Of a DNA stretch of 55,462 nucleotides, positions 1-55,462 are shown piece after piece (within the stretch, counting starts at the first letter, position 1; every line of letters starts with the position of its first letter). Position numbers and translations under genes: made by a program. The notes beneath the pieces were generated by a model. It was not told the DNA's origin. It ran no database searches and saw only the letters and a program-made list of their open reading frames with translations. The stretch comes from Chiloscyllium plagiosum (Eukaryota), in NCBI RefSeq assembly GCF_004010195.1, contig NC_057753.1, positions 15,191,470 through 15,246,931 of the forward strand, written 5' to 3'.

Positions 1-574
1 GACGGGGTCAGTTGGTAGGGAAGGGGAGGGGTTCAGTTTGTAGGGGAGGGTGAGGGGTGGGTCAGTTGGTCATGGGGGGTGTCAGTTTTTAGGTGGAACG
101 GGAAGGGGGTCAGTTTGTCAGGGGAATCAGTTTGTAGGGCACGAGTGTCAAGTTTGCAAGGGTATTGGCTCATTGTTTCGGGAATGGGAGGGGTCCCATT
201 TCCAGGGAGTGGTCCCCTTTCCGGGCGCCAGAGACCCCAGTTACGGTCCCGTTCATTGGCGACAGCACCTCCCTCTGGTCCCCCTGGAGGAATGTTTGGA
301 AACGCGTTTCAAGGGAAGGAATGAAATGGAGTGGCGATCAGAGACGCTGCCCCCTGGGGACAGGAGGCTCTCAGCTGAAAGCAGGGCCCGGGAGCTGGAG
401 GACGAATCTGGACTGGAGCAAGGAATGAGTTCCCAGACATGTCTCACATTCTGGTGCGTCCATTTCAACTACCCTCCCATGGAAGAGGGGACAGCAGTGA
501 ATGAAGACAAGAGAGTGGAGGTTGGGGAAGGACTGCGAAACGGAGTATAGTTGGGGCTAGGGACTGTGTATTAG

Positions 575-860
575 AGGTGGTGATAGGATCCTGTATTGCG
601 AGAGGGTCTATTGCAGGTGGTGATGGGATCCTGCGCTGTGAGAGGGTCTATTGCAGGTGGTGATGGGATCCTGCGCTGAGAGTGTCTATTGCAGGTGGTG
701 ATGGGATCCTGCACTGTGAGAGGGTCTATTGCAGGCGGTGATGGGATCCATCACTGTGAGAGAGTCGATTGCAGGTGGTGATGGGTTCCTGCGCTGAGAG
801 GGTTCATTGCAGACGGTGACGGGATCCTGACCTGTGAGAGGGCTCATTGCAGGCAGGGAT
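575..860. repeat. ~40-bp minisatellite, ~7 diverged copies
   Basis: Unit gagagggtctattgcaggtggtgatgggatcctgcgctgt recurs about every 40 bp. Confidence 0.85.
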
Positions 861-1142
861 GGGACTCTGTAGTGTGAGGTGCTTATTTTTCCAGACATTG
901 ACAGGGGGCCTGTAGTGTGAGGAGAGAGGTGGGGAGGATGCGGGCTACAGGGCAGGGGAGGTTATTGCTGAGTGACCGGGGGAGGTGGGCTCTTTAGCGA
1001 GAGACCCTGCTCTGCCCTGCTCACTCCCTCGGGGCATGGATGGTCAGGAAGGGGACTGTTCCAATCACATCCCCACAACTCCCTCTCCCACCCCTTCCTG
1101 CCCCCTCACCCTCGCCCACCTCCTGCGCCTCCCCTCGTCACG

Positions 1143-1286
1143 TCAGGAGAAACTCTGGATGGGGTGGCTGACTTTCAGGCAGCCCCAGTAACAGGCGCGG
1201 GCAAAGCTGCAGAGCGAGAGGACCATGAGAACAGCCCAGCCCGCATAGATTCCATGGTATCTCCTGGCCTGCTTCCACGTAGATAT
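1143..1286 (-). CDS. PIP4P1: PIP4P1/TMEM55B (type 1 PI(4,5)P2 4-phosphatase), last coding exon
   Basis: Polypyrimidine-CAG acceptor at 1287-1288, then ISTWKQARRYHGIYAGWAVLMVLSLCSFARACYWGCLKVSHPIQSFS*. This matches the recalled TMEM55B C-terminus (TWKHARRYGGIYAAWA...YWACMKVSHPVQNFS). Confidence 0.9.
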   Translation of the reverse strand: MSTWKQARRYHGIYAGWAVLMVLSLCSFARACYWGCLKVSHPIQSFS

Positions 1287-1504
1287 CTGAGAGAGGGGGG
1301 GTGGGGGTGGGTAATGAGAGAGACAGACAGAGGAAGAGAAATTACCACTTAACACCCTCAACAAACAAGGCTGCACGGGGAAAGCAGCAGCGAGAGGAGA
1401 TCTCGTGAAATCAACTTGGTCACACTGCAAACCAACCAGTTTCCAGTAGACAGGCAGGAGGCTGGAGGAACACACCTCGCTCCTCACACTTTTCAGGTGC
1501 TTGA

Positions 1505-1620
1505 GTCCTGAACAAGGGTCACACGCAAAACGTCGACTCCTCCTCCCCCTGACGCTGCCTGGTTTGCTGGGTTATTCCAGCCCCGTGCCTGTCTACTTTG
1601 GATTCCAGCATCTGCAGGGT
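1505..1620 (+). mobile_element. Penelope-like element 3' terminal fragment with degenerate hammerhead motif
   Basis: ctgaacaagggt...aaaacgtcgactcc...gctgcctgg...ttccagcatctgcag, homologous to the copies at 30325-30451 and 54187-54295. Confidence 0.6.
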
Positions 1621-1934
1621 TTTTTTTTTGGTCTCTACTAAACAACCGGTTCAAAACAGACAAAAAAAAACTAATTAGCGATCACGCGCATTCTCCCAGC
1701 TCAATTTAAGGCTTAAGCTTAAAATATCATGTTTAAGTAACTTGCAAATTCAAGGAAAATGGAGATTTTGGATAAAAACCGCCCCCCCCCCCCCCCCCCC
1801 CAAGATGCCTCAGCTCTCGGGTGAGGTGGTGGGGTAGCAGGGGAGTGAATGCACTGGCGATGGAAGGAAGATCTGGATTTGAAAGAAAATTGCGAGTGGT
1901 GGATGTCGCAGTCTGGGCACAGCCTTTCTCCCAC

Positions 1935-2760
1935 TCCCTGTCCCTAGTTACCCCCCTGGGGGGGAGTGAGCTGCTTCCTTGAACTGGTGCAGTCCATGTG
2001 CTGTCTGGTAGACCCACAATGTCCCTCAGGGAGGGAATCCCAGGATTCTTACCCAGCCACACTGAAGAAATGGCCAAAATATTTCTGAGTCAGGACTGTG
2101 AGGGGCTCAGAGGGGGGTCTTGCAGGGGGCTGGTGTTCCAGTGTATCTGCTGCCCCACCCCCTCACCCTTATCCTTCAGGATGGAAGTGGCTGAGCGGTT
2201 TTGGGAAGGTGCTGTCTGAGGAGCCTCGGGGAGTTTCGGCAGTGCATCTTGTAGACAGTACACACTGCAGCTACTGAGGGTCAGGGGGTGGAGGGAGGGA
2301 GGGGATTATTGTGGGTGTGGGGCCAATCGAGCGAGGGGCTGCTTTGTCCCTGGACGGTGTCGAGTTTCTCGAGTGTTGTCAGCGCTGACCCCATCCAGGG
2401 GCAAGTGGGGAGAATTCCCTCACCCTCCAGACTTGTGCCTTGTCGATGGTGGGACAGGCGTTGAGGAGGGAGTCTGGAGGGGAGTTGCTTGCTGCAGGAT
2501 TCCCAGCCTCTGACCTGCTGTGTTTAGATGGGGCTGGGTCCGGGTCAGTTTCAGTCAATGGTTACTCCCAGGATATTGTGGGGGGATTCAGTGATAGTAA
2601 GACCATTGAACGTAATGGGGACGATGAGTTAGATTCTCTCTTGTTGGAGTCAGTAACCATCAGGATATTGATGGGGGAGGGGAGGGGAGTTCAAGAATGG
2701 TAATGCCATGGAATGTCAAGGGGGCGATGGTGAGGTTCTCTCAGTGGAGACGGTTATTAC
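1935..2760. mobile_element. Old diverged non-LTR retrotransposon remnant
   Basis: Resembles common shark interspersed LINE-tail sequence; no intact ORF; boundaries approximate. Confidence 0.4.
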
Positions 2761-2777
2761 CTGACATTTATAGATTC

Positions 2778-3395
2778 ATAGAATCCCGACAGTGTGTAAA
2801 CAGGCCCTTCAGCCCAACAAGTCCACATTAGCCCGCTGAACAGTAACCCATCCAGACCCATTCCCCTACATTCTACATTTTACCCCTGACTAATGGACCT
2901 AACCTGCACTTCCCTGGGCACTATGGGTAATTTTGCATGGCATTAGGGGTAAGTTACCAGTCAATCCACCTAAACTGCACCTTCCTGGGCACTAGGGGTA
3001 ATTTAGCACAATCAATCCACCTTAACCTGCACATCCCCAGGCACTATGGGTAATTTAGCATGGCCAATCCACCTTAACCTGCACATCCCTGGGCACTATG
3101 GGTAATTTTGCACGGTCAATCCACCCTAACCTGCACATCCCTGGGCACTATGGGTAATTTTGCACGGCCAATCCACCCTAACCTGCATATCCCTGGGCAC
3201 TATGGGTAATTTTGCACGGCCAATCCACCCTAACCTGCACATCAGTCGGGGGAAACTCCAGCACCCGGAGGAAGTCCACACAGACACGGGGAGAATGTGC
3301 AAACCCCACACAGACAGTTGCCAGAGGGTGGAATTGAACCCAGGTCCCTGGCACTGTGAGGCAGCAGTGTCAACCACCGAGCCACTGTGCCACCC
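2778..3395 (-). mobile_element. HE1/V-SINE-type tRNA SINE with an internal ~52-bp tandem expansion (2898-3243)
   Basis: tRNA head (gtggcacagtggctcgg...ggttcaattcc on the - strand), central gtgtctgtgtgg...tcctccgggtgc block and LINE-like tail; aacctgcacatccctgggcactatgggtaatt repeated 6-7 times. Confidence 0.85.
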
Positions 3396-3539
3396 TGAGG
3401 TGGAGGTGAAGCTGACTGTGACTGACGTGGTCTGATTCTCTCTGCTTGGAGATGGTAAACCCCTCAGGATGTGGATTGTGGTGGATTCACACACAGTAAC
3501 ACCACTGAATGCCTTGGGGCAATGGTGAGTTGGAGCAGA

Positions 3540-3712
3540 CTGAGACATTGACAACATTTTAAAGACACCTGAATGGGGGACATGAACAGGAAGGGTTTCG
3601 AGGGACACGGGCTGAGTGCTGGCAACTGGGAATACATTCACTTCGGGTATCTGGTTAGCACGGACAAGTTGGGCCGAAGTGCCTGTTTCCGTGCTGTATG
3701 ACTCACTGACTG
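3540..3712 (+). mobile_element. CR1-type LINE 3' tail
   Basis: acatttaaagacacctg...gggccgaagtgcctgtttccgtgctgtatgactc, homologous to other tails in the window. Confidence 0.7.
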
Positions 3713-4040
3713 TTTAGCAATCTCTGGGACATGTCTGTAATTCTCAAGTTAAATCCAGATTCGGTCTGTAGTATGTCAGCCGGGAAATGAAAATCAAAAA
3801 TGGAGGAATTGCGTGCATGTTTCGAAAATCTTGCGTCGTCTCCGGGAATAGATTGGCTTCACGTCCCGCCCTCTCCCTCCCTTACCCACAGCAGGAAATG
3901 CGGAGGAGAGCAGATCTCAGGGGACAGTACAGGGCGTGCAGAGGTCACTAAACTCCGCAGTGTCTCGGACAGCCGTACGGGAGGGGAGCAAGGACTGGTG
4001 GGGGATCAGAGGCAAGGAGTGGCAATAACTCCGTACTCAC

Positions 4041-4131
4041 CGCCACGCCAGCAGCGATAACAGCGAAGAGTAATCCCACCATGAATATCCACATACATCG
4101 GCGCCGCGGATACTGCCGGCCAATCGAGGAG
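4041..4131 (-). CDS. PIP4P1: PIP4P1 exon (first transmembrane helix)
   Basis: ctgtag| ... |gtgagt, phase 2-0; encodes SSIGRQYPRRRCMWIFMVGLLFAVIAAGVA; splices in frame to the neighbouring exons. Confidence 0.9.
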
Positions 4132-4282
4132 CTACAGGATAAACAGAGCAGTCCCACATCAGATGGGGAGGGGGGTTGGGGGGGGGGGGGGGGGGAAGAG
4201 GGTCATGGGCAGGGTACGAACCCGTGGGCACGGGCACTGTGTTGGAGCGCGAAGCCGAGGAAGAGATGGAGGGGTTACTTAC

Positions 4283-4335
4283 ACGTGTCGACAGTGAGGA
4301 CAGCGTGCCAATGTGCTGTCTGTGAACTCTCGCCA
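4283..4335 (-). CDS. PIP4P1: PIP4P1 exon
   Basis: ttgcag| ... |gtaagt, phase 0-2; encodes WREFTDSTLARCPHCRHV (cf. WTEFTDRTLARCPHCRKV). Confidence 0.9.
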
Positions 4336-4409
4336 CTGCAAGGCACACAAAACAGAACAGGTCACCAGGACGGCACATGGGTAACTGCGTAGCACAGATA
4401 GATCACCCA

Positions 4410-4790
4410 GTCCCCGACACACACACACACACACAGACTCGTCCGGGAGCTCACGCGGGCACGCACGCAGCACTGTCCCCGGCATGCGCACACAGACACA
4501 CACACACGTGTGCACACAGACACACACGTGTGCGTGCACACACAGCCCTGTCCCCGACACACACACAGAGCCCCGTCACCGACACACACACAGAGCCCCG
4601 TCCCCAACATACACACACACACCCTTGCTCCTGACACACACAGCTCCGTCCCCAGCAATCGCGCACGCATGCACACACAGCTCCCCCCTGTCCCCAGCAT
4701 GCGCAAGTACACATGCACACAAACACAGCCCTAGCCCCAACTGGGCACGCTCACACACACAGAGACAGACAGACAGACAGAGTCCCGTCC
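4410..4790. repeat. CA-rich compound micro/minisatellite (PIP4P1 intron)
   Basis: (CA)n runs interspersed with gccc(c/t)gtcccc units. Confidence 0.8.
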
Positions 4791-4812
4791 CTATCACTAA
4801 CTCACATCTTAC

Positions 4813-4918
4813 CAGGAATGTGTTTTTACAATGCCCGCAGATAACCCGGGTTCCAGACGGCTGGGGCTCCGGGCTGGTTGGTCCGGGGTGGATGGGTCCC
4901 AGGTTTATTATCCTCTTA
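4813..4918 (-). CDS. PIP4P1: PIP4P1 exon; further upstream exons not seen in this window
   Basis: cccag| ... |gtaaga, phase 2-0; encodes [35 protein letters not shown]. Confidence 0.9.
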
Positions 4919-5057
4919 CTGGGTGCACAACGTCAGACGGAGGGGGAGGGGGGGAGGGGGGGGAGAGACAGAGTTCAGATCAGAGGAGACAGAAAGCACA
5001 GGGCAGTCGAAAGATACCTGCACACCATCGTGCAACCTCCCCACCCCTCCCCTCAAG

Positions 5058-5425
5058 CCTGCAGCACAGGAACAGGAGGCCATTCAGCCCCTCCCTCCTC
5101 CTCCAGCCTGTTACACAGGAACAGGAGGCCATTCAGCCCCTCCCTCTCCAGGCTGTTACACAGGAACAGGAGGCCATTCAGCCCCTCCCTCCTCCAGGCT
5201 GTTACACAGGAACAGAAGGCCATTCAGCCCCTCCCTCCTCCTCCAGTCTGTTACACAGGAACAGGAGGCCATTCAGCCCCTCCCTCCTCCTCCAGGCTGT
5301 TACACAGGAACAGGAGGCCTTTCAGCCCCTCCCTCCTCCTCCAGCCTGTTACACAGGAACAGGAGACTGTTCAGCCCCTCCCTCCTCCTCCAGCCTGTTA
5401 CACAGGAACAGGAGACCGTTCAGAA
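5058..5425. repeat. ~49-bp minisatellite, ~7.5 copies
   Basis: Unit ctgttacacaggaacaggaggccattcagcccctccctcctcctccagc. Confidence 0.9.
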
Positions 5426-5609
5426 CTATCTCCATGAATGATCACACTGAGGCCATCTTTCGAAGGGTGTAGTGTTAAAACATGACTGGGTACTTCCCTC
5501 TTTGAACAAAGTCCACGTGATAATCAAACAGAGCAGACTGTGCCTGAGAAATGCCTTAACTCGGTCATTCAGCTGCTCCCACTACACACCACCAAAGCCA
5601 GGCCGAGGT

Positions 5610-5950
5610 GATGTGCTGCTGGTACTAGCGCTGCACTGTTAATCCATGGTCCCAGGGAAGGTTCTGGAGACCGGGTTGGGAATCCCGCCTCCACAGAGGG
5701 GAGGACTCAAATTCATGATCAGTATCAGGAATGAGGAATCTACTACCACCCACCATTGTCGATTGTTGGGGGAAAACCCCATCTGGCTCACAAACATCCT
5801 TCAGGGAAGGAAACTGCCTTCCTTACCAGGCCTGGTCTACACGTGACTCCAGATCCACAGCAACGGGACTGACTCTCGAAATGCCCGAGGGGGATTTAGG
5901 GACAGGGTAATAATACTCGCTGAGCCAGTGACATCCAGTGAATGAGTAAA
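5610..5950 (+). mobile_element. Ancient interspersed SINE/LINE-tail repeat
   Basis: Related diverged copies at ~22990-23240 and ~43220-43500 (opposite strand) share ctggtctacacgtgactccagatccacagc-like blocks. Confidence 0.5.
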
Positions 5951-6159
5951 GCCAATAAATACTGAGAATATGTACCAGCTCCAATCCTACTTCCAATGTT
6001 ACCTTAGAATCAACCACATGACACTTCCTGCTACTGGCGGATCCGAAATCCCCGAAATTGCACTGACTTCGTCCCCACCCCAGTTTCACACTGACTCCAC
6101 TTCCCCAGGCTCCAGCTCACAAGACATCTATACAATTCACATCATATTCACATACATGA

Positions 6160-8328
6160 ACTGGTGTCTCTCAGACCTCATTCTCGCTCTCTCAGGGAGA
6201 AGAATGTGCACTGACTGCAATCTCTCACTCGTGTGTACGTGTGTGTCTCTCTCTCTCTCTGAGAGATACCCACACACTGACTGGCGTCTCTCAATCCCCT
6301 CTCTCTTTCTATCAGGGGGATATCTGTACACTGAATAGTATCTCAGTCCCCTCTCTTTCAGGGAAATACCTGTACAACGACTGGTGTCTCTCAGGGAGAT
6401 CTTTGTGCAGTGACTAGTATCTCAGGCCTCTCTCTCTCTCTCACACAGAGAGGTAGCATTACACTGACTGGAGATTGTAAGTTGCCTCTCCCTTTCTCAG
6501 GAAGTTATCTGGACACTGACAGATGTCTCTCAGTTCCCTCTTTCTGTCTCAGGGACATATCTGTGCACTGACTGGCATCAGTCAGTTCTCTCTCTCTCTC
6601 TTTCAGGAAGAAATCTGTACACAGACTGGCATCCTGAAGTCCCCCCTCTCTCAGGGACATATCTGTACACTGACTGTTAACTCTCACTCCCCTCTCAGGG
6701 AGATACCTGTACACTGAGTGGTGTCTCTCAGTCCTCTCTCTCTCTCTCGCTCTCGGGGAGATATCTGTATAATGACATAAGTCATTTTAGTCTCCCTCGG
6801 AGATCTTTCTTCACTCACTGGTATCAATTACTCTCCTCTCTCACTATCAGGGAGATAACTGTACACTGACTGGTGTCTCTCAGTCGCCTCCCTCATTGAG
6901 GGAAACATCTGTACACTGGCTGGCATTTCTGTGTTTCCCCCCCACCCCCTTCTCTCAAGGAGATATCTGGACACTGACTGGCGTCCCTCAGTCCCATCCC
7001 TCTCTCTCTCTCTCTCTCTCTCTCTCAGGAAGATATCTGTACACTGACTGGTGTTGCTCAGTCCTGCCCCTCTCTCTCAGGGAGATATCTGTACACTGAC
7101 TGGTGTCTCTCAGACAGATATCTGTACAGCGACTGGTGTCCCTCAGTACATCCGGTCTGCCTCTCTTAGCGAGGTATCGTTGCAGTGACTGGTGTGTCTC
7201 AGTTTCCCCCTCTCTCTCAGGGAGATATCTGTACACTGACTGGTGTCTCACAGTCCACTCTCTCTCTCAGGGAAATATCTGGACACTGACAAGTGTCTCA
7301 GTTCTGTATCTCAGGGAGATATCTGTACACTGACTGGTGTCTCTCAGACCCATCCCCCTCTCTCTCTCTCTCTCAGGAAGATATCTGTACACTGACTGGT
7401 GTTGCTCAGTCCTGCCCCTCTCTCTCAGGGAGATATCTGGACACTGGCTGCTGTCTCTCAGTACCCCCTCTCTCTGCACGGGAGATATCTGTCTCAGTCC
7501 ACCCCCCCCCCCCCCCTCCTCAGGGAACTATCTATATACTGACTAGTGTCTCTCAGTCTCCCCTCTCTCTCAGGGAGATATCTGGACACTGACTCGTGTC
7601 TCTCAGGGACATAACTCTACACTGATTGGTGTCTCTCAGTCCCCCCCTCTTTCTCTCTCTCGGAGATATCTGTACACTGACTGGTGTCTCTTAGCCCTCT
7701 CTCTCAGGGAGATATCTGTACACTGACTGGCATCTCTCAGTCCACATTCTTTCAGGGAGATATCTGTACAGTGACTGGTGTGTCTCAGACCCCCTCTCTC
7801 TCAGGGAGATATCTACACTGACTGGTGTCTCTCACTCCCCCCTCTCTCTCTCTCTCTCAGGAAGATATCTGGACACTGACTACTGTCTCAGTCCTGTATC
7901 TCAGGGAGATATCTGGACACTGACTGGTGTCTCTCAGGGACATAACTCTACACTGATTGGTGTCTCTCAGTCCCTCCCTCTCAGAGATATCTGCACACTG
8001 ACTAGTGTCCCTCAGGGCGATATCTGTACACTGACTAGTGTCTCTCAGTCTTCTCTCTCAGGGTGATATCTGCACACTGACTGGTGTCTCACAGTCCCCT
8101 CTCTCTCTCAGGGTGATATCTGCACACTGACTGGTGTCTCAGTCCCCTCTCTCTCTCAGGGTGATATCTGCACACTGACTGGTGTCTCTCAGTCCCCTCT
8201 CTCTCTCTCTCTCTCAGGGAGATATCTGCACACTGACTGGTGTGTCTCAGTCCTCTCTCTCTCTCTCAGGGAGATATCTGCACACTGACTGGTGTCTCCC
8301 AGTCCTCTCTCTCTCTCTTCGGGAGATT
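6160..8328. repeat. Degenerate ~45-55-bp satellite, roughly 35-40 copies
   Basis: Core ctcagggagatatctgtacactgactggtgtctctcagtcc plus a variable (CT)n spacer. Confidence 0.9.
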
Positions 8329-8604
8329 CATAGAACAACACAGCACAGACCAGGCCCTTTGGCCCTCGATGTTGCACCAACCTGTGAACTAATCTAAGCC
8401 CATCCCCCTACATGATCCCATCATCATCCATGTACTTATCTAAGGACTGTTTAAATCTCCCTCATGTGGCTGAGTTAACTACCTTAGCAGGTAGGGCATT
8501 CCACGCCCTTCCCACTCTCAGCATAAAGAACTTGCCTCTGACATCTGTCTTTAATCCATCACCCCTCAATTTGTAGTTATGCCCCCTCGTACAAGCTGAC
8601 GTCA
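8329..8604 (-). mobile_element. CR1-type LINE 3' end
   Basis: catagaacaacacagcacagaccaggccctttggccc tail and gcattccacgccct...aagaacttgcctctg block, running into the gap. Confidence 0.65.
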
Positions 8605-9104
8605 NNNNNNNNNNNNNNNNNNNNNNNNNNNNNNNNNNNNNNNNNNNNNNNNNNNNNNNNNNNNNNNNNNNNNNNNNNNNNNNNNNNNNNNNNNNNNNNN
8701 NNNNNNNNNNNNNNNNNNNNNNNNNNNNNNNNNNNNNNNNNNNNNNNNNNNNNNNNNNNNNNNNNNNNNNNNNNNNNNNNNNNNNNNNNNNNNNNNNNNN
8801 NNNNNNNNNNNNNNNNNNNNNNNNNNNNNNNNNNNNNNNNNNNNNNNNNNNNNNNNNNNNNNNNNNNNNNNNNNNNNNNNNNNNNNNNNNNNNNNNNNNN
8901 NNNNNNNNNNNNNNNNNNNNNNNNNNNNNNNNNNNNNNNNNNNNNNNNNNNNNNNNNNNNNNNNNNNNNNNNNNNNNNNNNNNNNNNNNNNNNNNNNNNN
9001 NNNNNNNNNNNNNNNNNNNNNNNNNNNNNNNNNNNNNNNNNNNNNNNNNNNNNNNNNNNNNNNNNNNNNNNNNNNNNNNNNNNNNNNNNNNNNNNNNNNN
9101 NNNN
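8605..9104. other. Assembly gap (500 N); other gaps at 25507-26006, 44204-44703 (500 N each) and 46355-46898 (544 N)
   Basis: N runs counted directly; identical 500-N lengths suggest placeholder joins. Confidence 0.98.
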
Positions 9105-9659
9105 CGAGTTAATATTTTGAATCAAATGTGATTATTCTGGATAATGACAGTTTTTAATACTGTGCACAGACGGGGGAGGAGAAGAGACTGAAACAGGTGG
9201 TCTGTGTGCTCAGAGGATAAACAACGGACTGATAGTTATAGTAATAGACAGAATTATGACTCAGAATAGATGCTAAGGATTGGAGGAATGAGATTAATGT
9301 GGGTCTGCTGTGCTGAGACCAATGTCGACAGGACAGGAATATATAAGGGAGGAAAGGGGTTACTTGTAATCTAAAGGAAGGGTAGAGGTTCAGCTCTGAA
9401 GGTGTTAGTCTCCATTTTTAGTCCTGAAGAGTGGAAAGTGACGAAATGGAAATTGAGCTCTTTCTCCAGCTGCTCGTGGAGATGCTGAGTTGCAGAGTAT
9501 ATTCAAAGATTCTGAGACCAACAACCTCCTGTGGTGGTGTGATTCTGTGATATGGATTCCGGCGTGGGGACTCGCTTCCAAGTCAAATCTGAAGCGTCAT
9601 TGATCTGTTAAGATGAACTAGCGTTTGGAACCCGGTTTCATTGTATCCATTAATGGTCA

Positions 9660-9881
9660 CAGCATTTCTCATTGGTGGAGAAGACAGAGTTTACTCAATA
9701 GTCTGCTCACATCAAAATCTATTGGTTGATGGAAAGAAACACGAGCCCCTGGATAAGTCGTGGTGAAGGAACTAACTGTTACAGAAATCGAGGAGTTACT
9801 TGATATGTTAACTGCTGCTCAGTATCTGTGATCAGCATTCAGCTAACGTTCAGATTTGATCTGGAACCACCAGCTGGGACG
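9660..9881 (+). promoter_or_regulatory. Candidate proximal promoter/5'UTR of the SRCR gene
   Basis: Two inverted CCAAT boxes (attgg at ~9671 and ~9721), GATA (gataag) and ETS-like (aggaac) motifs just upstream of the leader ATG. Confidence 0.3.
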
Positions 9882-9927
9882 ATGTTTGTAAACCTCGTGA
9901 ACTTACTTCTTCTGCAGCTATTGAACT
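9882..9927 (+). CDS. Putative signal-peptide exon of the SRCR receptor gene
   Basis: acgATG context; encodes MFVNLVNLLLLQLLN plus one base, then a perfect phase-1 donor gtgagt; joins 18847 in frame. Confidence 0.6.
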
Positions 9928-11088
9928 GTGAGTTATGGTCTCTTGAATACATTTTCTCAACCATTTATAGGTCAATGATTGGTAACATACATGTGGCAAA
10001 AATATAATGATCAGTCTATGCGAGATGAAATAGTGGCATGATAAGGAATGAAATTTATTTTGTCTTCATTATTTTCTGACTTTTTATGGAACTGATTCTG
10101 ATGCTTCAGAGCTCCCCAACCACAACCCCCATTCACCCCCAATCCTTGCACTTATTCGTAGTTTCCGTACAGATCACAGAGTTGAAAACCTACTCAGACA
10201 ATTCGGGTGTGTTTGGAAACAGTGCCCTTCGCTGCTTTAACAGTATGTGTGGTCGGGAAACCTGCTGAACAATATCTACCTAATTTATTCGTCAATATTT
10301 GGGAGAGTGTAAAATAGAAACTGAATATCTTTGCATTTCTAGGAGCTTGATGTGCCACTGATTTTCGTTAGTATTTCGTCTTTTTATATTCCAAAACTTT
10401 CTCGATACTGATGCATTTATACAGCGCCGTTGACAATGTCAGTGAAACAAAGGAACTCTGGGCCAATTTGGTACATTTTGTTGTTGAGACAGTTCTGCAA
10501 TTTAGGAAACGTGACAGGCAAGTTCCTCCGAGGAAAGTGTAAGAAACATTGCTGTGACAAAGGGCGCAGTTAGCCGTTCGCATCCTCAGTGGAACAAAGG
10601 CGCTGTGTGCTAATTTGTTATATTTTATTGTTCAGACAGTTCTGTAATTTTGGAAACTTGGCAGGCAATTTATTCCATGAAATCTGTTAGAATTGTCGCT
10701 CTAATAAAGGGTACATTTAACTGGTCATCTTCAAATAACCAAAGCGAAACATTCACGCTGCTTTCTGTCTGCAAATGTTGCCAGATCTGCGAAGTATTTC
10801 CAGCAATTTCTCCTTTGTTTCTGATTTCCAACATGCACAGTTCCTTGACCTTCTTTTGTTCACCAGTTTTGTTATTCAGTGAATTTAGTTGAATGATTGC
10901 CACTAGCCAGCGCAATATCAATAGCTCTTCTTCCTGGACTGGGGAAGTTGTTGAAGAATTTCAGTAGGATTACTGTAAACATTTTTACAGAACGATGTCT
11001 TCTTTTTTCCTGTCTCCAAATAAAAACTTTATTCATATAAATACCTTTACATGCATACTTAGTCACTGAAACAGGTCACTTCTGTACA

Positions 11089-11307
11089 GTAGTCAAAAAC
11101 TGTGGTGCTGGAAAAGCAGATCTGGTAAGGCAGCATACAAGGAACAGGAGGTTCGACGTTTCGAGCATAAAATCTTCATCAGGATAAAGATCTTATGCTT
11201 CAAACGTCGACTCTCCAGCTCCTCGGGTTCTGCCCGGCCAGTTGTGCTTTTCCACCACCACCCTTTTTGACTTTGATCTCCAGCATCTACAATCCTCACT
11301 TTCTCTG
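11089..11307. mobile_element. Fold-back (head-to-head) Penelope-like terminal fragment with 11-bp TSD
   Basis: Inverted halves around ~11185; acttctgtaca at 11078-11088 and 11308-11318; - strand ctgatgaa...gaaacgtc motif. Confidence 0.75.
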
Positions 11308-11419
11308 ACTTCTGTACAATCCTGTATGAAGGACAAACAAACACTGGAATTTGTCTCTCTACAGCAACACTCTAAAGGCATGTCTTACATGGATAAGATT
11401 GTAACTATATATCCTTGAG

Positions 11420-12097
11420 ACATTAGGGGGGTCTGGTAACTGAACGGACCCCCATATACCTTCTGCAGCAAGACCTAAGACAGTGGTCTTTCTCCACTGC
11501 CTTAGTGACAGCTGCCCCAACCTTTTATACATCCCTCAACACTTAGTCCTGGTCCTTGGAATGTTCCACTGTGCAACCCTCATTCGGGGTCAAATACTTG
11601 CCCTGGAATACCAAAGAGTTTAATGCCAACAAACGTGCATTTTTCAGCGATTTGGTGCTCTTCCAGGTGCAGTTGTTTGTTTCAGAGTCGGGGTGTGTCA
11701 TGGGGAACAGACCGTAGACCACTGTGTCCTGAGTCAAAGAGCTGCTTGTGAAGAGACTCGACAGAAAGTACTACATCTTTCGCCAGACATCTTTTGCAAA
11801 GGACCATTCCAGTAGGATATGTTTTAAGTCCCTACCCGTGTCCCCGCCACCCTTCCAAACCCCGCAATCACTGAGAGAGCAGTGTGGGTAGCCGCACACT
11901 AGCTAGGTGTACATGAGAGTTCTGGCAGTTTGTGCCCTTCCCAAGTGATGTCTTCGTGCTTGTTAGAACGTTCTAATGGTGAAGCATTCTGCCAAATGAC
12001 TAGGACAATCTGCTGAGTGAGCAACCCGACAGGATCTGCCCTCTCCTTTTCCCACAGAGAATCGAGGACGCGAAGGTACGTGCACCAACTGACCTGT
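11420..12097 (-). mobile_element. Tx1/L1-clade LINE ORF2 C-terminal fragment, decayed
   Basis: Translation TQDTVVYGLFPMTHP...LVFQGKYLTPNEGCTVEHSKDQD and VIWQNASPLE resembles the Tx1-type ORF2 C-terminus. Confidence 0.65.
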
Positions 12098-12659
12098 GAA
12101 CCAAACTGCTCCTTTAGCGCTGACTTTATGCTCAAACCGGTGGAATCGGGTTTAAACAATTACCTTTCTGTGTCGGGGCAAGAGAGCTGCAAATTGAGGC
12201 AGGGATAACAGTAATATCATTTTGTTGGCAGAGTTAACTCTTCGAAAATTTGAACTCACTTTAAACATATCTCCTATTCTCTGGTGAGAGTTGTACCCAT
12301 TCTCTGATGAGAGTTGTGCTAGACTTTCTTTTAGACATGAACTGAATAGGAATATGGAGGCAGATTAGGCGTCTTATCTTGGTTTGAATTTTCTTTTGCT
12401 GACGGTGTTATCACTGAAGGAAAGCCAGGAAGGAAGAAATTTTCAATCTTCTAAAGAAATTCTGAACAGCTGTAACGGTTGACTGTTACATTTGGATGCA
12501 CCGGATTCTGGGCTAACAGTGAACATGGTGTCAGTAAAACACCAGTCAGCACTATGTCACCATTGATTGAACTCACACACAAAGGGATTATACTCTCAGA
12601 TTATACCTATGGTCTGCCTGACCGTTTTGTGATATTATTTGTGGACCGAGGTTACTTTA

Positions 12660-12868
12660 ATGTGGAGGAGCCAGTGTTGGTTTGGGGTGGACAAAGTTAA
12701 AAATCACACAACATCATGTTAGAGTCCAACGGGGTTTATTTGCAAGCATTACCCTTCAGAGCGCTGCTCCTTCACCATGTCGTTGTGCTGATAGAGGAGC
12801 GGCACTCCACAAGCTAGTGCTTCCAAATAAACTGGCTCGACTGTAATCTGGAGTTGTGATTTTTACAT
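12660..12868. mobile_element. Second Penelope-like family, fold-back terminal fragment
   Basis: gtgttgg...acaaagttaaaaatcacacaac...|...gttgtgattttt inverted halves; homologous to 30663-30868 and 37502-37690. Confidence 0.7.
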
Positions 12869-13678
12869 ATGTTACTTAATTCATGTTCACCGCATTCAAG
12901 GTTTTTTCCACTATTTGATGTGGAATTAGCATGTTTACCTCGATATTGTTTTACATTCCGATTTTCATCACGCAAGCCTTTCAAAAATGAAATATCCAAA
13001 ATAAATCCTTTTCGAACTTTATTCTTCGTGACAAATGGGCGAGGTGACAGTTATTATTCCGATATTTATTTCATGACACTTTTTCTTTTCGTTCAACACT
13101 ATGAGAATGTCTGGCTTGGTCAACGTTACAGAAAATCCAACCAGGTGGCGGTCACCTGAACTCATGGTCCACTGCATTAGTTGAGGCTCAGTACATAACA
13201 ATATGTGAGGAGAGAATTACAGCATCATGATCAAGTATCAGTGAGGAACAACGACGCCATTCCAATCAGGATGGGAAATTGAAAGTGCCTGTACTTTTAA
13301 TTTCCTGTGCACCTTGTTAGGTAGTGTGGCTGCAGTTTTGTTCGGTTGTGTGAAGGAGTTTAGCTGAATTCTTGGAGTTAACTTTGATGGCGCAACTACT
13401 GTGGCTGAATCTTGGTAGTGAATGGTTTAAGTTGTTCAGATAATGGGCGGTGTGTAAATGAAGCCCGTTGCTTTGTGCGAAGTGCCTTCCAGCTTCTGAA
13501 AGTGCATGGCAGTTTAATGCAGCAATGTAAGTAGCGAATGTCTGTTAATATCGCTGGTTTGTATATTGCTCACAGCTATTATCTTTGGGAGTCAGAAAGA
13601 AAATAATGCTGAAACTCTGGAACCTGTTCTCCACTTGTCGTGAAAGGATGGGCATCCCGGTTCAGATGATTATATGGA

Positions 13679-13884
13679 GCCGCACACTAGCTAGGTGTAC
13701 ATGAGAGATCTGGCAGTTTGTGCCCTTCCCAAGTGATGCCTTCGTGCTTGTTAGAACGTTCTAATGGTGAAGCATTCTGCCAAATGACTAGACAATCTGC
13801 TGAGTGAGCAACCCGACAGGATCTGCCCTTTCCTTTTCCCACAGAGAATCGAGGACGCTAAGATACGTGCACCAACTGACCTGT
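13679..13884 (-). repeat. Near-identical direct copy of 11891-12097
   Basis: About 205 bp with only a handful of differences. Confidence 0.9.
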
Positions 13885-13889
13885 TGATT

Positions 13890-14120
13890 CAAGCCTCGGG
13901 CGAGTGTCTGTGTGAAGTTTACACATTGCCCCTGTGTAAGTGTGGCTTTCCTCCAGGTGCTCTGTTTCCACCCACTGTCCAAAGATGTGCAGACCATGCA
14001 AAGTTGCCCACACTGCATTAGGTGCATTAGTCGGAAGGAAATGGGCCTGGGTGGGTTACTCTTCGGAGGGTCAGCAATGACTTGTTGGGCCATTTGGCCT
14101 GTTTCCACTGTGTAGAAAGT
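13890..14120 (+). mobile_element. 5'-truncated older HE1-type SINE
   Basis: gtgtctgtgtgaagttt...gtccaaagatgtgcag...gcctgtttccactgtgta. Confidence 0.75.
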
Positions 14121-14390
14121 CTAAGCTAAATAAGATACTTTCTATGCTATGGCAGCGTATGTGAAGAGAGTTCATGTATACAGAAATACATTGCTTTGTG
14201 GTAAATTCGGGTCTCTCAATCTCTGGAAAGTTTACTCCTACTTATCCAGAGACATGAATTATCCAAGATATTCAAACCTATTTTCTCATTCTCCCCATGT
14301 ACGTATTTCCATGTGCATTAATGAAGTAAGTGCTTGAATCCGAATGTTGTGGATTATTTTCATAAAGCATATCGCAGCGCTTAAAATTGT

Positions 14391-14702
14391 GGGCGGCACG
14401 GTGGCACAGTGGTTAGCACTGCTGCCTCACAGCGCCAGAGACCCGGGTTCAAATCGCGCCTCAGGCGACTGACTGTGTGGAGTTTGCACGTTCTCCCCGT
14501 GTCTGCGTGGGTTTCCTCCGGGTGCTCCGGTTTCCTCCCACAGTCCAAAGATGTGCAGGTCAGGTGAATTGGCCATGCTAAATTGCCCGTAGTGTTAGGT
14601 AAGGGGTAAATGTAGAGGTATGGGTGGGTTGTGCTTCGGCGGGGCGGTGTGGACTTGTTGGGCCTAAGGGCCTGTTTCCACACTGTATGTAATCTAATCT
14701 AA
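14391..14702 (+). mobile_element. Full-length young HE1/V-SINE-type SINE
   Basis: A box ggtggcacagtgg, B box gggttcaaatc, central conserved block, tail ccacactgta...(aatct)n. Confidence 0.92.
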
Positions 14703-16359
14703 AAAATCATCCTCTCGAGATTGGAATGTCGGGTTAGAGTAACTAGTGCGCATAGATTTTATTGACGATCAATGGTCAATCCATTTACCCACAAATCACG
14801 GGTAAAGTGATACTGAAAGTGGATTGCATTTTATATTCAGAAGACTGAACTGGTATTTCCTTTGAAGCTGAGTTGTTGTCCGGTTTAGCCGAAGATATAT
14901 GGAAGAAGATTTTTAAAAAAATGCACATCAACACTGTTCAGACTAAGTTTTCAATTCTGTATATGTGAATACTTACAAAATTATTTTCTGAGCTGACATA
15001 TGAAGAAAGGAGGTTGATTATAAATTTATTAACATGAATTTTGGGGAGCATGCATAACAGCTTCATGTCTGAAAGAAACTTCAAAAATGTTGGATGAACT
15101 CAGGAACATCAATGAGGAGTGAAGCACATATAATGTTTCGAGTCTGATGCGATCACACAGAACAGAAGGTTAGAAAATAAAGGGTCACAACAGAGTTGCA
15201 ACTTTAACACTGTTCCTCTCTCCGCATGTGTTGGGTTTCTCCAGCATTCTTCAAATTTGTTTCAGAATTTCCATATGCACTTTTCTTTTCTGCCTTCAGC
15301 CTGGTGTCTCAATTGCTTTGGCTTAATTTGTGAAATTGTTCGTATTGTGAGTTTGACGACCAGAGGCAGAAGTCCTGACGCTGTAGCATATAATTTAATT
15401 AAAAGCATTCGGGGGTCAGTTGGAAGGGGACCCGATTGGGGACCGATGCAAGAATAAAGAGGTTGCTGAGAACCATTGAAAGAAAGGTTTCTGAATTTAG
15501 TTTGTGTAACTGGAGATGAACAGTCTTAGTGGCTACTAAGATGTGACAATAGATTTGAAAGAGAAGTAAATTTACTCTGGTTCTGCATGACTTGTTTCAT
15601 CGTGCGCTCTGCGTCCTTTCAATTTGTGAAACGGTGAGACAAATTGGATTGTTTTATCTAATATTTACTTACCTCGAAGTAACAACATTCTTTGATTAGA
15701 TGCCAAAGCACGAGATGGTGAACGGCTCCATTCATTATGTTTAGTAGATCTTTGTTAAATAATTAGGTAAGGGCATGAAATATGAAATTGCAAGTTGCGC
15801 AAACCATTTCAATATTCACCTCGTGTCAAAGTAATGAATAGCTGACTTCTTAATGCACTATTGCTCTTTTATAAATTCGATATTAGTCAAGAAGAAATAC
15901 AAGGATCACTTCCAGCGCTCCCACGTTCAACTCAATGTTTTCTATTTCACTAAGACTTCAATTCTTTATTCTCGACATTATTCTACGACTCGGGTAGATC
16001 ATAAAATCTAACTGATACGTTTTTTAAATGAATCAGTGAAGTAATATCAAATGGGAGATGAATGTATTGTTTAGTTTCTAAGTTTAGTAATTAATGTGTG
16101 TTCAGTTTTAATTCGCATCCAAAAACGACAAGTATTCTGCATTTTTGCTGCTGTCAATAATTTTGTTCCTTTATATTCCCTTTAATCGAATTACAAAACG
16201 TCTGTCAAATACAGATTAGTATTTGAAATCTAAATAAACGCTACAGTTAAAAAATGAAGTTCATGTCCCTCATGTGTAGTTGAAGCAGACTTGGAAATCA
16301 ACTTGCCATCTTGGTAGACATAACATTCAGCTTGAAGTAGGCAGTAATCTGTGTTCGAG

Positions 16360-17000
16360 AAATAATGTGCTGGCGCGGGAGAAGGAGCGGAGAAGGTTCA
16401 CAGCATTGATTCCAGAGAGGAGAGATTTGGCTTATCAGGAGATCTTGAGAAGACTAGGACTATACTCATATGAATTTAGAATAATGAGGTGTCAATCTTA
16501 CAGAAACATATACAATTATGAAGGGAGTAGATATGATAGAAGCGTGGAGGTTTATTCCACTGCGGGTGAAATTAGAACACGGGAACGCAGCCTTAAAACA
16601 AGGAGGATAAGATTTAGGAGTAAGGTGAAGAGAAAGATTTTCACCCATTCTGTTGTGAATCTGTGGAATCCCTGCCCAGTGAAATAGTTGAGACTACCTT
16701 GTTGGATGAAGTTAAAACAAAGATATATAGATTATTGAACAGTACAGGAATTCTGGGCTGTGGAGAATGTGGGCGGCATGGTGGCACAGTGGTTAGCACT
16801 GCTGTCTCACAGCGCTTTGGCGGGTCGGTGTGGACTTGTTGGGCCGAAGGGCCTGTTTGCACACTGTAATGTAATCTAATCTATATAGGTAGGTAAGTGT
16901 AACTGAATCCACGAAAAGACCAGCCATGATCTCATTAAATGATTGGTGGCGCAGTCTTGACGGGCCAGATGGCCAACTCCTGCTCCGAGTTATTATGTTC
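16360..17000 (+). mobile_element. Diverged CR1/L2-type LINE 3' region interrupted by a SINE
   Basis: RRFTALIP...LGLYS...VVNLWN motifs and a ggccagatggccaactcctgctcc tail. Confidence 0.75.
16771..16882 (+). mobile_element. Internally deleted HE1-type SINE
   Basis: Head (gggcggcatggtggcacagtgg...cacagcgc) fused directly to the tail (tttggcgggtcgg...aatctaatct). Confidence 0.85.
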
Positions 17001-18509
17001 TTTTAGCGGTGTGAAATGTGCAGGACGCTAATTGACTCTCATCTGATTCCACGCTGGACGGTATGTCCTCTGCAATGATTTTGAACACATACGTGTTCAA
17101 AATCAGCAAAGTTTATTCCTAGTTACATCTGTCTGAAATCGTGACGAACAGCTCTTCAGTCGATTTAGTTTGCATCAGTTCTCCCATCAGTTAGAGTGCT
17201 CACAATGATGCCACTGATCTGATAGGAATTTGTTGTTTTCCAAAAATCTCCAGTTAGTAAAGAACATCAAACATCTGATGAATGGATCAGCCTGCAAGCC
17301 GTTGTTTTAGATTTTTCCTGTTCATTTTCAACGACGAATTACGTTTTTAAAAAGCAATAAAGATTTAGCATTGAATTGTAAGGATATTGCTTACGCATGA
17401 TAAAGAGGTGAACGATCAGTCAAGCCGGTGAATGCAGTTCACGAGAGATGTTGTACAGCAGAGATTGAATAAATCACAGTGAGCGACCATCTATTAACAC
17501 ATGGACAGATGACCCGTGTCGTCTGATTGCTTGAAAGCATAAAGGAAATTATTCTGGGATTCAAAACAAGCAATTCGAGATTTATCGAATTTTAAAAATA
17601 AACTGCATGAGATAGTATTCTCAAGAAGCTAAAAATCATCAAACTGTATCGCACATTGGGAAAAAATTTACATTAATTTGAATTGAAAATGTATTTTGAT
17701 TCCTCTATCAGTTTCGGAGAGGAGGACAATATATTGTTAGTAACATCAATAACAGGGCAAACTCAGTAAACACTTGATTATTTCTTTTAAAAAAAGAAGC
17801 ACACAGCGTGTTCATCTCCATCCTGTCCCCAGTGCAGTTGAAAGTGGGTTAAAAATACTGACAGCAATAATTTGTTGGCAATGAGGATAGGCATTGGAGC
17901 AAATTAAGCAGTTTGTGCAAAGAGGTAGCATCGGCCCCTTGGACTGAATGACCTGCTTCGTGTGTTGTGACCAAAGAATGGTTTTTGGACAGTTACATAT
18001 TGAACTGCTTCTTTGTATGCATCATGAAACTTCCTGTTCCAGAATTGGGGAAATGGAGAATTCCTGCTGGATATTGTTGATGAGTGAATCTCGTGATGCT
18101 GTCGCCATGTAGATAGGGGAACATGATAAAGCCGTATATTAAAGATGGCCAACACTTAAAAAGTAAATATACTTTCGGGAGTTTGTTGCTGACGAAGCAC
18201 TGATAGTCATTGTTTATTTCATTATTGCTGATCGAGTAAAATTTCTAAGTTGCTGAAATCTTTGGACGGGGGTGCCTTGCATTGATAACTGGGGAGTATT
18301 GTCGCTCTTTACGGGGATCATCACAATGTTGAGGAAGGTGGCAATGCAGTGACGAGCTGTACAGTCATAGAGTTGGCAGCGTGTCTCTCTGTCTAGAAAC
18401 AATTCGGTTAACTTTAGAAGAAAACTAACAATATTTGATAATTGCAGTAATTATATTTCCTGCTTTTATCAGTTTTGCATGAAATGAGGGTGTGAAATTT
18501 CCAGATATC

Positions 18510-18730
18510 ATAAAGAGTCATAGCACGGGGATAGACCCATTGTCCCAAACTGTTCCTTGCCAACCAAAATGTCAATCCACACAAAACCTATTTCTCTGCA
18601 CTTGACTCATATCCTTCTCAACTGTCCCTACCCATGTAATTGTCCGAATATCTTTTAAATGTTGTTAATGTACCCACCTTAATCACTTCCACTCTAGCTT
18701 ATTCCATATACGTACCACCCTCTGTGTAAA
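18510..18730 (-). mobile_element. CR1-type LINE 3' tail
   Basis: cttttaaatgttgttaatgtacc...taccaccctctgtgtaaaa. Confidence 0.7.
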
Positions 18731-18846
18731 ATAGGATTATTTGGCAAACTAATGATAATTATTGCCCGCATTTGTTGCATTTGGTTTAATGGATTTCTAC
18801 TTTTAAATTGAATTGTAACACTTCAATTTTCATCCCTCTATTTCAG

Positions 18847-18879
18847 GCAGACTTGTTGAAACTCAGGACGATAGTAAAG
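18847..18879 (+). CDS. Putative 33-bp linker micro-exon of the SRCR gene
   Basis: ctctatttcag| ... |gtaaat, phase 1-1, open reading (C)RLVETQDDSK(E). Confidence 0.55.
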
Positions 18880-19614
18880 GTAAATGTATGTTATTTTCAT
18901 ATGGAGTCGAATCCTATATTCTGATGATTCCATTCAAACACGAATTTGGGCTAATTGTCTCCTTGCCTCAATGTTCAAGTTGAACAGTTGTTTGTTCATA
19001 ACTAATGGGGGTGTGTTCCTCCTGTAGGTTTCTCATTTCAGGGTTTTTTGGGAGGAGGGTGTGAAGGATCAATACCTCCTCACAGTTCTTACTCAGAGAG
19101 AGAGAGAGAGACTAAATACGTGGAGATACTGTGGTGTTTCAGCTACACACACAGTGCTGCTGTTGGAAATTTATATGAATTATCTCACTCACTATTGAGC
19201 AGTGACAGCATGATCACATGACCATACATCCCACAATATTTGTGGTTGTGGCAGACGGAAGTGCTGTTTCATGTTCAGATGTTCCCAGGGCGCATCAGTT
19301 GTGTTTTTGTCGCTATTCCGTGTTCAAACATCATATGAATGAGAAATAAAAATCTTCTCACGTTGGCCAGTTTAGAGGAATTGTTTTCGTGGAAATTGTT
19401 CTCTGACACTCGCTGTCTGTGAGTGAACATTTTTTTTTACAAATGACCCTTCGCCTTTCACCATCCACAAGACATATCCTGAGTTATGTTGCGATAGCAT
19501 GTATGTTTACCATGCCCTCACTCCTATTGCATTGTGAGAAGGGAATGCAGGCTGTAAATGGAGCTTTTACAATAATGCAGTGTTCACTTTGGTTGCTAAC
19601 TCTATATGTTACAG

Positions 19615-19929
19615 AGACTGTGAGGCTGAGACTTGAGAATGGGGGCAGTCCTTGCGCTGGCCGAGTGGAGATTCACTACAAGGGGCAGTGGGGAATTGTG
19701 CTTGATTATAAATGGGACCTGCCAGATGCTGCTGTTGTGTGTCGGGAGCTGGACTGTGGGACCGCGGTCTCTGCCCCGGGCGGGGCTCACTTTGGACGAG
19801 GATCCGGACCCATTGTGACCTGGAATGTTCAGTGCAGCGGGTCCGAGCGTGCCCTGCGGGACTGTCAATCATTGGAATGGGGCGACTATTCCCTCTCACA
19901 CAACAATGATGCGAGTGTCATCTGTTCAG
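19615..19929 (+). CDS. SRCR domain exon 1 (group B, 6 Cys), CD163/WC1/DMBT1-like receptor
   Basis: acag|...|gtaaaa, 315 bp, phase 1-1; RLENGGSPCAGRVEI...WDLPDAAVVCRELDCG...DASVICS. Confidence 0.93.
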
Positions 19930-20337
19930 GTAAAAGTCTACTGCCGTTTCTGTGCAATTTTATACAAGATGGTCCTGTTTGAAACCAGAAAGGGATATGT
20001 TCGTTAAATGACAACTGCCAATTAATAATTAAAATATTAATAATAAAATCACCGATTTATTTAGTAGCATGATATAATGTGTGATTATTTGAAGATAATG
20101 GGAGAGGTGAATACTCCTGTTACTGTTTCCACTACAGTGTCGCTTTCTGTAGGACCAGGGCCAGGAATCTGTTGTTGACCACAAATGAGGTCGACAGGCC
20201 TGCAAGGCCACACCGAGTAATGGAAGAAGTTCTATCCAGATGTGCCAGATCTATCATTAATCAGACACATGTTCATCAGTCAACAATGTGAGTTAGTATT
20301 ACATGATTTTTTTCTCATGCAATGCGTTTGTTTTCAG

Positions 20338-20652
20338 AGCACGTCATTCCGAGAATGGTGCCTGGGAATGCCCCATGTTTCGGCAGACTGGAGGTCCTGT
20401 TCGGTGACACTTGGAAAGCAGTGTGTGGCCTTGACTGGGATTTGCAATCCGCCAATGTGGTCTGTGCGCAACTTCATTGTGGAGTGGCCATGTCTGTTTC
20501 AAGTTCTGCTCTTTCTGGAGGCAGTACCGTGCTCATGGGTACGGAGGTCTTTAAATGCACGGGCAATGAGACTCAGGTGATGATGTGCCCTCGGTCTTCA
20601 AGCACTCACCGGATTTGTACTGGACACAACAATGTCACCCTGATATGTTCAG
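20338..20652 (+). CDS. SRCR domain exon 2 (8 Cys)
   Basis: ttttcag|...|gtgagt, 315 bp; PCFGRLEV...VCGLDWDLQSANVVCAQLHCG...TLICS. Confidence 0.93.
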
Positions 20653-22545
20653 GTGAGTACAGACGTACTGAAAGAAAAACAGATTCATTTCCACTTAATA
20701 TTTGTAAGAGTGATGACGCTGGGATTTCAGCAACAGTGACAAATCTCGACTCATCCTTAAGGGTTCTAGTGTAATCATGCATAAGTGTGATGTGATAACA
20801 TATATACACACAAATATTGGAAATTAAATATTTTGAAACGATATCATTTATATTGGGAAATACATTTCTTCAACCGTCTGCACTCAATTTATTTTAGTAT
20901 CAATATTGATTAAAGGTCGATCACTGACGATAATATTAAGCGTTAGTCGATGCAGATTCATTGAAGTGAATTCATGACAAGCCAATAGTCTATTCTCTGA
21001 TTCTCCCTGCCCCGATTATATTTTTGAACAATGTTACCAGACTGTTGGAAATCATTGAAGATCACTGTTCCCAACAAATTCTTCAACAAGATGTTCCAGC
21101 TCACAAAAACTCGTAGGCTGATAAATATTATCATGCTCATTTATTCACCATCGCATTCTGCACCTTACTGGCGATCTTTCTGATTATCTGACCTTTCACG
21201 TTGGTATAAATTTATCTTGCCTTCGTAACACATTGTGCTTTACAACGGTATGCATTTTGTCAGTAGTCTGGTTCACAACATTCGGATATGCAACACACCC
21301 TTTACCCCAAGCCTTAATATTACTGCCTGTTACTCTTTCGATGATCAGCTAGCCGAAAAAGGTCCAGTTCATTGCTTTGTTCAAGCAGTTAATATTCTCG
21401 CATACCTGTATGTGATTCAGCTCTATTGTTTCAAAACGATCCATTGCCTGTCCAATACACATTTGTTGAAAATAGAACCCTGTTCGCGCATCTATTCGAG
21501 TATGGCTTATCTGCATCTCCTCAAGCACCAGGACACACTTTATGCATTATGTGTTCCACATAATTTAACAATGCGTTTCTATCTTTCATATGGCATAAAC
21601 AATGGTTTGAACTCATCAATATTTGATACCCAGGGCTAATTTTGAACGGATACTCTGCATCTTAATGCAAACTTGGCAAAGTTTATGTCCCATTCTACCA
21701 AATGATACACGTTCGCAACTTATAATTGCCTTCATTACCATGACCTCGATGGTTGAATAAAGGTTGACATTATTGCAATTGCCTATTGCAGCCAGAGCCT
21801 GATGCACTGGTCATGATTTGGTCACCTGGACGCTCTAAATTTTATTTTACAAAATACTTTTCCATATAATAAATATCTCAGTTATCTCAATCTTGTAAAC
21901 TCCTTTGTTGTCCTTGTTAAGAAATCATCTTCAGATATAAATATATGTTGAATGCATTTGCCTTGTTAGCCGCACTGAACTGTTGCATCCCTGACGGGAT
22001 CTGTTATTTCAGTTGGCTGAGTGACTGGGTTGCGATGCAGGTGTTGCCAACAGTGTTATTTTATTAACTCCGCAATCCGAAGTTGCCATGAAGATCCTCA
22101 CCTTCTTAGCTAGTCCCTCAAATGACGAACGGCGAATATCAGGTTAATTCACCGCCAGTGTCGCTCTCTAACGAGTGAGTAACCATATGTTCATCAACAC
22201 TATGCTGACTTTAACATTACTGCATGGTCTCCAAAGTCTCTCTAAACACCACGAGCAGTCGGGACCAAAAACCTTATCCAACAAGGGACTGCAACATGTA
22301 AAACGTTGCGTCCTCATTTTCCAGATCAGAGATAGATGATAACAAGCAGTATTTTGAGAAAATACTTTCGGTGTGAGTGTTACAAATAGTTTCATAAAAT
22401 AAACGGAATTGTTTTGAAAAATTAAATCTATGATGTCCGGATGTTGATCTATGAATGGATGAGATTCAATCTATTTTATTTTTTGCATCTTGCTCCAGTC
22501 TTCAGGTATTTGCAAACATTTGTGTCTTAATCTCCTCCAAAACAG

Positions 22546-22860
22546 GGAACCGTGGACCCCGATTGGTTGGTGGGGAGAACAGGTGCTCTGGGCGAGTGGA
22601 GGTCTTGCACGGAGAGCAGTGGGTAACGCTGTGTGGTGTTTACTTTGGTTTACAAGACGCCAGTGTGGTCTGTGAGCACCTTCTATGTGGGACCGTAAAG
22701 TTGATCCCGAGAGATGGTCGATTTGGGAGGGGAGTCCTACCACCGTGGAAGGAAAACTACAAATGCCGTGGAAACGAGAGACGATTGTGGGAATGTCCAG
22801 TTTCACATGGAGAAAACTTCAACTGTTCACGTGGAAATATAGCCAATGTCATCTGCTCTG
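22546..22860 (+). CDS. SRCR domain exon 3 (8 Cys)
   Basis: aacag|...|gtgcgt, 315 bp; RLVGGENRCSGRVEV...DASVVCEHLLCG...ANVICS. Confidence 0.92.
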
Positions 22861-24550
22861 GTGCGTCATCTGCCACAATCGTTCTGTCACTGAACATAGC
22901 TTCTATGCAGTCAAAGTTCTAAATTATTTTATTTATTCCTTCATGCCGTGACGCTGGTGAGGGCATGGTCTGTTGGCCATTTGTTATGAATCTCTGCTTA
23001 AGCTGTGTACTAGGGCACTTCAGAAATTCCTTACCTGTTAACCATACGGTCAGTAATCCGCAGTCATATGTCGCTAGAACCAGTCAGACTTGCAGATGTC
23101 CTTCATAACGGAAACTTATTAACCAGATGAGATGTTAGGATAATAGATGATCATTTGACTGTCACTATCAAAGAGGCGAGTTTCAGTTCCAGATTGTTAA
23201 CTGAGTTTAAACTCCACCATCTTCCATTCGGGAATTTCCGACAGTTGCAGACTGTCTGAACCACCAGATCCAAGTTACGAAAAAAGAGTTTACGCTTGAT
23301 TTGGTGGAATGACTTTCTCAGTTGTGCTATTTGAATTTTCGGAAGTTAATGTGTATTAAATATACATTATTTTTAAAATTTCTGAACCTGTCCTAAATAC
23401 CATCCGAGATGACAATTACTTTCCTAAATCTCTGCATGCAACTGCCGCATTCTTAAAATGTCAAACCCCTGTCGCTTCAAAAATCCATCTAATCTGCCTG
23501 GTTTACTAATTCTGTTCGTACTTCGAAACTTTCTGTACTGTTTTAGAACGGGAATATTGCACTAACATTTAACCCGGTTGTAATTCATATATTTAGTCGT
23601 TCAGGGGATGGTGATGTCACCAGTGAGTCCAGGTTTTATGCTGTTGCCTGATTTATTTTCAACTAAGTTTTTTTTACACTCAAATAAATAGGATTCTGCC
23701 ACTCATGTGAGCCTGAAGACCTTGTAAGGTAGGTCAGATTTCGATACCAAATTTGATTCCCTGACAAACATTAGGAGCTGGATGGGTTTTGTTTTCAATG
23801 CTCCTTCATTTCCTGGATCACTGACTGAAACTAGGCTCCAATTCCACAGCATACATTTACCAACATTCCCCCAGCGAAATGCATAAACCATCTGAATTAC
23901 AAGCGTCAACACTTTAGCGACATGACATTCTTCACAAATGTCTCTGCAAAAATCACGTGTGTGTATCTTCTAAAAAGGTTTGGAAATGCAAATAGGATGA
24001 AGACCATTTTCAAAAGAAAATGGTGAACATCAACAGAAATGTTAGTAAGTGACATCCTCACGTTTTAAAACTTAGCAGCCATCCCAAATTATTACAATGC
24101 TTTTTATGTCATAATTCTCCTGGTGTCCTCAAAGAGACTTGTTCCAAAATCCCCTTTATCTTCTTGACCGTTGTCTCAGTTATGTTGGGGGGAATTTGCT
24201 CAGTGCAACGTGTTCTGCCGTCAGCAATAAAGATAGTGACAGCACATAAACGGTCAAAGCATTCTAGTGGTATCTGTAGACTGAGAATCGAACTCAATGG
24301 ATGAGGCTGTTGGCTCATGACGAGACTTTATTTTGCATTTCCCCATTGTCACAGAATAACAGTACTTTTACATTGACACCTCACTCAATTTGTTTGACAA
24401 AAGAAATGCGGTGGCAAAGATGAAAGTATTAGGAAACGTAATTGGACAGACTATCTTTATGATTAAAAATCATACATTTTCCTGTGATTGTCAATTCTCA
24501 AATATCAGTGTTCATTTCAATCGCTGTTCTCAGTAACTCTTATTTTGCAG

Positions 24551-24868
24551 ATGAAAATTGGGCGCTAAGGCTAGTGAATGGAGAAAGCCGTTGTGATGGC
24601 CGAGTTGAAGTTTACTACGAAGGAAGATGGGGTGGAGTGCAGGACACCATGTGGGATCAAAATGATGCCAACGTTGTCTGCAGACAGTTGGGTTGCGGTT
24701 ATGCCTTAGAAATGTATAACTCTTCAAAGTATGGGGAGAGTGATGGTGGTCCGTGGGTGCATGTTGTCCAGTGTAATGGACAGGAATCACAGCTCCAGGA
24801 CTGCAGGATCTCCAAAACATTGACTTCGTCTGCCACTGAAGGCAGTGCCGTGGGTGTCCTCTGTTCAG
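24551..24868 (+). CDS. SRCR domain exon 4 (6 Cys); gene presumably continues beyond the gap
   Basis: ttttgcag|...|gtgagt, 318 bp; LRLVNGESRCDGRVEV...DANVVCRQLGCG...VGVLCS. Confidence 0.93.
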
Positions 24869-25159
24869 GTGAGTAAATTCTTCACTTTTTAACCTGCTCA
24901 GAAATATCAAACCAAATAGCCTTCTACTGAGTAAAGTGAGAATGCACATTGCTTGCTTGTTAGTGTCACTCAGAGAGATTGTTTTTCTCTGGGATGAAAA
25001 CAAACGAAAGGCGGAGTAGTGTATTTGTGTGCGCGGGGGGGGGGGGGGGGGGAGTACAGATGGATGAATGTGAGAAATGAACACAATTTGGTTGTCAGAT
25101 ACAAGCATTACAGTTTCTTAACACAAAGTTGAAGTTGACACCCGTGCACAGGAATGCGT

Positions 25160-25255
25160 TAGTTCTGATGAAGAGTCAGTCGACTTGAAATGCTCACATG
25201 TCTTCCCAAAGAGGCCATTAAACCTGCTGAATTTCACCAACAAATTTCTAATTTT
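25160..25255 (+). mobile_element. Penelope-like terminal fragment with hammerhead-like core
   Basis: ctgatgaa-gagtc-agtc-gactt-gaaa. Confidence 0.55.
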
Positions 25256-26299
25256 GTGAGAGTGATGTTGGCGTGGCGATTTGAAATTTTGATGAGAATG
25301 AATATAAACAGATATTGATCAGACAGGCAAAAATGCCGAGGAGTGGGCGATGGAGATTAATTTAAATAAATGTGAGATGCGGGTTTTTACAACTAAAATC
25401 TGAGGAGGATTTATACTTTTAATGGAAAGGCTTTGAGGATTGCTGCCAAACAATGAGATCTCGGTGTGCAGACTCTAACAGCATTGAAAATGGAGGCATG
25501 GACAGANNNNNNNNNNNNNNNNNNNNNNNNNNNNNNNNNNNNNNNNNNNNNNNNNNNNNNNNNNNNNNNNNNNNNNNNNNNNNNNNNNNNNNNNNNNNNN
25601 NNNNNNNNNNNNNNNNNNNNNNNNNNNNNNNNNNNNNNNNNNNNNNNNNNNNNNNNNNNNNNNNNNNNNNNNNNNNNNNNNNNNNNNNNNNNNNNNNNNN
25701 NNNNNNNNNNNNNNNNNNNNNNNNNNNNNNNNNNNNNNNNNNNNNNNNNNNNNNNNNNNNNNNNNNNNNNNNNNNNNNNNNNNNNNNNNNNNNNNNNNNN
25801 NNNNNNNNNNNNNNNNNNNNNNNNNNNNNNNNNNNNNNNNNNNNNNNNNNNNNNNNNNNNNNNNNNNNNNNNNNNNNNNNNNNNNNNNNNNNNNNNNNNN
25901 NNNNNNNNNNNNNNNNNNNNNNNNNNNNNNNNNNNNNNNNNNNNNNNNNNNNNNNNNNNNNNNNNNNNNNNNNNNNNNNNNNNNNNNNNNNNNNNNNNNN
26001 NNNNNNGTGTCAGGGCAACACCAGAGATTTCCCAATGTACCAATTGTATTCGGTGATATCACGGGATCTTAGGAGGAATCGTTATCTCTGGAGGTGGCAG
26101 AGAGGAACATGGTGTGGTCCTGTAAACTCCAGAACGTTCATAACTTCATGAGTCAGCAATAACTCTTTCTGGACCAAGAAACGAAAGAGCCAACAAGAAA
26201 CTACTACAAGGGAGTTAAAAAACAACACTGCATTGAACCCCTGGAAGCCTCCAGGGACAGGCACTGTCGGTGAAAACTCAGTTAAACTTTGCCATCAAT

Positions 26300-26620
26300 T
26301 GGGTTTATAAAGTCATGAGGGGTACGGATTGGGTAAATAGTCAAAATCTTCCCCTAGATTGGGGGAGTCCAAAATTAGAGGTTTAGGGTGAGAGGGGAAA
26401 GATTTAAGAGGGACCTAAGGGGCAGCTTTTTCACGCAGCGGGTGGTGTGTGTATGGAATGAGCTGCCCCTCATGATTTTATAAACCTCTATAAGCCCACT
26501 CCTCAGCCTCTGACACTGCAGGGAAAGCAGCCCCAGACTGTTCAGCCTCTCCCTATAGCTCAGACCCTCCAACCCTGGCAGCATACTTGTGAATCTTTCT
26601 GAACTCTTTCAAGTTTCACA
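26300..26620. mobile_element. CR1 LINE fragments in opposite orientations with junction at ~26468
   Basis: + strand ataaagtcatgagggg...tggaatgagctgcc, then - strand LPGLEGLSYRERL...VYKIMRG. Confidence 0.75.
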
Positions 26621-26984
26621 ACTTGTTACATACTTGTCAACTTTGCTCATCTGACGTGGGAGAATTTTCTGTCTGAAAGAGCCCTCCCCTGTGCTGTAAC
26701 AGAGTCACAGTGACTCTCAAAATCCTGACAAACTCAGTTATCAGTCAAAGATTCATTCAGAGAAGTCTCTCAAATGCATCTGTAAATGGAGAAAGTGTCT
26801 TTAATAATGAGTCAGGAATAAAGGCTGCATTCATCTTTTATTGTGAAGTTTTACTCATACATCTCAAAACAGAGCTTGCGAACCTGGTCAGAAGCAGCCA
26901 AAGGGAATATAAAAGGCCATTGGTATTTTCCCACCACAACTGACTTTGCACAGAAAATATAGACTTTTGAAACAAACTTTTGAC

Positions 26985-28370
26985 AGATATTTTTGTGGCA
27001 TCCTTAAATACAGGTGAGGTGCCGGAGGACTGGAAGTTGCTCATGTTGTCCCCCAGTACAAGAAGGGTAGTAGGGATATTCCGGGTAACTACAGACAAGT
27101 GAGCCTGACGTCGGTGGTGGGAAAGTTGCTGGAGAAGGTACTGAGGGATAGGATCTATTTATATTTAGAAAAGAATGGGCTTATCAGTGATAGGCAACAT
27201 GGTTTTGTGCGGGGGAGATTGTGCCGTACCAACTTAATTGAGTTCTTCGAGGAAGTTACCAAGTTTAGTAAGGCATTTGATAAGGTTCCCCATGATAGAC
27301 GAATGGAGAAAGTGAAGTCAAAATGCTTTGAGGGTGTTCTAGCTCGGTGGATAAAGAACTGGTTGAGCAACAGGAGACAGAGAGTAGTAGTTGAAGGGAG
27401 TTTCTCAAAAAGGAGAAAGGGTCAGTGTTGGGGCCACTGTTGTTTGTAATTTATATAAATGATCTGGAAGAGGACACTGTTGGTATGACACGAAGATTGG
27501 TGAAGTAGCAGAAAGCATAAGGGACTGTCAGAGAATACAGGAGGATATAGGTAGACTGGAGAATTGGGCGGAAAAGTGGCAGATAGATTACAATCCAGCC
27601 AAATGTGAGGTGATGTATTTAGGCAAGACTAATTCTGAAGCGAATTATACAATGAACAGAAGAGCCTTGGGAAAAGTTGATGGGCAGAGAGATCGGAGAG
27701 TGCAGGTCCACTGTACACTGAAGGTTGCTGCATAGGTGGTTAGAGTGGTCAAGAAGGCATATAGTATGCTTGCCTTCATTGGACAGGGTATGGAGTATAA
27801 AAGTTCGCAAGTCATGTTAACATTGTACAAGACATTGGTTCGGCCACATTTAGAATACTCTGTACAATTCTGGTCACCACATTACCAAAACGATGTGGAC
27901 GTTTTGGAGAGGGTGCAGAGAAGGTTTATGAGGATGTTGCCTGGTATGGAAGGCACTAGCTATGAAGAGAGGTTGAGTAAGTTAGGTTTATTTTCATTAT
28001 AAAAAAGAAGATTGAGGGGAGACCTGAGTGAGGTTTATAAAATCATGAAGAGTATAGACAGGATGGATAGAGACAAGCTTTTTCCCAGGGTGAAGGATTC
28101 AATAACGAGAGGTCACGCTTTCAAGGTGAGAGGTGGAAAGTTTAAGGGGGATACACATGGCGTTTGGAACGCGTTGCCAGCAGAGGTGGTAGAGGCAGGC
28201 ACGGTAGATTCATTTAAGATGCATCTGGATAAATGCATGAGTCGGTGGGGAGCAGAGGGATACAGATGCTTAGGAATTGACTGACAGGTTTAGATAGTAC
28301 ATTTGGATCGGCTCAGGCTTGGAGGGCCGAAGAGCCTGTTCCTGGGCTGTACATTTTCTTTGTTCTTTGA
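26985..28370 (+). mobile_element. CR1-type LINE ORF2 (RT) 3' portion, decayed with deletions
   Basis: [48 protein letters not shown] motifs, followed by the 3' hairpin tail. Confidence 0.9.
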
Positions 28371-28830
28371 ACGGGATGCCATTCGTTTTAAGATCAGGTG
28401 AACTTAAGAGGCATTGTATTGGCTTAGAAATGAGAGATCCTTGACACATACAGCTAAAATCATCGCTGCGCCATTATTAGCGAATTGGAATTAAGGCTGG
28501 ATAGGCTGGGATGGTTTTCTGCTGAAGTAGTGGTTCAGAGCTGACGTTTACAAAACCATGAGGGATACTGATAGGGTTAATGGTAGTTGTCTGTTCCCCA
28601 GGGTGGGGGAATTCAAGACAGCAGGCACATATTTAAGGTGAGAGGAGATAGATTGAAAAGAGATGTGGGGCAAATTCTTTTTACACAAGAGTGTGGTTGG
28701 CATGTGGACTTAGCTGCCAGTGGCAGTGGTTGACGCGGGTACGTTAACAACATTTAAAAGGCATGTGGACAAATACATGGAGAAGAAAGGTTTAGAAGGA
28801 TATAGAGAAGGGAGGCGTGGTAGTAGTTTG

Positions 28831-30270
28831 GCGCACCGACCTCTACACCGCTGAGGCCAAACGCCAGCACACCGACCTCTACACCGCTGAGGCCAAACGC
28901 CAGCACACCGACCTCTACACCGCTGAGGCCAAACGCCAGCACACCGACCTCTACACCGCTGAGGCCAAACGCCAGCACACCGACCTCTACACCGCTGAGG
29001 CCAAACGCCAGCACACCGACCTCTACACCGCTGAGGCCAAACGCCAGCACACCGACCTCTACACCGCTGAGGCCAAACGCCAGCACACCGACCTCTACAC
29101 CGCTGAGGCCAAACGCCAGCACACCGACCTCTACACCGCTGAGGCCAAACGCCAGCACACCGACCTCTACACCGCTGAGGCCAAACGCCAGCACACCGAC
29201 CTCTACACCGCTGAGGCCAAACGCCAGCACACCGACCTCTACACCGCTGAGGCCAAACGCCAGCACACCGACCTCTACACCGCTGAGGCCAAACGCCAGC
29301 ACACCGACCTCTACACCGCTGAGGCCAAACGCCAGCACACCGACCTCTACACCGCTGAGGCCAAACGCCAGCACACCGACCTCTACACCGCTGAGGCCAA
29401 ACGCCAGCACACCGACCTCTACACCGCTGAGGCCAAACGCCAGCACACCGACCTCTACACCGCTGAGGCCAAACGCCAGCACACCGACCTCTACACCGCT
29501 GAGGCCAAACGCCAGCACACCGACCTCTACACCGCTGAGGCCAAACGCCAGCACACCGACCTCTACACCGCTGAGGCCAAACGCCAGCACACCGACCTCT
29601 ACACCGCTGAGGCCAAACGCCAGCACACCGACCTCTACACCGCTGAGGCCAAACGCCAGCACACCGACCTCTACACCGCTGAGGCCAAACGCCAGCACAC
29701 CGACCTCTACACCGCTGAGGCCAAACGCCAGCACACCGACCTCTACACCGCTGAGGCCAAACGCCAGCACACCGACCTCTACACCGCTGAGGCCAAACGC
29801 CAGCACACCGACCTCTACACCGCTGAGGCCAAACGCCAGCACACCGACCTCTACACCGCTGAGGCCAAACGCCAGCACACCGACCTCTACACCGCTGAGG
29901 CCAAACGCCAGCACACCGACCTCTACACCGCTGAGGCCAAACGCCAGCACACCGACCTCTACACCGCTGAGGCCAAACGCCAGCACACCGACCTCTACAC
30001 CGCTGAGGCCAAACGCCAGCACACCGACCTCTACACCGCTGAGGCCAAACGCCAGCACACCGACCTCTACACCGCTGAGGCCAAACGCCAGCACACCGAC
30101 CTCTACACCGCTGAGGCCAAACGCCAGCACACCGACCTCTACACCGCTGAGGCCAAACGCCAGCACACCGACCTCTACACCGCTGAGGCCAAACGCCAGC
30201 ACACCGACCTCTACACCGCTGAGGCCAAACGCCAGCACACCGACCTCTACACCGCTGAGGCCAAACGCCA
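28831..30270. repeat. Perfect 36-bp tandem array, 40 copies
   Basis: Unit gcacaccgacctctacaccgctgaggccaaacgcca; 1440 bp; only copy 1 differs (gcgcac). Confidence 0.97.
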
Positions 30271-30326
30271 CCAAGTCCCTCCTCCCTATCTTTTATCTTA
30301 GCCTGCTGGACCAACTTTCCTCATTC

Positions 30327-30354
30327 CTGAAGAAGGGCTAATGCCCAAAACGTC
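30327..30354 (+). ncRNA. Minimal hammerhead ribozyme motif, core mutated (GAAA to AAAA)
   Basis: CTGAAGA-A-GGGC-TAAT-GCCC-AAAA-CGTC. Confidence 0.6.
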
Positions 30355-30662
30355 GATTCTCCTGTTCCCTAGATGTTGCCTGACCTGCTGCGCTTTTCCA
30401 GCAACACATTTCCATCTCTGATCTCCAGCATCTGCAGACCTCACTTTCTCCTTAGAAGGATATAGACCAAGTACAGGGAAGTGGGGTTAATGTTGATGTG
30501 CCTTTTGGTCAGCATGGACCAGTTTGGGCCGAACGGCCTGTCTCCGTGCTGTAGGACTCTATGACTCACGTCTCTTTGTCACTCCGACAGTTTTGAGTTT
30601 CCAGGTAAGCGTCCCACTAAATCACGCTGAATAAAATCTAAACTCATTCATCAACTCTAAAT

Positions 30663-30868
30663 GTGGAGGTGTTGGTGTTGGATCAGAATGGACAAGGTCA
30701 GAAGTCACTTGGCACCAGGTTAGAGTCCAACAGGTTTACTCGAACTCACGAGCTTTCGGAGCACTGCTCCTTCCTCAGGTGCAGTGATGAAGGAGCAATG
30801 TTGCTAAAGCTTGTGATTTCAAATAAACCTGCTGGACTGTAACCTGGTGCCAAGTGACTTCTGACTTT
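30663..30868. mobile_element. Fold-back Penelope-like (family B) fragment with hammerhead motif on the - strand (30750-30778)
   Basis: Inverted arms cagaagtcacttggcaccaggtta / taacctggtgccaagtgacttctg; - strand CTGAGGA-A-GGAGC-AGT-GCTCC-GAAA-GCTC. Confidence 0.75.
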
Positions 30869-31029
30869 TTCAGGTATGGGTTTGCGTCAAACTTAATGGG
30901 ATACTTTGTCCAACTCTGCATAGTTAAACAGTATCGCTTGGAGGGATTCATTTGAAACCTTTCAGGAGATAAGCTCAACTATTCAAAGTTACTTGGACTC
31001 TATTTTGAAACTTACCTCAGGACCAGTAG

Positions 31030-31481
31030 TCATGGACACATACAGCGTGGAAACAGACCTTTCAGTCCAATTCGCCCATGCTGACCAGATATCCCAAATT
31101 AATCTAGTCCTGTTTGTCAGCACTTGGCCCTTGTCCCACTAAACACTTCCTATTCACACCCACATCCAGGTGCCTTTTAAATGTTGTAATTTGTACCAGC
31201 CTTCACCACTTCCTCTGGCAGCTCATTCCATACACGCACCACCCTCTGCATGAAAACACTGCCCCTCAGGTCCCTTTTAAGTCTTCCCCTCTCATGCTAT
31301 ACCTATGCCCTGTAGTTCTGGACTCCCCAACCACAGGGAAAAGACTTTGTCTATTTATTCTGTCCACACAATCTCATGATTTTATAAAGCTCTAGAAAGT
31401 CACTGCTCAGCCTCCGACACTCCAGGGAAAACAGCCCCAGCCTATTCAGCCTCTCCCTGTAGCTCAAACTCTCCCACCCCT
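31030..31481 (-). mobile_element. CR1 LINE 3' region
   Basis: Homologous to 35355-35820. Confidence 0.8.
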
Positions 31482-31805
31482 GGGCGGCACGGTGGCGCAG
31501 TGGTTAGCACTGTTGCCTCACAGCGCCAGAGACCCGGGTTCAATTCCCGTCTCAGGCGACTGACTGTGTGGAGTTTGCATGTTCTCCCAGTGTCTGCGTG
31601 GGTTTCCTCCGGGTGCTCCGGTTTCCTCCCACAGTCCAAAGATGTGCAGGTCAGGTGAATTGGCCATGCTAAATTGCCCGTAGTGTTAGGTAAGGGGTAA
31701 ATGTAGGGGAATGGGTGGGTTGCGCTTCGGCTGGGCGGTGTGGACTTGTTGAGCCGAAGGGCCTGTTTCCACACTGTAATGTAATGTAAATGTAAATGTA
31801 ATGTA
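31482..31805 (+). mobile_element. Full-length young HE1-type SINE inserted into a CR1
   Basis: Near-identical to 14391-14702; (atgtaa)n tail. Confidence 0.92.
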
Positions 31806-31829
31806 ACATCATGGTAAATCTTTTCTGAT

Positions 31830-31980
31830 AGAGAAGTCAACGTTTCGGGTAGAACCCTTCTTCAGTTTAAGACCCGAAATGCTGACTTCTCTACCGTCTG
31901 GTGCTTCATGGCTTCATGTGTCCTCCCAGCCTCCTGCCTGTCTACTCTGGATTCCAGCATCTGCAATCTTCTTTTTGTCT
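31830..31980. mobile_element. Fold-back Penelope-like fragment with hammerhead motif on the - strand (31838-31865)
   Basis: - strand CTGAAGA-A-GGGT-TCT-ACCC-GAAA-CGTT; + strand acccgaaatgctgacttctc...ttccagcatctgca. Confidence 0.7.
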
Positions 31981-32106
31981 CTAACGAATGGTGGGCTGAA
32001 TGGCGTAACCTCAGCTCCAATGGTCTTAGGATTCTACAGAACGTTTCAGTGGGAATGTGCAGTCCTGGGTTCAACGAACAGCAATGTCCACTGGAAGCAG
32101 AATCGT

Positions 32107-32440
32107 AGACTCCCTGCAGCGTGGAAACAGGCCCTTCAGCTCAACAAGTCTACACCGACCCTCCGAAAAGTATCCCACCCAGACCTATTCCCCTACCCCT
32201 ATTAATCTACATTTACCCCTGACTAATGCACCACATCCCTGAACACTATGGGACATTATAGCATAGCCAATTCGCCTGAGCCTGCACATCTCTGGGAAGA
32301 AACCAGAGCACCCGGAGGAAACCCTTGCGACTTGGGGGGAGAATGTGCAAATTCCACACAGACATTCATCCCAATGGTGGAACTGAAACAGGGTCCCTGA
32401 CACCGTGAGGCAGTGGCACTAACCAATAAGCTACCGTGCC
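32107..32440 (-). mobile_element. Older HE1-type SINE
   Basis: Reverse-complement SINE head and tail recognisable. Confidence 0.8.
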
Positions 32441-32543
32441 AACCCTGAGTTACCGTGAGGATGGGGGAGGTTGCAGTCCAGCAGAAAACAAAGAAAGCCC
32501 ACTGACTCTCCCACTACACCGACTGTCAGAAGGGGCAGGAGGT

Positions 32544-33300
32544 TCAGTCCTGGGGGTGACCCACAGCAGCATCACCGGCAGAATCCATTTGTTGGGAGAG
32601 CTGGTGCCTCTGCTGGCGTTTCCGCAAGTTGCCAGACAATGTGAACCTCTGCCCACACTCGGGACAGGCAAACGGTCTCTCCCCTGTGTGGACCCGCTGG
32701 TGGGCCAGCAGGTCGGAGGAGCGGTTAAAGCCCTTCCCACACTCAGGGCAGGAGAACGGGCTCTCATGCGTGTGGACCCGCTGGTGAGCCACGAGGTTGG
32801 AGGCCAGGGCAAAGACCTTCCTGCACTCCTGGCAGCTGAAAGTCCTCTCCCCAGTGTGAATGAATTGGTGCTTCAGCAGGATAGAGGAATTGCTAAAGGC
32901 CTTCCCACACTCAAAACAGGGGAAGAACTTCTCACCCGCTGGTGGGCCACGAGGTGGAAGGAGCGGGTGAACCCCTTCCCACAGTCGGGATAGCTGAAGG
33001 GCTTTACCTCGGTGTGGACCACGGGTGGGCGTGCAGGGCAGAGGAGCAGGTAAAACACTTCCTACACTTGGAGCAGGGGAAGGGCTTCTCCCCGGTGTGG
33101 ACCCGCTGGTGCCTCAACAGGACAGAAGAATTGCTGAAGGCCTTCTCGCACTTGGGACGGGAGAATGGCCTCTCCCCCGGTGTGACTGCGCCGATGAATC
33201 TCCAGGGCAGACGGGCATGGAAGCCTTTCCTGCAGTCACCACACTTCCACAGTTTCTCCACAGGGCGGGATTCCTCGGGTTTCTCCATGGCCGAAACTTC
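32544..33300 (-). pseudogene. C2H2 zinc-finger gene, frameshifted
   Basis: MEKPEESRPVEKLWKCGDCRKGF...HQRVHTGEKPF...; about 8 fingers spread over several frames, some lacking Cys/His. Confidence 0.85.
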
Positions 33301-33534
33301 AGCCACACACAAACGGGTATACAGACCCTCCCTGTCGTGAATTCCTCTTTCCAGGCCGTAAGCTGTTTCAGGTTCCACACTCAGTGCGCTGCAACAGTAG
33401 GGTCTCTCATCCAGTCCCACTGATACTGAAAACGTACTCAAACTGGAACCAAAAGACTTTGCTCCTTCTCACAGGATCATGGTCAAAAATTGTTATGGTC
33501 CCAATGGATTGAGTGACTATCAGACATTGACGTC

Positions 33535-33628
33535 AAGGTGAGGACTGCAGACGCTGGAAAAGCACAGCAGGTCAGGCAGCATCCGAGGAGCAGGAGAGTC
33601 AGCATTTTGGGCATAAGCCCTTCTTCTG
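33535..33628 (-). mobile_element. Penelope-like terminal fragment with decayed hammerhead
   Basis: Reverse complement reads gaagaagggcttatgcccaaaatgctgactctcctgctcctcggatgctgcc. Confidence 0.7.
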
Positions 33629-34114
33629 TTGATTTTGAAACTTCCATCTTTAGATCTTCAAAGACTCTGTAAGGAGAGATTACAGAAGTCATCTCTGTCA
33701 GTACAGGGTAGAAATTCACAACAAGCAATTCTACTTTCCGCTGACCATCTTTTTCTTTTGTTCTCCCACAAAATTGAAATCTCTCGTTCTCTCTCTCTCC
33801 AAACTAATTCTCCTGAAGGTGTTAAGTCAGAATCATACAGGGGCAGAAATGCAAAAATGTCTAGATTGACATCTCTTTGAATTTTGGATAACTCCACCTG
33901 CAAGTTAATATCTTTTATGACATTGGATGCTGCTGAGAGTGAGCAGGTCTGATTTTGGGAAGCAAAAAAAAAGTGTGTAAATTCAGGATGAACCTGCAAT
34001 GCAACTTCTTGAGAAGCAACCAGCCACTGAATGGTTAAAGTTTCGGCGGAGGATATAAGACACCAGAGAGAAACTGAACATACAGACGTGTCAAACCTTA
34101 GTGGCAAGCCATAG

Positions 34115-34590
34115 TTATAGAGATGTACTGCACAGAAACAGACCCTTCAGTCAAACTTGTCATGCCGACTAGATATCTTAACCTAACCATTTGCCAGCAC
34201 CTGGCCCATATCCCGCTAAACCCTTCTTATTCATATACCCATTCAGATGTGTTTTAAATGTCATAATTTTACCAGCATCCAATCCTTCCTTTAGCAGCTC
34301 ATTCCTCACACGCACTACCCTGTGCATGAAAAAGTTGCCATTTAGGTCCCTTTTAAATCTCTTCATGACCTCACGCTAAACCTATTAGCATCTAGTTCTG
34401 GACTCCGCTATCCCAGGAAAAAGACCTTGTCCATTTACCCTATCCATGCCTCTCATGATTTTATAGATGTCTATAAGGTCATCCCTCAACCTCCGGAGCG
34501 CAAGGGAAAACAGCCCCAGCCTATTCAGCTCAAACCCACTAACCCTGGCAACATCCTTGTAAATCATTTCTGAACTCTTTCAAGTTTCAC
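34115..34590 (-). mobile_element. CR1 LINE 3' region
   Basis: RLGLFSL..RRLRDDLIDIYKIMRG, FFMHRVVRVRNEL. Confidence 0.85.
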
Positions 34591-34769
34591 AATTTGAACA
34601 AGTTTCAAAACGGAGCCACTGTACTGCCCACGTGTGCTGAAACAGGTTGGGAGTGTAAACTTTATTTGACTGTGCCACATGGTGGATTGTTGAGTAAGGT
34701 TAAATCTCACGGGTTACGGGGTATAAAACTTAGGAGCACATTCCTATAGAAGCTGGAATCTGTCCTGAA

Positions 34770-34860
34770 AACAACAAATGCTGGAGATCACAGTGGGTCA
34801 GGTAGCATTCACGCAGAGACAGCAAGCTATCGTTTCGAGTCCAGATGACTCTTCATCATA
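34770..34860 (-). mobile_element. Penelope-like terminal fragment with hammerhead-like core
   Basis: - strand tgatga-a-gagtc-atctg-gactc-gaaa-cgat. Confidence 0.6.
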
Positions 34861-35059
34861 AAGTCATGGGGGTATCGATAAGGAGAATGGCAGGGGTTCT
34901 CCTGAGGGCTGAGGGCTTTCAAGACTAGGGGCAACAGTAGTATCCTAAATTCGGTACCCAGTTGGCTACGTCTCTGTGGAGCCGGTGAGATTTAACCTTA
35001 CTCAACAATCCACCGTGCGACATAGTCAATAAATTTCCCATCCACCACCTCTTTCAGCA

Positions 35060-35352
35060 TATGTGGACAGTACAGTGGATCAGTGGTTAGCACTACTGCC
35101 TCACAGCGCCAGGAACCCAGGTCCAAGTTCACCCTCGGACAAATGTCTGTGTGGAGTTTGCACACTCTCCCTGTGTCTGCATGGGTTTGCTCCGGGTGCT
35201 CCCAAAGTCCAAAGATGTGCAGGCTCAGGTGAATTGGCTTTGCTAAATTGCCCCACAGTGTTCAGGGATGTACAGGCTAGACGCATTAGTCAGGGATAAA
35301 TGTAGAGCAATGGGTGTGGGTGGGTTACTCTTTGGAGGGTTGGTGTGGATTT
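35060..35352 (+). mobile_element. Older HE1-type SINE
   Basis: cagtggttagcactactgcctcacagcgccagg...gtccaaagatgtgcagg. Confidence 0.8.
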
Positions 35353-35354
35353 GG

Positions 35355-36258
35355 GAGCCATAGAAATGCACAGCACGGAAACAGACCCTTCGGTTCAACC
35401 CATCCATGCCGACCAGATATCCCAAACTAATCTAGTCCCACTTGCCAGCACCTGGCCCATATCCCTCCAAACCCTTTCTTTCATATGCCCATCCAGATGC
35501 CTTTTAAATGTTGCAATTGTTCTAGTCTCCACCACTTTCTCTGGCATCTCATTCCATACATGCACCACCCTCTGCATGAAAAAGTTGCCCCTTGGGTCTC
35601 TTTTATAACTTTCCCCTCTCACCCTCAACCTATGCCCTCTAGTTCTGGACTCCCCCACCCCAGAGAAAAGACTTTGCCTATTTATCCCCACCCATGTCCC
35701 TCATGATTTTATAAACCTCTATAAGGTCACCCCTCAGCCTCCAATACTCCAGAGAAAACAGCCCCAGTCTATTCAGCCTCTTCCCATAGCTCAAATCCTC
35801 CAATCCTGGCAACATCCTTACAAATCTTTTCTGAATCTTTTCAAGTTTCACAACATCCTTCCAATAGGAAGGAGACCAGAATTGCATGCAATATTCCAAA
35901 AATGGCCTATCCAATGTCTTGTACAGATACAACATGACCTCCCAACTCCTATACTCAATACTCTGACTAATAAAGGAAAAACACACCAAATACCTTCTTC
36001 ACTATCCTATCTACCCGCGGCTCTACTTTCAAGAAGCTTTGAACCTGCAATCCAAGGTCTTTTTATTCAGCAACCTCACTCCTTAGGACCTTACCATTAA
36101 GTGTATATGTCCTGCTAAGATTTGCTTTCCCAAAATGCAGCACCTCACTGCATTTTCCGCACCTTTCCGCAGCCCCATTGGCCAATCTGATCAAGGTCCC
36201 CGCTGTAATCTGAGATAACCTTCTTCGCTGTCTATTACACCTTCAATTTTGGTGTCAT
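35355..36258 (-). mobile_element. CR1 LINE ORF2 3' part
   Basis: LYKTLDRPFLEYCMQFWSP...RLRGDLIEVYKIM. Confidence 0.88.
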
Positions 36259-36261
36259 GTA

Positions 36262-36614
36262 CAGTAGCGCCTCGACATACGAACGACCCTGTTCACAAAC
36301 AAATTGGTTTACGAACAGGATTGTACCTAAAATTTTGCTTCAACGTACGTACGAAATTCAAGGTACAAATGCAAAAAGCCCGTGTGTGACCACGTGGTTT
36401 CATTGTTCTGCTCTGCTACACGCGCGCTTTGAAAGCAAAAGCTCTCGGGCCCCGTGTGATCTCATTCAGTTTGTCTTTGGCGCGCGCGCGCGCTGTGAAC
36501 ATTGTTCGTTGCTATGTCCAAGCATTCTTATGCTATCCGAACAATGGGAAAAATTGATTCAGTTCGCGAACGGGGTCCCAGAACGGATTAAGTTCGTAAG
36601 TCAAGGCGCTACTG
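36262..36614. mobile_element. Tc1/mariner (pogo/Tigger-like) MITE, 353 bp
   Basis: 23-bp TIRs cagtagcgcctcgacatacgaac / gttcgtaagtcaaggcgctactg (2 mismatches); TA on the left, CA (mutated TA?) on the right. Confidence 0.8.
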
Positions 36615-37021
36615 CATATAAATGTAGTGGATCCAGCGCTGATCCATGTGGCACTCCACTGGATGAAGGATTGACTCTCCTGCTCCTCAGATGCTACCTG
36701 ACCTGCTGTGGTTTTCCAGCACCACACTTTTCTACTCTGATCTCCAGCATCTGCAGTCGTCATTTTCTCCATATCCCAATATCTCATTTAAGCAATTAGT
36801 CCCCTTTCTGCTTTGTTTTTAACGGCAAATGGAAAAACTTCACATTGCGGTACTACATTTGCCATGTGTTTGCGAATTGAGACACAGACCTGGACCAACT
36901 CTTCCAGAGTCTGTCCCCTCCTGGATTCGCTCCCTTTCCTTTCAGTTGCTGCAAGTCAACAATTGAACCCCAGAATGAAAAAAAGATGGAAAAGGTGATG
37001 ACAAAAGAGTGCCGTACTCAC

Positions 37022-37290
37022 AGATGTTGGACAGAGGAAGAGAGTTGCAGTCTGGGCTGAAGCTCAGTCTTCATTCAGATACAGAGTAGCAGCTTCAGAA
37101 GCTCACGGTCGAACTTCCGCATCCAGACAATAGGGGAGCTCTGATTGACAGGAGGACCAGGCTCCTTCCGGTCATCCAGGGCTCCCCATTGGTCCAACAA
37201 AAAAAGGTCGCGGGATGGTTGAGCGGACAGCGAGGCGCATGCGCCTTTGCTTTGCTCCTGGAGAGCACGCGCAGTATGCTCTGTGGCGAT
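37022..37290 (-). promoter_or_regulatory. Probable promoter and non-coding first exon of the ZNF gene
   Basis: Donor gtgagt at 37021-37016, ETS cggaag, CCAAT, NRF1 palindrome gcgcatgcgc (~37236), CpG-rich. Confidence 0.5.
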
Positions 37291-37501
37291 GCTGACAGAT
37301 TTTGTGTCCAAATGTAAATAGGAGTTAAAAAAAAAGGCTGGAGCCTCAATTTTTTTCTTCCCTGTGACTCGACACTTTATTCTTTTTGCATTTTGTCTGG
37401 CTACTCAACTTTTGTATGTCTGGGTGCGGGAGTCCCAAACTTTAAGGTGAATGGGGAAAGAATGAAAAGGGACCTAAGGATCAGAAAACAAACTGTGTGA
37501 A

Positions 37502-37690
37502 AGTGATGATTCGGAGATGCCGGTGTTGGACTGGGGTGTACAAAGTTAAAAATCACACAACACCAGGTTGTAGTCCAACAGGTTTAATTGGAAGCACACT
37601 AGCTTTCGGAACCACAAGGAGCGTCGCTCCGAAAGCTAGTGTGCTTCCAATTGAACCTGTTGGACTATAACCTGGTGTTGTGTGATTTTT
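37502..37690. mobile_element. Young fold-back Penelope-like (family B) insertion with 11-bp TSD
   Basis: About 65-bp near-perfect inverted arms; aactgtgtgaa at 37491-37501 and 37691-37701. Confidence 0.8.
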
Positions 37691-37789
37691 AACTGTGTGA
37701 ACGTTAATTCACCTCAAGGAATGCCCTCTCTTACGCCCTGAACAAAATGCCTGTACTGTAGATTGTTCACAACCTATTAATCATGAGAA

Positions 37790-38460
37790 GAAAGGATGTT
37801 GTGAAACTTGAAAAGATTCAGAAACAATTGATACGGATGTTGCCAGGGTTGGAGGGGTTGAGCTAGAGAGAGAGGCTGAATGGGCTGGAGCTGCTTTCCT
37901 TGGAACATCGGATGCTGAGGGTTTATAAAACCTTATAGAGGTTTATAAAATCATGAGGGATGTGGAGAGGGCAAATACACAAGATCTTTTCCTTCGTGTG
38001 GGGAAGTCCAGAACTACAGGACATTAGTTTAGGTCGAGAGAGGAAAGATATAAAAGAGAGCTTAGGAACAATTTTTTCACACAGACGGTGTGTGTATGCA
38101 ATGAGACTGCCGAAGGAAGTGATGGAGGCAGGTACAATTACAACATTTAGATTTAGATTAGATTACAGTGTGGAAACAGGCCCTTCGGCCCAACAAGTCC
38201 ACACCGACCCGCCGAAGCGAAACCCACCCATACCCCTACATTTACCCCTTATCTAACACTACGGGCAATTTAGTATGGCCAATTCACCTGACCCTGCACA
38301 TCTTTGGACTGTGGGAGGAAACCATAAATGCCGTCTGGATGGGTATTTGAATGGGAAGGGTTGAGAGAGATAGGCAAATAGGTCACGAGATTAATTTAGG
38401 ATATCTAGTCAGCACAGACTGAAGGGTTTTTTTCAATGCTGTATAACTCTATGGCTCTAT
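37790..38460 (+). mobile_element. CR1 3' region with an inserted partial HE1 SINE (38146-38323, - strand)
   Basis: ggatgttgccagggttggag...gtttataaaatcatgagg; SINE tail (agatt)n. Confidence 0.8.
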
Positions 38461-38984
38461 TTGTATATACACAGAAACCAATTTCACAAGACTAGGAATA
38501 GGCCATTCACCCTTTATAGCCTGTCATGAACTGTGGACTAACTGCACATATTTGAATGCAAAATTTCAGAAAGATGTCTGCAGCTTTTTTATAAAATTGA
38601 ACATGCTTTCATGATGATTCTGAATATATCATTTTAGCTCAATTTTAAAGATTGCCATGTCTCATGCTTCCCTGTCTCCCAGCTAGAGTCATCACCATTC
38701 ATTTTCTCTCTCTCCCTCCTTATACAGTGATCAAAGAGCGGGGCGGGGAGAAGAGAAGGGAGACAAAATGGACAGGGGGGAACAGAGGGTTAGGGAGAAG
38801 AGAAAGGCTGGGGGCAGAAGTGGGGGTGAAGAGAATGGGGTCAGAGAGAGAGAGAATGGACGGGGACGGGGGCAAATCGAAAGGCAAATTCCACTTTCCC
38901 AGGACTGATGTCAGTGTCCCACAAATTGGAACCCACTCCTCCCACAGTCGTCATTTCTCAGTATACATGTGGCTAAGGCAGTAG

Positions 38985-39300
38985 AATCATATAATCCCTC
39001 CATGCCTCTCGGCCCATCAAATTCACACCGACCTTCCAAACAGCATCCCACGCACTAGCCCTACAGCCCCGCAGTTCCCCATGGCTAACCCAACCTAACC
39101 TGCACATTCCTGGACACTTTACCAAGGCCAATTCACCCTAAACTGCAGATCTTTAGATTGTGGGAGGAAACTGGAGCACCTGGAGGTAACCCACGCAGAC
39201 ACAAGTGGGAGAACAAGCCAAAGTCAACGCAGACAGTCACCCGAAGCTGGAATCAAATCCAGGTCCCTGGTGCTGTGAAGCAGCAGTGCTAACCACCATG
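38985..39300 (-). mobile_element. Older HE1-type SINE
   Basis: tgtgggaggaaactggagcacc...gcagcagtgctaaccac. Confidence 0.8.
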
Positions 39301-39644
39301 CTAGAATTTTGAGGTTTTGCTTTGACTTTGTAGCTTCTAACTTCTCATGCACCCTCAGCAGAGGCTCTCTCCTCCTGACATTGTTGGACCACACGCACTG
39401 CAACCTCCCTACCTCACGTCCCCAGCCCTGAGCACATGGGTTCCTGAATCTTGGCGTCAGACAGACACCGATGGCCTCCTGTTGCCAACTACAGAGAATA
39501 AAGACAATCCCTGTCACTATTCTGTCCCTTACTGTCACCATCTCCCCCTCCCCAAAGTTATTCTTACTCCCACCACCCAGCCAGTTAGCTCCTACCCCCT
39601 GCAGCTCTCTCTCATTTTCATTTTCTCAATAAGCTGCTGATCCA

Positions 39645-42605
39645 CGGGCTGCCAGAGGAAGTGGTGAAGGCTAGTACAATTGCAACATATAAAAGGCATC
39701 TGGACGGGTATGTGAATAGGAAAGGGTTTGGAGGGATATGGACCGGGCGCTGGGGGGTTGGGACAAGGTTGTGTTGAGATATCCGGTCAGCATGGACAAG
39801 TTGAACCGAAGGGTCTGTTTCCATGCTGTACATCTCTATGACTATGACTCTATGTGAAAATAAAATGTCAAGGCTGCTTGAGAAAAGAAAGCCAGTAAAG
39901 ATCGTGCTGTCCTATCAAATAAAAAAAAAGGCAAGCACAGGACGTAATTGCAAAGGAGCTTTTACAACAGCCAACATCAGATTGACACCATATGAAGCAA
40001 CATCTGTCTACATTTTATATCAGTGTGCCAATCCCTTAAATGCTGCTCAGTTCCATGAGAAACTGCCCCTTTAATGGTGTACATGAGGAAAGAAGCAATC
40101 CATTTCCAGGGTGCAAATTGTATTCAAATAAATGTGTCAAATTAAGGGGAAAAAAAATGAAAATACTTTAAGAGGGTATCTGAACCGCTTTGCAGAGTCT
40201 GCTCTCACACAGTGTTTTCTCTCTCTCTCTCTCAGGATTACGAACGGAAAGATGGAGACATTGCTTTGCTCCCAGATGCTGTCCAGAGGGAGGGAGTTTC
40301 ACTCTGAAACTGACAGGGCTACTTGTGTCTGTGACATCCACAATGGCAGGGGGTGCAGTGGGCCCGCGCTGCACCTGCGCTGCCCTGCAGCTGAGGCATG
40401 TGGGAAGGGAAGGACACTTTGCAACCTCCTTTCGCTCTCCTCCAAGTCACGGTTTGAGTTCAAGCCAAGCACGGGGTTTCATTTCATCTTCGCACTCACA
40501 GAAAACCTCATCCTCTATGGGGCTGTCCAAAACCTGAGGGCATAGGTTTAGGGTGAGGGAGAAAGATTTAAGCCATCAGAGCAACTTTTTCCTCACAGAG
40601 GGTGATGCGTTTATGGAATGAGCTGCCAGAGGAAGTGGCTGGTACATTTACATTTAAAAGGCACCTGGATGGATGTGTGAATAGGAAGGGTTTGGAGGGA
40701 TATGGGCCAAATGCTGGCAAGTGGAATAGAATGGAATATCTTGTCAGTGTGGATGTGTTGCATCAAAAAGTCTATTTCTGTGTTGTGTATCTCTATGTCT
40801 ATTTGAAAACAGATGTTTTATCTTTGTTGATGTAAATGTTTTTAACTGATAGCTGGATAGGGGAGAGAGAATTCCTCAGGTAGGAATCCTGGGAGATGCC
40901 TACTTCTGACTTACTTCCTAAACTTTAAGCACGTGCACCAATTGTGCATTTATTTCTAATTTTGTTTCAGTTTCCTTGTTTAATTCGCTATTATGATGAC
41001 ACTCTGTGTCTGGATGTTTGACACGCTGGGAGATTGTGGGTTGGGCCTTGAATGACTGCATGTTTTATTGTTCCGGAAAGTGTAAAAAGGGGATCAAAGC
41101 TTCAGCAGAAATCCAACAAAGCTGAGAACAGATGACATCTAAGTCTGTGGGAATGGTGGGATCAACGGAGGACAGATGAAACAATGCAATACCTGCAGTA
41201 CTGAAAACCGTCAGGCTTCTAACGATACCATTTTCTGATTCACCGCTCCTTCTGATGCACAGCGTTGGAAATACAATGTTGGTGGCTGAAAGAAATGAGC
41301 AGTTTAAAACAAACCCACTTAACACTTCACTGGGCTCCTTGCTCAGCGCACTTTACTTACTGCTGGTAAACCTTAAAGCACTTCATCCCCGCAGTGCAAT
41401 GAATTCCCACTTTCAATCAAAATCACGGATGTACTCACTCACTGTCTCACAAATGCAAGATTTCATTGTAACTTCTTCTGCTCCCAGTCAGGGCAAAACA
41501 TCTTTGAAAGCTGCTCTGAAAATCCAGTCTTCACAACGACCCTTCTGCTTTCACCGAAGACTATTACACTCATACAGCATGGAAACAAATCCTTTGGTCC
41601 AACCCGTCTGTGCCGAATCTAGTCCCATTTGGCCCATAACTCTCTGAACCCTTCCTATTCATATATCCATCAGACGCCTGCCTCCACCATTTTACCTGGC
41701 AGCTCATTCCTTACACGCACCACCATCTTTGTCAAAAGTTACCCCTCAGGTCCCTTTTAGATCTTCACCCTCTCAACTCAAACCTATGCACTGTCTAGTT
41801 TTGGACTCCCCTACCCTGGGGAAAAGATCTTGGCTATTCTTCTTATTCATGCCCCTTATAAACTTGTATAAGATCATTCCTCAATGCTCCAGGGAAAATA
41901 TCCCTGGCCTACTCAGCCTTTCACTAAAGCTCAAACTCTCCAACTCTGGCAACAGCCTCGTAAATCTTTCCTTGAACCCTTTTGGGTTTCGCAACATTTT
42001 TCCTATAGCAGGGAGACCAGAACTGAATGCAATATTCCAAAAGAGGACTCCCCATTGGTCCATCAAAAGAAGTTCGCAGGCATTTTCAGGGACAGTGTGT
42101 AGCATGCGCAGTATTTTGCTGACATCGCCGAACATGTGCAGTTCTTTGCTGACACCGAGAAGCATGCACAGTATGCTCTGTGGAGACAATGGTGTGACTG
42201 ACAGATTTCAAAAGTCCAAATGCCAATGGGGAATTAAAATGAAAAGGTCAGAATCAGAATTTTGTTTTTTTCCTTTCGCACTTTGTCTGGCTGCTCAGCT
42301 TCGAATGACTTTTCCCCAGGGTAGAGGAAGTACAAAACTCGTGGGTATAGTTTTAAGGTGGGGGGGGGGGGAAGATATGAAATGGACCTCATGGGTAACT
42401 TTTTCCACACAGAGGGTGGTGTGTATGGAATGAGCTGATAGGGGAAGTGGTAGAGGCTGGTACAATGGCAACATTTAAAAGGTATCTAGATGGATATATG
42501 AAAAGGATATGGGCCAAATGCTGGCAAATAGTCATTCGATTAAATTAGGATATCCGATCAGCATAGATTGACGGGTTTGTTCTGTGCCCTACAACTCTAT
42601 GACTA
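39645..42605. mobile_element. Several CR1 3' tail fragments: 39645-39855 (+), 40535-40800 (+), 41570-42045 (-), 42310-42605 (+)
   Basis: Shared tggaatgagctg...catttaaaaggca.ctgga blocks; intervening sequence is not CR1. Confidence 0.7.
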
Positions 42606-43557
42606 TTTCTACATAGTTAGAAACAATTTCACAAGATGAGGAATAGGCCATTCATCCCTTACAGATGCCCTCAAATGTGACCCTAAATGCACATATTTGA
42701 ATGCAAGTTTCAGAAAGCTGGCTGCAGCTTTATATAATAAAAAAACATGTTTTCAGACTATAATGTTTCTGAATATATCATTAGGGTTATTCTCAATTTT
42801 ACAGATCAGCCATTTCTCACATTGCCCATCTCCCAGGTACAGTCTTCATCATCCATTCATTCTCTCTCTTCTTAGAAGGGCTTGACACAGCTGCAACCTC
42901 CCTTTCCAGCTTCTCCAGCCCTGAGCACACCAGATCCCCAGTCTTGGCGCCAGACTGATGCCATCTGGCCTCCTGCTGCCAACTGCAGAGAACAGACAAT
43001 CCCTGTCACTATTCTGTCCCTTACCACCACCACATCCACCTCCCTGAAGTTGCTCTTCCTCCCACCTAGCCAGTTAGCTCCTCCCCGCTGCAGCTCTCTC
43101 TGAGATCCCCTTTACCTGCCTGACCCACACACCCACCCTCCTGACCCTGTCCATCGATCCAATCAGAAGGCTGTGTCCGGAGGGGAATGACCGCCTCCCA
43201 GAATAAAATGTCTGGTTAACTTTCCCCCTTGACTGCCACGGCGAAAGAGTCAACCAGACTGCTATGGGTCTGGAATCACAGGTAGACCAGACTGGGTAAA
43301 GGATGTAGCTGGGACAACTGAGTGAATTATTTTCCACAACAGCAGTTTCCTTCCCCAAAAACGACGAGTGAATCAGATGGGTTTTTTTCCCCAGAAAATG
43401 TTTTTAATATTAGATTATGAACTCCAGATTTCTGACCGAATTCCACTTCTGCCATCTGTCATGGCAGGATTTGAACCCAGGAGTCCCCAGAACTGGGTTG
43501 ATAGTCCAGTCGATAATGGCAATAGGCCATTGCTCCTTCAATCCCCCTGCAATGGCA

Positions 43558-44203
43558 TGTGAACTCTCTGGTGCCCCTGCAGGTGGGAGCAGCAGGTGAA
43601 GCCCTTCCCGCACTGAGATCAGGTGAATGGCCTCTCCCTGGTGTGGACCCGCTTGTGGGTCAGCGGTTTAGCCGACCAAGTGAACCCCTTCCTGCACTCG
43701 GGGCACCCGAAGGTCCTCTCCCCATGTGGACCTGGTCATGCTTCCGCAAGTTGCCCACCTGACTGAACCCCTTCCCGCACACAGAGCAGATGAACGGTCT
43801 CTCCCTGGTGTGGACCCACTTGTGGATCAGCAGTGCAGCTGCCTGAGTGAATTCCCCCCAGCACACGGGGCACATAAACGGCATCTCTCCTGTGTGGACC
43901 CACTGGTGCCTCTGCAAGTTCCCCACCTGACTGAATCCCTGCCCGCACACTGAGCAGGTGAACAGTCTCTCCCCAGTGTGGACTCGCTGGTGGATCAGCA
44001 GGCCAGTAGCATTCACAAACCCCTTCCCGCACACGGGGCACCTGTACGGCCTCTCTCTGGTGTGGACCCGCTCATGATTTCGCAAGTTACTCACACGGCA
44101 GAAGGCCTTTCCACACTCGGGACAGGAGAATGCCCCCCCCCCCCCCCCGGTGTGGACTTGCTTGTGCGTCCATAGGTCGCCCTTCCCGCACTGAGAGCAG
44201 GTA
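43558..44203 (-). pseudogene. C2H2 zinc-finger gene (partial, runs into the gap; frameshift and stop near the 3' end)
   Basis: Five consecutive CxxC...HxxxH fingers with TGERPF-type linkers, then a frameshift near 43710. Confidence 0.85.
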
Positions 44204-44703
44204 NNNNNNNNNNNNNNNNNNNNNNNNNNNNNNNNNNNNNNNNNNNNNNNNNNNNNNNNNNNNNNNNNNNNNNNNNNNNNNNNNNNNNNNNNNNNNNNNN
44301 NNNNNNNNNNNNNNNNNNNNNNNNNNNNNNNNNNNNNNNNNNNNNNNNNNNNNNNNNNNNNNNNNNNNNNNNNNNNNNNNNNNNNNNNNNNNNNNNNNNN
44401 NNNNNNNNNNNNNNNNNNNNNNNNNNNNNNNNNNNNNNNNNNNNNNNNNNNNNNNNNNNNNNNNNNNNNNNNNNNNNNNNNNNNNNNNNNNNNNNNNNNN
44501 NNNNNNNNNNNNNNNNNNNNNNNNNNNNNNNNNNNNNNNNNNNNNNNNNNNNNNNNNNNNNNNNNNNNNNNNNNNNNNNNNNNNNNNNNNNNNNNNNNNN
44601 NNNNNNNNNNNNNNNNNNNNNNNNNNNNNNNNNNNNNNNNNNNNNNNNNNNNNNNNNNNNNNNNNNNNNNNNNNNNNNNNNNNNNNNNNNNNNNNNNNNN
44701 NNN

Positions 44704-45294
44704 GTTCGGTATCTCCTGGGAGTTCCAGTCCCCTTGGCATCCATCTTCATCAGGAAAGGTTGAGAGAATGAACCAGACACTCAAGAAGCAGTTATCTAAA
44801 TTAGTAGTAGAAACCAGACTCCCTTGGACTAAGTGTTTACCGATAGCCCTTTTGCGAGTGCGTACAGCCCCAAGGAAAGATAGGGGGCTGTCCCCTTATG
44901 AGATATTGTTTGGTTTGCCCTATCTGGGAACGAAAGGGGAACTGCCAACCCTGGAGATTAAAGATCTGTTCTTAAAGAAGTATATACTGGGCTTGTCCTC
45001 CTGTTTGTCTTTCCTCAGGAAGCAGAGTTTGTTGGCACAGACTCCACCCCTTGAATTCACCGTCCATCTGATCCGACCGGGAGATTGGGTCCTAGTCAAA
45101 TCATGGACTTGAGACCAAATTGCAACCAGACTGGGAGGGGCCGTACCAGGCACTCCTAACTACTGAAACAGCAGAGAAAGGCTGGACTCACTACACTCCG
45201 ATTAAAGGGCCATTGGAATCTCCAGTTGAGAGAGAAGTCTGGACAACCGAATCGACAAAAGAACCACTTAAACATAAGCTCAAAAGACTTTAAA
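44704..45294 (+). mobile_element. Class I endogenous retrovirus pol, integrase C-terminal part (decayed)
   Basis: PWHPSSSGKVERMNQTLKKQLSKL...LPW..CLPIALLRVRTAP..GLSPYEILFG and WEGPYQ (GPY/F) at 45132. Confidence 0.9.
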
Positions 45295-45382
45295 TAACTG
45301 ATTATACAGTGGCGGCGCGAGCGCGGGATAGTTTCTGTAGTATTGTATGCTAAATCTCTCGGTGCTTCAGTACCACTGTAGA

Positions 45383-46156
45383 ATGGGGGGAATGTTCAGG
45401 TACACTATATTTGCTCTTCTAGCCCTAGGATTCTGTCAGGCCTGATGTGGTCGTCTTACTTAGTGATAACGGTTCCAGAGAGTACAAGTCCACAAGTCAT
45501 AGAAACAGATGCCTGCAGCCTAATGGATTGCAGAGATGTAAGAAATCAGAGGCAATGCAGTAACTCAGAAATACATCTTAGGTTCTATGAAAAAGGTCCC
45601 GAAAGGGGGGACATGGGATAAGACCAACGGGAAGAAAGTGTCCTGGAGACAGAAGTGTAAGGGGATATCTTTGGGACAAAAAATGCAAAGAATGGCGGCG
45701 GCAGGAAGACCGTGAAGGTGATCTCTTGATTAATCCACTCGTTACATTACACCGAGGCTCCTTCCGGCCAGCTCTTGACTGTCCCGATAAAAAGTGTAAC
45801 CCGATATATTTAACAATAAAGAAAACCTCATGGTATGAAGTGGTTTTAGGGAGAGAAACCTATCCGGTCCAATTAAACCAAATATTTGGCATAGAGATGA
45901 AAGCAAACGGGAAGGATTTCCTGTTTTAAAGTACAGTGAAAGACAGAACCCGAGTAGGGGAAAGGAAGAGTAGAGCCCCTTACTCTGATCCTAAAGTGAT
46001 AAAAATTGAAGAGGTAAAGGACTTAAAGCAGACCTTTGAAGTAGAAACAGGATATGGGGATACAAATGCCTGGGTTGAATGGGTAAAGTACACGGTGAAA
46101 AGTTTGAATAAAGGCAATTGTTATGCATGTGCCTCTGGGAAACCGATGGTTCAAGT
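45383..46156 (+). pseudogene. ERV env SU remnant (HERV-I/ERV3-like)
   Basis: Signal-like MGGMFRYTIFALLALGFCQA*, CPDKKCNPIYLTI, and EVKDLKQTFEVETGYGDTNAWVEWVKYTVKSLNKGNCYACASGKP (CxxC). Confidence 0.75.
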
Positions 46157-46354
46157 AGATTAGATTACATTACATTAGATTACATTACAGTGTGGAAACA
46201 GGCCCTTCGGCCCAACAAGTCCACACCGACCTGCCGAAGTGCAACCCACCCATACCCCTACATTTACCCCTTACCTAACACTACGGGCAATTTAGTATGG
46301 CCAATTCACCTGACATGCACATCTTTGGACTGTGGGAGGAAACCGGAGCACCCG
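46157..46354 (-). mobile_element. Young HE1-type SINE inserted in env, truncated by the gap
   Basis: (agatt/acatt)n tail followed by the SINE body. Confidence 0.9.
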
Positions 46355-46899
46355 NNNNNNNNNNNNNNNNNNNNNNNNNNNNNNNNNNNNNNNNNNNNNN
46401 NNNNNNNNNNNNNNNNNNNNNNNNNNNNNNNNNNNNNNNNNNNNNNNNNNNNNNNNNNNNNNNNNNNNNNNNNNNNNNNNNNNNNNNNNNNNNNNNNNNN
46501 NNNNNNNNNNNNNNNNNNNNNNNNNNNNNNNNNNNNNNNNNNNNNNNNNNNNNNNNNNNNNNNNNNNNNNNNNNNNNNNNNNNNNNNNNNNNNNNNNNNN
46601 NNNNNNNNNNNNNNNNNNNNNNNNNNNNNNNNNNNNNNNNNNNNNNNNNNNNNNNNNNNNNNNNNNNNNNNNNNNNNNNNNNNNNNNNNNNNNNNNNNNN
46701 NNNNNNNNNNNNNNNNNNNNNNNNNNNNNNNNNNNNNNNNNNNNNNNNNNNNNNNNNNNNNNNNNNNNNNNNNNNNNNNNNNNNNNNNNNNNNNNNNNNN
46801 NNNNNNNNNNNNNNNNNNNNNNNNNNNNNNNNNNNNNNNNNNNNNNNNNNNNNNNNNNNNNNNNNNNNNNNNNNNNNNNNNNNNNNNNNNNNNNNNNNG

Positions 46900-47166
46900 G
46901 TAAGAGGCCAGCACGGGGTGTCCAGGTGGATGGGGTGTGTTGGAGGTGGGAGAAGGGGTCGTCAGAGGGTGGGCGAGAGTCTTGGTTGAAGAAGTAGACG
47001 CGGATGTGAAGGCGGCGGAAGAATTGTTCGATGTCACGCTGCGTGTTGAACTCGTTAATCCGAGAGCGTAGGGGAATGAAGATGAGGCCTCTGCTGAGGA
47101 CTGATCTTTCATCCTCAGAGAGGGGTAGTTCTGGAGGGATGGTGAAAACACGGCAGGGCTGGAATC
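46900..47166 (-). mobile_element. Penelope-like element ORF fragment (region N-terminal to the RT core)
   Basis: - strand reads PCRVFTIPPELPLSEDERSVLSRGLIFIPLRSRINEFNTQRDIEQFFRRLHIRVYFFNQDSRPPSDDPF, resembling the PLE LS.GL.F.P...F.RRL motif. Confidence 0.7.
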
Positions 47167-47584
47167 TAGGACCTTCTATTCATATACCCATCCAGATGCC
47201 TTTTAAATGTTGTAATTTTACCACCCTCCACCACTTCCTGTAACAGCTTATTCCATATAGGTACCACCCTCTGTATGAAAAACTTGACCGAGGTCCCTTT
47301 GAAATCTTTCTCCTCTCAACCTAAACCTATGCCCTCTAGTTCTGGACTCCCCCACCCAGGAAAAATACCTTGTTTGTTAATCCTTTCCATAACCGTCAAT
47401 TTTATAAACCTCTGTAAGGTCACCTTCCAAAGCCTCTGATGGTCCAGGAATACAGTCCCAGCCTATTCGGCCTCTCCGTCTAGCTCAAATACTCCAACTG
47501 TGCCAACATCCTTGTAAATCTTTTCTGACCCCTTTCACGTTTCACAACATCCTTCCAATAGGAAGGAGACCAGAATTGCATGCA

Positions 47585-48170
47585 TAGGATACACTTAAAG
47601 CAGTGTTACTTTTGCAACAATAATTGCTTATGCAAGGTAAATGAACTCACACCAGTGTATAATAGTTTTCATTCTTGGCTGAAACAATGTGAAGAAAATA
47701 CACAATTGCTGTTACATTAGCTAAAATGTGCATACAAGAATGAAATTGCCTGCAAACAATGGGAGATGTTACAGACAAACAGATAAGGTGCAAAGAACAT
47801 TGAGTTATGCCAACTTGGCATATTGCCCTCGTGATGGCACTGAAACGAGCCAAGTTAGTTATAAATAAGGGACAGAGTAAATAAGAGTGAGGGTCGCCCA
47901 GCTTGGAGTAGGGGGAGAAGTAAACAAGGGCGGAGCGCAGCTCGGCAGGGACAGAACACAATAAGGAATAGTGTTGGGTTTGAAGGCCAATGAGGTAAAC
48001 GGGAAAGTACCAAGAGAGACTCAATTAAACTGTATAAATTGTGGAGTAATGTTTGGATCGGGGTGCATACTTATTAGACACCCATCTTGCAAGAACGTTT
48101 CTATAAGATTTGCTGCTTCAGAATTTGACTCAGACTGAAATTTATTGTATTGTGAGCTTTGTTTCTCACA
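47585..48170 (+). mobile_element. 586-bp insertion with 6-bp TSD, probable solo LTR
   Basis: catgca at 47579-47584 and 48171-48176; uninterrupted site seen at 35881 (attgcatgcaatattcc); TATA-like ttataaat, attaaa at ~48024, ends ...tctcaca. Confidence 0.6.
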
Positions 48171-49532
48171 CATGCAATATTCCAACAGTGGCCGATCCAA
48201 TGTCCTGTACAGCTGCAACGTGACTTCCCAACTCCTGTACTCACTACTCTGACCAATGAAGGAAAGCATACCAAACACCTTCTTCACTATCCTATCCACC
48301 TGTGACTCTACTTTCAAGGAGCTACAAATCTGCATCTTTGTTCAGCAACACTCCCTAGGACCTTACCGTTAAGTGCATATGTTCTGCTCTGATTTGCTTT
48401 TCATAATGCAGCACCTCACATTTATCTAAATTAAACTCCATCGCCACTCCTCAGCTCATTGGCCTATCCAATCAAGATCCAATTGTGATCTCAGATAACC
48501 TTATTTGCTGTCCACTACACCTCCAATTTTGGTCTCATCTGCAAACTTACTAATTATACCTTCGATGTTCATATCCAAATCATTTATATAAATGTCAAAA
48601 TGTAGTGGAATCAGCACCAATCCTTGTGGCACTCCATTGGTCACAGGCCTCCAGTCTGAAAAGCAACCCTCCACCATCACCCTCTGTCTTCTACTTTCGA
48701 GCCAGTCTTCTACCTCCAAATGGCCAGTACTACCTGTATTCCTTGAGATCTAACCTTGCTAACTAGTCTCCCATGAGGAACCTTATCAAACACCTTTCTG
48801 AAGCCCATATAGATCATGTCTACTGCTCTGCCCTCATCAATCCTCTGTTATTTCTTCAAAAGACTCAATCAAGTTTGTGAGATATGATTTCCCACGCACA
48901 AAGCCATACTGACTATTCCTAATCAGTCCTTGCCTTTCCAAATACATGTACATCCTGTCTCTCAGGATTCCCCCCAACAACTTGCCCACCCAAGATGTCA
49001 GGCTCACTGGTTAATAGTTCCCTGGCTTTTCCTTACCACCTTTCTTAAATACTGGTACCATGTTAGCCAATGTCCAGTCTTTCAGCATCTCACCTGTGAC
49101 TATTGATGATATAAATATCTCAGCAAGGAGCCCAGCAATCACTTCCCTAGCTTTCCACAGAGGTCTAGGGTACACCTGATCGGGTCCTGGGGATTTATCC
49201 ATTTTTATATGTTTCAAGACATCCAGCACCACCTCTTCCTTTGTAATATGGATATTTTTCAAGATGTCACCATCTATTTCCCCATATTCTATATCTTTTC
49301 CATGTCCTTCTCCACAGTAAACACTGATGCAAAATACTCATTTAGTATCTCCCCCATCTCCTGTGGGTCCACACCTGGGCTGCCTTGCCAATCTTTGAGA
49401 GGTCCTATTCTCTCCCTCATTATCCTTTTGCCCTTAAATGTATTTATAAAAGCCCTTTCAATTCTCAAAGCTATCTCATGTCTTCTTTTTGTCCTCCTGA
49501 TTTCTCTCTTAAGTATACTCCGACTGCCTTTT

Positions 49533-49842
49533 TTTAGATTAGATTACATTACAGTGTGGAAAGAGGCTCTTCGGCCCAACAAGTCCACACCGCCCCGCCG
49601 AAGCGCAACCCACCCATACCCCTACATTTACCCCTTACTTAACACTACGGGCAATTTAGCATGGCCAATTCACCTAACCTGCACATCTTTGGACTGTGGG
49701 AGGAAACCGGAGCACCCGGAGAAAACCCACGCAGACACGGGGAGAACGTGCAAACTCCACACAGTCAGTCACCTGAGGCGGGAATTGAACCTGGGTCTCC
49801 GGCACTGAGGCAGCAGTGCTAACCACTGTGCCACCGTGCCGC
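49533..49842 (-). mobile_element. Full-length young HE1-type SINE nested in the CR1
   Basis: Reverse complement of the 14391-14702 type. Confidence 0.92.
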
Positions 49843-50672
49843 CTTTATACTGTCAGGATTCACTCGATCTTTCCTGTCGATACTGGTCATGTGCTTCCTG
49901 CTTTTTCTAAACCAAACCCTCAATTTCTCTAGTCAGCCAGCATTCCCTACATCTACCAGCTTTTCCTTTTACCCTAACAGGGATATACTGTCTCTGACTC
50001 TCGTTTTCTCATTTTTGAAAGCTTCCCATTTTCCAGCCATTCCTTTACCTACGAACATCAGCCGCCAATCAGCTTTTGAAAGATCTTGCCTAATACCATC
50101 AAAATTAGCCTCTCTCCAATTTAGAACTTCAACGTTTAGACCTGGTCTATCCTTTATCATCACTCTTTTAAAGCTCATAGAATTATGGTCGCTGGCCCTA
50201 AAGTGCTCCCCCACTGATACCTCAGTCACCTGCTGTCTTACTTCCCAAGAGTAGATCACGTTTTGCATCTTCACTAATAGGAACATCCACATACTGAATC
50301 AGAAAATTTTCTTGTACACACAAATTCCTCTCCATCTAAACCCTTAACACTATGGCAGTCCCAGTCCATGTTTGGAAAATTAACATCCTTGACCATATCC
50401 ACCCTATTATTCTTACAGATAACAGAGATCTCCTTACAAATCTGTTTCTCAATTTCCCACTGACTATTAGGGGGTCTATAATAAATCCCAATAAGGTGAT
50501 CATCCTTTTCTTATTTCTCAGTTCCACCCAAATAACCTTCCTGGATGTATTCCCAGGAATATCCTCCCTAAGTACAGCAGTAATATAACCCCTATTAAAA
50601 ACGCCATTCTCCCTCCTATTCTGCTCCCCTTTCTATCCTTCCTATAGCATGTGTGTCCTGGAACATTAAGCT

Positions 50673-50828
50673 AGGTAAAAACAATGACTGCAGATGCTGG
50701 AAACCAGATTCTGGATTAGAGTGGTGCTGGAAAAGCACAGCAGTTCAGGCAGCATCCGAGGAGCAGGAAAATCGATGTTTCGGGCAAAAGCCCTTCATCA
50801 GGAATAGAGCACCACTCTAATCCAGAAT
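50673..50828 (-). mobile_element. Penelope-like terminal insertion with short inversion and 15-bp TSD
   Basis: ctggaacattaagct at 50658-50672 and 50829-50843; inverted ccagattctggattagagtggtgc / gcaccactctaatccagaatctgg. Confidence 0.85.
50773..50801 (-). ncRNA. Minimal type-I hammerhead ribozyme motif (intact core)
   Basis: CTGATGA-A-GGGC-TTTT-GCCC-GAAA-C-ATC. Confidence 0.7.
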
Positions 50829-52289
50829 CTGGAACATTAAGCTGGCAGTCCTGTCAATCCCAGTCATGTATCTGCCATGATTCCCCAGTCCCGTGTTCCT
50901 AACCATACTGCGTTCATCTGTCTACCCTGTTTGGCCTCTTACAATTGAAGTAAATGCAGTTTATCAGTCCTACCCTGTTCTCTGCTTGCTTCCTTCCTGC
51001 TCTGATTGTTTGACTCACTCCCTTTCCCAACTGTATCAGTCTCAGTTTGATCTCTCTCCTCAATATTTCTCTGAATCCCAGCACCCAGCACACCACACTC
51101 CGCCCCCACATTACGAGTTGAAATCCTCCCGAACAGCTCTAGCAAATCTCCCTGCCAGTATAATAGTGCCCTTCCAATTCAGGTGCAATCCATCTTTCCT
51201 GTATAGGTCTCTTCTACCCCAGAAGAGATTCCAATGCTCACATTTTTGGATCCTTTCTACCATGCACCAGCTCCTCAACCACACATTCATCTCTCCATCC
51301 TCCTATTCCTACCCTCACTAGCTTGTAGCACTAAGAGTCATTCAGATATTACTACCTTTGAGGACCTCCTTTTTAAATTCCTGCCTAACTTTCTATATTC
51401 TCCCTTCAGAATCTCATCCTTTTCCCTTCCGATGTCATTGGTACTGATGTGTACAATGACCTTCTGCTAGTCCCTCTCCCTTTTGAAATCATTCTTCACT
51501 CTCTCTGAGACATCCTTGATCCTTGAACCAGGGAGGCAGCACACCAGTGATTTTTCCTGGCTGGCTGCAGAAATGTCTGTCTGTGCCACTGACTAGAGAG
51601 CCCCCTACACAATCGATTGCTTGGAACCCAGCATACCCCTCATTACATTGGAGTCTGTCTTGATACCAGAAACTTGGCTGTTCATGCTACATTGCCCTGA
51701 GATCATTATCCCCTACATTTTCCAAAACAGCATACTTGTTTGAAATGGGGATGGCCACAGAAGACTCCTGCACTACCAGCCTAATCTTCCTGGGGTTAAC
51801 CCATCTATTTGACTATCTGTGGCTGCCCATAAGTCTGCTTAGTGCAGACATAATCATCAGTAACATGGAAATTCTCCCTAACCTCCCACATCCGACACGA
51901 AGAGCATTTCGCTCTACTGAAGGCCACCTTTGCTCCTTCACAATCTACAAACCCAGAAAATAGCACTGTCTTTTTGCTCTAAAAAAGTGCTCCAGGCCAA
52001 CTTAGTTCTTATGGTTTATATTTTAAAAATTTAATCAAGAAACAGATGTCAATAAAACATATACTCAAGAAAGAACCCACTCTATTCACTACTGCAGACT
52101 TGAAGCAAGGTTACACGTTAAACACAATGCGCTTGTCTGCTCCTCTGCTATGAGCTCTCCCACACAAGTTCCTCCAAGGTCAGCTGTCAATTTTGCAGTG
52201 TGTTAATTTTTCCTACATGCATTCTGATGTCCAGTAATTGTGCAGACTCACTGCTGTGTCACTAGTAGTGTGGGTTTCTTTCTCTCTCT

Positions 52290-53925
52290 CCCTCGTTTTG
52301 GACTCCTCTACCCTGGAGAAAAGATCTTGGCTGTTCACCCTATCCATGCCCCTTATAAACGTCTATAAGCCTCAGACATTCCAGGGAAACAACCCCAGCC
52401 TATTCAGCCTCTCCCAATAGCTCAAACCCTCCAACTTGGCAATGGCCTTGTAAATCTTTTCCAAATCCTTCCAAAGTTTCACAACATCTTTCCTGTCGCA
52501 GGGAGACCAGAACTCAATGCAGCATTCCAAAAGTGGCCCAACCAATGTCCTGTACAGCCGCAACATGACCACCCAACTCCCACACTCAATGCACTAACCG
52601 ATAAAGGCAAGCATACCAAAATCCTTCTTCACTACCATGTCTACCTGTGACTCCACTTTCAAGGAACTATGAACCTGCACCACAAAGTATCTTTGTTCGG
52701 CAACTATCCCCTTTAACTCTCCTGGATTGCTTTTCTGAAATGCATTTGTCTAAATTAAATCCCATCTGCCATTCCTCGGCCCATCCGATCAATTCTAATT
52801 TATAATCAAACTCTCTTTCCCCTCTCATTTCCTAAAAGCTGAAAATCTCCATCCCCCACACTCTCCCATCATTCTCACTTTGCTGAACCTAATCCCTGCT
52901 GTATAGTCATCCTGAAAAGTCTGGTTCATGCTGATTAACAGGCCCATACTCAGAGGGTATCTAATTGAAACATAGAGAATACTGAACGGCCATGGCAGAG
53001 TGATCATTGGGAGGATCTGTCTAATTGGTAGGAGAGACTAGGACCTGAGGGCACAGGCCCAGAGTAAAGGAAATACCTTTTAGAGTGGAGATGAGGAGAA
53101 ACATCTTCAGCCAGAGAGTGGTGAGCCTGTGGAATTCACTGCCAAAGAACGCTGTGGAGACGAGTTCACTGAGTATATTTAAGACAGAGATAGAGAGGTT
53201 CTTGAGTATCAAGGGGATCGAGAGTTACGGGGAGAAAGAGGGAGAATGGGGTTAAGAAACGTGTCAGCCATGATTGAATGGTGAAGCAGACCCAATGGGT
53301 TGATTGGCCTAATTTCTGTTCCTGTCTTAGGAACAGAGTGATCATTGGAAGGATCTGTCTATTGGTAGGAGAGACTAGGACCTGAGGGCACAGGTTCCTG
53401 CTGAGCTGGACACAGTGAGACAGAAGTGGGAGCAGGAGTAGGCCATTTGGTCTTTCCAGCCTGCACCAGCATTGAACAGATCATAACTGGATATAAATAT
53501 AACTCCATCTAGGTGGATAGACTGGGACTTTTTTTCACTGGAACATAGGAGGTTGAGAGGTGACCTAATAGAGGATTATAAAATCACGAGGAGTATAGAT
53601 GAAGTGACTAGTTGGTGTCCTTTCCCAAAGATGAGAGTTTCAAGATTAGGGAGCAAAATCTTAAGGTGAGAGGAGAAAGATTTTAAAAAGACATCATGAG
53701 CACCCTTTTTAAGAGAGTGGTTGGCATTTGGAATGAATGTCCAGTGGAAGTGATGGATGCAGGTAAGTTAAAAATGTTCAAAAGACATTTGAAACAGCAC
53801 ATGAATAGGAAATGCTCAGAGGGATATGGGCCAAACACTGGCAGGTGGATTAGTTTAGTTGGAGAACATAGTCAGCACGGACTAGTGGACTGAAGGATCT
53901 ACTTCTGCACTGTATGACTCTATAA
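52290..53925. mobile_element. CR1/L2 fragments: 52290-52790 (-), 52960-53330 (+), 53510-53925 (+)
   Basis: LYRTLVGPLLECCIEFWSP and typical 3' tails; 60-bp direct duplication 52996-53057 / 53335-53394. Confidence 0.75.
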
Positions 53926-54183
53926 GTGTTCTGTACTGGTCTTAAACCCATTTTCTTGCCTCACCCAATAACCATTCACTTTTTTGTTGTTCAAAAATCA
54001 AGTGACCTCAGCCTTGAATATATTCAATAACTCCCGAACTGCAGGAAGACATCCCCATTTCTGAACTCAATTCCTCTTGCTGATATATACCACTTGCCTT
54101 GCTGATTGCTTGCTGCACCTGTCTGACAACTGGCAGTGACTGGTGTAGAAGGACACTGAGGCCCCTTTGTACATCCACACATC

Positions 54184-54295
54184 ATTCCTGATGAAGAGCT
54201 CATGCCTGAAACGTCGACTCTCCTGCTCCTCAGATGCTGCCTGACCTGCTGTGCTTTTCCAGCGCCAGTTTTCGATTCTGATCTCCAGTCCTCTA
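54184..54295 (+). mobile_element. Penelope-like terminal fragment with hammerhead motif (54188-54215)
   Basis: CTGATGA-A-GAGC-TCAT-GCCT-GAAA-CGTC, then gactctcctgctcctcagatgctgcc. Confidence 0.75.
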
Positions 54296-54745
54296 CATCC
54301 CAATATATCTCCAATGCGTCCCCTTTCTGCTTTTCTCCCCCTACAACAAACGCAATAACTTCACATTGTGATACTACATTTGCCATGTGTTTGCTAACTG
54401 AGACACAGTTCTGGACCAACTTTTCCAGAGTCTGTCTCCTCGCCGGGATTCACTATTTCCCTTTCAGCTGTGTGCGTGCATGTGTGTATTTGCGTGTGTG
54501 CATGCATGCTTTCAGTTGCTGCAAATCAAAAATTGAACCGCAGAATGAAAAAAAAAAGGAAAAGGGGGTGAGAAAAGAAAATGCCGTACTCACACTCACA
54601 GGTGTGGGACAGAGGAAGGAAGTTGCAGTCTGGGGTGAAGCTCAAACTCCATTCAGGGCGATAGGAGCAACAGCAACTTCAAAAATTCATGGTCGAACTT
54701 CTGTATTCAGACAAGAGCGGGCCTCTGATTGACAGGAGGACGAGG
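54296..54745 (-). other. Paralogous copy of the ZNF first-exon/intron module at 36770-37160
   Basis: Colinear blocks such as tactacatttgccatgtgtttg, ggacagagga..aagttgcagtctggg and ctgattgacaggaggac. Confidence 0.75.
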
Positions 54746-55462
54746 TTCCCTGGGCCTGATGGCATTTATCCTAGGATTCTCTGGGAAGCAAGGGAGGAGA
54801 TTGCAGAGCCATTGGCCTTGATTTTTATGTCCTCGTTGTCTACAGGAGTAGTGCCAGAAGACTGGAGGCTAGCAAATGTGGTTCCCTTGTTCAAGAAGGG
54901 GAGTAGGGATAACCCTAGTAACTATAGGCCGGTGAGTCTCACTTCTGTGTGGGCAAAGTCTTAGGAGAGAATTGTAAGGGATAGGATTTATGAACATCTG
55001 GATAGGAATAATGTGATCAAGGATAGTCAGCATGGTTTTGTGAAGGGCAGGTCGTGCCTCACAAACCTTATTGAATTCTTTGAAAAGGTGACGAAGGAGG
55101 TTGATGAGGGGAAAGCGGTAGATGTGGTATACATGGATTTTAGTAAGGCGTTTGATAAGGTTCCCCATGGTAGGCTACTGCAGAAAATACGGAGATATGG
55201 CATTGAGGGTGAGTTGGAGGTTTGGATTAGGAATTGGCTGGATGGAAGAAGACAGAGGGTAGTAGTTGATGGCAAAGTTTCTTCATGGAGTGCCGTCACT
55301 AGCGGTGTTCCGCAAGGATCTGTTTTGGGACCATTGCTGTTTGTCATTTTTATAAATGACCTGGAAGAGGGGTTAGAAGGTTGGGTAAGCAAGTTTGCGG
55401 ATGATACGAAAGTCGGAGGAGTTGTAGACAGTGAGGAAGGATATGGCAGGTTACAGCAGGAT
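54746..55462 (+). mobile_element. Young CR1 LINE RT fragment running off the window end
   Basis: PGPDGIYPRILWE...[51 protein letters not shown]; one frameshift region near 54950. Confidence 0.92.

Follow-up and report, generated by a model that had tools for sequence, protein, structure and literature searches.

The window, a 55,462-nt stretch of the Chiloscyllium plagiosum genome, contains a 1,645-nt insert (28807−30451) derived from a Penelope-like element (PLE) and bounded by a target-site duplication (TSD). The insertion lies in the 3' part of a decayed LINE on the + strand, whose RVT_1 match is found 1.4 kb upstream of the insert. The features of the locus are as follows.

27018−27449, + strand: decayed reverse transcriptase (RT) ORF of the host LINE (Pfam RVT_1, E 5.8e-11, 42.9 bits)
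28792−28806, + strand: left copy of the TSD, the 15-mer TTAGAAGGATATAGA, same as 30452−30466
28807−28833, + strand: head, 27 nt of PLE ORF reading KGGVVVVW(R), directly after the D of the DKG motif
28834−30237, + strand: 39 identical full units of 36 nt, delimited by TRF and by comparison with native copies
30238−30270, + strand: last unit, 33 nt, broken at position 33 and fused to the tail
30268−30451, + strand: tail, the 184-nt 3' terminus of the PLE (ORF end and 3' region)
30327−30351, + strand: hammerhead-like box CTGAAGAAGGGCTAATGCCCAAAAC, a CUGANGA...GAAA-like motif recognized by eye, with A where GAAA needs G
30452−30466, + strand: right copy of the TSD, the identical 15-mer TTAGAAGGATATAGA

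Anatomy of the insert and its joints

The TSD 15-mer has two occurrences in the whole window, both bracketing the insert, which bears out the 15-bp duplication around 28807−30451 described in the initial annotation. The insert consists of a 27-nt head, 39 identical 36-mers, one 33-nt unit, and the 184-nt tail; TRF calls the array at 28834−30270 with a period of 36, 39.9 copies, 100% matches, and a score of 2874. A PLE head reading KGGVVVVW had been recognized beforehand but was put at 24 nt instead of 27; the 36-nt array had been counted as exactly 40 iterations, of which 39 are full identical units and the last is 33 nt long; the tail, estimated at about 180 nt, is indeed of that size. The first base of the head is a non-native G (native C). 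Each 36-nt unit is composed of 35 native nt (CACCG...CCAGC, coding TDLYTAEAKRQ) and a non-native A at the joint, and the CCA at 30268−30270 is compatible with both the last unit and the tail, giving a 3-nt overlap.

The joints between units are particular to this locus. A 30-mer spanning the joint (with up to 2 mismatches) and a 21-mer ending in ...CGCCAGCAC are present at 39/39 joints of the array, and neither is found elsewhere in the 3.56-Gb assembly covered by the genome-wide searches. The base after CCAGC is T in 29/29 native copies and A at all 39 array joints; approximately 1,150 native reads from three individuals go on as TCGCAG. The same non-native A at 39/39 joints fits a single joint that was formed once and then copied. 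The first copy had been said to differ from the others by a G>A change; native copies have that G upstream of the unit, and the non-native base is the A at the 39 joints. Full units also contain the native G34 and C35, two bases that the last unit, broken at position 33, does not reach; therefore, at least one full unit came from a native template before or with formation of the tail joint, and not from a one-unit insert. The 28-mer crossing from array to tail has one occurrence in the 3.56-Gb assembly, and the sequence before the tail in 24/29 other copies is ...catttccgacgcccct. The proposal that one event joined the PLE 3' end to a distant RT segment is upheld, as one TSD encloses both and their joint is unique in the genome.

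The hammerhead-like box in the tail is exact in 18/29 other copies and reads CCCGAAAC in 7/29. Rfam hammerhead models gave no matches at E<=1 in the region 28500−30800, none at the gathering score in the whole window (minimal hammerheads may escape Rfam models), and none in 20 other loci of the PLE family; the hammerhead motif attributed to the tail is thus retained as a box seen by eye and not as an Rfam match in the region, the window, or the 20 loci. The sole Rfam matches are to sub-threshold microRNA models on inverted PLE arms. Hairpin-driven slippage was also considered and rejected, as the DNA fold of three units does not exceed that of shuffled sequences in stability (z = 0.16).

It had been argued that CpGs are intact in the array and decayed in the tail. 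CpG decay private to the tail is absent; the tail's CCCAAAAC state is common to 18/29 other copies and its lone near-private change (30376) is outside a CpG, and therefore the CpG argument fails. Head, first unit, and tail together carry one near-private change in 245 nt compared to none in the 1,404 nt of the array (Fisher P=0.15), so the absence of changes in the 1,404 nt is not significant. The flanks at 28201−28806 and 30452−30800 have paralogues in the window that are 67−83% alike. The array is without sign of function and sits in a dead LINE.

The source family and its short iterations

Native PLE copies read KPADKGGAVVVWRTDLYTAEAKRQL upstream of the RVT_1 domain, which confirms the earlier assignment of unit and head to PLE RT-coding sequence. 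Query positions 2−62 of head plus unit have 97−100% identity to 39 other scored genomic places, and the tail has 92−99% identity to 39 other scored places among 1,762 candidates; within the window, further tail-like copies reach only 71−85% likeness. In L075, an individual reference copy, the tail maps to 4476−4630, 1.94 kb after the head. RVT_1 is detected in P0001 and P0002 at residues 150−330 (E 6e-8 and 9e-8, 33 and 32.5 bits, cut-off 29.6); this domain belongs to an individual source-family copy, and the insert itself retains residues 67−93 only. Both P0001 and P0002 contain the DKG motif KPADKGGAVVVW upstream of the core RT, a motif named as diagnostic (PMC8557442); the insert begins at the K of DKG, the D being lost. 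A Pfam GIY-YIG match at residues 567−597 (E 2.5e-4, 21.7 bits) is slightly below the cut-off of 22.6, and LLYIGETG is visible in the source-family translation. Insertions of the family feature a TSD with truncated and chimeric 5' ends, and inverted partial tails are present in 9/29 sampled loci. The source of head, unit, and tail is a young, abundant PLE, with head and unit drawn from the DKG region; the insert is a real, young, TSD-bounded, 5'-truncated, and internally deleted PLE insertion.

A survey of 147 other loci of the PLE family contains 10 clear short tandem iterations (2−4 copies), seven of which are at the insertion 5' end or a switch point. Arrays comparable to the one described here had been expected in other PLE insertions, and they do exist in the family as short ones of 2−4 copies:

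L047: 26 nt x 3.2, at the 5' end or an inverted/direct switch point
L026: 38 nt x 2, at the 5' end or a switch point, inside a checked TSD
L041: 35 nt x 2.3, 18 nt from the switch, with a CAC overlap at the joint
L016: 28 nt x 4, at the 5' end or a switch point, inside a checked TSD
L103: 113 nt x 3.2, at the 5' end or a switch point, inside a checked TSD
L167: 29 nt x 3, at the 5' end or a switch point, overlapping the head region of the 40-copy insert
L169: 27 nt x 2, at the 5' end or a switch point
L042: 35 nt x 2, internal tandem duplication
L115: 69 nt x 3.1, internal tandem duplication with 8-nt border homology
L173/L174: 53 nt x 2, internal tandem duplication

The joints of L016 look independent, their lengths varying as 28/29/28. 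In L047 and L026 the unit is drawn from 66−73 nt downstream of the truncation point, an origin that in-place slippage cannot produce. In the exploratory set, for which both the 30-nt cut-off and the events to be included were chosen once the pattern had become apparent, 5/6 events lie within 30 nt of a 5' end (null 0.084, P=2.4e-5); the figure becomes 5/8 (P = 1.9e-4) when L010 and L043 are entered as misses. A confirmatory set with criteria fixed beforehand and loci de-duplicated by coordinates gave 2/4 clear events (null 0.061, P=0.02), or 3/5 with the doubtful L132, and is small. All 13 events together give 7/13 (P = 1.1e-5). Left out of the list are six 12−14-nt low-complexity rows (L008, L011, L025, L042b, L057, L081); L010 (108 nt x 2), where the 3' end carries another partial tail; L043 (72 nt x 2.4, 76%), which is not clearly PLE; and L132 (36 nt x 2, 80%), which resembles the native low-complexity 5' region. 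A geometric fit to the 2−4-copy cases yields P ~4e-11 for 39 joints, and a second process is therefore needed to reach 40.

Origin of the array

It is tentatively proposed, as the best explanation of the locus taken as a whole, that template switching during PLE insertion probably seeded the 36-nt repeat, with a likely DNA-level minisatellite expansion to tens of units thereafter. Synthesis of cDNA would start from the tail and switch over the 3-nt overlap CCA to the ORF ~1.9 kb upstream; 33 nt would be copied, with one (or a few) switch-backs to a point 2 nt further 3' and addition of the extra A; a further 27 nt would then be synthesized and the end joined to the target. Unequal exchange or replication slippage would later amplify the single joint to ~40 in the assembled allele. 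Growth after insertion is inferred, the alleles seen including no one-, two-, or few-unit allele and no empty site; the zero differences among 39 units are equally compatible with expansion in the very recent past and with a one-shot product.

Such a one-shot product, in which the PLE enzyme copied the 35-nt stretch ~40 times in one insertion via switch-backs or a small circular template, is considered unlikely. It would account for an array that is inside the TSD and 27 nt from the insert 5' end, where sister insertions carry their 2−4-copy iterations, for units that are 100% identical, and for the presence in full units of native bases beyond the tail break; furthermore, PLE RTs are sister to TERT (PMC8557442), and other RTs are described as making tandem-repeat cDNA (DRT2, PMC12039810; DRT10, bioRxiv 10.64898/2026.06.29.735271). 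However, realignment on the native RNA predicts T or no extra base, and the A at 39/39 joints, where 29/29 native copies have T, argues against the telomerase-like reiterative copying put forward in the initial annotation. Thirty-nine independent non-templated additions of one base are improbable, and the independent-looking L016 joints vary in length; sister cases end at 2−4 copies, so that 39 joints under the same process would carry the very small probability of the geometric fit. Copying of a small circular RNA, also suggested earlier, is not supported for a circle made by a hammerhead, as the unit is 36 nt of ORF with neither a hammerhead nor an Rfam match, and a circular template would not come from the element's ribozyme. 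The read from individual X19 that crosses a joint, in a run yielding no reads from the array interior, also counts against a product made at full length.

It is also conceivable, though with only a small share of the probability, that both the seeding duplication and the deletion joint at the cDNA 5' end are the work of a host polymerase for end joining or repair, acting by theta-type templated insertion, the later history being that of the best explanation. Polymerase theta makes templated insertions, and a one-base filler at a joint is typical of end joining and is counted for this alternative; 5' junctions and switch points, the sites at which the iterations accumulate, are where host repair acts, and the joint overlaps are short (CCA in the 40-copy insert, CAC in L041). 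Against this, units of 26−113 nt iterated up to four times and a 1.9-kb jump are more easily read as RNA-template switching. The sequence would fit either the element RT or a host polymerase as the enzyme of the seeding switches.

A purely DNA-level history is similarly doubtful; here a ~2.2 kb 5'-truncated copy would have inserted, a 36-nt duplication expanded, and a 1.9-kb deletion occurred between array and tail. Minisatellites derived from TEs are frequent, with local duplication given as their mode of expansion (PMC3389668), internal tandem duplications occur in the family (L042, L115, L173/L174), and six native copies carry TTTGGCACACC, demonstrating that G>A at that CpG occurs. This history nevertheless needs three independent events, namely duplication with expansion, a filler or particular base change at the joint, and loss of 1.9 kb with one end point within the array, all in a period that left no more than one change in the 245 nt of head, first unit, and tail; it also leaves the 5'-end clustering of arrays in other insertions unexplained.

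The number of units was assessed from sequencing runs. In X1, likely the run of the source sample, the joint contig has a word depth of 166 compared to 11.2 at the unique flank, a ratio of ~15x that equals ~15 joints per diploid depth, or ~30 if on one allele, and that is formed from summed contig word depths, which are not copy numbers. At least two units are certain since reads or contigs cross the unit joint in X1 and X19, and the X1 depth makes 1−3 copies unlikely; a read-depth check of the copy number therefore returns a multi-copy joint signal in X1, while word depths do not give an exact 40. The share of sampled words per run (0.33−0.55) does not separate words of the array from those of the flank and was left out of the assessment. 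Three other individuals (X19, X20, and X21, 0.54x each) gave no array-interior reads, where 5.75 per run would be expected for a homozygote and 2.88 for a heterozygote; the probability of zero interior reads in all three, if all are heterozygous, is 1.8e-4, and the long array is therefore probably not fixed. X19 has one read across the first joint, and X20 and X21 have neither joint-crossing nor interior reads.

The remaining possibility, that the real allele has 1−3 units, multiplied by an assembler or gap filler running repeatedly round the 36-nt cycle, is very unlikely: the assembly is scaffolded with gaps fixed at 500 N, a perfect 1.4-kb array is uncountable with short reads, and three other individuals lack interior reads, but the X1 joint depth, the joint-crossing reads and contigs, and the position of the array within an 18-kb gap-free stretch (N runs at 25507−26006 and 44204−44703) speak against it. 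Where later DNA-level expansion and an assembler loop had been offered as equally good, DNA-level growth is the better reading and the loop is unlikely from the X1 depth.

Relation to known systems

Complex insertions of EN+ PLEs are described as featuring partial tandems (pLTRs), adjacent inverted 5'-truncated copies, and a tail (Craig et al. 2021, PMC8557442). The family studied here resembles that description in its RT after a DKG motif, its often truncated 5' ends, the inverted partial copies lying ahead of the tail, its TSD, and its single-event chimeric joints, and a putative GIY-YIG-like end would add to the resemblance. In the pLTRs of that account the 3' end is joined to the 5' part of the next copy over hundreds of bases (PMC8557442); in contrast, an internal stretch of 26−113 nt is iterated beside the 5' end or switch point at this locus and seven others, with 40 iterations and a 1.9-kb internal deletion at this locus. 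The origin of such odd tandem and inverted PLE insertions is named as an open question in the field (PMC8557442), and in the main text of the openly accessible literature no account of short iterations at the 5' termini of PLE insertions was found.

The array also has the form of a TE-derived minisatellite, being arranged head to tail with a 36-nt unit (class 10−100 nt) that matches internal TE sequence; as in the minisatellites of Ahmed and Liang (2012, PMC3389668), the unit is a piece of a young TE and growth is by local unit duplication. The initiation of TE-derived tandem repeats is mostly unexplained in that account (PMC3389668), whereas here three features allow the first duplication to be linked to the insertion: it sits inside the TSD, full units contain native bases from past the break, and iterations in sister insertions cluster at 5' ends. 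Animal non-LTR retrozymes are likewise PLE-derived tandem repeats, and satellite birth has been modelled as a first tandem followed by unequal crossover (bioRxiv 10.64898/2026.07.22.740005); their units are reported to be non-coding end pieces with a type I hammerhead each, whereas the unit of this array is 36 nt of ORF without a ribozyme.

Telomerase and DRT2/DRT10 share with this locus a related or analogous RT and a short template stretch repeated head to tail, and in those systems the repeat joint is described as fully set by template and realignment (PMC12039810; bioRxiv 10.64898/2026.06.29.735271). At this locus, by contrast, the joint base is absent from the native template, a dedicated template RNA is lacking, and the sister cases stay at 2−4 copies. 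An improbable alternative is that the PLE RT may re-copy a short internal RNA stretch at the end of cDNA synthesis, with 2−4-copy iterations as its usual footprint and the 40-copy array as a rare processive run; if true, the array would preserve in nature a trace of processive repeat addition by a retrotransposon enzyme, the closest relative of telomerase. Under the preferred explanation of switching followed by expansion, the array is a clue to the mechanism of PLE insertion rather than evidence for telomerase-like synthesis. To our knowledge, no in-vitro system for PLE insertion exists; this locus and its seven sister insertions, with iterations at the 5' end or switch point, provide a countable footprint of the process, and the locus would show a route by which a retrotransposition event plants the first tandem duplication of a new minisatellite.

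Anatomy and source of the insertion

Two copies of the 15-mer TTAGAAGGATATAGA, and no more, are present in the window; they bracket 1,645 nt as a target-site duplication (TSD), in agreement with the initial annotation. The insertion sits within the 3' part of a LINE on the + strand, and an RVT_1 match is located 1.4 kb upstream of it. The parts are as follows, in window positions:

28792-28806, left TSD copy, 15-mer TTAGAAGGATATAGA
28807-28833, head, 27 nt, translating as KGGVVVVW
28834-30237, array of 39 identical 36-mers
30238-30270, last unit, broken off at 33 nt
30268-30451, tail, 184 nt
30452-30466, right TSD copy, 15-mer TTAGAAGGATATAGA

TRF gives the array a period of 36, 39.9 copies and 100% matches; the exact 36-nt iteration described earlier is upheld, while its 40 units become 39 plus a broken one, and the head, correctly read as KGGVVVVW, is 27 rather than 24 nt long. 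At the 5' junction (28804-28811) AGA forms the end of the TSD and also directly precedes the head in the native element (cagaCAAGGG versus tagaGAAGGG); the two sides may thus overlap here by 3 nt, with a single mismatch at the joint. The window also holds arrays of 84-nt period at 32652-32858 (about 2 kb from the insertion) and 43597-44088, such as C2H2 zinc-finger exons produce, with the unit reading on the minus strand. N runs lie at 8605-9104, 25507-26006, 44204-44703 and 46355-46898, three being exactly 500 long and the fourth 544, as expected of a scaffolded assembly that uses conventional gap lengths.

In the 3.56-Gb assembly containing the window, the head together with the first unit is 97-100% identical to 39 other places scored among 1,398 candidates, and the tail is 92-99% identical to 39 scored among 1,762 candidates. 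The native text around the head and unit in 29 fetched copies reads ...aaccagcagaCAAGGGAGGCG[C/T]GGTAGTAGTTTGGCGCACCGACCTCTACACCGCTGAGGCCAAACGCCAGCTCGCagatacc.... L075, an individual reference copy of the source Penelope-like element (PLE), has an open frame of 754 codons, in which KPADKGGAVVVWRTDLYTAEAKRQL occupies residues 66-91, RVT_1 spans 150-330 and a GIY-YIG match slightly below the Pfam cut-off covers 567-597; its tail begins 1.94 kb past the head. The literature gives the DKG motif as diagnostic for PLE RTs and places PLEs as sister to TERT (PMC8557442). From these matches and the L075 spacing, the insert is a fusion of two segments of a young and abundant PLE, its N-terminal DKG region and its last 184 nt, with ~1.9 kb of PLE missing between them, and it belongs to the known class of complex insertions of endonuclease-bearing (EN+) PLEs. 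The proposals that head and unit are N-terminal RT coding sequence, and that the element's 3' end was joined to a distant RT-coding segment, are both borne out: the DKG-region match lies upstream of RVT_1 in L075, natively 1.94 kb from the tail.

Other copies of the family show further arrangements. In L022 (G000:C5:52919699-52922880, ~1420-1500) an ORF piece in inverted orientation stands before a tail copy; the piece contains this 36-nt unit and ends 6 nt upstream of the unit start, a further DKG-region breakpoint. The PLE copy in L072 (G000:C8:54677500-54685500) lies within a long 65-nt satellite (3-1866 and 4578-7694) of ~29 and ~44 units on its two sides, with roughly 71-72% matches. Inverted PLE arms form a long perfect hairpin in L011 (708-896), which was rejected as a microRNA; its score against the plant MIR1858 model (115 bits) is below the gathering score of 137, and it is a structural look-alike.

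Joints and age of the insert

Native ...catttccgacgcccct precedes the tail in 24 of the 29 other copies, and no copy among the 29 has a directly oriented 36-mer there; the array-to-tail 28-mer has a single occurrence in the genome, and the trinucleotide CCA at this joint is compatible with both sides. The native CACCG-to-CCAGC stretch is 35 nt and every array unit has one extra A; the base after CCAGC is T in 29/29 native copies, and across three individuals ~1,150 native reads have TCGCAG after 28868. Two sequences that span the unit-unit joint, a 30-mer with up to 2 mismatches allowed and the 21-mer ending ...CAGCAC, are each found at 39/39 places in the array and nowhere else in the assembly. 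Telomerase-like reiterative copying, as suggested initially, is argued against by this A, which all 39 joints carry and the template lacks; the array has neither the template-set joint that defines telomerase-like synthesis nor the hammerhead in every unit that defines retrozymes, and is a TE-derived minisatellite. Since six native copies carry TTTGGCACACC, a CpG-decayed left flank, the joint may possibly have arisen when 36 nt were duplicated on a GC overlap and G>A followed. In copy 1 the G formerly taken as a CpG-type G>A difference is what native copies have just upstream of the unit and no mutation. Full units hold G34 and C35, native bases past position 33 where the last unit meets the tail; therefore a one-unit insert could not have become the array by in-place duplication, barring a 3-nt filler matching native sequence by chance, and at least one full unit was copied from native template no later than the tail joint was made.

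Against the column majority of 29 other copies the tail has three differences, two being shared subfamily states; T at 30376 (C in 28/29) is nearly private and non-CpG, and the 'decayed' CCCAAAAC is common to 18/29 copies. With no private CpG decay in the tail relative to these 29 copies, and head and first unit 100% identical to two other copies, the insert is young. One change in the 245 nt of head, first unit and tail does not differ significantly from zero changes in the 1,404 nt of the array (Fisher P = 0.15), and the earlier contrast of intact array CpGs with a decayed tail as a clock carries no weight in either direction.

Copy number and population reads

Region 28560-28990 was compared with four runs. 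X1 consists of contigs from a 2023 run, which may be of the source sample. It has a contig over the unique flank at word depth 11.2 and bins 28875-28899 at 166; nothing but a joint-bearing contig can cover these bins, as native PLE contigs end at 28868. These depths give ~15 joints per diploid depth, or ~30 if the array is on one allele, a rough figure, as contig-derived word depths are by the tool's own warning not copy numbers. The ratio speaks against 1-3 units; an assembly loop over 1-3 real units, earlier held to fit equally well, is thus very improbable.

X19, X20 and X21 are raw reads of three other individuals at 0.54x each, and none of them covers bins 28905-28934 at all. The expected number of array-touching reads per run is 5.75 if homozygous and 2.88 if heterozygous, with probabilities of zero in all three of 3e-8 and 1.8e-4; the long array is therefore not fixed in the species. 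One X19 read over 28875-28904 crosses the first joint; the unit-unit joint is present in at least two samples, and X19 possibly carries a shorter allele.

Sister insertions and the origin of the array

Tandem iterations were found in other PLE insertions, as the initial annotation had advised checking. The exploratory set of 86 independent family loci (57,704 PLE bases) has six clear PLE-derived arrays of period >= 20; the confirmatory set of 61 new loci (65,767 PLE bases) used criteria set in advance.

Iterations in sister loci (L047 to L042, exploratory set; L167 to L174, confirmatory set)
L047, 26 nt x 3.2, unit from 73 nt downstream, set before the copy truncated there
L026, 38 nt x 2, layout as L047, within TSD TCATTTTACTG
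L103, 113 nt x 3.2, extreme 5' end, within TSD
L016, 28 nt x 4, exactly at inverted/direct arm switch, within TSD; joints of variable length, 28/29/28
L041, 35 nt x 2.3, 18 nt from inverted/direct arm switch
L042, 35 nt x 2, internal
L167 (G000:C6:5800839-5804079), 3127-3214, 29 nt x 3.0, 100% identical, extreme 5' end of truncated copy
L169, 27 nt x 2.0, extreme 5' end
L115, 69 nt x 3.1, internal
L173 (G000:C6:47927156-47930396) and L174 (C5:58727792-58731032), 1225-1330, 53 nt x 2, internal, counted once

In the exploratory set 5/6 arrays are no more than 30 nt away from a 5' end or a switch point (null fraction 0.084, P = 2.4e-5), a threshold picked after the pattern was visible; in the confirmatory set (null 0.061) 2/4 clear events are near the 5' end (P = 0.02), or 3/5 with the doubtful L132 (P = 0.002). 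Together 7/10 are near the 5' end or switch (P = 1e-6), or 7/13 with all set-aside rows scored as misses (P = 1e-5). The survey samples element ends better than middles, because N runs of ~1.4-1.5 kb soon after the DKG region hide most RT-coding parts in many copies (e.g., L041 1580-3061, L047 1563-3061, L132 1830-3194); these runs are either assembly gaps or sequence that was withheld. The L167 unit overlaps the head and unit start of the 40-copy insert, and copying may preferentially stop or switch in the surroundings of the DKG motif. L173 and L174, on different contigs, share an identical duplication and 5' truncation point, reflecting either segmental duplication or a transposing variant bearing the duplication.

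A two-step history, to which we give somewhat less than an even chance, would have the copying enzyme switch during insertion, yielding the deletion joint and first unit-unit joint, one unit-unit joint being later amplified by unequal exchange or replication slippage, the accepted route of minisatellite growth (PMC3389668; bioRxiv 10.64898/2026.07.22.740005). Insertion-time switching is suggested by the 5'-end clustering, units drawn from tens of bases downstream, TSD-internal position and native bases past the break; a history at the DNA level alone, in which the 1.9-kb deletion came later, is unlikely. The same two steps with the seed made by a host repair polymerase are equally unlikely. 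Amplification of a single joint, rather than 39 enzyme jumps, is argued for by the 39 identical joints with a base absent from the template, by copy numbers of 2-4 in sister arrays (39 joints have P ~4e-11 under the same geometric process) and by the missing long array in three individuals; a one-shot RT product is as unlikely as these two rivals. Template jumping by R2 RT is reported to require non-templated addition to the cDNA, mostly A (PMC8857657); the base added in the array, A in RNA sense, would be T on cDNA, which does not fit the R2 habit, if PLE enzymes may be judged by that analogy.

The literature searched, with subscription papers and supplements outside its scope, held no description of such iterations. 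The complex EN+ PLE insertion class and the TE-derived minisatellite class are known already; what is apparently new is that PLE insertions repeatedly carry a short iteration at their 5' end or switch point.
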